Assembly: GCF_006345805.1 (NCBI RefSeq)
Contig: NC_042997.1
Span: forward strand, 156,302,001-156,366,000
DNA: 64,000 nucleotides
From: Octopus sinensis
Taxonomy: Eukaryota
Direction of reading: 5' to 3'
The position numbers were made by a program, and so were the translations under genes. The notes under the pieces are model-generated. The model was given only the letters and a program-made list of their open reading frames with translations. It did no database searches and was not told where the DNA came from. Shown here piece after piece: positions 1-64,000 of the stretch (its first letter is position 1; the number at the start of each line of letters is the position of its first letter).

Positions 1-145
1 GAGAATTTTTGGAAGATCTTATAAATCTTCACTGGGCCACTAATAGATTGAATTTGGAGAATCCATGTCAGTTTCTTTTGCTTATGTGTGTGTGTGTGGT
101 GTGTGTGTGTTGGATGGCTGTTGACTCCAATGACTTCATCTGCCC

Positions 146-527
146 TTTACTCTTTTACTTGTTTCAGTCATTTGACTGCGGTCATGCTGGAGCACCACCT
201 TTAGTTGAATAAAATCGAGCCCAAGACATATTCAAGACTTATTCTATCTGTCTCTTTTTGCCAAACCGCTAAGTGATGGGGACGTACACACCCCAGCATT
301 GGTTGTCAAGCGATGGTGGGAGGACAAACACCGACACAAACAACAAACACATACATATAGATATATATACAATGGGCTTCTTTCAGTTTCTGTCTACCAA
401 ATCCACTCACAAGGCTTTGGTTGGCCCGAGGCTATAGCAGAAGACACTTGCCCAAAGTGCCATGCAGTAGGACTGAACCCGGAACCATAAGGTTGGTAAG
501 CAAGCTTCTTACCACACAGCCACTCCT
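146..527 (-). mobile_element. SINE family A (tRNA-like head, internal TA/GT microsatellite)
   Basis: Recurs many times in the window (for example 29015, 52497): head GGAGTGGCTGTGTGGTAAG...GGTTCAGTCCC, tail GACTGAAACAAGTAAAAGA. Confidence 0.9.
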
Positions 528-1038
528 TTGATAGATGTTGTTATTTTGACCTACAGAGTGCCTGATGAAAACTATCCTCTTCTCCAGGAGAAGGAAACCT
601 CTAACATAACACCTGTAACTTTGAATTCAATGATGTAGATGAGTTTGTCTTCCTGTGCAAGTGCATACATTGTTAAAAGGGTGAGATTAACTATGCACAA
701 AGCCTTTCCTCACTATAAAAATCTTCAGGCACAAGCATCACTTGGTTTTTAACACCTCTATTATGCATTTCATACTATGGCTGGTTGTAATCAAGAAAAG
801 CAAAACACACAATGAGAAATTCCATGATGGAGTGAAAGCATGCTTTAGTGCAGATGGTAACTCTCTGAGCAACTGCTTCTAGAGGCACCCATCATTGCCA
901 TATCTGTAAAAAGGAGTGAAAGCCTCAAGTATGATAGAATAGCTACATCTGTGCTGCTTTAAGAAAACAGTCAAGCACTGGTATTACTCAAAACTCAATG
1001 GCAGTCATTATGCATATATACATATATGTGTATGCATG

Positions 1039-1043
<5 letters not shown>

Positions 1044-1100
<57 letters not shown>

Positions 1101-1122
1101 ATGTGTGTGTGTGTGTGTGTGT
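1044..1122. repeat. (GT)n microsatellite
   Basis: Direct reading. Confidence 0.97.
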
Positions 1123-2338
1123 GCGTGCATGCATGAGTGCGTGTGGAAGCTGAAAAACTGTCAAGCAAAAAGGCAAAAAGTTCTTAGTCTAAACTACCTT
1201 CCAGAGCTTCTTTTTAGATAAGAAATAAGTTGAATACAGGAAAGTATCAGAAAATAGAAGAAAACAGTAAAATAGAATTCAAGAAACAGTTTAAAAATCA
1301 CATAAATTTAAAATAATTTATAATCTAATAATCCTTTCTACTATAAGCACAAGGCCTGAAATTGTGGGGAAGGGGATAGTCAATCACATCAGTCCCAGTC
1401 CTTGACTGGTACTTAATTTATTGATCTCAAAAGGATGAAGAGCAAAGTTGAGATCAGCAAAATTTGAAATTAGAACTAAAGACAGATGAAATGTCACAAA
1501 GCATTTTGCCGACATACTAACGATTCTGCCAGCTGACCCCGCTTCATTTAAAATTTTAAAATAATAATAAAAAAAAGAAGATAAATCCATCTTGAATTTA
1601 GAAGGATGACTAAGCTGATGTTTTGCTTAAAGTAGTGATCATATATTGAGAAGTCAAAAATAAGAGAGCACTGTTATATACTGGGATGTTGAGGTAAATT
1701 ATTATTAATTCAAAATAATATATTAAATGACTACTGTCAGTTTCCAAATCATAGACATATGGAATTTTTCAGTTGGAGTATGGATTTTGATTAAATAGAT
1801 CTGCCCGTGCCATGGACTGGTTTACAGAGAACCATTTTGCAATCATTTTGGAAACTTACAACCTGGTGTCTTTATCTTTTATCATTGATTATTTACTTGT
1901 TTCAGTCATTAGACTGTGCCCATGCTGGGGCACTGCCTTGAAGGATTTTAGTTGAATAAATCAACCCCAGGACATTTTCTTTTTTAAGCCTAGTTCTTAT
2001 TCTATCAATATATTTTGTCAAACTGCTAAGTTACATGGACATAAGCATACCAACACTGGTTGTCAAGCTGTGAGGGGGGACAAACACAGACACAAAGACA
2101 CACACATACATATATTATATAGGTTGATGGCAGTGCCAGTGGACTGACTCCTGCGCAGGTGGCACGTAAAAGGACCCACTACACTCTCAGAGTGGTTGGC
2201 GTTAGGAAGGGCATCCAGCTGTAGAAACTCTGCCAGATCAGATTGGAGCCTGGTGCAGCCATCTGGTTCATCCTCCAAACCATGCTAGCATGGAAAGCAG
2301 ACGTTAAACGATGATGATGATGATGATGATGATAATGA

Positions 2339-3543
2339 TTGGGTCATCCCATAAATAATGCAGTTTTTTTCAATTGCATGAACTAAAAGTCAGAGGGGGA
2401 TGGGATAAACTACCTGCATCAACTTACTACAAAAGCAGGAAGTAACTTTACCTTGTATTTATTCTTTGTGCAAGTTTTGAAGAGTGCAGTTCGATTTTAA
2501 CAGGTATTTTTTCAAAGCTATAATGGAAGTGACTAGGGAGTATATTCGGCATATTTTGCTTTATGAGTTCAATGAAGGCAACAATGCAATAGAAAATGCA
2601 AGTAATATAAATGCAGTATATGAGGATCAGAAAATAAATGTAAGCCATTGCAAATGGGGGATTCCAGAAATTCCCAACTAAAACTTCAGCTTTGAAGATG
2701 AGCCTCATTCTGAAAGATCTGCCGAACTCAATGAGGATGTCCTGCAAAGACTAGTAGAACAAAATCCCATTGTAACTGTTGAGAAACTAGGAGAGAAGCT
2801 TGAATGTGGTCATTCAACCATTCATCAACACCTGTGTGCCATCAGAAAAGTCAGCAGACTGGGTCAGTGGGTTCCTCACACAGTTTCTGAGTCTAATCGA
2901 ATGCAGAGAGTAAATATGTACTTTCTTTGCTGTCACATCTCACGAATGAGCCTTTTTTGGACCGAATAGTGACTGGTGATGAGAAATGGGTTCTCTATAA
3001 AAATGACAAGTGCTGAAGATAATGGGTAGGGAAAGGAGAAAAACCAGCAACCCAGGCTAAAGAAAGTCTTCACCTATGTAAGGTGCTGTTATCTGTTTGG
3101 TGAGATATGAAAGGCTTAGTCCACTTTGAACTTTTAAACCCAAACCAAATGATAACAAAGGAGATCTACCATAATGTACGGTCACATACAGTGAGGATAA
3201 CATTCTAAAGGCCAGAGCAGTTCTAATGGGAAACAATGCCCCACCCACCATATTCATCAGACATTGCCCCATCTGATTATCATTTATTCTGCAGTCTTCA
3301 AAATCATTTGGATGGAAAAAATATGAATTCTGTAGATGAGGTCAGAACAGTACTGGAGGAGTATTTTTTGTCATGGATAAGTGAATTCTTGAAGAGGGGT
3401 CTTGTAGGTCTACTAAATAGATGGAAGAGCATTGTAGAAAATGAAGGAGAGTATATTTTAGGTTAAAAAAGAACTTTGTTTATCTTAATTTTGAAAAATA
3501 AAAGAAGTATAAAAAAACCACATTTATTTATGGGATGACCCAA
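2339..3543 (+). mobile_element. Mariner (Tc1/mariner) transposon, near full length, inactive
   Basis: TIRs TTGGGTCATCCCATAAATAA / TTATTTATGGGATGACCCAA; right flank TA, left flank GA (mutated TA TSD). Confidence 0.92.
2502..3466 (+). pseudogene. Mariner transposase pseudogene
   Basis: YIRHILLYEFN (HTH start), VTGDEKW, PHPPYSSDIAPSDYHLF (YSPDLAPxD-like); several stops and frameshifts. Confidence 0.92.
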
Positions 3544-4185
3544 TATATATATTACACACACACACACATACAGCAGGCTTCTTTCATTTTCCTTCTATCA
3601 AATTCACTCTCAAGATTTTTGGGCCAGCCTGAAAATATAGCAAAAGACACTTGCCCAAAGTGCCACACAGTGAGACTGAATCCTGAATCATGTGGTTGGG
3701 AAGCAAGCTTCTTACCACACAGCCATGACTGCACATTATTTTATTATTTTGATTCAATAAGAAATTCTAAAAATAATGAAACAGTAAAGTAGTTTTTCCA
3801 GTATTATGTTCAAGCTTACCATATTATGATAGTCATTATATTACTTGAATACCTACTACCTGCCATAAAGGTTAAAATCTCCTAGTGGATATTAGAAAAA
3901 GTATCTCATATTTTTGAACAATATTTTAAAAGCCTTTATCAAAAATATTTCCTCTTCAGTTTTATAATACAAAATTAATTTTGTTATATTTAGATGTGAG
4001 GAGTAATTTTGCTCACAGGCCACAGGCAAATTTTATATCCTAAAAAAAAAGATAACAAATTGTTTCCTGAACTACCTCCTATATGTATGTGTGTGTGTGT
4101 GGGGGGGGGTAGTGTACACAAAAAGACAACACAGAAGAACAAATTTTAAAAAATTTATGTGTGTACCATCATCATCATCATTTAA

Positions 4186-4780
4186 CTTCCTGTATATATA
4201 TATATATATAAATAATATAAAATCCGTTCTGTCTGTGTGTGTGTCTTCTAGGATCTCGGGCATTCTCCATCCGATTGCGCTCAAATTTGAAATGTAGATA
4301 CCGACGGTATCAGGGTGTGTATAAGTCTTGAAAAAATTACAAAAATCGATTCCAGGTGAGAATGCGATCGATAAAGCCGTGGGAACGTGCATTTGTATGC
4401 ACAAGTACATCAGCTGTTGCGATCGATACTACGTGTACATGAGAAAAATGCACATGCAGTTTGCGCAAAAAATGCCGGCTGGCTTGAAATAATGCCACAA
4501 AATGCAGTATATTTAAGAGACCAAAAAATGGTCACGTGGGAGCCACGCGAGGAAGGGAGGAGGAGTGAGGGAGAGAGAGTGACAGAGTAATAGGATAGAA
4601 TAGTGGGAGAAGAGGAGGTAAAAGAATAAGAGTGAGAAAAAGAGAAAGACGAAAGAGTAAAAAGATCACATCAATGCACATCAGAATTATTAAGATAAAA
4701 CTTACTTGGAAGAAGATGCATGGCATTCAATCATATAATAATATAAATAATATATATATATGCGTACATACATATATGTA
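4186..4780 (+). mobile_element. Probable Helitron-type 5' portion
   Basis: TATATATAAATAATATAAAATCCGTTCTGTCTGTGTG start, CpG-retaining body and GA-rich block resemble the other two Helitron-type elements; no 3' CTAG end found. Confidence 0.45.
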
Positions 4781-4824
4781 CATACTGACATCTCTATGTC
4801 TATATATATATCATTTATTTATGA

Positions 4825-5191
4825 CTAGCAGTATCACCCGGCGTTGCTTGGGTTTGTAAGGGAAATAACTATAAAGCATTTTAGAGAGTTATAGCCAAAA
4901 AATAGCAAAAAAATGGGAAAAAATGATGGTAAATTTTTTTTTGAGTTAAAAAGGTCGAGTTGCGTCCCCTAGACAGTCTGTGGTTTGTGTTTCTGATTCT
5001 CGACCCCATGTTGAATTTATCGATTTTTTCAGAACTGGGGGAACTTTTCGAAATTTTCGCTGCGTTAGTTTTGAATTATGACATTGAGCTATGAGTGTAT
5101 CAAGTTTCATCAGAATCGGTGAAAGCCGTGGTCAGGGTGAGGGTACAACCTAACAGACACACAGACAAACTGCCGTTTATATAGAGAGAGA
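4825..5191 (-). mobile_element. Non-autonomous Helitron-type element
   Basis: On the - strand: A|TCTCTCTATATAAAC...GTCTGT...CCCAAGCAACGCCGGG hairpin...CTAG|T; matches the Helitron 5'-TC / 3'-CTAG / A-T insertion rule. Confidence 0.8.
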
Positions 5192-5587
5192 TTCACCTCT
5201 CTTAGAACCTGCTCCTCATGTGTTCTGAAGTACATTATGGAGCATATATTTAATACAATGTGCATTTCTGAATTTGCCCACAGGCTGATAATATACTCAG
5301 TTGGGATCAATTAATTGTATACATAACCTGAATATCTTTCTGCCAATACTTTGGTACCAACGTTTATATTCGTCTATAGTTGCTGTGTATGCATTTTTTA
5401 TTTTGACCCAACCTGGTGCCATACCATTTCATGTGGAGGCTTGCTGGCCACTTTTTCCCATCTTCTAAAAGGTATTTACCCAATTCTTTAAGCTATCTTT
5501 ATGGTCTTCCTGCATTTGCGAATTCTTCTATTTTTTGTAGATTAATGACACGTGAGGCACTTGTAAATTTGTTTACAATATATACAT

Positions 5588-5630
<43 letters not shown>

Positions 5631-5891
5631 ATATATATATATATATATATACACATATATCATATATCTATATATCTATACACACACACACACATATGTA
5701 TATATATATATATATGTCCTTTGTTATCAATATTATTGGATTTAAAGAATTGTGAGTGCATTGGACAAAATGCTAAGCAGTACTTGCTAATGGTCTTTTA
5801 CATTTTGAATTCAAATCCTGCTGGAGTCAACTTTGCCCTTAATCCTTCTGGAGTCACTACAATAATATACTGTTCAAATACTGAGGTTGAT

Positions 5892-6104
5892 TTAACACTT
5901 TAGCATTTAAACTGGCCCAAATATTCTACCTGGTTTGTGCTCAGACTGACCAGATTTGGCTTTTCACATTTGCTCAACAATGCCATACTAAATATATACA
6001 ATCACATCATCAAAATTTCAAAGCTAAGAGATAATGCATGTTAATTCAAACCAATGTAAATAAGCTTTACATTTGACAGAGTAATCTGAATGCTAAAGAG
6101 TTAA
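5892..6104. mobile_element. piggyBac-type MITE (TTAA ends)
   Basis: TTAA-CACTTTAGC...GCTAAAGAG-TTAA; inverted homolog of 42863-43083. Confidence 0.7.
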
Positions 6105-6429
6105 TCAACTATGCCCACCTCCTAGATTCATTGCCTTGTGACATTATTAAAAGTTTGTATTTTATGTAATAAGCCAACTTTTTAAACTGAATATTTAACT
6201 AGTTGACTAGTGTTAAATATCTAATTATAAATTGAAATTAAGTCTTATTCTTCTGCAGTGAATTTTTTGATTGACATAAATTTCAGTTTTTATTACATTA
6301 CAGTTAATGTCACCTTGTTGAAAAATGTGTATAAACTAATACAAAAAGCATTGAGAATTCATTTGATTAATTCTTTAGTCATAAGATGAGCAGTTAACCT
6401 CCATTTGTTTCAGAACAGCTAAAGCAGTT

Positions 6430-6434
<5 letters not shown>

Positions 6435-6480
<46 letters not shown>

Positions 6481-6501
6481 CCTCTCTTCTCTCTCTCTCT
6501 C

Positions 6502-6580
<79 letters not shown>
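6435..6580. repeat. (CT)n microsatellite
   Basis: Direct reading. Confidence 0.97.
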
Positions 6581-6583
<3 letters not shown>

Positions 6584-7874
6584 GGTTTAGGTTGAGAAGG
6601 AAAAGCAGTGCTCATGATATTTTACATCTCAGATTAATTGAAAAAAGGGGGAGGTGAGGAAAATTATGGCTAATGAGTTTCAAGAGTAATAAAAGTGCAT
6701 CACAAGTCCAACTTCTCATGAGACCTGGAACTTGGACTACTATGCTTGCAGTATAGTAATGTAATCTAAAGGTGATTTTTTTTATGGTGATATTAAATCA
6801 GATGACATATTAAGTCTGTTACCAAAGTCATGCTTATATCTGCTGCAACAATTACTTTATTTAGAAAAAAAGTATCACTGTATCATTATGGTCATATCTA
6901 TTTATAAATGGTAAATAGGGCATTATAACAGGGAACTTTTAAAAATCTTTGAACTTATCATATGGAACTTCAACCAGTACTCATACAGGATTTCACAAAT
7001 AATGAATATATCAAAACTAATTAGCGCTTTTGCAAAAAAAGTTGAAAGAAAAACTATCTCCAGTTCCAATACCAACCAATGTACAGTTTTATATTTACAT
7101 AGTTATTCATTTGTCCCTCCTTCAGTAAATACAATGAAGGTTATGATTCATTAAGGAGGTCAGAATACGATAGAAACATGTTTGAAAAAAAAGACATGTA
7201 ATTGCTAAAAAAATATTAAAATAACATGACTCATTTGCTAAGAACCTGTTTTCATCACTGTATATTTATTTTTAGTTAATTTTTTTTGAAAACAGAGATT
7301 TCAGTGGAACCAACTAAGCAATGAAAAGATTCATCATATGGCCAATACTTTATTTTACGTAAAACAAATGTCATAATGAAAAACAGGTTTCAAAATAGCA
7401 TAAAACATCAAAAAAATCTTGATATTTTTACAATGACAATGTTGGATGGGTATAAAAGGCCAGATCTAGCCAGTTTTGAACATAAAACAGGTCTGAATCC
7501 AAAAGGTTAAGCTGTCTCAAAGCTTTCCTGCATTTGTGAATTCCTTTATTTTCTGTAGAATACACACACATGTGGCACTTATAAGTTTGCTTACAAAATG
7601 TTCTTACATTCCAAAAGCTATTATTTAGCATTATAAGACGGAATCTGTCTTCAGGGATCTCTTAGCTTAATGGTTCTATTTTTAATCCACTAATACTAAT
7701 TAAGTCTTTCAAACATGTTGATATTGTTATCAACATCAAGTTCCCTTAACTAATACAGTCAATCATAGGGGTACTACTCTAGATGCTTTTTAGTTTATTA
7801 GTATGTGTGTAATAACAGTGTGCTGGGTGCTTCTTATGTGCCACCAGCAAGGGTGCTTTTTAAAGCGATTTTAT

Positions 7875-7960
7875 TTAGCTTCAGGTGTCTTGTCAAGTAC
7901 AGCAAATCGCCACATCTCTTGGTCCTTTGTCATTTCCTCAGTGAGGCCCAGCATCCAAAT
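7875..7960 (-). mobile_element. RTE LINE ORF terminus fragment
   Basis: [22 protein letters not shown] matches the end of the 48516 ORF. Confidence 0.75.
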
Positions 7961-7974
7961 ATAAATATGCATAC

Positions 7975-8141
<167 letters not shown>

Positions 8142-9184
8142 ACACTCGCTGAGTGGTTGGCGTTAGGAAGGGCATCCAGCCATAGAAACTCTGCCAGATC
8201 AGACTGGAGCATGGAGCAGCCCCTGGCTTCCCAGACCCCGGTCGAACTGTCCAACCTGTGCTAGCGCGGAAAACAGATGTTAAACGATGATGATGATGAT
8301 GATGATGATATATGTATGTATAAAGTGAGGAGAAAGGAACAGTCATACAAACACATGTATATGTATGCACACACTCATATACATACACACACACACAGAC
8401 ACACACACTCAGACATCTATAAAATACACTATGCAGGATGCCTATTAATGAGGGGCTGTGAACATCCAAGAGGCTCAGGTAAAAAATCCCTGTTTTAATA
8501 AACAATCCACTGAAATACTCTAGTCTTCCACTCTATCAATACCCTAGGTATTTCCTATCTTTTAACAATACACTGACAGATCAAAACAAATAAAGTGAAA
8601 TCACTTTCAAGCAATTTATGTCAGCTTTCAATGTTTAGTTATTAGTCTAAGTGCTGTAAAGACATTGTAAAATATCATTGTCTGGAGATATTAATTTGAA
8701 ATTTGTTATTGTTGGCTACAAGTGCAATGCCTTTATTAAAACTATTAGTGACCCCTGCCAACAGAATAATCTTATCACAATTTTTTTTTCGGGTATTTTA
8801 TTTTTATCAAAAGAGAGACCTTTAAGTTGAAGATGGTGTTAATGATAATTGTAAATACAAGATGAAGACGATGATGGTTGTAGTTTTCTAAAAGTTCCTG
8901 TACCTTAATTAAGAGCTTGAGACAAAATCAGACATAAATAAATATAAAATTTAGGAATGATAAATAACTACCAAGATTTAAAAGGAAAAAAATAGATAAA
9001 AGTGGTTAGTTATATAATTTTCAGTGAAGTCTCTTGACAGTAATGTTATAACGTAAAGATATCAACAAAGTACATCATAGTTTAGATTGCAAAGTACTGT
9101 GACATTAATATCATAATATATAATACAGGAACAAATACATCATAACAATAAATATTCAGTTGACATAATCACTGCTGTAGCCCC

Positions 9185-9355
9185 CATCTCCTGCTCCTCC
9201 CCCTCCTCCTTCTGCCTTCCTCCTCCACCTGTCCCTCCTCCTCCTGTCCCCACTCCTCCTGTCCCTCCTCATCCTGTCCCTCCTCATCCTCCTTCCGTCC
9301 TCATCCTCCTGTCCCTCCTCCTGCCCCCTCCGCCTCCTCCTCTGCCTCCTCCTCA
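9185..9355. repeat. Pyrimidine-rich (TCC)n/TCCTCCTGTCCC low-complexity tract
   Basis: Direct reading. Confidence 0.9.
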
Positions 9356-9693
9356 CAATAACAACAACAACGATTTCAAGTTTTGGCATAAAACCAATAA
9401 TTTCATTGGAGGCGGTTTAGTCAATTACGTCAATCCTCCAAATCAAGTTTTACTTATTTTGATGACAATGATGTTATATATATATATATATATACATATA
9501 GGCACAAAGCCTGAAATTTTGAGGGAGGGGGATAGTCGATTACATCGACCCCAGTGCTCAACTGGTACATATTTTATTGACCCTGAAAGGATGAAAGGCA
9601 AAGTTGGTGGAATTTGAACTCAGAATATAATGATGAACAAAATGCTGCTAAGCATTTTGCCTGGCGTGCTAATGATTCTGTTAGCTCACCGCC

Positions 9694-9696
<3 letters not shown>

Positions 9697-9786
<90 letters not shown>
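9697..9786. repeat. (AAT)n-(CAT)n compound microsatellite
   Basis: Direct reading. Confidence 0.95.
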
Positions 9787-11396
9787 GTTTAATGTTCCCT
9801 TTCCATGTTGGCATGGGTTGGACGATTTGACTGAGGACTGGCAAACCAGATGGCTGTACCAGGCTCCAATCTGATCTGGCATTGTTTCTACAGCTGGATG
9901 CCCTTCCTAATGCCAACCACTCTGAGAGTGTAGTAGGTACTTTTACGCGCCGCTGGCATGAGGGCCAGTCAAAGGTTACTACTACTACTACTACTAGTAA
10001 TAATAATAATAATAATGATTTCAAATTTTGCCATAAGGGCAGTAAATTTGGGGGAGGAGATGAGTCAATTACATCAACCCCAGTGTTCAACTGGTACTTA
10101 TTTTATCAACCTTCAATAGATGAAAAGCAACTTCAGCAGAATTTGAAATCAGAATGTTCGTCCTTGTGTGTCCCCTCTATGTTTATCCCCTTGTGGGTAA
10201 TAAAGAAATAAGAATCATTATCATCGTCACCATCATTTAATGTCTGCTTTCCATGCTGGCATAGGTTGGATGGTTTGACAGGAGCTGGTCATCTGGAGAG
10301 CTGCACCAGGCTCCAGTTATTTGTTCTGGCATAGTTTCTACAGCTTGATACCCTTCCCAACTCCAACCACTTTACAAAGTGTACTGGGTGCTTTTTTACG
10401 TGGCATTTTACTGGGTGCCTTTTACATACCAGTGCTATTATGTGACACCAGCAAGGTTACTTTATACATGGCACTGACTCAGGTCTATTTTTATGTGGCA
10501 CCGGCATGGATGCATTTTACATGTCACTGGCATGGATGCTTTGTATGTGATACCAGCACTGGTGCTTTTTACATGGCACAAATAAGCTCTCTTGAATATT
10601 ACTGCAGTAGTCTCCAAAGAACATTATCTGTTTCCTCATTCAGTTCATACAGACATAAAAAAACACCTAAACACAAAAAAATTACAGCAGCATTATTTAT
10701 CTCATTAGCTTCAAATATACTATAGTTGGATGTGCAGAACAAATGATAAATGCAGAGAAGCAACAACTGTCACATGCCAACAGAGTTTTGTCTTGCTTGC
10801 TTCTGTTGTTGCTAACTATCAGAATCTACTGACACACAGAAACAGACTGGACAGAGGAGACAATTCAACATTCTCCAAATGCTAAACCACACCACATACG
10901 TAATTAACCATTACATGTCAGAATGTGAAATGTCATTGGCAACTAGACAGAAATAAACCTGGAGCTGCAGATCTGTGAATCATATCTAGTTAGTTGGTTG
11001 ACTTTCTGCATGACATATGTCTACTTGCTTAGAACTGATCTGGGATTACGCAATAACAATAACAACAACAACAAATCAAAGTGAAAACCTCTATACAGTC
11101 ATTTGACCTGCTAAAAATAGTGGTCAAATCCCAAACTACTATATTAAAAAAGGAAATATCCATTAGAAAATGTAGTCAAATGTCAGGTTTTTTTTCTTAT
11201 TCTTCTTGGAAACCATCCACTCCATTGTGGAAACTTTTCCTATTTGCTGATATGGCACCAATGACTATCTTCACTCATGTTTTACAGTTATACTTCGATA
11301 CACTCTGCCTGAAAAAATAAAATCTGAAAAACTGGCCTGAAATTAAACAGTAGCGACAACAACCACTACCACTGTCACCACCACATCCTTATTGTT

Positions 11397-11444
<48 letters not shown>

Positions 11445-12445
11445 GTCCCCATAGCAGCTGTGTAATGCAAAAGAGTTGTATAAATCCATTTATTTTTCCA
11501 TATAAATTTAGATAACTCATTTGATTTTTCCAAATATATCCATTAACTAAAATCTTCCCAAGAAAAAGTCAACAAATAAATATGTACTAAATACATAAAT
11601 ATCAAACTTCAAGAAAAATTAGGTAAATGAAATTGATTATTTTTACAATTTTCTTGGACACATATTTGAACTGCTTAACCCCCAATAATTTCTGCTCAGT
11701 TGTTACTGAAAACTAAAAAATAACAAGAAAGTATACAGCAAAAAACTAAAAAAGAAGAAAAAAAAAAAGAAAAAAGAAAATGAAAAAACCCTAAAGATGC
11801 AATTTTAGTTTTCTATCATTATCATCATCATTTGATGTCCATTTTCTACAGGTTAAACAGTTCAATAGTATATACACATTAATTTATAGTCTATTTATTT
11901 ATGTGCTTATTTATGCCATCAAACATCCATCATCATCATCATCATCATTGTTTAACGTCTGACTTCCGTACTAGCATGGGTGGGATGGTTTGACAGGAGC
12001 CAGCCAGGCAGAGGCCTGTACAAGACTTCTGTAGCTGTTTTGGTAGGATTTTTACAGCTGGATGCCCTTCAGCAGAGTGAATTTAGTGTTTTTTATGTGG
12101 CACAAACACAGGTGAGTTGGGTAGTGCTTTTTACATGGCACAAGCATTGGTGAGGTGAGTAGTGCTTTTTGTGTGGTACAAATACAGGCAATGTCAGTTT
12201 TAGCAAGGTTTTTACAGCTGGATGCCCTTCCAAATACCAACCACTTTACAGTGTGGACTAGGTGCTTTTAAGTGGCACTTGCACTGACAGGGTCACAAAG
12301 CACTTGCAAGTGCAAAACCACCCCCAAAAAATCTCTTTTGAGAGGGGAGAGTGCATTGGAGGAGGTGTCGGCTGATGAAAGGTATAGTGAGGCAGAGACA
12401 GAAATAGGTGTCTTGCTGTAGAGGAGGTACAAGTCTACCCAGCTG

Positions 12446-12484
<39 letters not shown>

Positions 12485-13909
12485 TCAGGAATGAAGACAG
12501 AAACAGGTGTGCTGCCACAAAAGAAATATGTGGTTACCTAACCTGAGGGAAGTGCAGGAGAAGGAGAGAGAGAGAGAGAGTGGGAGACTGCAGGATGGAG
12601 ATGGTGGCAAAGTGCTGGGCATACTCACAAGAGACGGGGATCAGAATATAAATGGGATGGTTGAGTAAAAGCAGAGAGATATAGATGGTGGCAAGTGCCA
12701 GGGCATACCCTTGAGATTCGAACTCCATAATATAAATGGCAGGATATTGCGAAAGAAGTGTGATTAAAGAGTGTGGAGGGGGGAGAGAGTGGCAAAAACT
12801 TGGGTATATATAGAGTTGGGCACTACTGGATAGCAATGATACAGTGGTACAGGGCTAGGAGGACAGGATTGGGGAGTGAGAAGCAAGCATAGTGTATGAA
12901 GGAAGAAATGTGAGGAAGAGAAGAGATGTAGAGATGTAGTTTGGTTTGTTGTGGTAGAGTGTGTGAGAAATTTTCTTGTTGAATGTGGGTGGGACACAGC
13001 GCTTTTAAAACCTAGTTTTGCTGACATGGGTGGGTCTTCTCAAGAACTTCATATTGCCAGACATCTCAGTCCATTGTCATTTTCTCTGTAAGGCCTAACA
13101 TCCAGAGATCAGTCCTTACCTTTTATAAACTTGAATAATCATAAACAAATTTGTAGTATATAAGAGTTTGTGCTGAGTTTATATTAGTTAATTAGTTGTG
13201 TATATTATATTTGTGATGTTCATATTTTATTGAAAAAATAAAAGCTTTTATAATATGATTATTAGGATCTATCAATAAGTTAAATAAACTGATTTGTTAT
13301 AGAACAATTTAGATAATTTAGGCAATAAATGTGGTTGCCCAGGCATCCAAGTCTCCCACCCCTATGATACAAGTGTTTATCTAAGGGCCACCAACCAAAG
13401 TCAATACTGATGAAACAGGGATGTCACAGGCATTGTTGTCAAAACACAATGAACCAGCGTGGATACCACCAGGAATCTTGTCTGGCCCTCTAACTATCAA
13501 AAAGATGTAAGACAAAGTTTACCTTGGTGGGATTTGAACTCAGAGTGCAGAGAGGAAGAATAAATACTACAAGGCATTCAATGTTACATACTAACTCAGC
13601 GGTTCCCAAACCGTGCACTGCAGTGCTCTTATGCACCACAAGATATAATTAGGTGTGCCTCGAAAATGTAAGATTATATTTCAAAATATGAAAAATCCCA
13701 ACTGAAACTGGATTTTTTATGTTTGGCTGCCAGCATCAATTTTCTATTCAGTGTAATGATACACTTTTATAGGCTAATTAATGATGTGAAAGTAATTTTA
13801 CATTAAACACATTTGCATTAAACAATCGGGGTTGTGATGTGTGCTAAAAATAATGATAAATGTTCACATTATTACCAGGAAATGAAATTGAAAAAAAAAA
13901 AGTGTAATG

Positions 13910-15091
13910 GGTGTAAAGGTGCAGAAACCGAATATGAAAACAAAAATGTGTGGAAAGCAACAGAGAAGACTTTGGAAAATTCACAAGATCAAGTTTTTCC
14001 TTCATAACTTTTAGGAAAATAGTTTTTTTAAAGAAATTTTATATAAATACCTTTCAATGGCATACATTATGATTATAATGAAAATTGTGGGTAAAATATT
14101 TTCTGTAGGGGTGGGAAGAGGACTTTGGAAAATTCACAAGATCTAATTTTCTTCCTTGTAACTTTAAGGAAAATGGATATCTTTTAATGAAATTGTATAT
14201 ATAAACCTTTCAAACGGCATGCATTGCAGATGCCTAATGTGCCACAAACCCCTTATTTTTGTTTGGAAAAAAAGGGAGTGGGAAGAAACTGGAATTATTG
14301 GAAAATGTTTTTCTTTTTTTTAATGAATGAATTATGGTGACCTAATATGCCACAATCTGCAATTTGGGATTAATATATCCAGTGATTTTTAAGAGGTATG
14401 TAAAAAATATTTTGTTTTGATATTATAATTTTACTTGTTTCACACACATAAACACTAACGTGGTTTTATAAGGATTTTGTATCATTCTTTCTCTCTCCTG
14501 TTCAGTCTTCATTACCACTAATTTTTATAACAAAATTTTCACTTATTATTCTTTTCAAACTTATTTGAATTTTCAATCTAATGTAATCCACACTCTAGAA
14601 AACATATTTCTGCAAAATGTTATCTTAAAATATGGGTAAAGAAAAGGGGCTAATGCAGTTTCTCATCTCACCTTCAAAAACGCATTTATTGGGGTTCCCC
14701 ACCTTTTCCGAACAAAAATAAGGGGTTTGCAGCACACTAGGCATCTGTAATGCATGCCGCTTGAAAGGTATTTATATACAACTTCATTAAAAGATATCCA
14801 TTTTCTTTAAAGTTACGAGGAAAAAATTGGATCTTGTGAATTTCCCAAAGTCCTCTCCCAACTCCTTCGGAAAGGATTTTACCCACAAATTTCATTATAA
14901 TCGTAATGTATGCCATTTGAAAGGTATTTATATAAAATTTCATTTAAAAAAACCCCATTTTCCTAAAAGTTATGAGGGAAAAACTCGGATCTTGTGAGTT
15001 TTTCCCAAGTCCTCTCATCTCATCCCCACACCCCCATTGCTTTCCATGCATTTTTGTTTTCATATTTGTTTCCTACATCTTTTTTTACACC
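13910..15091. mobile_element. Foldback/MITE-like insertion with ~380-bp inverted arms
   Basis: 13910-~14290 is the reverse complement of ~14695-15091 (termini GGTGTAAA / TTTACACC); each arm has an internal ~150-bp duplication; ~400-bp non-coding spacer. Confidence 0.8.
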
Positions 15092-15097
15092 TGTTGA

Positions 15098-15650
15098 GAA
15101 AGACTTCCTCCCATCCCCACCCCATTTGAGATTTTTTTTTGCCAAAAAATCGGCATTTCGAAATTTCACCCCCTTTCCTCCCCAATTTTTTCATTTTTGA
15201 CTTTTTCCCTAACCCTAACCCTAAAACCACAACCTTAACAACTGTAACTATAAAATTTTTGAAAATTTTTTTTCAGAATTATAATCTCCATATTTTTCTG
15301 CATATTTTGAAAATAAAAAAATTTCTGAAAAAAGTACCCGGCTGTGCACTGCGAGGGGAGGGTGAGGTGTAATTATTTTTTAAAGTTGAAATTTTATAAA
15401 AAATTTTTGGAAATTTTTTTCAGAATCATAATTTCCATATTTTTCCACATATTTTGAAAAAGAAAATTTTTGAAAAAAGTAATAAATGAAGAAATTAGGG
15501 GTGGGTGGGGTGGAGGTAATTTCAAAATGCTGATTTTTGCCAATTTTTTTTTTTGCAGATTTGTATTCTCTGTTGCCGAAAACGGGGGTTTGTGTAGAAA
15601 AAAAAATTAAAAAAGGGAGGTTTTAGCAGGGTACAACAGGAAGTCTTGCC
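15098..15650. mobile_element. MITE copy B (TIR G[A/C]AAGACTTCCT), short CCCTAA tract
   Basis: Starts GAAAGACTTCCT and ends AGGAAGTCTTGCC; inverted homolog of 15884-16452; an ~80-bp AT module occurs twice. Confidence 0.75.
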
Positions 15651-15883
15651 AAGGTTGATCCTCATTGCCAGTCCAATGAAACCCAATCTTTAAATAGCTA
15701 TTGCAATATTTACGACTGGGTTGAGCTTTCGCATTATTATCATTACATTTAGTTACTTTCAATGAACATTCACTTTCAGATTCATAATTGTCACAGTTAT
15801 GTTTCCTCTTAATAAATTTTTCCATTTAATGGGTAATTTAGTCTGTTAATATGAATTGCCTTGCACAAAGAGCACAGATTACT
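15651..15883 (-). pseudogene. hAT transposase N-terminus plus 5' leader, inverted relative to the rest
   Basis: MEKFIKRK...RKYCNSYLKIGFHWTGNEDQP (start 15825) is the segment expected directly before the CVVC of the BED finger that resumes on + at 16453. Confidence 0.8.
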
Positions 15884-16452
15884 GCAAGACTTCCTTTTGT
15901 ACCCCCGCCCCCACCAACAAAGCACTCTTTTTTTAATTTAATTTTTTTTCTACACAAACCCCCGTTTTCGGCAACAGAGAATACGAATCTGCAAAAAAAT
16001 TGGCAAAAATCGGCATTTTGCAATTACCTCCCCTTCCACACACACACACACACCTAAATTCTTCATTTTAAACTTTTTTCAGAAATATTTTTTTTGAAAA
16101 TATGCAGAAAAATATGGAGATTATAATTCTGAAAAAATTTCCTAACATTTTTGTTGTTACAGTTAGGGTTTTAGGGTTACAGTTACAGTTTTAGGGTTCA
16201 GGTTAGGGTTTTAGGGTTAGGGTTAGGGTTTTAGGGTTAGGGTTAGGGTTTTAGGGTTAGGGTTAGGGTTAGGGTTTTAGGATGAGGGTTAGGGTTTTAT
16301 GGTAAGGGTTTTAGGGTTAGAGTTACGGTATTTCAGAATGCTGCTTTTTGGCAATTTTCCAGAATTTCCGTATCCAAAATCGGGGGTTTGGGCAAAAAAG
16401 AAAGAAAAAAACTTTAGGAGAAAATGGAAGGGAGTCGGGAGGAAGTCTTTCC
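15884..16452. mobile_element. MITE copy B' with expanded TTAGGG tract
   Basis: Starts GCAAGACTTCCT and ends AGGAAGTCTTTCC; inverted homolog of 15098-15650. Confidence 0.75.
16162..16325 (+). repeat. Interstitial telomere-type repeat (TTAGGG with TTTTAGGG and TTACAG variants)
   Basis: Direct reading of the tandem TTAGGG/TTTTAGGG units. Confidence 0.9.
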
Positions 16453-17900
16453 TTAACCTCTTCTGCTGTGTGTTGTTTGTGGTGAAAAATGTCTAGCGAA
16501 GGCATGCTATCCAGCAACTTCAAAAGACATTTTACAACTAAACACTCACATCTTTAATGTAAAGATCCCGATTATTTCCAAAGACTGCCAGAACAGCAAT
16601 CTAAACAAAGAAACTATTTTGAGAAAAGGATGAATGCATCTGAAAAGGCTCAAGTTGCGTGTATTGATATAGCTGAAATGATTGCACTACAAATGAAATC
16701 ACATACTTTAGCCAAGTCGGTTATCTTACCCACTTGTAGAAAGATGGTTAAAACCATGATAGGTGATGAAGCCGAGCAAGAAATAAGGAAAGTTCTGCTC
16801 TCAAATAATACAATCCATAGGAGAATTATGGATTTATCTGCTGATATAGGGGAAAATGTACAGAACAAACTTCAGGACTCAGAATTTGTTCTACACTTTG
16901 ACGAATCAACTGACATTAGCAACAACGTACAATTATTTACATTTATTCACTTTATTGATGGTAACCTAATCATAAGTCAGTTCTTATGTTGCAAAGAAAT
17001 GCCACTCATTACAAGAGGTCAAGATATTTTTGACATTTTATCTGACTGCCTCGAAAAATGGAATTTATCCTGGAATTCATGTGTTGGAATATATACCGAT
17101 GGGACACGCCATCTATGATAGGCTCTATTAAAGGTTTTGTATCGCTCATAAAATAACAAAATCCTGATTTTTTTTATTAGCCACAAGGGCCCAAATCCTA
17201 ATGTTATATGTACGCGTTGCTTCCTACATAGGGAGGTACTAGTTGCAAAAATAATATCAGTTGAGTTAAAGCAAGTATTAAACCAAGTTGTTGAAATGGT
17301 TAATTATATTAAAAGTAGGCAGTTGAAGTGTTGCTTATTTGAACAAATTTGTGTTGATATAGATTCCCAGCACAAGCGCCTACTTTTACACACAAAAGTC
17401 AGATGGCTCTCAAATGTAAAGGTGGTATGTCGCATACATGAACTCCAGAAGGAACTGCATACATTTTTTAAAGAAGAAAAACATGAAAGCTTCTTGGAAT
17501 ATCTACAATGTGAATTTTGGGTTTCAAGCTGGAATATTTAACAGCGATATTTGCACAACTTTAAGCATCAACACAAGTATGCAAGGTAGAGATGAAAACA
17601 TTCTCCTCACTTCGACAGATAAGTTGGTTTTATTTAAAAGAAAGTTGTAATTTGGCAAAATAGAGCTGAAGGTGTAACTTCAAAATGTTTCCCTTAATAC
17701 GTAAAAGCTGCGTAAAAGAAATGACTCCTATTGTGTTTGAACATTTGACAAATCTGGAAGAAAAAAATCAACTTTTATTTTCTGTCATTGAACCCAGAAG
17801 AGTATAATTGGGTTCAAAATACGTTCATAAAAATTCCATCTAGTATTGGTCTGAAAATATGTGAAGAAGAGGAACTGGCATCTATGTCCAGTGATCGCGG
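16453..17900 (+). pseudogene. hAT transposase pseudogene (ZBED5/SCAND3-like family), main body
   Basis: BED finger remnant LCVVCGEK...KRHFTTKH; LHFDESTDIS; GIYTDG; CFLH; VRWLS; several frameshifts and stops; C-terminal dimerisation region missing. Confidence 0.9.
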
Positions 17901-18222
17901 CTGTCATCTGAGTTTGTTAATTTCTGTAAAAATTTTTTTTTATTTATTTACTTTTGTTCTAAAGTGAAAGAGAGGAGAAAGTGAAAGATGTATGTGGGAT
18001 CTTTTCCTTTTGGTGTGTATATGAAATGGACGTGTGTGGGGGAGGGAGAGAGAAAGAGAGTGGGTGAACGTGTGTGTTCTCAAGTATGTTTAAGTGGCAC
18101 CCACTCACTCTCACACACACACACACATGTCCATTTCGTGTACACATTCATACATCTTTCACTTTAAAACGAAAAATAAATATTAATAAAAATTTTACGG
18201 TAATTAACGAAGAAAACAGCTG
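17898..18222. mobile_element. MITE-like hairpin insertion truncating the hAT transposase
   Basis: CGGCTGT...TAAAGTGAAAGATGTATG (left) versus CATACATCTTTCACTTTAA...ACAGCTG (right) form imperfect inverted arms; begins right after the codons for ELASMSSDR. Confidence 0.65.
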
Positions 18223-18482
18223 ATCATTGACAACTTTGCAAGTTATAATAAAACAGTCAATTTTAGAATCTATGTACAAAGTGTGCCAAAATATTTTGAC
18301 TTCTTGTAAGGTGCACCGGGAGTAAAAAAAAATTGTTTGGGGCCACTATACTAACTACTAGACTATTTTGCCAGCCTTTTAACAATATTTATGGAGCCTA
18401 GTATAGTTATTTTCTGTGAACATACAGTCTATCTTTATTGCTAATCTGTTAATGACTTTACAGAAGTCATTGTATATCAAGT

Positions 18483-18727
18483 GTGGAGGCACATGGCTTA
18501 GTGGTTAGAGCAGTGGACTTGCGGTTGAGGGATTGCAGGTTCGAATTTTAGACTTGGCGATGTGTGTATTTATGAGCGAAACACCTAAGCTCCACGCAGC
18601 TCCGGCAGAAGGTAATGGCAAACTTCTGCTGACTCTTTCGCCACAACTTTCGCTCACTCTTTCCTATACACCAAGGAAACTGGGAAACCAGCCCTATGAG
18701 CCAGGAGTGGCTTGAGAAGGAACAAAC
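18483..18727 (+). mobile_element. tRNA-derived SINE family D
   Basis: Box A/B-like TGGCTTAGTGG...GGTTCGAAT; inverted homolog at ~59190-59480. Confidence 0.85.
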
Positions 18728-20460
18728 ATTGTATATCAATTCAAATGTACCAATTATAAATGGAATGACATACACACACTCCTTAACTGTAAAACATACT
18801 TTTAGGTTAGGGGAAACTCCCCATCTTTTCAAGCTTACTTCTGTGCAATATTAGAGTTATTTGGTCCTACTATGTCGATTATGACCACCACTTGTTGCAA
18901 GATTCTATGCCTCTAACCTTGAGATTCATGTCAGAGGAGTGTAAGCTCCACAAATGGCCACCCAAGCTAGACAGGTCAAAGGATAGAGGCCAGAGTAAAT
19001 GGACCATCTCTTCCCAGAGGTAAAAACTGGGTTTGCATCAGGCCCAAACCCCTACCTAGGAAAAAGCAAAGTTACAGAAGCATTTATAACAATTCAAAAC
19101 CAAGAAGACTTAGGAGAGGAAAGCCTTTCTTCAGGAAAACATGTGAACCTACGAGGGAGGCAGAAGAGAGGATACCTTAAAAATAGTCAGAGGTGAGGTG
19201 CTCAAGCATCTAACTAGAGAGAAGCTGAGAAGACAGCCCGGTGAAGAAAGTTGGCAATGGGACTAAATGAAAGCAACAACAATAGTGAGACAATGGAAGA
19301 CTCTATGTGGTTACTTAATCTGCTAGATATAGAAGCTAGATCGCCCTCAAATCATACCTGTTGTCTTAAAAACAGGAAGACTATACTGTATAATGTAGTC
19401 ATAGATATACTATGCTTGAAAAAAATAATATCAGAATGAGCGTGCCTGGAATGCCTTTGATCATAGATCTGCTTAATAAAATCTGATCTGGAACTAAAGA
19501 TGGACAATATGCCATTAACGATTCTGCCAGCTCGGTGCCCTGATTATTAACATACAGCTATACAGACACCATAACATGCAAACATACACAGGCACAACAA
19601 CAACATCAACTGCATCAGGAACAGCAATATTAGTCAGTGTAGTTGGTGATATACAAAAAGACAGGATAGTTATGACTGGAATGCCTTTATAGCCATCATA
19701 TGTTGGTCTGTTCTATCAGAGCCAGCCAAGGGTTAAAAAAGAACAACTAAACACTCTTAAGAAAGCAGAGATGGTCTGCATTGGTAAAAATTGGTTAATG
19801 AAATTTTCCAAATTCAATAAATTTACGTGCTATGAGGAAGAATGAATTCTGAAGTTTTAGGAAGAGGTTGTTTGTTGGAGAGGAAATGAAGACGAGTGTA
19901 TTGGATGGCAGTAAATAAGATTGAAGGGTTTAAGAAAAGAGGGTTAGTTGGGGTGGAAGATCACAGGCCAAAGTGATAAAATGAAAACTGGGGAGAGGAA
20001 AGAAAGTGGAGAAGGAAAATATTTGAAGAATTCCTCAGTAAACATACAAGGGCATAGCACAATGCCATATATACACACACAGACAAAACAATATATACAT
20101 ACACACACACACATGTGTGCATGTATATATATATGTGTGTGTGTGTGTGTGTATATATGTATATACATTTACATACACATAAGATCAGATATACAGAGAC
20201 ACAACATATACATAAACACACTCACAAGTAGGTACAACAACATACATACACACATACTCATATCTATACATATAGGCATACGCATAATACACACACACAC
20301 CCACACACAGAAGCATGGTTAAGAAGCTTGCTTCCCAGCCACATGCAGCCATGTGGTTTCAAATTCAGTCCCACTGTGTGGTATCTTTAGCCAGTATCTT
20401 CTACTATAGCTTGAAGCCAAACAAAAGCTTTGTGAGTGGAATTGGTAGACAGAAACTAAA

Positions 20461-20875
20461 AGGCAGCAAACTGGCAGAATCGTTAGCACGTCGGGTGAAA
20501 TGCTTAGCAGTATTTCTTCTGCCGTTACATTTTGAGTTCAAATTCTGCCAAGTTTGACTTTGCCTTTTATACTTTTGGGGTCGATAAATTAAGTACCAGT
20601 TATGCACTGGGATCGATGAAATCGACTTAATCCCTTTCTCTGTCCTTGTTTGTCCCCTCTGTCTTTAGCCCCTTGTGGGTAGTAAAGAAATAGGTATTTT
20701 GTCTGCCACTATGTTTTGAGTTCAAATTCCGCCAAGGTCGACTTTGCCTTTCATCTTTTCGGGGTCGATTAAATAAGTACCAGTTATGCACTGGGGTTGA
20801 TGAAATTGACTTAATCCCTTTCTCTGTCCTTGTTTGTCCCCTCTATGTTTTTATTCCTTGTGGGCAATAAAGAAA
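20461..20875 (+). mobile_element. SINE family B, head-to-tail dimer
   Basis: The ~185-bp body is repeated in tandem. Confidence 0.88.
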
Positions 20876-21242
20876 CTAAAAGAAGCATGTAATGCAAGTG
20901 TGTGTGTATGAGAGGGAGAAAGACTGTGTTAGTCTCTCCTTGTCTTGACACTACATGATAGTTATAAACGAGTGTCAGTCATACAAACTGTCCATCGTTC
21001 CCAATCTTCTGTGAAAACACATCTAGCCACAGGAAATATTACCTTGTTTGGAAACAAATGAGGGTAGGTGAATGGAAGAGCATCCAGCTTGAGAAAATCT
21101 ACTTTGAAAAATTCCAAGCATGGAAAAGTGGAAGTTGAAATGATGATATACATGCATGCATACACCCAGAAGCCATCAAGAGAACACATACCAAGCTGCT
21201 TGAATTGTGAGAAATGACAACAAAATTACTTTCATATCTCAC

Positions 21243-21292
21243 CTTAGGAAAAAAAGGACACAGTGTATTGTGCAGTCTGAACAACACTATAC
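21243..21292 (-). CDS. Candidate 50-nt exon of an unidentified host gene
   Basis: TTTTTATTCCAG| ... AAG|GTGAGA; open frame (G)IVLFRLHNTLCPFFPK; no homology recognised. Confidence 0.2.
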
Positions 21293-24200
21293 CTGGAATA
21301 AAAATGACTGAATAAACTTGGTTGGAATGATTTGATCAGGCTTGACTTGAGCTAAACAATAATAATCACTGATACATCAGTGTATGTATATACAAATGTA
21401 CATGTAAATGTATATGTATGTGTATACATCAAACTTTAATATCACATAGACACACACAGACAAACACACAGTTACCAATAGCAAATACATAATACAGAAA
21501 GTTTGGAATGAGAAAATGGTTTAAGAAGGTAGGTGGAGGAAAGATGTTATAGAGGAAGGATTAAGAAATGTGTGAGGAGAGGAACATCATTGGTGAAGAA
21601 AGTATATTACGTAATGGTTAGCAGCAGGGAAATAAAGAAGACGAGAATATACATGGGTAAGATACACAAACAGAAAAATGTGCATGTGCACACATGTGCA
21701 CACCAGCATGAATGCTGGAATGTAAAAAAGAAAACGAAAAAGACATCAAGGCATCCAAAAATGAAAAGGAAATGGATGTGTTGTGTGGAGGAGAGGAGGA
21801 CGAATTTTGAGAAAGAAAAGCATTAAGTTAATGTCAGAAGAGGTAAACAGCAAAAGGGAAGTTAACAGACATCTAGCTATGTTTGTGTTGTGTGTATGAG
21901 TGGTATGAGCTTCTGTGGTGTTAAATAACAACCCACCCCACCAGAGACAGAGAGTGTTTTGACAAATTGAAATGTTGATTCAATGAGGGGAATATGAAGA
22001 TACTTATGGAGGTAGCCCTCTAAATAGTGCCCTTTTTTGACATATTTACAATACAGAATGTTATGCAGCTCTTGTTGTTTAGTCTTAGTTGTTTAGTCCC
22101 CAGAGTCAACACTGGTAGAGCAGATTTCTGATCTATAGCATCCTTGCTGTGACCATTCCATCTATTTTTATATATTTCAGGTCCTGTATATCTAGGATTA
22201 TAATACCTAAAGTACACTCACTTTTAAAAGGATAGTGAATGATTTAAGGGAGAATTTGGTTGCTATTCCCAGTAGGTCAACTAACCACATACTGACTACA
22301 TGATTAACTTTATGTCTAATTTATTAAGTGGAGATGGTGTGTGCATGTGTGTGTGCGTGTGTGTGTAGACATAGTGGGTTTGTAGTCTACAGAGACAGTA
22401 TAGTGTTGTTAGTTGGAAGAGAGTTGTCGGAAGAAAAAATAGAAATGCAGGAGACACTGACAATGAATTTCAGTGGTGGGTAGTGACTGTTCATGAAAGA
22501 GGTAAAGCTGATGTGGCTCTCCTTGAAATGATCAAATGACCAGTGAATTAGGTACAAATGCAGAATCAATATAACCTCCAGAGAAGTTAGTATAATTGAA
22601 GACTATCTTGGTTTCAATAGCTATTCTGTTAACCTTATGATGCAGCTCACTAGAGAAGGAAAGCTGGCTGAGGTAGGGAATGTGGTGGAATTGGGTTCAA
22701 GTATAGGACAACATTCAGATAACTATTTTAAGGCAGTGTCATTAAGGAAAATGATAATACCTAAAGATTCTACATTGATGGTGAAGAAAAGACAGGAATT
22801 CAGGTTGAAACTTTCTAAGTATTGTAAAGGTTAAATAAGTACTGGGGCACCTATATACATACATTTAGAAATTTCTCAACCCATGCTAGCATGGAAAACG
22901 GACACTAAACGATGATGATGATGATGATGATGATGATGTTTTCTACTTCATTGCTCTGGTCTATAACTTAGCACCATTTACCCTATCTGGTTGTCTCTCT
23001 CTCTCTCCATTGTTTTCTTACTTTCTTCCACATTATTTACAACTATCGAACACATTTCTTATTTCTTCTTTGAAGAATAGGCCCTACTTGAAACAACAGA
23101 ATGAACTTATTCAATTATGCAGACATCATTATTTCAGCAAACTGACAAACTAAATGGAAGATGGTTTGAATTTTTTGATTGAGGGAAATTTCGGCATGAA
23201 TTTAATCAGTCACCATTTAATATCAACTGATATCCAATTAAGATAATATCATTTCCTGATTGTATGGCCTGAAACAAACAATGTCTCAGTACAGCAAAAC
23301 CCATTCCTATCAATCAAGTGATGCTTGGTGTCAGCTGACAGATCTACTTTTAGAACTATAAATATTCTTTTATGTGAGTTTTATCCATTATTTCTTGTAT
23401 CAAAAGCAAAAAAACATACTCAATAAGGACTATATTTACAGAATGACAGGCTTTGCAAGGTAGCATCTCTTTTGTGAAGGGGGAAATGGGCCAACTGTAC
23501 AACATCATCATCTTTTCCCTTCAATAACATTGGTTGAATGAAGTGGGGAGCCTTGTTTGCAGAAGCAACCTTTAGTCTTCATTTAAAAAGAGCTTTGCCC
23601 TGGCCTGTGCATATAGGTGTGGATATACAGCTAACTCTGACTGATGGAGGCCTCTAGGATAAGATAAAAACTTAGTGATAAGGAAAGATGGATATTAGAA
23701 AGATGAGAAAGTATGAAAGGAGTAGAAAGTAGCAGATGGAGACTTAACAGTCTTATTGAGCAAGAGACCCAAATTTAGATATATCATAGTTTCTAGTTTC
23801 CATTACTTCTTTCTTTCATCGCCCTTTTCAAGCTTAGCCAGGCTCATGGGCCCGGTTTCCCGGTTTCTGTGGTGTATGTATTGCCCAGCTGGATGGGACA
23901 CCAGTCCATCGCAGCATTACTCATTTTTGCCAGCTGAGTGGATTGGAGCAACGTGAAATGAAGTGTTTTGCTCAAGAAAACAATGCATTGTCCAGTTCAG
24001 GAATCGAAACCACAATCTTACGATCATGATGCTGACACCCTAACCACTAAGCCACGTGCCTCCGCAGTTTCCATTACTACTACCATTTTTTGACATGTAT
24101 GCAGAAGTAGAAAAGTCTTTTTCCAATACTGGATATAGCAAACCATCATTACCTTTTGTTATCTTTATAGGCCTCACCGTCATCAGTTTGGCTTTCACTA

Positions 24201-24673
24201 TCTCATCCCATGACTCGCTTAATCTCCCTCTTTCAGAGCTTCTATCTATTCTGAGTATCCTGCACTTCTTTATACACCTATCATTCTTCATACACATGAC
24301 ATTCACATACTAGCACAGACTTCCATCTTGCACACTACATCTGATTCTTCTTGTATAAAGTGTTTTTCTTTCAGTTTATTTGTAAACTATCATTCATATA
24401 CAGTGCCTTCATTGCATATCAAACAAATCATCAGCATTACCATTTAAAGTGTCCACTTTTCCACAGTTGTATGGATCAAACTGAATTCATTGAGGCAGAT
24501 TTTCTACAGTCAGATATCCTTCTTGTTACCAACCCTCACTTATTTTTCTCAGGAGACAAGAAACAAACGATATTGTTTGTATGATCATTTACAACCATCA
24601 TGTGACATTAAGACAAAGGTTCACACAAACACACACAGACATATATAAAAACACACACACACACACATAGATA

Positions 24674-24889
24674 TGAGCAGGTGCTGAAAAGTTCCTGGTC
24701 TTGGGTAAAAGAAAATATAGGGGATTCAGTTAAATGTTATTTTATTGCACATATTCTCCTCTCAGATTGACAAACTTAGTGCAGCAGTTCTTCAATTTTC
24801 CTAAACCCTGTAAAAGAATATAGAAGGTTGGGCCACCAACCAGGCTTTCACAATACCCTTAAATCCAGGAATTTTTCAGCACTCCCTCG
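24674..24889. mobile_element. Mariner-derived MITE (~215 bp)
   Basis: TIRs GGTGCTGAAAAGTTCCTGG / CCAGGAATTTTTCAGCAC, TA flanks; homolog at 62151. Confidence 0.85.
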
Positions 24890-26209
24890 TACATATATAT
24901 ACATATGGCTGACTTCATTCTGTTTCTGCTAACCAAATCCACTCACAAGACTTTGGATGGCCTAGGGTTACAGTAGAAGACTCTTGCCCAAGGTGCCATG
25001 CAGTGGGACAGAACTCCAGACCACATGATTGGGAAGTAAATTTCTTGACCACACAGCCACACACAATATCAATTCCATGAATTAATATGATTTCTACTGA
25101 CCTAGTTTACACTGCACTGACAGTAGAAGTTTTGTGCCATGAAACTTTAACCTTTATTTTATTCAAAGAAATCCTTCTCCAAGAAACCCCACCCCCACAA
25201 AAAATAACAACAAAATCAAAAGAAAAGAAAGGTAAAAATACTGGCCGGTGATCTGAAAAGTATGTTGTATCTGTGATACCCTCTAATTGTCATCATCATC
25301 ATCATCATCATCATCGTTTAATGTCCGCTTTCCATGCTAGTATGGGTTGGACGATTTGACTGAGGACTAGCGAACGAGATGGCTGCACCAGGCTCCAATC
25401 TGATCTGGCAGAGTTTCTACAGCTGGATGCCCTAACACCAACCACAACGTGCCACTGGCATGAGGGCCAGTCAGGTGGTACTGGCAATGGCCATGCTCAA
25501 ATGGTGTTTTTTACATGCCACCTGCACAGGAGCTAGTCCAGCGGCACTGGCAACGACCTTGCTCGAATGTTTTTTCATGTGCCACCGGCGCAAGTGTCAG
25601 TAAGGCGACACTGGTAACAATCACACTCGAATGGTGCTTTTTACATACCACCAGCACGGAAGCCAGTCAACTGTTCTGGCAATGATAAATAAATTCATAC
25701 AATTCAATACTAATATCAATTTACACGAAAAGAACAAAATTTGAATTAAACTGTATTTAGGTACAGTCTGAAAAATTTTATTTATGAGATGTCATTATCA
25801 TCATTGTCATCATCTTAGGCATTCGTCACTATCATTATTTATCCATGTTTGTATGGCGAGATAAAATTCACTGAGGCCAATTTTCCAAGGCCCAACACTT
25901 TTTTTGTTGCCAACCATCACCTGTTTCCAAACAAGGTAAAATTTCCCCTACCCCTTTGAACACAACCAGCACAAAGACTGGTGCAAGAAAAATTGCAAAC
26001 AAACAATACTGTTTGTATAATTGTGATGTTTGTTTACAATTAGCATGTGATGTCAAGACAAGTATACATGAGCATACACCCCCCCAACACACACACACCT
26101 TCATTATCATCATTGCTTTAACATTAACTTTTCTATAATTGCAATAGTCAGACAGAATTTATTGAGGCAGATTTTCTGCAGCCAAATGCCTTTTTGGACA
26201 AACTGACCC

Positions 26210-26433
26210 CAGTGTTTCTTTTATTTCTTTTACTTGTTTCAATCATTTCACTGTGGCCATTATGGAGCACCACCTGGAGTCAACAAAATCAACCCCAGGA
26301 CTTATTCTTTATAAGCCTAGTACTTATTCTGTCAGTCTATTTTGCTGAACTTCTAAGTTATAGAGACATAAACACAGCATCTTTTGTCAAGTAATGGTGG
26401 GGGGGGACAAACACAGACACAAATACATACACA

Positions 26434-26478
<45 letters not shown>

Positions 26479-26950
26479 ACAATGAGCTTCTTTCAGTTTC
26501 CATCTACCAAATCCACTCACAAGGCATTGGTCAGCCCGAGGCTATTTTAGAAGACACTTGCACAAGGTGCCACGCAGTGGGATTGAAGCCAGAACCATGT
26601 GGTTGGGAAGCAAGCTTCTTACAACACAACCACTCCTGCACCTATAAGCACTTCAGTGTTTGTCTTTTCAATTCTTGTACCTATTCTGTCAGTCACTTTT
26701 GCCAAACCTCTAACTCATGAGGACATAAATAAACCACCAGTTGTCAAATGGTGGTGGGGGACAAACATAAAAACACAGACACACAGACACACACACACAA
26801 AAAAACAGATTCACACAATTTCTATCTACCAAATTCACTCACAAGGCATAAGTCAGGCCACAACTACAGCTGGAGATGCCCAAGGTGTATCACAGTGGGA
26901 CGGAACCCAAAACCACATGGTTTGCAAAGTGAGCTTCTTAATTACACAAA
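26210..26950 (-). mobile_element. Two adjacent family A SINEs
   Basis: Homology to 146-527; copies at ~26210-26645 and ~26660-26950. Confidence 0.85.
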
Positions 26951-28048
26951 GATTCTAATGACAAAAATTGCTATGGTGATTATATGTCTGAACATTAGAA
27001 TCAAAGTAATTCTTTGCCTTCTTTGATTACACGTCATATAATATATTGATTTCTAGTATTTCCAATGATTTTCAACTAGAAAATCCTTGATATACAACCT
27101 TACATGATAACTCTGATAAAACTTTTCTTACTTAGGGAAATTAAACAAGATTACTTTTGTTTTAAATATAAAAATATCTTATTTCAACTTACTGATAACT
27201 TAGAATATTTATTACACATATTTTTATATTTTTTTTATATACAAATTTTTAATTTAAAACTTCAGAAATAGAAAATGTTTGCAAAATAATATAAATGTGC
27301 AAAATTATTGAAATTTTCAAATTTTCAAAGACCCAAACAAGTGTGAAAAATAAAATTTCTGTCAGCATTACTTACAAAAATACAAATTTAAAATAATTTT
27401 TGCTTGAGCTATTTCTCTATTTTTATCTATTTATTCATTTATTTGCTTAGTTATTTTAGATATAACCCATTTTTATTCCTTCTCAATAAAGTTAAAACTT
27501 TAAATCTTCAAACGACTGAATAAACGGTTATTGTTTTGAGAAATAATAATTTATGTATTATTTTTATATTATTCTTATATTATTGAAATAATATTTGGCA
27601 TGGTCATTTTACCATGAAGAAAGTATAAAAAGAAATACAATAAAATTATGAAAAAAAAAGAAAGAAAAATTGGAAAGTGAACATTGTAATTCACGTAATA
27701 ATTAAATACAAATTAAAAAACAAATATTTGATTTTTCTATAATAAGAAATTGAAATTAGTTGAAAATGTCTGTTAAGTTTTAAAGTAATGAATTAGCTTC
27801 ACTAATTTATAAAGTTATAAACACAAGATGTGTATGTGTATGTGTGTGTGTGTATATATACACACACACATATAATTTATATTTAAAGATATATGTGTGT
27901 GTGTGTGTATGAATATACATATGAATGTGCACAGGTGTATAAATGTACATTTAAACTAAAGGCGGGCTTCAGAGAGGTGTATATTAGCGAATGAATACAC
28001 CTTTTATACAAAAATAACAATTGTGTGTGTCTATATGTATGAACATAT

Positions 28049-28096
<48 letters not shown>

Positions 28097-28750
28097 ATAT
28101 ATACTATACTCTGCCTAATGTCTTGAGTCTTCTATCTTCCTTTTGTAACCTAGCATGTATGTGTGTGTGTGTCTGTAAATAAATATTTAAAAATTCAAAT
28201 ATTTAAGAATTCCAACTCAAATAATATGAATTAAATCCTCCAATGATTAGAAAGGGTATTAAATAATAACTATGGAAATATTCTTAGGGCGAATCTATTC
28301 CAAATTAAATTAAATCAAATCTTTCCTTAGAAAACAAAACAAAGCAAAGTAAAAAAAAAGTTATCATTTAGAAATCAATATTAATAATAATAATAATATC
28401 ATTGTTGTTTTTATTATTATCATCATCCCTTCAATGTGTGATAAATTAATACAGAATTTAAATTGAATACTAATATTTTAGGAAAAGGAGAAAATATTTC
28501 AATAAAATTTGATAAAATAAATGCCACACATATCAAAGCATTCAAAATGGTTATTTAGATAATGAAAATTTTTTTTTATATAATCTTGCTCCAATAATTA
28601 TATTTGTTATCAGAAAAATACATTTTATATATAAAACAGGAATTTATAGTTTTCTATTGATTAAGATTTAGATTATTTCAATTTCTTTATCAGAAAATCT
28701 AATCCCAGTTTGGTCTTTTAAATATGAGCAAGAGATCGGGAATTACTCAC

Positions 28751-28772
28751 CACACAAAAACTAACAATTATG
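28751..28772 (-). CDS. Candidate 22-nt microexon of an unidentified host gene
   Basis: On the - strand: CACTAAT branch-like motif, CCCTATCATTTGCAG| exon CATAATTGTTAGTTTTTGTGTG |GTGAGT; only one frame is open (xIIVSFCV). Confidence 0.3.
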
Positions 28773-28897
28773 CTGCAAATGATAGGGATATTAGTGTGAT
28801 TTATTATTTTGCTATTATTGTATGCAAAGAATTTTAAATTCATTTTTTAGTAATCACTACTCTGAAACCCACATTTAGTTTAAAAGCACATTTAAAC

Positions 28898-28931
<34 letters not shown>

Positions 28932-29014
28932 ATTTCTCTTCAGCATTATCACCCTTTAACATTCATTTTCCATACTGGCATGGGTTATATATATATATAT
29001 ATATATATATAATG

Positions 29015-29389
29015 TAGTTGTGTGGTAACGTAGCTTGCTTACCAACCATATGGTTCCAGGTTCAGTCCCACTGCGTGGCACCTTGGGCAAGTGTCTTCTA
29101 CTATATCCTGGGGCTGACCAAAGCTTTGTGAGTGGATTTGGTAGATGGAAACTGAAAGAAGCCTATCATATATATAAATATATATGCATGTGTGTGTATT
29201 TGTGTTTTTCCCCTTACTATTGCTTGACAACCGATGCTGGTATGTTCACATCCCTGTAACTTAGCAGTTCGTCAAAAGAGACTGATAGAATAAGTACTAG
29301 GCTTACAAAGAATGTCCTGGAGTCAATTTGTTCAACTAAATACGATGCTCCAGCATGGCCACAATCAAATGACTGAAATAAATAAAAGA

Positions 29390-29390
<1 letters not shown>
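29015..29390 (+). mobile_element. SINE family A
   Basis: Homology to 146-527. Confidence 0.9.
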
Positions 29391-29423
<33 letters not shown>

Positions 29424-29822
29424 ATATATAACCACTTTACAACTATATATGTGCAGATGAATACATGCACACATACTACTACCTTCTCCTCTTCATCATC
29501 ATCATCATTTTAATGTCCACTTTTCCATGCTTGCATGGGTTAGACAGAGTTTATAGAGGCTAATTTTCTATGGCTTGATGCCCTTCTAATCGCCTACCCT
29601 GACCTGTTTCTAAATAAAATAATATTTCTCTAGGGCATGTCATGTTTTCACAGAACACCAGAAATGATACTTCTTGTATGACTGTGACACTTATTTTCAA
29701 TTATGAAGGGATGTCAAGACAAAGAGACACCAATATGTACACATTGTTGTGTGCATGTATATGGCATAGTAAAAGTAAATTCAAACCAGTGTCATCATTG
29801 ATGGTGGTTGTGCTGACAGCTT

Positions 29823-30239
29823 CTTATTTCTTTACTACCCACAGAGGGCTAAACATAGAGGGGACAAACAAGGACAGACAAAGGGATTAAGTCAATTACA
29901 TCGAGCCCAGTGCATAACTGGTACTTAATTTATCGACCTTGAAAGGATGAAAGCAAAGTCGGCCTCGATGGAATTTGAACTCAGAACGTTACTGCAGACG
30001 AAATACCTATTTCTTTACTACCCACAAGGGGATAAACACAGGGAGGACAAACAAGGACAGGCAAACGGATTAAGTCGATTATATTGACCCCAGTGCATAA
30101 CTGATACTTAATTTATCGACCCTGAAAGGATGAAAGGCAAAGTCGACCTCGGTGGAATTTGAACTCAGAATGTAACGGCAGACGAAATGCCACTAAGCAT
30201 TTTGCCCGCGTGCTAACGCTTCTGCCAGCTCACCACCTT
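29823..30239 (-). mobile_element. SINE family B, head-to-tail dimer
   Basis: The ~185-bp body is repeated in tandem. Confidence 0.88.
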
Positions 30240-31004
30240 GTGCTGACAGCTTCTATTGTCATCATTGTTTTTACATCTACATATATCATGTCCAAGGTTT
30301 GTATACCAGCATTGTGCTGTACCCATGGTTAAAAAGTCATTGTTACCTGTGCTAGTACTACTGCCAGCATCATTGCCATCGTCATCATCATCGTCATCTT
30401 ACTGTTAATGTTCCATACTGGTATAGACTGGATGATTTGACAAGATTCAACAAATCAGAGTAATATATCAAGATCCAATGTCTGCCTTGTCATGGTTTCT
30501 ATGGCTGGATACCTTGCCTAACACCAACCACTTTACAGTGTACTGGCTATTTTCTTCACAGCACCGGCATGAGAGAGGTTGCCAAGTAACTTAGAAGACT
30601 AGGAAAAAGCCCCCTTAACTTAGTGAAGGTGTACTAGAGAGGGGGTGGGTGGCTTTATACTACATTTTGTGTGGTTAAAACATGATAGAGGGAGAGCAAC
30701 AGGTGTCTTGCTGTAGAGAGATACATGGCTACCCAACATTATATAAGGGTGGGAAGATGTAGCTAGAGAGGAAGGTAAAGAAGGTGATGAAAATGTGTAT
30801 ATGTGTGTGTGTGTCCTCATGCTGTTGTTTATGTGGTCTCTTTATGTTTCATAATTTTTGCAGTTCAACAGAGGTTCATAAAATAAATTCCAGATTGTTA
30901 ATAAGCACGGATGTTGATATGATCGACTAAAACCCTTGAAGGTAATACTCCAGCATGGTCTCAGTCAAATGAACGAAACTAGTAAAAGTATAGAAGAATA
31001 CAAG

Positions 31005-31220
31005 TATACTCTTTTACTTGTTTCAGTCATTTGACTGTGGCCATGCTGGAGCACCGCCTTTAGTCGAGCAAATCGACCCCAGGACTTATTCTTTGTAAGC
31101 CTAGTACTTATTCTAGCGGTCACTTTTGCTGAACCACCAAGTAACAGGGACATAAATACACCAGCATCGGTTGTCAAGCAATGTTGGGGGACAAACACAG
31201 ACACACAAATATATACACAC

Positions 31221-31253
<33 letters not shown>

Positions 31254-31620
31254 CATATAAAAATCACCATGATAGATTGGTAGCCACTGCACACATTTTT
31301 TTTCTCTCCTTGTTTTTTCCGCTCCCTGTTTCTCTTCTTGTTTCTTTCTGTGTTCCTTTCTGTGGAAGAGTGTAGGCTCGAAACGTAAAAGACTTTTTCA
31401 ATTCCTGAGCGTTATACTAATACATCTGTTTGTTTTCTACACCACCTGTCTTCGTCTTTTGAATTCTCCCCCTATGTATATATATATACGACGAGCTTCT
31501 TTCAGTTTCCATCTACCAAATCCACTCACAAGATGCCACGCAGTGGGACTGAACCCTGAACCATGTGGTTCGTAAGCAAGCTACTTACCACACAGCCACT
31601 CTTACGCCTGTGTGAGATTT
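31005..31620 (-). mobile_element. SINE family A with nested 31259-31472 insertion
   Basis: Both halves homologous to 146-527. Confidence 0.9.
31259..31472 (+). mobile_element. ~210-bp (TA)n-flanked element with minimal hammerhead-like motif (copy 1), inserted in a SINE microsatellite
   Basis: CTTT-CTGTGGA-A-GAGT-GTAG-GCTC-GAAAC-GTA-AAAG at 31356-31392; the host SINE resumes on both sides. Confidence 0.65.
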
Positions 31621-34607
31621 TTATTTGCCTAGTCAATGTAGCAACTCTACATAACATAAATTCTAGAAGTTTCTAATGAAAATCATTAAGCTAAAGAGAA
31701 AGTATATCATTCAGATTGATGAATGATATAATAACATTTACACCTTTGAATTTCTTAACTACTTTATAGATTTTGTGAGAAATTCATATTTAATGATAGA
31801 AAAGACCTTTCAAGTTACATTATACATCATATATTTTTATTCCTTCAAGCATGTAGATAGACACATGCAACACACAGTTACATAAATATGCATACATCTT
31901 AAGGTTTTGAAATAAACACTTAACAAGGTTGTTACATGTGTAGTGATAGGTACAGATCTACACATGCAAACACATTCTCTCATATATATATACATTATTT
32001 GACATATTTACCTACACACAATCACTTATATATACACAAGTAATTTATATTAATAATTTAACTTTTATACACACACACACATACATACATACATACATTC
32101 GAACGAACAAACAAACAAACAAATATACAAAGCTGTATGGTTAAGAAATTCACTTCAGAACTGCATGGTTAGATGTTTGGTCTTACTTGAGGATATTGCC
32201 AAGTGATGAAGTGATGTTCTCAACTACATCTACAGTTTGATAAATAACTTGTGAGTGAAATTAGCAGACAGAAACTGAAGAAGTGTGTGTGTGTGTGTGT
32301 GTTCGTGTATGTGTGTCAGTGTGTGTGAGCTTGTGTGAATTAGTTTGCTTTTGGTTCTCATACAAAATATCTCATTTTAAAATAATCTAAATTTAAAATC
32401 TCATTAGAATTTTATTTAAGACTATTTTTTTTCCCTCTGAAGTCAAGTTCCAAATGCCATCATCATTTTAAAATCTCTTTTTCTAGGCAAGTATGGATTA
32501 GAAAAGAGAAGTTATTAAGGATTTTTTTTTTATCGTTGGAAGTCCTTCCTGTTACAAACCCTTATTTGTTTCCAGGGGAGATACTTATTCTCCTGTGCTT
32601 TTCAAACAATGATTCTCTCACTAGCTAGACATGTTTCCATGACAGATATAAACAGTGGTTCCACCTATGCATTAACACTCAATTATACAGTGTCTAAACA
32701 ATGTCAACCCATCCCCCAAACATGAGAGCACTTAGAGCCCTTACAGTTATTTTAAATCCCAGGCCTTGCTATCACTAAAGATCTCTCCTGAAAAAAGTAC
32801 ATCCTTGACACAACTAGCACTGTACCCCAAAGACTGGTTCCTCTCTTTAAGGCCAAAAAATATTTCAGACCCCAACATTTGCTAACACTCTACATAGTTC
32901 CAGTGAAACCCACAATAGAGTATATTGATTCCATATTTGTGATGGTGTTATGCACACACATTCTAGATTGCATCCAGAAAAGAGTCACTTGACTAACTGA
33001 TATTAAATCACCCACAGACATGCTCCAGCTTCTAACCCATAGGTATGTTGTCCCTTCTCCCTGTCTTTTCTATTGTTATTATAATGGCCTCTGTTCCTTG
33101 AATCTGGTTGGGTTTGTGCAACCTTCACTCAAGCATTCTTGTTTCATTCACCTTTCCACCTCTGCCTCTCATCACATCAAGTTCTGCACTAACCACTATT
33201 TCCAGCCCTTCCTCCCCAGAACAACATTCCTCTGAAATCTCCTCCCTGCCCATGTTGTTCTTGCAGGTGTCAACTTGCAACAGTTTAAAAAGAACATTGA
33301 CAACATCAGTCTGACAGGTCTTGGCAGGTCTGCAAAAGTCATGAGCTCTGCCCCTTCCTCCAGACTCAGAAAGTAAAAAAAAAAGATGGGAAGAAATAAA
33401 CACACACACACACACACACACACACGCAGTTGCAGACTCATGCACACACTCATGCATGGGAACAGCTATGATAGAAGACAGACACTTGCCCAAGGTATCA
33501 CACAGCATGAACGAACCCAAAATCATGTGGTTGGAAAGCAACCATCTCAAACACATCAACCACATAGATATGACCACGAAATAATATTCTGAAAACCAAC
33601 TTAATGAAAAAAAATTAATTCTTTCACTAAATCCTTCTAAATCCCTGATTCTTTTCAAAATTAATTAAACTACGTAAGAAGTGTATATTTCATTAGAAAT
33701 ATGGTTGCAAAAAGGTTAATTTATTCTTTGTTGATGAATTGATTGAATGTATATACTTTTACAGCATGTGATAATTGGATCATGATAATACATATACGGT
33801 TAACAATCAAATAGAATACATGAAGAATCTGAGAATCACTTCTGAAATTCTTCAATGAGTTAATGCTCCCTTTGAAAGTAAATATCAAATTATTGTTCTC
33901 CCTCTCTCTATTACCTTTGATATTGAGGATCTTGATATTTTATTAAGATATCTTCTATTAAATCACATTGCTATTTATAATTCTCTCTTCTTTCAATGCT
34001 TTCCATGGTCTCTCAATAGAAGATCATAGTGATTCATTATTGACTATATTATCTGTGATTCTTTGGATTTATTTACATATACAATATTTCAGCTGCAAGA
34101 ATAGACTTATTCACTATTCACTTTAATTCAGTGTATGGAATCATTGCTTAGCTCCTTAGACCCCTGTCATACCCCAATTAATCAGACCTACAAGCAAAGA
34201 CATTAAAGCTAGAACTATCATTTTTTTTTTGAGTGGTAGGGATTGTGTACTTTGAACTACATAATCTAATGTGATCTTTTGTCCAGATAGTAGAGTGTAG
34301 GTTCTACCACAAGGTCCAAGCCTTGTTGTGATGTGGTGCATGTGTGCCTCAATGATACAGAGCTATGCCAGCAGAGCACATGCCCCTAATAGGGCCTCCC
34401 ATGCTAGACAGATCAAAGGATAGAGGCCAGACTAGTATGAACCACCCCTTCTAAGAACAAAAAGTGGGTTTATGTATGGCCAACACTCCTGCCTAAAGAA
34501 AAAGCAGAATTACAGAAGCAGTGGAGGAAGGTTCATAATGGCCTATGCTCTATAAGGAGCAAAAAGCTTAAGAAAAGTAAATAAAGTAAAAAGTAAACAG
34601 ACATAGG

Positions 34608-34804
34608 TATGGCTGTGTGGTAAGAAGTTTGCTTCCCAGCCACATGATTCTGGGTTCAATACCCCTGTATGACACCTTGGGAAAGTGGCTTCTGCTATAG
34701 CCTCAGGTTGACCAAAGCCTTGTGAGTGGATTTAGTAGAAGGAAACTAAAAGAAGCTCATTGTCTATATGTATAAATATATATATATACATATATATATA
34801 TATG

Positions 34805-34857
<53 letters not shown>

Positions 34858-36928
34858 ACTGTCCGTTACCGTCTTGCTTTTTTTACCCCTCTGCGAAAAG
34901 ATCTCAGAATTTTAATTGATTTGCTTTTCGCGGGAGGAATTTTTCTTCGAAGTATACGTCTCGCTTTTATCCTTCGAAACGTTTAGTAGATGAAATCTTA
35001 GCGACTGAAGAAGGGGATTTTTCGTTGTGCTTATTGTCCTGTATCTCTCCCTTTTTTTTGCTTGTCTTGTTCCTTGGTTTGTGTCTATGTGGTTTCGTCT
35101 CTCTATGTGTTCGACGTCTTTTTGGTGTCCTGTACACATATATGCGTGTATATGTACATGTAGAGGTAGGTACGTACATATATGTTTATATATATGCATA
35201 TATTCTATTTTATTAACATATTATACGACTAAACGCACGCACCCTACTAAGTAAGATTGTTCTGTTTATCAAGTTAGCCTTGATATTAACTCTCACGCGA
35301 CTCTGCATCTTTCTTTCTTTCTCTCCATTCCCTTTTCGTCTTTTTTTCCCTCACTTAACTTGTCTCTTCCTCTCTCTCTCATTCTTCATTCTCTCTCTCC
35401 CTTTCACCATTCTTCATGGTCTCCTCGCACCATTCCCCTTCTTCTCTCTCTCTTCCTCTTGCTCCTCCTCCCCCATTCCCGTCATCCATCTGCGATGATA
35501 CTTCTGTCGTAACTGCTATCCTGTCTTTTCTCGCCCGCCTTGTAAGGCTTCTGGTCGACAAATTTTCCCTCTCTCGTCTTCCACGATAATCCAGCGTTTG
35601 CAATACTTTTTTCGTCTGGCGTTAACAGCCCTTCTTATCTTGTTCTCCTTGTCCTGTCTCTCACTGTTATATATTTATTTTTCCAGTTTATATATATATT
35701 TTTTACTGTTTATATGTTTGTACTGTCGTTACCGTCTTGCTTTTTTTACCCCTCTGCGAAAAGATCTCAGAATTTTATTGATTTGCTTTCGCGGAAGGAA
35801 TTTTTCTTCGAAGTATACGTCTCGCTTTTATCCTTCGAAACGTTTAGTAGATGAAATCTTAGCGACTGAAGAAGGGGATTTCGTTGTGCTTATTGTCCTG
35901 TATCTCTCCCTTTTTTTTGCTTGTCTTGTTCCTTGGTTGTGTCTATGTGGTTTCGTCTCTCTATGTGTTCGACGTCTTTTTGGTGTCCTGTACACATATA
36001 TGCGTGTATATGTACATGTAGAGGTAGGTACGTACATATATGTTTATATATATGCATTATTCTATTTAATTAACATATTATACGACTAAACGCACGCACC
36101 CTACTAAGTAAGATTGTTCTGTTTATCAGTTAGCCTTGATATTAACTCTCACGCGACTCTGCATCTTTCTTTCTTTCTCTCCATTCCCTTTTCGTCTTTT
36201 TTTCCCTCACTTAACTTGTCTCTTCCTCTCTCTCTCATTCTTCATTCTCTCTCTCCCTTTCACCAATTTTCATGGTCTCCTCGCACCATTCCCCTCTTCT
36301 TCTCTCTCTTCCTCTTGCTCCTCCTCCCCCATTCCGTCATCCATCTGCGATGATACTTCTGTCGTAACTGCTATCCTGTCTTTTCTCGCCCGCCTTGTAA
36401 GGCTTCTGGTCGACAAATTTTCCCTCTCTCGTCTTCCACGATAATCAGCGTTTGCAATACTTTTTTCGTCTGGCGTTAACAGCCCTTCTTATCTTGTTCT
36501 CCTTGTCCTGTCTCTCACTGTTATATATTTATTTTTCCAGTTTATATATATATTTTTTACTGTTTATATGTTTGTACTGTCGTTACCGTCTTGTTTTTTA
36601 CCCCTCTGCGAAAAGATCTCAGAATTTTAATTGATTTGCTTTCGCGGGAAGGAATTTTTCTTCGAAGTATACGTCTGCTTTTATCCTTCGAAACGTTTAG
36701 TAGATGAAATCTTAGCGACTGAAGAAGGGGATTTTCGTTGTTGTGCTTATTGTCCTGTATCTCTCCTTTTTTTTTGCTTGTCTTGTTCCTTGTTTGTGTC
36801 TATGTGTTTCGTCTCTATATGGTCGACGTCTTTTTGGTGTCCTGTACACATATATGCGTGTATATGTACATGTAGAGGTAGGTACGTCATATATGTTTAT
36901 ATATATGCATATATTCTATTTTATTAAC

Positions 36929-36962
<34 letters not shown>

Positions 36963-37180
36963 ATATATATATGTGTGTGTGTCTGTATTTGTGCTTGTCC
37001 TCCACTACCACCACTTGTCAACTGGCTTTGGTGTGTTTAGATCCCCAAAACTTAACAGTTTGACAAAAGAGACTGGTAAAATAAGTACTAGGCTTAAAAA
37101 AAGTATGGAGTTAATCTTTCAAGGCAGTGCCCCAGCATGGCCAAAATCTAATGACTGAAACAAGGAAAAGATAAAAGATG
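34608..37180 (+). mobile_element. SINE family A split by the 860-bp tandem array
   Basis: 5' half ~34608-34765; 3' half ~36950-37180. Confidence 0.8.
34853..36930. repeat. Tandem array of an ~860-bp unit (~2.4 copies), unclassified
   Basis: TTTGTACTGTC(C)GTTACCG at 34853, 35717 and 36571; copies are nearly identical; (TA)n on both sides; splits a SINE. Confidence 0.92.
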
Positions 37181-37289
37181 AGAGTGTAAGTTACATCTAG
37201 CTGCTATTTCTAGTAGGTTGAACAATCATGTAGTGACTTCATCCAAAGTCATTTTTTTTTTGCTCTGTTTGTTTTTCAGCTATTCTTTT

Positions 37290-37700
37290 ATTCTTTGACT
37301 TGTTTCACTCATTTGACTGTGGCCATGCTGAAGCACTGCCTTTAGTCGAACAAATCGACCCCAGGACTCATTCTTTGTAGGCCTAGTACTTATTCTATCA
37401 GTCTCTTTTGCCATATCACTAAGTTATGGGGATGTAAGCACAGACACACAAACATATACACACACATACATATACATATATATATGTGTATACATACATA
37501 CATATGTACATACGTACGTACGTATGTATGTATACGATGGACTTCTTTCAGGTTTCCATCTACCAAATCTACTCATAAGGCTTTGGTTGGTCTGAGGTTA
37601 TAGTTGAAGACACTCACTCAAGGTGCCACACAGTGGGACTGAACCTGGAACCATTTGGTTGGTAAGCAAGCTACTTGCTACACAGCCACTCCTATACCTA
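37290..37700 (-). mobile_element. SINE family A
   Basis: Homology to 146-527. Confidence 0.9.
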
Positions 37701-38904
37701 TGGCTGATTATCTTAATGTAAACCAATATTCTTTAATCCTTTTTTTTTTAAATCTTCTAATCAGGAGAGAAGACAATGCTCATAAACCTTTACTTCAGTG
37801 GTTTCTAACTTATTTTTACCTCATGACTTCCCCTTGGAACCTTTAATTTTTCCATGACCTCTTTAGACATTATTAGTGAGAAAAGCAATTCAGTAATAAA
37901 TGATTAATAGTAAAAACAGGTCACTTTTGAAAAAAATAATAATAAACTTAAAATAAAAAATATATTTAAAACTTATCAAATAATTATGAAATTTTAAATA
38001 ATAATTGTTTTGAATTAGTTTTATTGTCATGAAATTTATTTCTATAAATCTTTAAAAACTGATGTTAGCAATAATTTATATTCAGTAATGAACATTAAAA
38101 AACTTTTTTTTCAAAGGAGACCTGTTTTCTGCCATTAATGTAATAAACTCCTTAAAAATATCAGTGTCTATGAATTGCACATTATTCTCTATTATTCTAA
38201 TTCACAAATATAAAAATATTTTGTGGGTTCAATAAAACAACCATTTATAATGACACATTTTTCTGATGAACACAAAAGAAAAAAACTTCTTTTGATGCCT
38301 AGAAAATTAATGACTTCTAAAACATGGTTACTTTTTGAGCACAAAAATAAAATTCTTGTGTAAAATAAAAAAAATATAACATATTACCTATTGACAATAT
38401 GCTTTTAGTATCTCTAACATCTGATACTCTCCCTTCTCATTTCTCTAAGCCATTCTTCTTCCTGATCCACTGCCTGTATCATCTCTTGCTTCTAGAGCAT
38501 TTTGCTCTGGCACCCCATCATCACCATCTTACCTTTCTCCTAAATACTCTCATCCACCTTTATATAAAAGTGGTACAGACAGCTTGCCCTTGGCATAAAA
38601 ATCACTTCTCCCATCTCTCATATACCCGCCGTCACCACCACCACCACCACTTAGTCAAGATGGTCTCCCCCCCCTTTTTTTAAAACTCTTTCCTGTCTTG
38701 CAAGTTACTCGGCAACACCACTAATGCTGGTACTCTCTACACACTGTAGAATAGTTGACTTTAGGAAGGGTATCCAGCCATAGAAACTATGCCAAAGCTG
38801 ACATGGGGTACTATGCAGCTGTGTGGTTCACTAGATCCTGTCAAACCATCCAACCCATGCCAGCATGGAAAAAAAGACGTTAAATGATAGTAATGATGAT
38901 GATC

Positions 38905-39820
38905 AGGATTCATGGTTGTCAGAGATAAACAAAGATAATTTCTACTTATAATTTCAAGGTAATTGCAAGCTTTTGATAGTAGAAAGGACACTTGGCTAAA
39001 ATCTGGCTCAACTAGGGAAGAAGTAGGAATGACAAGGAAATATAATTTTATTTCCATTCAAAGCAATGGAGATATCATAGGAATTTCCTGACTTCCCCGT
39101 AAGTTATTGTTGCCATGATTAAATTTAGCTTGAGGAGTTTGATTACTCTGCAGCTCAACAATACTTATAGTCTGGTATCAACATCAGCTGCCTTTGTTCC
39201 AAAAGAGTCTACATCCAACTTGGAATGTTCATTTCCAGCTCTTTGAACCTAATTTCCATATCACTGTGCAATTTCTACTGCTCAATGTACACTAAAATAC
39301 CTATTTCTTTACTACCCACAAGGGGCTAAACACAGAGAGGACAAACAAGGGCAGACAAATGGATTAAGTCGATTAAATCGACCCCAGTGCGTAACTGGTA
39401 CTTATTTAATCGACCCCGAAAGGATGAAAGGCAAAGTCGACCTCGGCGGAATTTGAACTCAGAATGTAGCGGCAGACGAAATACCGCAAAGCATTTCGCC
39501 TGGCGTGCTAATGTTTCTGCCAGCTCGCCACCTTGTACACTAAAATACCATCCTCTTGCAACTCCTTATCAATAGGGGAAGAGCTGGAAAATGCATCAAC
39601 TCCTGACGCCCAGTATTTATCCTGAATAAATTAAGTTTACTCAGGAAAGTACCTGTAGCCTCTTTGCAAAGCAAAAGATTTATATTTTTACCTTGTAGCT
39701 GTTTGTTCAGCAAATTTGGTTCCTCAAATATATCTGAAAGATAATTTACATTGCATTTGACAGCTATGATTTCTTCTCCAAGCTGTTTACATTCAAAAAC
39801 ATCACAACCCTGTCCCAAAG
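38905..39820 (-). pseudogene. hAT transposase fragments, interrupted by SINE 39295-39535
   Basis: NYLSDIFEEPNLLNKQLQGKN...FLSKLNLF...HFPAL and the C-terminal dimerisation-like LVIPTSSLVEPDFS...LSLTTMNP. Confidence 0.8.
39295..39535 (-). mobile_element. SINE family B
   Basis: GGCGAGCTGGCAGAAAC...GAGTTCAAATTCCGCCGAGGTCGACTTTGCCTTTCATCC...; recurs at ~1333, 9500, 10040, 13480, 51920, 54345 and 61725. Confidence 0.9.
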
Positions 39821-41513
39821 TTCAATGATGCAACACAGGCAATTACTCTTAGAGATTGTTACTAAATGTATGAACTTCAAAGCAGTAATATAATATTTAA
39901 TTCATACAAGACTTTCCAATGCCAGTTTGATAATTTATTCATCAATAGTAAGTAATTATCAAAGTGTCAAATGAATGCTTTTTTCCTCTGTTATGATGGA
40001 ACTTAAGATATAGAAAATGCATTTTATGTGTATATGTTTAACTGTATAAACTTTAAAGAATTACAGACAGTAAGAGGAAATTTTAGGAAGTAACAGTGCA
40101 GTAGCTGTGTGGTCCGCTTCATGAAGTCCTTGCTCTTCCCTCCCCCATTCTCAAATTTTTCTTTTGGCTCACAGAACTTTTCCATTACTCCAGGTTTTAA
40201 AACACTGTTTTACAGGATCCCAGGTCTGGTGTCTGGTGGGAGGTAGAGAGGGAAGAAATGATCCTGAATCTGGAAATTCAGCCATTATAACAGAGTGAAG
40301 TCTGTCAAAGACACACTAAATATCAGATATTGGCATTATACTGGATGACAGACCGAGTCTACCACCTAAGTAGACCTTGGCAGGATTTGAACTTGGAATG
40401 CAAATAGCCAGAACAAATACAAGGTGACTACAAGGTTACAGTTCCTCCAGTCCACCATCCTGAATTAATATTCTTTAATAGGCCTTTCTGGAAATAACAA
40501 ATGGTCTGGAGAAGAGTGAGTGATGGCTGGCAGCACAAAAAGGGTGATGGTGGAATTTATTAGATATGAACAGTTTTAGTACCAATCCTGCATATACAGG
40601 TCTCATGAAAGAAGAGAGAAATAGAGTGACCAAGATGGTTACAAAATATACATAGGTTCAATACTGTCCCCAATATGAGTGGTATGGTGCACTGAATAAA
40701 AGAGGGGGTAAGTGGAGAGAGTGAGTGATAGGGAGATGAATGATAGAGAGATGAGAGAATATTAAAGAGGGGTATTGAATGGATGTTTAACACAGACATT
40801 AAATAAAAGATAAGAACCTCCCCCCCACACATATATATACAGAGAGAGAGAGGGGGTGACAGACAGACAGAAAAGCATATAAACACTTGTAAGCTTGAGA
40901 AGCATATTTACATGGAATACAAGATACAGATTGCAGAATAGAGGAAAAAGAAAACAAAATAGAATTATGTAGTCTCGACAGCTGTTTCAAGATAGCTATA
41001 ACTTATATAATAACCATATTCATATGTAATATGTACATGTTGTCATAGATGTGGTCTCGTCATAAGTTCCAAAGAAATTGTTAAAGTTAGGTGTCCCTCC
41101 TTAAAAGAAGGAAAATACATATTTCATGGAAGTGTCTACAAATATAAAGATTTAAAGAGAACAGAGTGGTGTAGTAAGGGAGAGGGTCATGGAAACACAA
41201 GAAATCATAAAGCAGAAAGGGTGGTTAAGGGGAATCATCAGATCAGGATACAGCTTGTTGAAGACCAGAGAGGGGGAAGATAAAGTTAGTAGATGGCCAA
41301 AGTAGTGTATGTGTGTGTCTGTGCATGTATGTGTGTGTGTGTATACACATACATACATACATGCACAGACATGCACATATACTGCTTTACCTTTTCTGTG
41401 AGTAACTACTAAAGCCAATTCTATTTTGTACTGACAACATCACCTCTTTGGCCATCTACTAACTTTATCTTCCCTCTCATTGGTCTTCTTCAACAAGCTA
41501 TATCCTGATATCC

Positions 41514-41597
<84 letters not shown>

Positions 41598-41617
41598 ATA
41601 TATATATATATATATAT

Positions 41618-41705
<88 letters not shown>

Positions 41706-41780
41706 ATATATATATACACACGTGCACACACATACACACACACACATCATCATCATTATCATCATCATCATCATCATCAT
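41514..41780. repeat. Long (TA)n followed by (CA)n and (CAT)n
   Basis: Direct reading; other long (TA)n tracts at ~5575-5715, 34770-34852 and 48010-48118. Confidence 0.95.
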
Positions 41781-41959
41781 ACACATGCATGATGAGTGAA
41801 TCTCCATATTGAGCAAAGCTATTTCTCTGATGGTAGCAGGGTCCTATTTTCTTTCCTGTTCACTTAATCTAGTATTTTCTAAGTTTACTTTTTAACCTCT
41901 TGATTCCAGATTTTGCTTTGATGCTTAGAATTTTCTCTCTAAATCTTTGACCAATAAAA

Positions 41960-42190
41960 CTGTAAGAATTAGGTTATCAGCATTCAGGATTCCCATTTAC
42001 AGCCAGATATAAACTCCTTTATGGATTGTTCTTCATGAAGACTATGGAAAATAGAAGACATCCATGGACTGAGGCTCAATGGACCTTACTAACATATTAC
42101 ATTTGTCATTGAGTTCATTGCTCTCATCTTACTCACTGCATCTCTGTACATGGCCTGCATGGTTCTCACACTCTATATAAAGGGCTCAAT
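41960..42190 (-). mobile_element. RTE LINE reverse-transcriptase fragment, decayed
   Basis: MQAMYRDAVSKMR and GCKWE..ML (GCPWELLYADD-like region). Confidence 0.7.
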
Positions 42191-42592
42191 GTTGCCTAGG
42201 GGTGGAAATTATATAATATATGATAGCTATGATAATTAAAACACCATGCATGTCTACTTGTTTCTTTCCAAGTATTATAGAAATTTTCATTTACTGAGTT
42301 CAGTTTACTAACTAGTTTAAACCTTATGAATGTATAAAACGAATTTGTTCTTCTCTCACCTTCTCTCAATCAAGCACAGAAACAAAAACACACACACACA
42401 TATTTATATATACTAGCAGGACCTGTAAATATTTCATGGAATTAATGATAAACTTATTGGGTTATTTCTGAAAACTTTATCCAAAAAACCTGTGTTGTGT
42501 CCGTATCAAAAGATAGTCATTTATCTACTAATCATTGAAAAGTGAAGAGAATTGGAATACGATGTTAACTTAATGCAATTTATATATACACG

Positions 42593-42820
42593 AGGTCATT
42601 GCCAGTACTGCCTGACTGGCCCCCATGCCGGTGGCACGTAAAAGCACCCACTACACTCTCGGAGTGGTTGGCGTTAGGAAATGCAGCCAGCTGTAGAAAC
42701 TCTGCCAAATCAAGACTGGAGCCTGGTGCAGCCATCTGGTTCACCAGCCCTCAGTCAAAATCGTCCAACCCATACTAGCATGGAAAGCGGACGTTAAACG
42801 ATGATGATGATGATGATGAA
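42593..42820 (+). mobile_element. Family C element: RTE 3'-end-derived, (GAT)n tail
   Basis: Matches the 3' UTR end of the LINE at 48918-49115; other copies at ~2122, 8140, 9760, 10230, 11930, 25290 and 38690. Confidence 0.88.
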
Positions 42821-42862
42821 TATAGGTTTCTGTGTTGAGAGAAGGAAAGAAGCAGCAAATAT

Positions 42863-43083
42863 TTAATCCTTTAGCTTTCAGATTACCCAGTCAAGTGTAA
42901 ATTACACATTGTTTTGAATTAATCATGCATTAATCTTGTAGCTTCATGATTTCAATGATGCGATTGTTTATTTTTAGAATGGCATTGTAGAGTAGGTATG
43001 AGAGGCTGGATCTGGTCAGTTTGAACATAAAATAGATAGAATATTTGAGCAGGATATGGCCGGTTTAAATACTAAAGGGTTAA
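42863..43083. mobile_element. piggyBac-type MITE (TTAA ends)
   Basis: TTAA-TCCTTTAGC...ACTAAAGGG-TTAA. Confidence 0.7.
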
Positions 43084-43974
43084 TGAGACTGAGAGAGGTT
43101 TCTAAGAAAATGTGACTATATGAATAAATAAAGAATAGAAAGAAAAATGAAAGAAAAGAATGATACAATAAATCTTGTCAATTAATCACCACTGGTGGCT
43201 TTTCTAGTTAATGGTACATTTTTATGAAAGAAACATGAGTTTTGACACTTATTATCTTTATAGTGATTTATAATATAAGACTTAAAATGTTATCATAATA
43301 GTATTAAATTAGACATCTCAGAGAATGTTATCATGATAGCATTAAATTACACATCTCATAAACTAATCACTTATTCATTTCTTCTGTATACCCACCTTTA
43401 ACATTTACACATCACTTTCATCAGCTACATCAATGTTAATGCCACCAACATTTAAGTACTTTAATTAAATTTTTAATACAATGTTCAAAATTCTTAACAG
43501 TAATCTCTATATATATAAAACTGAGAATGTGTGTCTGTGTGTCTGTCTGTCTGTCTGTGTGTTTCCCTTAAACTTGAGAACTACACAACCAATTTCATTC
43601 AGATTTTACAAATGCCTTACTTAACTTTTTCCCTAGGGCGACCCCACAGCAATATCATATCTTCTCCACTATTTCAGTATTACATGTTAAAAGTGAAACA
43701 AAAACATCTCTCTTTTGTAATGCAGACACTTTCACTTTAATACTGAAACTATTAAAGTGAAAGTATTATATAACAGGGATGAACCATTAACAAGTGGTCA
43801 TCCATTTTGCTAGAAGAAAATCCGCTATGGTCTTATATGCTACACCATTGGTTTTCAATTCATATTAATCAAATTAATATTCAATTTTTCACCCTTATTA
43901 TATGTGTGTGTGTGTGTATTAGCAATCCGTATAAAATTGCATCAATGACTTGAACTTGAATAAGTGGTTTCCTT

Positions 43975-44720
43975 AAATTTTTTTTTTAATTTTCCTTAAA
44001 AACTTTTGAAAATTTTTCCCAAAGGTTTTTGAAAAATTTTTGAAAATTTTCCCCAAATATTTTTGAAAAGTGTTTTGAAAATTTTCCTCAATGATTTTTG
44101 AAAATTTTCCCCAAAAATTTTTGAAAAACATTTTGAAAATTTTTCTCAAACATTTTTGAAACATTTTTTGAAAATTTTCCGAAAAAATTTTCCCCAAAAA
44201 GTTTTGAAAAATTTTTTGAAAATTTTCCCGAAAGAATTTCAAAAACTTTTTTGAAAATTTTTTCCAAAAATTTTTGAAAACTTTTTTGAAAATTTTCCCA
44301 AATCATTTTTGAAAAATTTTTTGAAAATTTTCCCCAAAAATTTTTGAGAAATTTTTTGAAAATTTTCCCCAAAAATTTTTGAAAACATTTTAGAAAATTT
44401 TCCCCAAACCTTTTTTTAAATTTTTTCAAAAATTTTTGAAAAATTGTTTGAAAATTTTGAAAAATTTTTTGAAAATTTTTCCCCAAAATTTTTGGAAACA
44501 TTTTAGAAAATTTTCCCCAAAATTTTTGAAAAAGTTTTTAAAATTTTCTCCAAAAAGTTTTGAAAAATGTTTTGAAAATTTACCCCCAAATTTTTTTTTT
44601 AATTTTTGAAAATTTTCCCAAAAAATTTTTGAAAAATTTTTTGAAAATTTTCTCTCAAAATTTTTGAAAACATTTTAGAAAATTTTCTCCAAAATTTTTG
44701 AAAAATTTTTTGAAAATTTT
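43975..44720. repeat. Degenerate ~35-bp tandem satellite (TTTTGAAAATTTTCCCCAAAAATTTTTGAAAAAAT)
   Basis: About 20 irregular units read directly. Confidence 0.85.
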
Positions 44721-44810
44721 CGCTCAAGAATAGAAAAAGTCTTTTACGTTTTGAGCCTACGCTCTTCTACAGAAAGGGACACAGAAAAAACAAGGAGAGA
44801 AAAAAAAAAC
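44718..44810 (-). mobile_element. Partial copy 2 of the ~210-bp hammerhead-like element
   Basis: Reverse complement reads CTTT-CTGTAGA-A-GAGC-GTAG-GCTC-AAAAC-GTA-AAAG (G12 lost). It abuts (TA)n on one side and the 35-bp satellite on the other. Confidence 0.6.
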
Positions 44811-46430
44811 TAAATATATATATATATATATATATATAGTCACTTTTGTGACCTCTATTAATTTTGCCATTATGCTTTTTAATTTATTGTTTACACTTTT
44901 ACCGTTTTGAAAATCAGCACGTTTTCAACGGTCTTTCTTGTAAGACTGATAGAGGCAGTCGTGTTTTACTCTAGGCTTAAATAGTCGCTGACGAAGATTA
45001 AGATGGCCTGCACGCTGGGGACTTACCTCTCTTTATCAGTCATTAAGTTCAGTGCTCTTGTGGCTTTGAGTTATTTTAACAAAAACTGTGCTAGTCAGTA
45101 CCATCTGTCACTTTTTTGACCTCTATAAAATCTCCTTTATTTAATTGCTAATAAGCTACTCTTTTTTTAATCTGTGAGTGAATATATATATTTATATGTA
45201 TGGTGTGAGTGGGTGTGAGTGGGTGTGTGTGTGTGTGTGTGTGTGTGTAAATAGATATGTATACATGTGTGTAAGTGTGTGTATGCACACGCGAGCATCT
45301 GTGTATGTATATGCGAGCGAGTGTAGGTGTGCTTATATATATGTACGTGAGTGCGCGTACATATCCGTATATGTGAGCGTGTGTATATATCTGTATGTAT
45401 ATGTGTGTGTATATTTTATATATGTGTATGTATGTGAATGTATATATATATATATGTGTGTGTGTGTGTGCACGCGCGCGCATATATGCGTGTATGTGTC
45501 CGAGTGTTGAATCTTAAAGGCCAGCTAAGGAGAATCATATGTGTAACCAACCATGAAGAACAAATCAACAGTACAAAGAAATAAAATACCAATCTCTTTA
45601 AAGCGGCAACCACTTTAAGAGTATGAGAATCACCATCCCACTACATTTACGCATTCAAAGCAGTTTGCCAACGGCCCTTCACCAACAACATACCCTGATA
45701 GGCTTTGTGACTACTACTAAATTAAGGCCACGACAGAGAGATAGAATGTTCTTGAAGCCGAGGATTTTAAATTTATAGAGACAATATTTACATATCACCT
45801 GAGGAAACATAACTAGATCTCATAATGCAGGGAAATAGTTTCTTAATCAAGTACCTGCACATCTGGAGAACTACGTTGCTTGCAAATAATTGTAGCGATT
45901 AAAAAATAAATGTCCAACCGTACCCTTCTTGTTGATTCCAATGTTTTCAATTATCTATTCACACACGACAGATGCCCAAACGCAAACCTGGAAATACATA
46001 TAATACTACTACTGGAAAGCACAGTTTAAATGTGAAAGTGAACGAGTGAGCTTTATACTGTATTCTACTACGTTCTTAACAGAATATACTATAATTATAT
46101 ATATACATATATAAGACGGGCTTCTTACGGTTTACGTCAACCAGATATACTCACAAGTCTTTAGTCGGCCCGAGAGTCTATAGCAGAAGACACTTGTCCA
46201 AGGTGTCACGCAATAGTACTGATCCCAGAACCATGTGGTTGGGAATACATATATATTTATATATATCTGTATATATATATGGCAAGATGCGTGTGTGTGT
46301 ACGTGATTGTAGTTTATGCACATCCACAAATTAGCACGCATGTCGCTTAAATTTTAGAAGGACATTCGTCAACATCCTATCTGGGTTTTGTCAACTTATT
46401 TTTTTCCCAAGGCACCCGCGGATAGCGGTA

Positions 46431-46700
46431 AAAATCTATTTTCAACCATAGCTTTTTGACGGCGTCTAACAAAAAAAAAACAAGATAAAGAAAAGTGGAA
46501 GAAGAGAGGCAGAGAGTTTCACGGGAAAAACAAAGTGAGAGAGGGAGAGAGAGTAAATGACAACGTTCCTAAAAATCTATTTTCAGCCATAGCTTTCTGA
46601 CGGCGTCTAACAAAAAAAATAAAGAAATGTGGAAGAGAAGCAGAGTTTCACGGGAAAAACAAAGTGAGAGAGGGAGAGAGAGAGTAAGTGGCGACGTTCA
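46431..46700. repeat. ~140-bp tandem duplication
   Basis: AAAATCTATTTTCA.CCATAGCTTT.TGACGGCGTCTAAC...ACGTTC.T occurs at 46431 and 46572. Confidence 0.9.
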
Positions 46701-47729
46701 TAAAATATAAAATGTAAAATGTTTTGTCTTTTCTTAAACACGAGATATAGTGTTCAAATTCAGGATGTTTTTGAAAGACACTATATTTTATAATCATAAT
46801 ATATATACTTTCTCATACAACAATTACAATATATTTATTTTAAATCATTTATTTATTTTAAATCGTTCATCTTTCTCCCCTCCTCTCTCTCACACACATT
46901 ACTTTGGGTGCGAAAGAGTTTTGTTTTTATTTTACACCGATTAAAAAAGTGTTTTGTTGACAATCCATTTATTTAACAACAAAGAAACAAAGAAGTGAGT
47001 AACAATTTGTCAGTGAATTGCACAATATAAATGGGTACAATTTTCAAGGCTTCCACCACACCCACTCCGTTTCATGGAATACAAAAAGGGTTTTGTAGCA
47101 TATTTGAGGCCAGAGTAGTTGATTCCACGCAAAAAAAAAAAACGATTATTTTTCTTAGTGAAAATCGTGCAAATCTACAAATTTAACAACATTTTTCCAT
47201 TCATTTCTGTTTATGAACATGTATGCATGCACAAAACATGCTATAGGTGTACGTACGTACATGTGTGTTCGTGTCTGTTGCCCATATATATTTATATTAT
47301 ATTATATTATATTATATTATATATATATATAATATAACCAATTTCAACGGGTTTTGCCCAAATTTGACGTCGATATTACTGAGTTTGGTTTGAAATAAAG
47401 AACTTGATTAGCTTAATAATCGTAACTTAATCCCAGGCAAGGCTGGGTTATACTGCTAGTATATCAATATTTTATCTTTTTAAATCTCATAATAAGCTAA
47501 CATTTTATTAATATCATTATAACTACAGTATATCTTATAGATAGTCACCATACATATGTTCTTTTCAGAAAAAATGGAACAAAGACAAACGCTTCAAATT
47601 CTGAAACTGTAGGTAAAAATATACAAAACCATAACAGACTCTAGTGTAGAGAATCATTAGAGAATTGGAAAAATTACTTTGCATTATTTGTTCTGGGTTT
47701 TTACATTCTGAGTTCAAATATGGAGCTAT

Positions 47730-47910
47730 CAAGGTATTTGAGAAAGTCCATTTCATATGTGCTCTTAATGCTTGTTGCACCTGTGCAACTGCTGCATACA
47801 AAGTCTAGTTTTTCCATTAGCCGGCCAGTGGTCATATGCTACCCTCATACTAAATTTGTCACTGAAATCATTGCTGACTCTCAACTTTACTTTCTGCATG
47901 TTGGTACATA
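47730..47910 (-). mobile_element. RTE LINE fragments, decayed
   Basis: AESKVRVSNDFSDKFSMRV and FVCSSCTGA segments. Confidence 0.55.
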
Positions 47911-48006
47911 ACTTGTACAACCCTCACAGGTCATTTGTCTATGCTTAGTTTCCTTAGTAACCAACAAATTAGTGAACAAGGTATCCAGTAGAAGACTGAG
48001 AATAGT

Positions 48007-48117
<111 letters not shown>

Positions 48118-48118
48118 T

Positions 48119-49115
48119 ATAATGGCAGTGAAACATGGGCCGTGACTGCTGAGGATATGCGTAAGCTCGCAAGAAATGAAGCCAGTATGCTCCGATGGAT
48201 GTGTAATGTCAGTGTTCATACTCGACAGAGTGTAAGTACCTTGAGAGAAAAGTTGGACCTAAGAAGCATCAGTTGTGGTGTGCAAGAGAGACGTTTGCGC
48301 TGGTATGGTCATGTGGTGAGAATGGATGAGGATAGTTGTGTGAAAAAGTGCCACACCCTAGCGGTTGAGGGAACCTGTGGAAGAGGTAGATCCAGGAAAA
48401 CCTGGGACGAGGTGGTGAAGCACGACCTTCGAACTTTAAGTCTCACCAAGGAAATGACTAGAGACCGAGACCTTTGGAAGTATGCTGTGTGTGAAAAGAC
48501 CCAGCAGGACAAGTGAGGTCATAACCCGTGGCCTCAGTCTACTTTATGCATACCTTTCCTTCTTGGGACACAAAACTCTACTTGTGAAGACCTGTTGAGG
48601 CAAGTGAAAAACAAAATCAAAATCAAAATCGATCAACATCAATGGAAATCGTAGCTGTGATACCAGTGCCGGTGGCACATAAGAGAACCATCCAAACGTG
48701 GCCATTGCCAGCGCCGCCCTGACTGCCTCCGTGCCAGTGGCATGTAAAAAGCACCATCCGATCGTGGCCATTGTCAGCCTCGCCTGGACTCCGTGCCGGT
48801 GGCACGTAAAAAGCTCCATCCGATCGTGGCCATTGCCAGCCTCGCCTGGCCTCCGTGCTGGTGGCACATAAAAAGCACCATCTGGTCATGGCCGTTTGCC
48901 AGCCTTGTCTGGCACCTGCGCCGGTGGCATGTAAAAAGCACCCACTACACTCATGGAGTGGTCGGCGTTAGGAAGGGCATCCAGCCGTAGAAATATTGCT
49001 AGATCAGACTGGGCCTGGAGCAGCCTTCTGGCTTCCCAGACCCCAGTTGAACCGTCCAACCCATGCCAGCATGGAAAGTGGACACTAAACGATGATGATG
49101 ATGATGATGATGATG
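48119..49115 (+). mobile_element. RTE-clade LINE, 5'-truncated 3' end
   Basis: [10 protein letters not shown]...LRWYGHVVRM...GRGRSRKTW...DRDLWKYAV (ORF ends 48516), 3' UTR and (GAT)n tail; 5' junction lies in (TA)n. Confidence 0.92.
48665..48940 (+). repeat. ~62-bp tandem repeat (~4.3 units) in the LINE 3' UTR
   Basis: GTGCCGGTGGCACGTAAAAAGCACCATCCGATCGTGGCCATTGCCAGCCTCGCCTGGCCTCC repeated. Confidence 0.9.
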
Positions 49116-49626
49116 AATGGGGGAGGCTGGTTTATGGGGTTACCCTGGTTTTCTCATCCATAAGGGGTCAGGTGATATACTATAAGACCAAACCCCTTAT
49201 GGAAGAGAAACCTAGTGTGACTCCATAAACTGACCTCACCCATCATAATATTAACTGCTCTACATCTTAGAATGAGCTTCTTCTCTTGATGTATATTTTT
49301 TTACAAATGATATATATAAGGGCAAATTTTAGCCATTTCTCTGCAGACTGGAAAAAAAAATGATGGAGAACCTTAATTGATTTTTGAACCTTATTGAGTT
49401 TTCATCAGAGGTGTCTACATCATACTGACAGGCTCCAGATAAACAAGCAATCAAACTGTTTATATACTCAACAAATACAGCAGTTACTCTATGAAAAATT
49501 CCCTAATTTGCATACCAAAAGTGTTTAACACTCTATAAATACCAGCAGCCTATCAACGAGGATCTTAGTCCATACAATATCAAGGTATGATATAATATAC
49601 ATGCAACATAATATATATATATATAT

Positions 49627-49836
49627 CGCCATGTTGATTCGCTAGCTTTTGCACGCATATTTTTTTCTCTCCTTCTTTCTGTGTTTTTTTTCTCTGTGTA
49701 TCTTTCTGTTGAAGAGCGTAGGCTCGAAACGTTAAAGACTTGTTTCATTTATATTTCCCGAGCGCCATACTAATACAATTGTTTGTTTGTATTCCACCTG
49801 CCTTCGTCTTTTGTCTATTTTCATAAAGCTTACCGT
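49627..49836 (+). mobile_element. ~210-bp (TA)n-flanked element, Penelope-like terminal fragment with minimal hammerhead-like motif (copy 3)
   Basis: TCTTT-CTGTTGA-A-GAGC-GTAG-GCTC-GAAAC-GTT-AAAGA at 49701-49738; homologous to 31259-31472 and 44718-44810; (TA)n on both sides. Confidence 0.65.
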
Positions 49837-50014
49837 TATATATATATAATATATTGATCAAATATTCAATATGAGCTATATGTAGACATGCATAAATTCT
49901 ATAGGTTTAAAACCTTTCATCAGATCTCCATGAATCGAACTTTCTTCAATGCAGTTAATCTTACAACCTCTTTTATATCTACCCCTTTTGATGTTTGGGA
50001 ATTCTCTGATATTT

Positions 50015-50102
50015 TTTCGGCTGACGAGTACGAGCCATCTGTATTCACTGCATTTTTTGTAGCTTATTAAAGATGTCCTCGTACGAAACGATCGTACCGA
50101 GA
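50015..50102 (+). ncRNA. Type I hammerhead ribozyme (intact core)
   Basis: Helix I TTTCGG(50015-20)/CCGAGA(50097-102); core CTGACGA(50021-27); helix II GTACGAG(50028-34)/CTCGTAC(50078-84); GAAA(50085-88); helix III A-C/G-T with loop GATC (palindrome ACGATCGT); GTA cleavage triplet, predicted cut after A50096. Confidence 0.9.
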
Positions 50103-50636
50103 TTTTAATCCATTCTTGTTGCTTTTTTCCTATATATATATATATATATATACCGGAGTAAACACACAATTTCCATGTATTAATTATATTTCCTTTATTA
50201 ATGACAATATGTATTTTAACCAAAGATTCGATGTAAGGTTTTTTCCTCAAATTTTATAATTTTTTTAATATATATATATATATATTTTGAGCTCATTTTT
50301 GTTTATCGCTCGAAAATTGACCGTTATTTGTAAAGGACCAATCAAACAAGTCCATTTTTAAAGGCGTAGTGTTTATACTAGTCTGGATAGAATTGACATA
50401 TCGGTTCTATTCTAGCAAAAACTGTCCGATGAATGGCAATGGGAAACTCAGAGTAACAGGTTTTGTAGAATTTTCTGCTGCTTTAAATAAAGGAGATTTT
50501 AATAGAGTTTAAAACAAGGAGATTTTAATAGAGTTTAAAATTTTGAAGTAGAAATTGAACAAACATGTTTAAGTGTTCAAATGTTCACATAAAATGCAAT
50601 GAGTTTCACAATATATATATATATATATATACATAC

Positions 50637-50677
<41 letters not shown>

Positions 50678-50683
<6 letters not shown>

Positions 50684-51000
50684 GCTCAGTGGTTAGAGCA
50701 TTGGGCTTGAAGTTGTGAAGTTGATTCCTGAACCAGGTTATGTGTTATGTTCTTGAGCAAGTCACATTATTTCATGTTGCCCTAATTCACTCAGCTGTAG
50801 AAATGAGTTGTGATGTCACTGGTGCCATGCTGTATCAACCTTTGCTTTTTCCTTGGACAACATCAGTGGTGTGGATAGGGGAGACTGGTATGCTTGGGCA
50901 ATTGTTGGTCTTCCACAAACAAGCTTGGTCAAACTTGTGCTTTGAAGCAGAACTTTCTAGGTGCAATCTCATGGTCATTTTGACTGAAGGAGGTTTTTAC
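50678..51000 (+). mobile_element. tRNA-derived SINE family E
   Basis: Homology to 58143-58480. Confidence 0.8.
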
Positions 51001-52496
51001 CCTCCCTTTCTCTCTCTCTCTCTCTCTCTCTCTTGATTATATATATATAGTATTAATTTAGTATTAAATCAAATTTCACAGTATGAATATATAAAATATA
51101 AATTAGAGATAAAACCACTACCATGCATCTCAAACACTGATAGACATAAACCAATACATAAATCCTAGAGGGTATTGGAATATCCTTCAAAGATGAATCC
51201 CAAAATAGTGGTTCTATCTTACCTGTAAATTCCGTTTATGTCTATCACTGTTTGAGCTGCATGATAGTGGTTTTATCTCTAATCTATATTTTATACACAC
51301 ACACACACACAAATATACTCATACATGCATATCATCTCTCTCTCTCCCTCTCTCCCCTACTCTTTATCACACACACATTAATTTAAAACTGACACAATGA
51401 TAATTCATCTTTAGTTGTATTTTCATTACTCTATTTTACAACATACAATCATGTCAAAAACTGGTCTCCACCAGTTCTTGAAATGACATCATTTTTCAAT
51501 AACACATATGATGACAACACCTTCTCCAGTTACATGCAAAGATATTGGAATGGTTTTCTAGTTATCCTTGAGACTGTCTACATTGATTGATATATGTAAG
51601 TACTCTATCAAACAATTGTTATTCAATGATTTATACTCTTCAACTTTCAGAATTAATCATTCATACCTGTCACCATTCTATATATATATTTTGCTAAAAA
51701 AATAATTTACTGGTTTCAGTTTTTGGATTGCAGCCATGCTGAGACTCTTCTAGGGTTTTTGTCACTTATATTGGCCTTTGTATTCTGTCTGGTACTTATT
51801 TTAGCAGCCTTGTAAGATGGAATGGCAAAAATCAATCTGGAAGCAAGATACATACAAACACATATAGATATGTGCACACACATTCTACAGTTTTCTTGAA
51901 ACAATTTGACTGACTAAGGTAGAGAGCTGGCAGAAACGTTAGCACACCAGTTGAAATGCTTAGAGGTATTTTGTCTGTCTTCGTGTTTTGAGTTCAAATT
52001 CCACCGAGGTCAACTTTGCCTTTCATCCTTTCGGGGTTGACAAATTAAGTACCAGTTCTGTACTGGGGTTGATCTAATCAACTGGCTCCTTCCCCAAAAA
52101 TTTCGGGCCTTGTGCCTAGAGTAGAAAAGAACATTTTGACTGACTCAACATTATGGTACCACATAGTAAGATCAAACTCACAAATATGTGATTACAAAGT
52201 GAACTTGTTTACCACATGGCCATACAAACAGAACAAAATTCCCATGCTTCTTTGTAGTATCACTGTCTAATTTTGCTTCAGATACTTAACTGACATACTT
52301 TTCTAAAGATATAATAATTCATCTACTCATACATATATTTATATCTGTGTTTCTGAACCAGGGTTCATATGGCCCTTGGGGATCCATATAAGATTTTGTT
52401 GTTAAAATTAATGTGTAACAGATCAGTTATACTTCTAAAATACACAAAATATTTTTTCTTTTATACTATTCTGAATAATATTTGATTATAAAAATA

Positions 52497-52885
52497 CTAG
52501 GAGTGGCTGTGTGGTACATAGCTTGCTTACCAACCACATGGTTTGGGGTTCAGTCCTACTGTGTGGCACCTTGGGCAAGTGTCTTCTACTATAGCTTCGG
52601 GCCAACCAAAGCCTGTGAGTGGATTTGGTAGATGGAAACTGAAAGAAGCCCATCGTATATATGTATATATATGTGTGTGTGTTTGTGTGTCTGTGTTTGT
52701 TCCCCCCAACATCGCTTGACAACCAATGCTGGTGTGTTTATGTCACCGTAACTTAGCAGTTCAGCAAAAAAGACCGATAGAATAAGTACGAGGCTTACAA
52801 AGAATGAGTCCTGGGGTCAATTTGCTTGACTAAAGGCAGTGCTTCAGCATGGCCACAGTCAAATGACTGAAACATGTAAAAGAGT
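52497..52885 (+). mobile_element. SINE family A
   Basis: Homology to 146-527. Confidence 0.9.
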
Positions 52886-55169
52886 AAGTCTTTCTTTTTA
52901 TATATATACAGTGAATGGCTATGGAGGTTTAGTAGAGTAAAATAGGAATCAATGGGAACCATAGGCAAAAATGGTTGAGAACTACTGATTTATATAAAGC
53001 TGTGGAGTGGCAGAGACAATTGTATGCCAGAATAAATGCCCTTAAGTATTCATTTCCATCTTTCTACAACCTGGGTTAAATTCCTGCTAACACCAATTTT
53101 GCCTTTCAGCTTTATCAAGGCAATAAGGTAAATGATTTGATTAACTTTATTTCATCCAGCTTCCAAATTTGTGTTTTTTGGGGGACTGATTTCATTACAT
53201 ATACCACGACATTATAAATATGTGTTTTTGTGAGAAAGATCCCATTAAGTATGTCCTTTCCATTGAAATTTATGTACTTATGCTATTCAATATCTATACC
53301 AACCACCATCATATGACAGAACCTCACTCTCTCTTCATTCACTCTCTCCTATATTACTCTCTTATTTCTATCACTGATTCTCTTTTATTACTCTCTATTC
53401 CATCACCGTCTTACTCTGGTTCTCTCCTACCACTGTCTTTTCTATTGCTTTTTTTTGACAATATTTCTTCTATTCAATTTCCTTCATTTCCTCCCTCTTT
53501 CTCCTATTAATTTATCGACTATTACCTTGTTCCTATCAACCTGTTTCTGTTCTGACCCCCCCCTCTCTCTCTCTCATTGCTCTTTTACTCTGTTTCTCTA
53601 CTCAACGAGTAGTGTGAGATATAGAAAAATGAAATGAGACAATGAGGAAGAAGGGACTCTCTTTAATGTTACCGGGAATGAGACAACCTCTCTCACACTA
53701 GTGAATGACTGAATGGACAGACACAACATGAAGCAGAGAGGTCTCTTTGATATTTCTGGGGACAATAAAGCCTGTCTAATGTTGGTGCAACTCTATAAAA
53801 TGATTAGTTTATAGGAAAGGTATGCAACCATAGGAAACCATACCAAAAATGTAACCTGTAAGCATGATGTGGTTCTCAAGCCATCCAAGAGGACAGTAAC
53901 TCTAAATAAAAATTCACTTTGACTATAAAGATTAGTTCAGCCTGTGCTACCTTAGAAAAGAGAATGTAAAATGATTATGATGATAATGAGAAGGATAATG
54001 TAAGACATCATTGGCTATAAACATTGTATCTAATCACTGACCATACACAGAACATACTGATGTTTTGTAGCAGTGACAGCAACACCACCAACATCAATCC
54101 CACCACTACCAACCCCACCACTGCCAACCCCACTGCTAAATGAAACTAAAAAAGTTATTAGCAGCTTGACCAAAGAGGATAGTGCCCAAGTTCAATACTT
54201 TGTGTCATATCAACCCACAGCCTCTTTCCCCATAGCCCTCAGACAACTTGTTCTTCATGGCTAAAAGAAGATGGCAGGGTGATATTCATGATAAATTTCG
54301 CCAATAGCTGGATTTGTGGATTCATCTTACTTATGAAAACAGTTCTTAAGGGGCTACACACAGAGGGGACAATCAAGGACAGACAAAGGGATTAAGTCGA
54401 TTATATTGACCCCAGTGCATAATTGGTACTTATTTAATCGACCCCGAAAAGATGAAAGGCAAAGTCGACCTCGGCGGAATTTGAACTCAGAACGTAATGG
54501 CAGACAAAATACGGCTATGCATTTCACCTGGCATGCTAACGTTTCTGCCAGTTCGTTGCCTTTTATGAAAACATTTCTTTGACAAAATTCAACAAATCAC
54601 TAATACTCAGATACTGAACTAATGCATGCAGAATGATTTTGTTGCTCTACATACACCTCGGACAGATATATGCAGAGCAACATTCCCGTCAATACTCACA
54701 GTAGCACTGCTAGGTCAAAGATTTCTGAAAATTATCCATATTTGTCAGGTTAGAAATTCTCTTGAACAGACCAACCATAGCTACAATCAAATAAATAACA
54801 ACAGCAATACCCATAATAACTGGCTTTATCCCTAATACTAAAGTGGACAGTAGCGTACTCGAAACAGTAAATCAATAAACTTTAATTAATTAACATTGCA
54901 CCCTCAGTGATGAGAATACTCATTACCTAAATAACTAGTTGCAGCAATGTGAAGGCATGTAGCCAAGTTGTCAGAGTGTTTCACTTGCAATCGTCAGATT
55001 GAGAGTTCAAATCATGGACTGGGTATCGTGCTTTGCTCTTGAGCAAGGTACTTCTTTTCACATTGTTCCAGTCTGCTTGGTTGTCAATGAGTATCAGCTA
55101 GGTATTGGTGCATCCCTCTTTCCCCCTTCAGCTGTCACATCCCAGATCTTCTGCTGGACCAAGGCTGAG

Positions 55170-55560
55170 AGAATTGAGAAGGTGTCTATGAATTCCAATA
55201 TTTTAAATCCAGGTTTGTCCCCATTAACGGGGATGGCCAGATCTACCTCACTCTTACAGCAACCACTCTCACACCATCTTGCCCGGTTTTGGGCATCATT
55301 CCTCCTCAAGCCAACCCTCCCAATCTCCTCTACCTGTCCCTTCCATATTTTCTTTGGTCGACCTCACTTTCATGGTTCATTCACTTTAAACCCAAGCACT
55401 CTCCTCAAAACACAATTCTCATCCCTCCTCAACACATGTCCATACCACTGTACTCCATTCACTCTTGCAAGCTGTTTCACCAATTTCTCCAACCCCAGCA
55501 TCCCCATCAAGTCCTCGGCCTTCCTTTTATCCAATAGTTTTACACCACACATTGCTCTGA
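55170..55560 (-). mobile_element. RTE LINE ORF C-terminal fragment
   Basis: MCGVKLLDKR...QWYGHVLRRDENCVLRRVL...NRARW. Confidence 0.85.
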
Positions 55561-57589
55561 CACTTTGCTCTCTCGGTCCTTCTCAATGTCTGTTAGTAAT
55601 TATTGAAACCATAGTACATGTTTCCAAGCTATACTCACTTGGCTGACTGTAGTTTTTTTTATACTTCAGCCAAAAAAAAAATTAAAATAAAATAAAATTC
55701 AAATGTGAGAGACACGACACAAAAATTTTAATTAAATAGGAAATGCAGTGCAGAGTGAGTCTGAAATATAGTACTACAGTGACAGTTCAATGTTTCATTC
55801 TTATTAGAATTCATTATTGAAGCTTAGGTTAATTGCAACTCTTTTACATGAATTAGCCATTTAAATTATGATCTGTTCTCATCTCACCACTAATGAATTA
55901 ATTAAATTATTTTGGCTTACTAGTTCAAGTATACCACACTCACCTTTTACTATTAAGTTTGCCTGCAGCTGGCATCCATGGATATTGTCTCCTTCTACCT
56001 AGTCATTACTTTATTGCTAACAAAAATAAGGGAAAAAACAATTAAAAACTTTTTTTAAATATTTTTCCTCTGAAATAAAAAAAAAATATAGGTATTTTTA
56101 ATACAGGTACAAAACCACAGATTTTGTTGAGGCATGGCTGTGTGGTAAGAAGTAGGCTTCCCAACCACATGGTTTCAGGTTCAGTCCTACAGTGTGGCAC
56201 TTTGGGCAAGTGTCTTCTACTATGGACCTAGGCCAACCAAAATCTTGTGAGTAGACTTGGTAAATGGAAACTGAGGGAAATCTGTCATATATATATATAT
56301 ATACACACACACACATATAAATACATATATACACAACATATCTAGCCATAGGGAAATATTACCTCACTTGGAAACAGCTGAGGATTAGTGACAGGATGAG
56401 CATCCAGCTACAAGAAATCTGCTGCAACAAATTCTCATGTGGACCTACATGAACATGGAAAAGTAGATATTAAAACAATTATGATGATGATGATGAAATA
56501 GATCATCCAGGTCTTTGTTTCCTGTTTATTTGTTTATTTTACCAATCCCAAAAGGATAAAAAAACAAATATGATTTCAGAAGATCTGAACCCAGAACATA
56601 AAGCACCACCACTAAATACTGCAAGGCAGTTTTAATTCTGTGTTCTAGGCAATTCTGTCATCCAAAATTTAATAAAATCACAAAAACATTTTATACATCA
56701 ATATCTTAATCATCATGTTCCTGCAAGATAAAGAATAATTTAAAAAAGACAAGATTACTGTTACAGATTGAAAGTAAACATGTTATATTAAACATAGAAA
56801 TACACTGTAAATAGTTCATACTGTTATAGGAATATTTAGAGTTTTGAAATTTCTATATATTTAAATAGCTATCTCAGTACATACATTTCTTTTCTTTTTA
56901 AATTTAATTTACAAATAAATATGCAAAGATATGAATATTAAACACTTTTTCTCCATTTTTTTTCAAATCAGATTTCTTTTTCTTCTTTTATTGTTTGTAC
57001 TTTAAATAAAATGTCACTTGTCGAAAATGTCTGTATGAAAAGTGAATATCTTCAATGGAGAAAAGTGATTTTTTGACAGTTATTCAAAAAGATAGCATTT
57101 TCAATGAAAATCTGTGATTCATCAATGCGAAATAACTTGATATATCATGTCTGTTTCACACATTAGTGTCATTATTGCTTTCAGAGAACAGAAATACAGG
57201 AATACTAGAGTGTAGTGGTTTCATTCTATATTTTTGAAATCTCAATTTAAGTACTTGTTACTTTTTTATGTACATTTTAATAACACAGAATAACATGTCT
57301 GACTTTATCTACTTAACAAAGAAAATAAATAAATAAAACAGTAAAAGGAAAGAATAGGATAAAACAGTAAATATTGCAAAAATTACAAATCATGAAGTTG
57401 CGCAGAATTAATTTGACCATTGTTCTTCTTGTTTTTAACATTTGGTATTTCTCTTTTTTTAGTTTGATAATACTTCTACATTGAATAAAATCATTCATTT
57501 TACAAAAAAAAAAAACTTTCCACATGAACTACAAAAAGGTCAGAGGTCAGGAGTGCATCACATAAAGATAGGCATTCAGTACATTGTCT

Positions 57590-58090
57590 ACAGAGTGGTC
57601 TGTAATCCATAACCTCTACATACAGCAACCAGCAGTACACAAACTACACACGGAAGTCTGAAGTACAAGATCTACATACAAGGGTTTGTAGCACATGAGT
57701 CACTCAGAGGTTGATATCAGGATCCATATGCAATCATCTGTAGTATGTGGCCCCCACAAATGGCCTATATTATATGACCCATGAAGTATGGTCTGTAATA
57801 CATAAAGTATGCACAACAGACTGTAATATATGACCCATACAACGACGTCTCTAATGCATATCTACATAAAGTGATTTTATAATGCATAACCTACACAATA
57901 GTCTATTATACATGACCCCCTAGTGGCCTGTCATACATGACCTGTACAGCAGTCATTCATGACCCACACAGTATTCTGTTATACAAAACCCACACAGTAA
58001 ACAGTCATACAAGATCCATACAGTAATCTGTCATACATGACTCACACTGTGGTCTGTTACATGTAACCCTAACTTCACAGTAGTCTGCAG
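57590..58090. repeat. Old ~26-bp minisatellite (consensus near CAGTAGTCTGTCATACATGACCCACA)
   Basis: Successive 26-nt units read directly at ~57970-58050; more decayed on the left. Confidence 0.75.
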
Positions 58091-58142
58091 TATAAGAATG
58101 AAAGAAAGCATGTTTATCATTTAATGGATGTTGCTGTCATAT

Positions 58143-58480
58143 GTGAAGGCACATGGCTCAGTGGTTAGAGCGTTGAGCTTACAATCGTGAGGTTGTGAGT
58201 TCGAATCCCAGACCGGGCTGCATGTTGTGTTCTTGAACAAGACACTTTATTTCATGTTGCTCCAGTTTACTCAGCTGTAGAAATGAGTTGCGACGTTACA
58301 GGTGCCAAGCTGTATTGGCCTTTGCCTTTCCCTTGGATAACATCGGTGGCATGGAGAGGGGAGGTCGGTATGCATGGGTGACTGCTGGTCTTCCATAAAT
58401 GACCTTGCCCGGACTTGGGCCTGGGAGGGTAACTTTCTAGGCATAATCCCATGGTCAGTCATTGACCGAAGGGGGTCTCA
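58143..58480 (+). mobile_element. tRNA-derived SINE family E
   Basis: TGGCTCAGTGGTTAGAGC...GAGTTCGAATCCC head; homolog at 50678-51000; related head at 23770-24065 on the - strand. Confidence 0.85.
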
Positions 58481-59189
58481 GCAGCTGTCATATATGTGCC
58501 ACTGAAGTATATTTTTGTTCCCTTAAGTTCTGGTATTAATTTCTGACTGGAATAGTTTTAGCTAAACTACAGGTATATTTGGAAAAGGCATGAAAGCCCA
58601 AATACAAACCATTTTCCAAGCCAATAAGGAGGTTTCTATACAACTGCTCGATCTGCTAGAAACAGCAGCCAAATCTCCCTAAAATCATAGTCTACTGTCT
58701 TGTAAAGGAAGGACACATTTGAGCTATATAGTCTTAGATCGGGGTTGATCTGTGATTACATTAAAACAAAGTGATCCTACACATTTCGAAAATTAACCAA
58801 ATAAATATTACAGGCAACTTCAAACAACAGGCCTGTAGCAATCTTTTGAAGTACTTTTTCAATTTGCTTTTATAAAATCCAACTACCACCACTACCAACG
58901 TTATAACTGTCATCATCAACATCATCATCGATATAATGTCCAGTTTTCCAGGTTGGGACCACTTAGCTCAGTCTCCAAAGAAACATTTCACTAATTTTTC
59001 ACAATAATATATTATCTTATTTGTAAGGACTAATATCTTCTGTTCTAACCCGAGGCAGTTCAGGTTTTCTTTCTCTTCCTCTGTCATATATAGCTTTAAC
59101 TATCAATATAATGAGCCAATAAAGAAACCTATATAAAGTCTCAAGAACTACAAGAAATAATAGCCAAATCTCTCTTAAATCATATCTTG

Positions 59190-59480
59190 TTTGATCCTTC
59201 TCGAGCCATGCCTGGCTCATAAGGGCTGGTTTCCCAGTTTCCTTGGTGTATAGGTTCCCCACCTGGATGGGACGCCAGTCTGTTGCAGGTGAGCTGCAGG
59301 ATACAGTAGGAAAGAATGAGAGAGAGTTGTGGCAAAAGAGTCAGCAGAAGTTCGCCATTACCTTCTGCCAGAGCCGTGTGGAAATTAGGTGCTTCACTCA
59401 TAAACACACACATCGCCCAGTCTGAGATTTGAACCTGCGATCCCTCGACCACGAGTCCGCTACTCTAACCACACTAGGCC
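59190..59480 (-). mobile_element. tRNA-derived SINE family D
   Basis: Homology to 18483-18727. Confidence 0.85.
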
Positions 59481-59639
59481 ATGTGCCTCTACAAATCATA
59501 TTGTAACCATCTTATAAAAAGGCAGTATATATATTGGATAATATAATACAAGCTATACAAAAAGACAGGATGGTCATAACTGGAATGTCTTAGGTTATGG
59601 ATTAGCTCATTGAGAACTGACCTGGTACTAGGCAACAGC

Positions 59640-59990
59640 AGTATATGGTACTTTTCACCTTGTGTGTATCATCAATTTATGTAACACATTTATAACAATG
59701 CAGCTTCATCTCCTATATTACATTGATGTTTTTATTGTCCCAGCTGCTCTTTCATACCTGGTCTTCTGCCATTCATACAAGTTAATGCAGTACATCTAAC
59801 AGATCAAAGCCAGCACATTTCTCTCCAGTCTCTACAGATCTTTAGCATTTAACACCCATGTCTTACTAACATAGAACATTATTACATTACACATCCTTCA
59901 TAAAGTTTGCCTTTTGCACAGGAGTAGAAACCCTTTCATTTATGTATTTGGTTTGCAAGATTCTTTATGTGAACTCGTGTATTGAAACAT
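59640..59990 (-). mobile_element. RTE LINE fragment, decayed
   Basis: WVLNAKDL*RLERN resembles [14 protein letters not shown] in the 48119 copy. Confidence 0.6.
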
Positions 59991-60006
59991 ATTTTGTTGT
60001 ATCTTC

Positions 60007-60344
60007 GGAGGGTCATTATGTCAATAATAAACAAACACACTGGTTCTGTTTTACTTCTTTATTTTTATTATTCAATTGGTTATCCAATTAATTAATTAAC
60101 CAATTGTTCGATTAAATTTTTGGTCAATTAATCAGCCAGAGTTGTTAAAATCCTTTCATCACCATTCTTGACCTCACCAATGTCAAGCTCTCTCTATTCC
60201 AGGTTTGCTTCAGATTTGTCTGTCTGTCTCCTAGGTTGATTGACTTAATTAATCAAACAATTAGTTAAATGGTTAACCAACTGATAAACAAAGAAGTGAA
60301 ATAGAACTAGTTTGTATGTTTATTATTAGCAATAATGGCCTTCC
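60007..60344. mobile_element. MITE-like inverted repeat
   Basis: GGAGGGTCATTATG.CAATAATAAAC... versus ...GTTTATTATTAGCAATAATGGCCTTCC; ~115-bp arms; no TSD identified. Confidence 0.6.
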
Positions 60345-62150
60345 TGAGCACGGCGTGGATTAAGATGCACAGAGAGCCAAAGCACTTTAAAAATTTTGGT
60401 GCCCCGATATATATATAATTCAAAATATAAATAATAATTAACCATAAAATAAATTTTTTGTTTTTCAAAATGAAACTAACACTAAGATGGAAAATAATGT
60501 TTATTTTTGTATACTTCCACTTTATATTTGAAAATTTTCTCCTGCTTGTTTTAATTACAAAATCTTTGATCAGATCCTCACTATGACACCATAAACACTT
60601 CGAAATCATATTTCTGATCATATAAACTACTTCGAATATTATTTCAGCAAGTTTAAAGCTATTTCTTTTGTACCACAAACCATTTACCATTTCTGTGGTG
60701 CTTCCCTTTTCCCTTGATGCCCTAAGTACATGCTTATTTTGCTTAACCATTAATCCAGTGCTACTCCTGAGATACCACAAAATAGAACCCCTTCCTTGCA
60801 ACTGTTAGGCCTAAGGCAGCTATATTCCAGTAGCTCTACAATAAAAAAGTACTTTCAACTGTAACAATACCATCTCTTTTCTTTTTTCTATAGTGTCAAG
60901 GATTATATGATCTAATGTAGCCTTCCTTTATTAAGGCAGTAAGGTCAGAAATACTGAGTTACCAATTCTAGTAGATTGAGTGATTATATAAAGAACCTGT
61001 TGTTGACTTCACTTAAGTAACACATTACTACCAACAGAATTAGCAACTTCCTAAGCATTTTCCATCTTTCTCTTGTGCTACCTTCTTAGACTTTCATTAT
61101 AGTCACTACTATCAGTGACCACAACAAAACCTTAAAGAACTATTGACCAGTCTTCTTGTCCTACAAATCTTGGTAAATAAGGCTTCAGTGTACTGGTCAA
61201 GTCCAACTTGTCTTTACTTGTTTTGCTGCAGCCAGCAGTATTGTGCTGGAAAGGAGGGAAAAGCCATATTGAGAGTTTCCTGATGGCCACACAACTAAAC
61301 CCAGTTCGGTGGAGTGTACAATGTAGTCAGATACGAATATACTCCCACTCACTGTCTCTCTTTCACATATGTGTGTGTATGTATACACACACATAAGCAT
61401 ACACAAACACACATACACACATACACACAAACACACACACACATTCAAAATCTGAGACTTGTTACTTTCTGTCAGTATTGTGCTAAGTAGGTTTCTACTT
61501 AACTCAACAACTACAACAACCTTTATTGCACTGAAAGTTAAAAGGAACAAAAGAATCTAGTTATCTGAATAATCTAACTCATTATACATTATATTACTTA
61601 CAAGGCATAAATGTGAACTATTTTATAGTCTACTGTTCTGAGTTGCGTAAGTAGAATGTAAGAATATACTTCATAGTCAAAGTCACAATTTCTACTGTTA
61701 ACCTTTTAATATTCACAATTTTCCAAGGCGGTAAGCTGGCAGAAACATTAACATGTCGGGCGAAATGCATAGCCATATTTCATCTGCCGTTACATTCTGA
61801 GCTCAGGTTCTGCTGGGGTTAACTTTGCCTTTCATCCTTGCGGGGTTGATAAATCAAGTACCAGTTACGCACTGGGGTCGATATAATCGACTTAATCCGT
61901 TTGTCTGTCCTTGTTTGTCCCCTCTGTGTTTAGCCCCTTGTGGATAGTAAAGAAAAAAATATTCACAATTCTTGTGTTTTGGGTTGGTGTAAAAATATGG
62001 AGATGATAAAACTAAGAAAAATGAGATTTCTTATGTATTTTTGAGGTGATTCTTCAGATTCTAAATATTTTAGTGTGCCAGAAGGTTAGAGTAAGATAAG
62101 GTTAAGCAATTAATACTATCTTTATTCTACCAGTATTTGACTGGTTTGTA

Positions 62151-62366
62151 CAGGGGGGTGCTAAAAAGTTCCTGACTTTGAGTAAAAAGAAATACAGGGG
62201 GATCAGTTAATTATGATTTTGTTCAACATATTTCCTTCTCAGATTCACATACTTATTGCAGCGGTCCTTCAGTTTTTTAAAGTTCTGTAAAAGAACTTGG
62301 AAGGTTGGGCCTTCAACTAGGCCTTTCATGATACCCTTAAAGCCAGGAACTTTTCAGTACCCCTTG
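62151..62366. mobile_element. Mariner-derived MITE (~215 bp)
   Basis: TIRs CAGGGGGGTGCTAAAAAGTTCCTG / CAGGAACTTTTCAGTACCCCTTG, TA on both sides. Confidence 0.85.
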
Positions 62367-63499
62367 TACTGTAATGGGCTAAATAAAGCTGATCATTTTA
62401 ATCTTTCTTGTTGTTTAATTCTAAGTTGGTGTTGATCAAGTAGACTAGGCCTATGATCAAAGCATTCCAAGTATGACCAATCACATTATTCAAGGTGTCC
62501 TTTTTTTTTTAGGACATTAGGGTGTAATTTGAGGGATATTTAACAGGTATTTTAAGCAGGTCAAGTGATGAGTTGTTTTTGATGCGAAAACAGAACAGAA
62601 CTTGACTACCATGGCTCAGTACTATGATTGCTACTAATGTACATTTTAAAGAAAAATCAACACTAATGTTTTTGCCTTGAAATCTTATTTTGGCTACATA
62701 TAAAATAAAATAAACTCTTACTTTTATAAGATACAGAAAAAATTTATTCTCAAACGCATGATAATGCTAATACAATAAATAGCATGAACAGGATAAACTA
62801 TCCATTATATTACAGAAAAATTTGTTACCGGCCAACCATGAGACTTGAACTCACATCCCTGTGATTACATGTCAAGTACTTTGAAAGATTCTAGATGTGA
62901 AATCATATGTTGAAACTGATATTCTTATAATTGGGGATGGTCATATTTTACCAATTAAAAACATACTCTATAGTTTTGGTCTATACTTCAGCTTTATTAT
63001 TATTACTATTATGTTTCTTTGTCAAAGCTCTTTCATCACACATCCTGTGACCTCTTCTGTAACTTTTCATTCCATGTGTCTCCCACAAGATGAGACACAT
63101 GAAATACAGAGTTACTGAAGAGTCAATGTGTTTGACTCTTCATGTCCCAGACTCACCACTTATTCCAGTCCTTCCTCCTCTAAGTGTCAAACTTCTAGAT
63201 TTCCTTTCATATGCATGTTTCCCGAAAATATGAATTGTTCTATTGTTATCACAGCAGCGATCATGGATGCTGTCCTTTTCTCTCGGTTAAGCCATCATGC
63301 ACCATGTTTCATGCATCATGTTTCAATTATGACATGATAAAGCATGATTGCATATTTCAGTACTGAGTTTGGCCCTCAACTAGGCAAATTCACTGTACAT
63401 CTTAAGCATTTGAGTTTTATGTCCTTTGACTGACTTCCTATGTGCAATAGGTATAGATTCACTTGACCAAGGACTAAATAACAATAACAATCTTATCTT

Positions 63500-63800
63500 T
63501 TGCTTGTTTCAGTCACTGGATTGTGGACATGTTGGGGCACTATTGTATCAAACTTTTTTGCCAAACCACTAAGTTACAGGGATATAAACAAACCAACACT
63601 GATTGTCAAGCACTGAGAAGAACAAAACACATACACATATGGCAGGCTTCCACACAGTTTCCATCTATCAAATTAACTCACAAGATATTGGTCAGCCTAG
63701 GGGTATAGTTGAAGACAGATATCCAAGATGCTGTGCAGTGGGACTGAACCTGAAACAATGTGGTTGCAATGCAAGCTTCTTAACCACATACCCATCCTGC
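63500..63800 (-). mobile_element. SINE family A, diverged
   Basis: Homology to 146-527. Other partial copies at ~1890, 3546, 20315, 24900, 33390, 46100 and 56130. Confidence 0.8.
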
Positions 63801-64000
63801 ACCAATGGCAACAACAATAAAAAATTATTGGCTCCAATAATCAACAAGTTTGTTATATATCATTTTTTTCTTTTTGAAATTCTATTTATTGCTTTAAATA
63901 GTCACTTCTAACATTAGTATACATCCATAAATTTGGAGCAGAATGTTGAGTCGATTAACTTGGCACCAAACTTTACTGCCACTTATCTATCAACCCCAGA

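Follow-up and report, generated by a model that had tools for sequence, protein, structure and literature searches.

Type I hammerhead ribozymes are well documented in the Penelope-like elements (PLEs) and retrozymes of animals including molluscs. The hammerheads of animal PLEs possess an enlarged helix II of 7-8 bp with the pair G10.1-C11.1 as well as a palindromic helix III; a dimeric mode of action has been proposed for them, and they show low activity in vitro (PMC4209133). They mostly occur as single dispersed copies, some of which lie 100-700 bp apart on opposite strands (PMC4209133). PLEs prefer (TA)n targets and carry the hammerhead close to their 3′ end, with a tail of 30-40 bp (PMC8557442; also PMC11167929).

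Animal retrozymes are low-GC units of 170-400 nt with type I hammerheads and reach thousands of copies in mussel (PMC7229834). It is now argued that they stem from the pLTRs of PLEs (Li et al. 2026 preprint, 10.64898/2026.07.22.740005). Among the cephalopods, in which Penelope elements are abundant (PMC8967140), the giant squid is reported to have 235 type I hammerhead loci annotated by Rfam (PMC6962438).

Here, we present the computational analysis of a type I hammerhead in a stretch of 64 kb from Octopus sinensis, the whole of which is referred to as the window. The motif had been noticed in a reading of the letters alone, and the claims of this sequence-only reading were followed up by structure prediction, pattern and covariance searches and comparison with the systems described above.

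Architecture of the hammerhead motif

Direct reading of positions 50015-50102 on the plus strand revealed a complete, sequence-intact type I hammerhead in which all core nucleotides and all three helices are present. Its parts are as follows:

50015-50020 (+): 5′ strand of helix I, UUUCGG, pairing with 50097-50102 in 6 bp including one G-U
50021-50027 (+): core box CUGACGA (C3-A9), read directly and aligned to the core of Rfam RF00163
50028-50084 (+): helix II domain of 57 nt, a 7-bp stem with an unbranched distal hairpin of 43 nt in the minimum-energy fold
50028-50034/50078-50084 (+): helix II strands GUACGAG/CUCGUAC, 7 Watson-Crick bp with G10.1-C11.1 as the closing pair
50085-50088 (+): core box GAAA (G12-A15.1), read directly and aligned to RF00163
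50088-50095 (+): helix III, formed by the perfect palindrome ACGAUCGU with the pairs A50088-U50095 and C50089-G50094 and the loop GAUC
50096 (+): A17, lying 5′ of the bond predicted to be cut (50096/50097), placed by the geometry of the motif
50097-50102 (+): 3′ strand of helix I, CCGAGA, pairing with 50015-50020

In addition to the boxes CUGACGA (50021-27) and GAAA (50085-88), the type I core comprises A50088-U50095 as the pair A15.1-U16.1 and A50096 as H17. Helix I is open-ended, and both helix II (7 bp plus the extension) and helix III (2 bp plus GAUC) are capped. The cleavage triplet is GUA with A50096 as its last base, and the cut is predicted between 50096 and 50097. The palindrome ACGAUCGU gives a helix III of 2 bp with the loop GAUC in a monomer and an intermolecular helix of 8 bp in a dimer. 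All of the parts that the sequence-only reading had named, i.e. the intact core with three pairing helices, the helix I of 6 bp with one G-U, the helix II of 7 perfect bp and the palindromic helix III, were recovered by direct reading.

With respect to this architecture, the motif most resembles the type I hammerheads of PLEs and retrozymes, a known kind of animal ribozyme, and the earlier assignment of the short palindromic helix III to these two kinds of elements is borne out by the literature (PMC4209133, PMC7229834). In common with PLE hammerheads (Cervera & de la Pena 2014), it is of type I, with a 7-bp helix II that lies within the PLE-associated range of 6-8 bp, the pair G10.1-C11.1 (G50028-C50084) and a very short palindromic helix III, in which ACGAUCGU provides the PLE-type palindrome of positions 15.2-16.2 and loop 3. 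It further shares with them the occurrence as a solitary copy near an opposite-strand copy, the AT-rich/(TA)n context and the location near the 3′ end of its putative element (PMC4209133, PMC8557442). In contrast to the minimal hammerheads of PLEs, it lacks the unpaired base between A9 and G10.1, as A50027 is directly followed by the paired G50028, and its helix I comprises 6 bp instead of 4-5 bp. It also differs from PLE hammerheads by the additional 43 nt in helix II, and neither a PLE ORF nor a pair of pLTRs is found in the 64 kb.

The surrounding putative unit, which is described below, resembles metazoan non-LTR retrozymes with ~275 nt between its inferred boundaries and a GC content of 34%, compared with the published 170-400 nt and <45-50% GC, and invertebrate retrozymes likewise have a 2-bp helix III capped by a tetraloop (Cervera & de la Pena 2020, PMC7229834). 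Unlike retrozymes, it is present as a single copy and not as a tandem array, and it is not predicted to be unusually self-paired, as most retrozyme circular RNAs are. Furthermore, helix II greatly exceeds the canonical length of 4 bp, and a contact motif between loop 1 and loop 2 is not evident. The core is identical to that of the canonical type I hammerheads of Schistosoma/newt type represented by RF00163, and so is the GAAACG..CGU helix III, with 45/45 positions aligned; the members of this family differ from it in that it contains an insertion of 47 nt within the stem II loop and scores 21.4 bits versus a gathering score of 34. As modelled, the distal extension of helix II by 43 nt is the only unusual trait of the motif.

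Predicted folding of monomer and dimer

RNAfold of 50005-50110 resulted in -27.2 kcal/mol (z = -3.3). For the helix II domain of 57 nt, the minimum-energy fold reaches -18.0 kcal/mol (z = -4.7) and comprises, from base to tip, stems of 7, 5 and 5 bp, with internal loops of 1x2 and 7x8 between them and a terminal loop of 5 nt. The pairings CAUCU/AGAUG (50036-40/50071-75) and CUGCA/UGUAG (50048-52/50058-62), which had been recognized by eye, are both part of the prediction. However, helix II had also been described as branched, and here the predicted fold disagrees, since it forms a single long hairpin interrupted by two internal loops. Taken by themselves, the distal 43 nt have a z-score of -2.8, and 4 of 200 shuffles fold equally well; this extension is therefore plausible but weakly supported by folding. 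The view that the insertion in loop II is unusual applies in part: a stem of 7-8 bp is typical for the minimal hammerheads of PLEs (PMC4209133), whereas the distal extension of 43 nt is atypical.

The minimum-energy fold of the monomer (-26.4 kcal/mol) pairs ACGA of the core with UCGU of helix III and is predicted to be inactive, while the catalytic hammerhead fold reaches -22.0 kcal/mol and is thus 4.4 kcal/mol less stable. In the cofold of two copies, the minimum of -58.8 kcal/mol is a double hammerhead joined through the 8-bp intermolecular helix III ACGAUCGU, which is favored by 6 kcal/mol over two monomers. The cofold agrees with the earlier proposal that a palindromic helix III of this type is able to act in dimers. 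By comparison, the designation of the RNA as probably active appears overstated in view of the inactive ground state predicted for the monomer, the absence of a dimer partner in cis within the 64 kb and the low in vitro activity of the PLE-type relatives.

Among the rival explanations, the one that survives best, although it is improbable, is a self-sufficient ribozyme active as a monomer, in which tertiary contacts or a regulatory module responsive to a ligand or protein would come from the 57-nt helix II domain. The sequence-only reading had proposed such contacts or such a module for the insertion in loop II. While coral and mussel retrozymes with the invertebrate design, a 2-bp helix III capped by a tetraloop, cleave efficiently in monomeric form (PMC7229834), the ground state predicted here for the monomer is the inactive one (-26.4 vs -22.0 kcal/mol), and PLE-type hammerheads with a long helix II are poorly active in vitro (PMC4209133). 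In principle, the internal loop beyond the 7-bp stem could be oriented towards helix I, but the loop-loop contacts known so far depend on a helix II of ~4 bp, and a longer stem II reduced activity in the hammerheads tested (PMC3088659). Finally, the domain as a whole folds far better than its shuffles (z = -4.7), yet its distal extension is AU-rich and folds only marginally better than chance, and neither a closing stem nor a notable loop 1 is present.

The putative insertion unit and its genomic surroundings

The hammerhead is part of a putative insertion unit, named family A, whose boundaries we infer from the TA-repeat blocks on both sides:

49837-49854 (unstranded): TA-rich block upstream of the unit, read directly
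49855-50130 (+): putative insertion unit of family A, ~275 nt with 34% GC
50131-50152 (unstranded): (TA)11 block directly after the unit, found by TRF

The distance between the hammerhead and the 3′ end of the unit, and with it the 3′ TA block, is 28 nt. Since TA blocks occur every few hundred bases in this region (TRF), the TA flanks are weak evidence by themselves. Over its full length, the unit shows no unusual degree of structure (z = -1.1), and a retrozyme-like rod structure was rejected on this value. By self-BLAST, TRF, our own descriptor and a covariance model, a second copy is absent from the 64-kb window, and the single copy does not form the head-to-tail tandem that characterizes retrozymes. 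An origin of the unit from a tRNA-derived SINE was likewise rejected, as it contains no tRNA-like sequence.

Regarding protein-coding remnants of a PLE, tblastn with the protein Poseidon_Ac (PMC11167929 supplement) gave nothing significant for reverse transcriptase or endonuclease in the whole window, and Pfam detected no RT or EN domain in the open segments from 45.5 to 54.5 kb. The flanking RT / GIY-YIG ORF of a PLE with pseudo-LTRs is therefore absent from the window. The tail of a LINE is the only protein-coding signal near the motif.

This LINE fragment is the C-terminal tail of a reverse transcriptase at ~48120-48516 (+), which is 5′-truncated and directly preceded by an extended stretch of (TA)n. 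Its identity amounts to 82% with a protein of Octopus vulgaris and to 82-88% with octopus proteins. The tail is followed by a relatively GC- and CpG-rich tandem array with 4.4 copies of 62 nt (48666-48942). Farther upstream, an ORF of 162 aa at 16630-17118 (+) is presumably a fragment of a hAT-type transposase, and at 44004-44824, short direct repeats spaced by 11-12, 23 and 35 nt form a large array that yields a repetitive ORF of 137 aa; weak matches to U4 snRNA within this array are spurious. Many repeats of the window are shared, with 75-95% identity, by a 20-kb piece of the O. vulgaris chromosome OX597824.1 (L027). The LINE tail and these shared repeats identify the window as octopod.

Taken together, we infer that the hammerhead probably belongs to a solitary copy, itself probably young, of a non-autonomous element of the Penelope/retrozyme type. 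Such a retroelement of ~275 nt and of the PLE or animal-retrozyme kind would have inserted into an octopus (TA)n microsatellite, and its hammerhead would cut longer-than-unit transcripts after GUA, between 50096 and 50097. As helix III comprises only 2 bp, efficient cutting would be expected upon pairing of two copies, which may join through ACGAUCGU into a double hammerhead and would require either tandem copies or two transcripts. Since no partner is present at the locus, the copy is most likely passive, and probably a young insertion instead of a ribozyme selected by the host.

Neighboring repeats with hammerhead boxes

Two further TA-flanked short repeats, located at a distance of at most 700 bp from the motif, carry hammerhead-like boxes. 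These repeats, termed family B and R1, and their copies in the window are:

49320-49548 (-): TA-flanked element of family B, ~229 nt, 86% identical to O. vulgaris L027 19442-19666
49368-49414 (-): decayed type I hammerhead of family B, 25 bits and E = 6e-5 with the covariance model
49627-49813 (+), 31313-31461 (+) and 44734-44805 (-): three copies of the TA-flanked repeat R1
49706-49732, 31360-31386 and 44746-44772: boxes similar to minimal PLE hammerheads, one in each R1 copy

The element of family B is situated ~600 bp from the motif on the opposite strand, so that the published PLE layout of opposite-strand copies 100-700 bp apart is found here. The covariance model was built from nine type I hammerheads and run on 84 kb, in which it gave no match beyond 49368-49414 (-). 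In the window, the hammerhead of family B is dead through the changes of G10.1 to A, G12 to A and CG to CA in helix III. Its counterpart in O. vulgaris (L027 19486-19532, minus strand), detected with a relaxed descriptor, has an intact core and reads ACCU CUGAUGA GAACC AAAUAA GGUUU GAAA AUCGAU UA AGGU. The CpG formed by C11.1 and G12 was lost differently in the two copies, as TpG in one and as CpA in the other. Since it was destroyed in a different way in each, the ancestor of the two copies would have carried a canonical hammerhead without defects, whose palindromic helix III was AAUCGAUU. Outside the core, homology between the unit of family A and the element of family B was searched for and rejected.

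The R1 copy at 49627-49813 sits between the hammerheads of family A and family B. Its box, CUGU-N-GA A GAGC GUAG GCUC GAAA CGU A, shows a bulged base after A9, a helix I of 4 bp and a loop-less palindromic helix III, all of which are traits of the minimal hammerheads of PLEs. The R1 copies vary exactly at N7 (U, G, A), and each of the three has U in place of A at core position 6. The box may represent either a hammerhead variant or one that is inactive. This short stretch is a landing site for several short, putative retroelements related to hammerheads.

Retention of CpG dinucleotides

The ratio of observed to expected CpGs in the window is 0.34. The motif contains 8 CpGs within its 88 nt, all located in stems or core, and only 0.23% of 88-nt windows carry as many, while the remainder of the surrounding unit of ~275 nt has a single one. 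The early remark that CpGs are kept against a CpG-poor background is therefore confirmed. As these 8 CpGs persist in a CpG-depleted genome and the family B copies lost theirs, the family A copy is suggested to be young.

Conserved intronic hammerheads are known in amniotes, and the preservation of all 8 CpGs of stems and core in a CpG-depleted genome could also be ascribed to a host-domesticated ribozyme, e.g. within an intron or UTR, retained at this locus by selection. We consider this quite unlikely, as the motif is surrounded by a mixture of repeats, microsatellites and a LINE fragment in which no exon is recognizable, and two neighboring elements of like kind are plainly decaying. A young copy of a PLE/retrozyme-type element is still preferred.

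Rfam score and expectation by chance

The Rfam model RF00163 (Hammerhead_1) aligns to 50015-50102 over model positions 1-45/45 with 21.4 bits (E = 0.0075 in a search of 301 nt). The proposed identification by cmsearch hence succeeded with respect to the full-length alignment, but not with respect to the score, which stays below the gathering score of 34 bits because the 47 nt between the strands of stem II are charged as an insertion. Over the whole window, the motif was not reported by Rfam, either at the gathering threshold or in the E-value scan, and routine annotation of a genome would overlook it.

The E-value scan of the whole window contained >100 sub-threshold matches to microRNA families, for example at 41300-41390, 20065-20195 and 37444-37540. 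All of these are located on TA/TG microsatellites and were rejected as false positives.

Our own descriptor combines the core boxes with helix I, helix II and a helix III with NUH and was applied to both strands of the window, where 50015-50102 is the sole match on either strand. In 300 dinucleotide shuffles of the window, the loose setting gave 0.017 matches per window and the medium setting 0.003, with none at the observed stringency. A first-order Markov sequence of 200 Mb with the composition of the window yielded 27 loose and 5 medium matches, the latter with a helix I of at least 5 bp and a helix II of at least 4 bp; a helix I of at least 6 bp together with a helix II of at least 5 bp was absent from it, and so was a palindromic helix III. 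By extrapolation, well under one motif of such quality is expected by chance per genome of 2-3 Gb.

That a simple motif was matched by chance in a large genome rich in AT is the weakest of the explanations and highly improbable, for although the hammerhead consensus is simple, random matches do arise in large databases (PMC3088659) and a 21-bit match, which is under the gathering score, would appear ~10 times by chance per genome of ~2-3 Gb according to our own scaling of the E-value, the 200 Mb of matched random sequence offer no comparable combination of helices and no palindromic helix III, the CpG-rich stems stand out, G10.1-C11.1 and the palindromic helix III lay outside the basic pattern, and the motif sits among other hammerhead-bearing repeats.

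Implications for putative octopod retroelements

Given the wide documentation of such hammerheads in animals, one more intact, solitary copy from an octopus is of limited significance on its own. However, the long insertion in stem II drops the hammerhead below the Rfam threshold, and routine counts for cephalopods, such as the 235 of the giant squid, are consequently likely to be underestimates. Furthermore, the occurrence of three hammerhead-related short repeats in one TA microsatellite, one of them common to O. vulgaris, suggests element families specific to octopods. As a tentative proposal that we rate as possible and no higher, several families of short hammerhead retroelements (230-275 nt) that target TA microsatellites may exist undescribed in octopus genomes, one of which would have an extended helix II of 57 nt that is missed by Rfam. 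If this were true and the elements were transcribed, they could supply abundant small circular RNAs in cephalopods, and the long helix II would be an extension of the type I hammerhead that is both conserved and functional. Octopod element families may be mined for circular RNAs as well as for natural variation in the architecture of stem II.

Related hammerheads in other sequence collections

Relatives of the family A unit were found neither in the window nor in the 20 kb of O. vulgaris (L027) by self-BLAST and BLAST. Look-ups of the exact products of two ORFs overlapping the motif and of a third ORF from the LINE tail returned nothing on record, and a protein-word search with the ORF spanning the hammerhead, aimed at copies of the repeat, gave no candidates. 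The DNA pattern scan of viral contigs resulted in two matches only, both due to chance and located in coding-like sequence.

The lizard PLE protein Poseidon_Ac was used in a search for octopus PLEs; it produced 3525 matches, with no cephalopod among the 120 listed, and supplied PLE loci as positive controls. One of the loci, on the ENA contig L028, contains tandem PLE ORFs with the minimal hammerhead CUGAUGA-A-GAUCCG..CGGAUC-GAAAGCUC and provided the positive control for the descriptor:

L028 4631-4664 and 7284-7317 (+): minimal hammerheads, each after a successive plus-strand PLE ORF
L028 ~1358-1391 (-), reverse-complement 6071-6104: third minimal hammerhead, beside an inverted ORF fragment

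The same kind of pattern scan in metagenome DNA detected 24 loci, about half of which are genuine canonical type I hammerheads from other eukaryotes. These share the helix III ACGAUCGU and the segment GAAACGAUCGU with the motif, and their helix II comprises 4-6 bp throughout, so that a long helix II like that of the motif is absent from the metagenome loci. In three of the contigs, hammerheads with ACGAUCGU occur as direct repeats:

L018 1046-1093 and 1313-1360: 267 nt apart
L008 763-809 and 1695-1741: 932 nt apart
L021 2527-2574 and 4609-4656: 2082 nt apart

These three contigs are probably derived from small eukaryotes, and the layout of their repeats is retrozyme-like.
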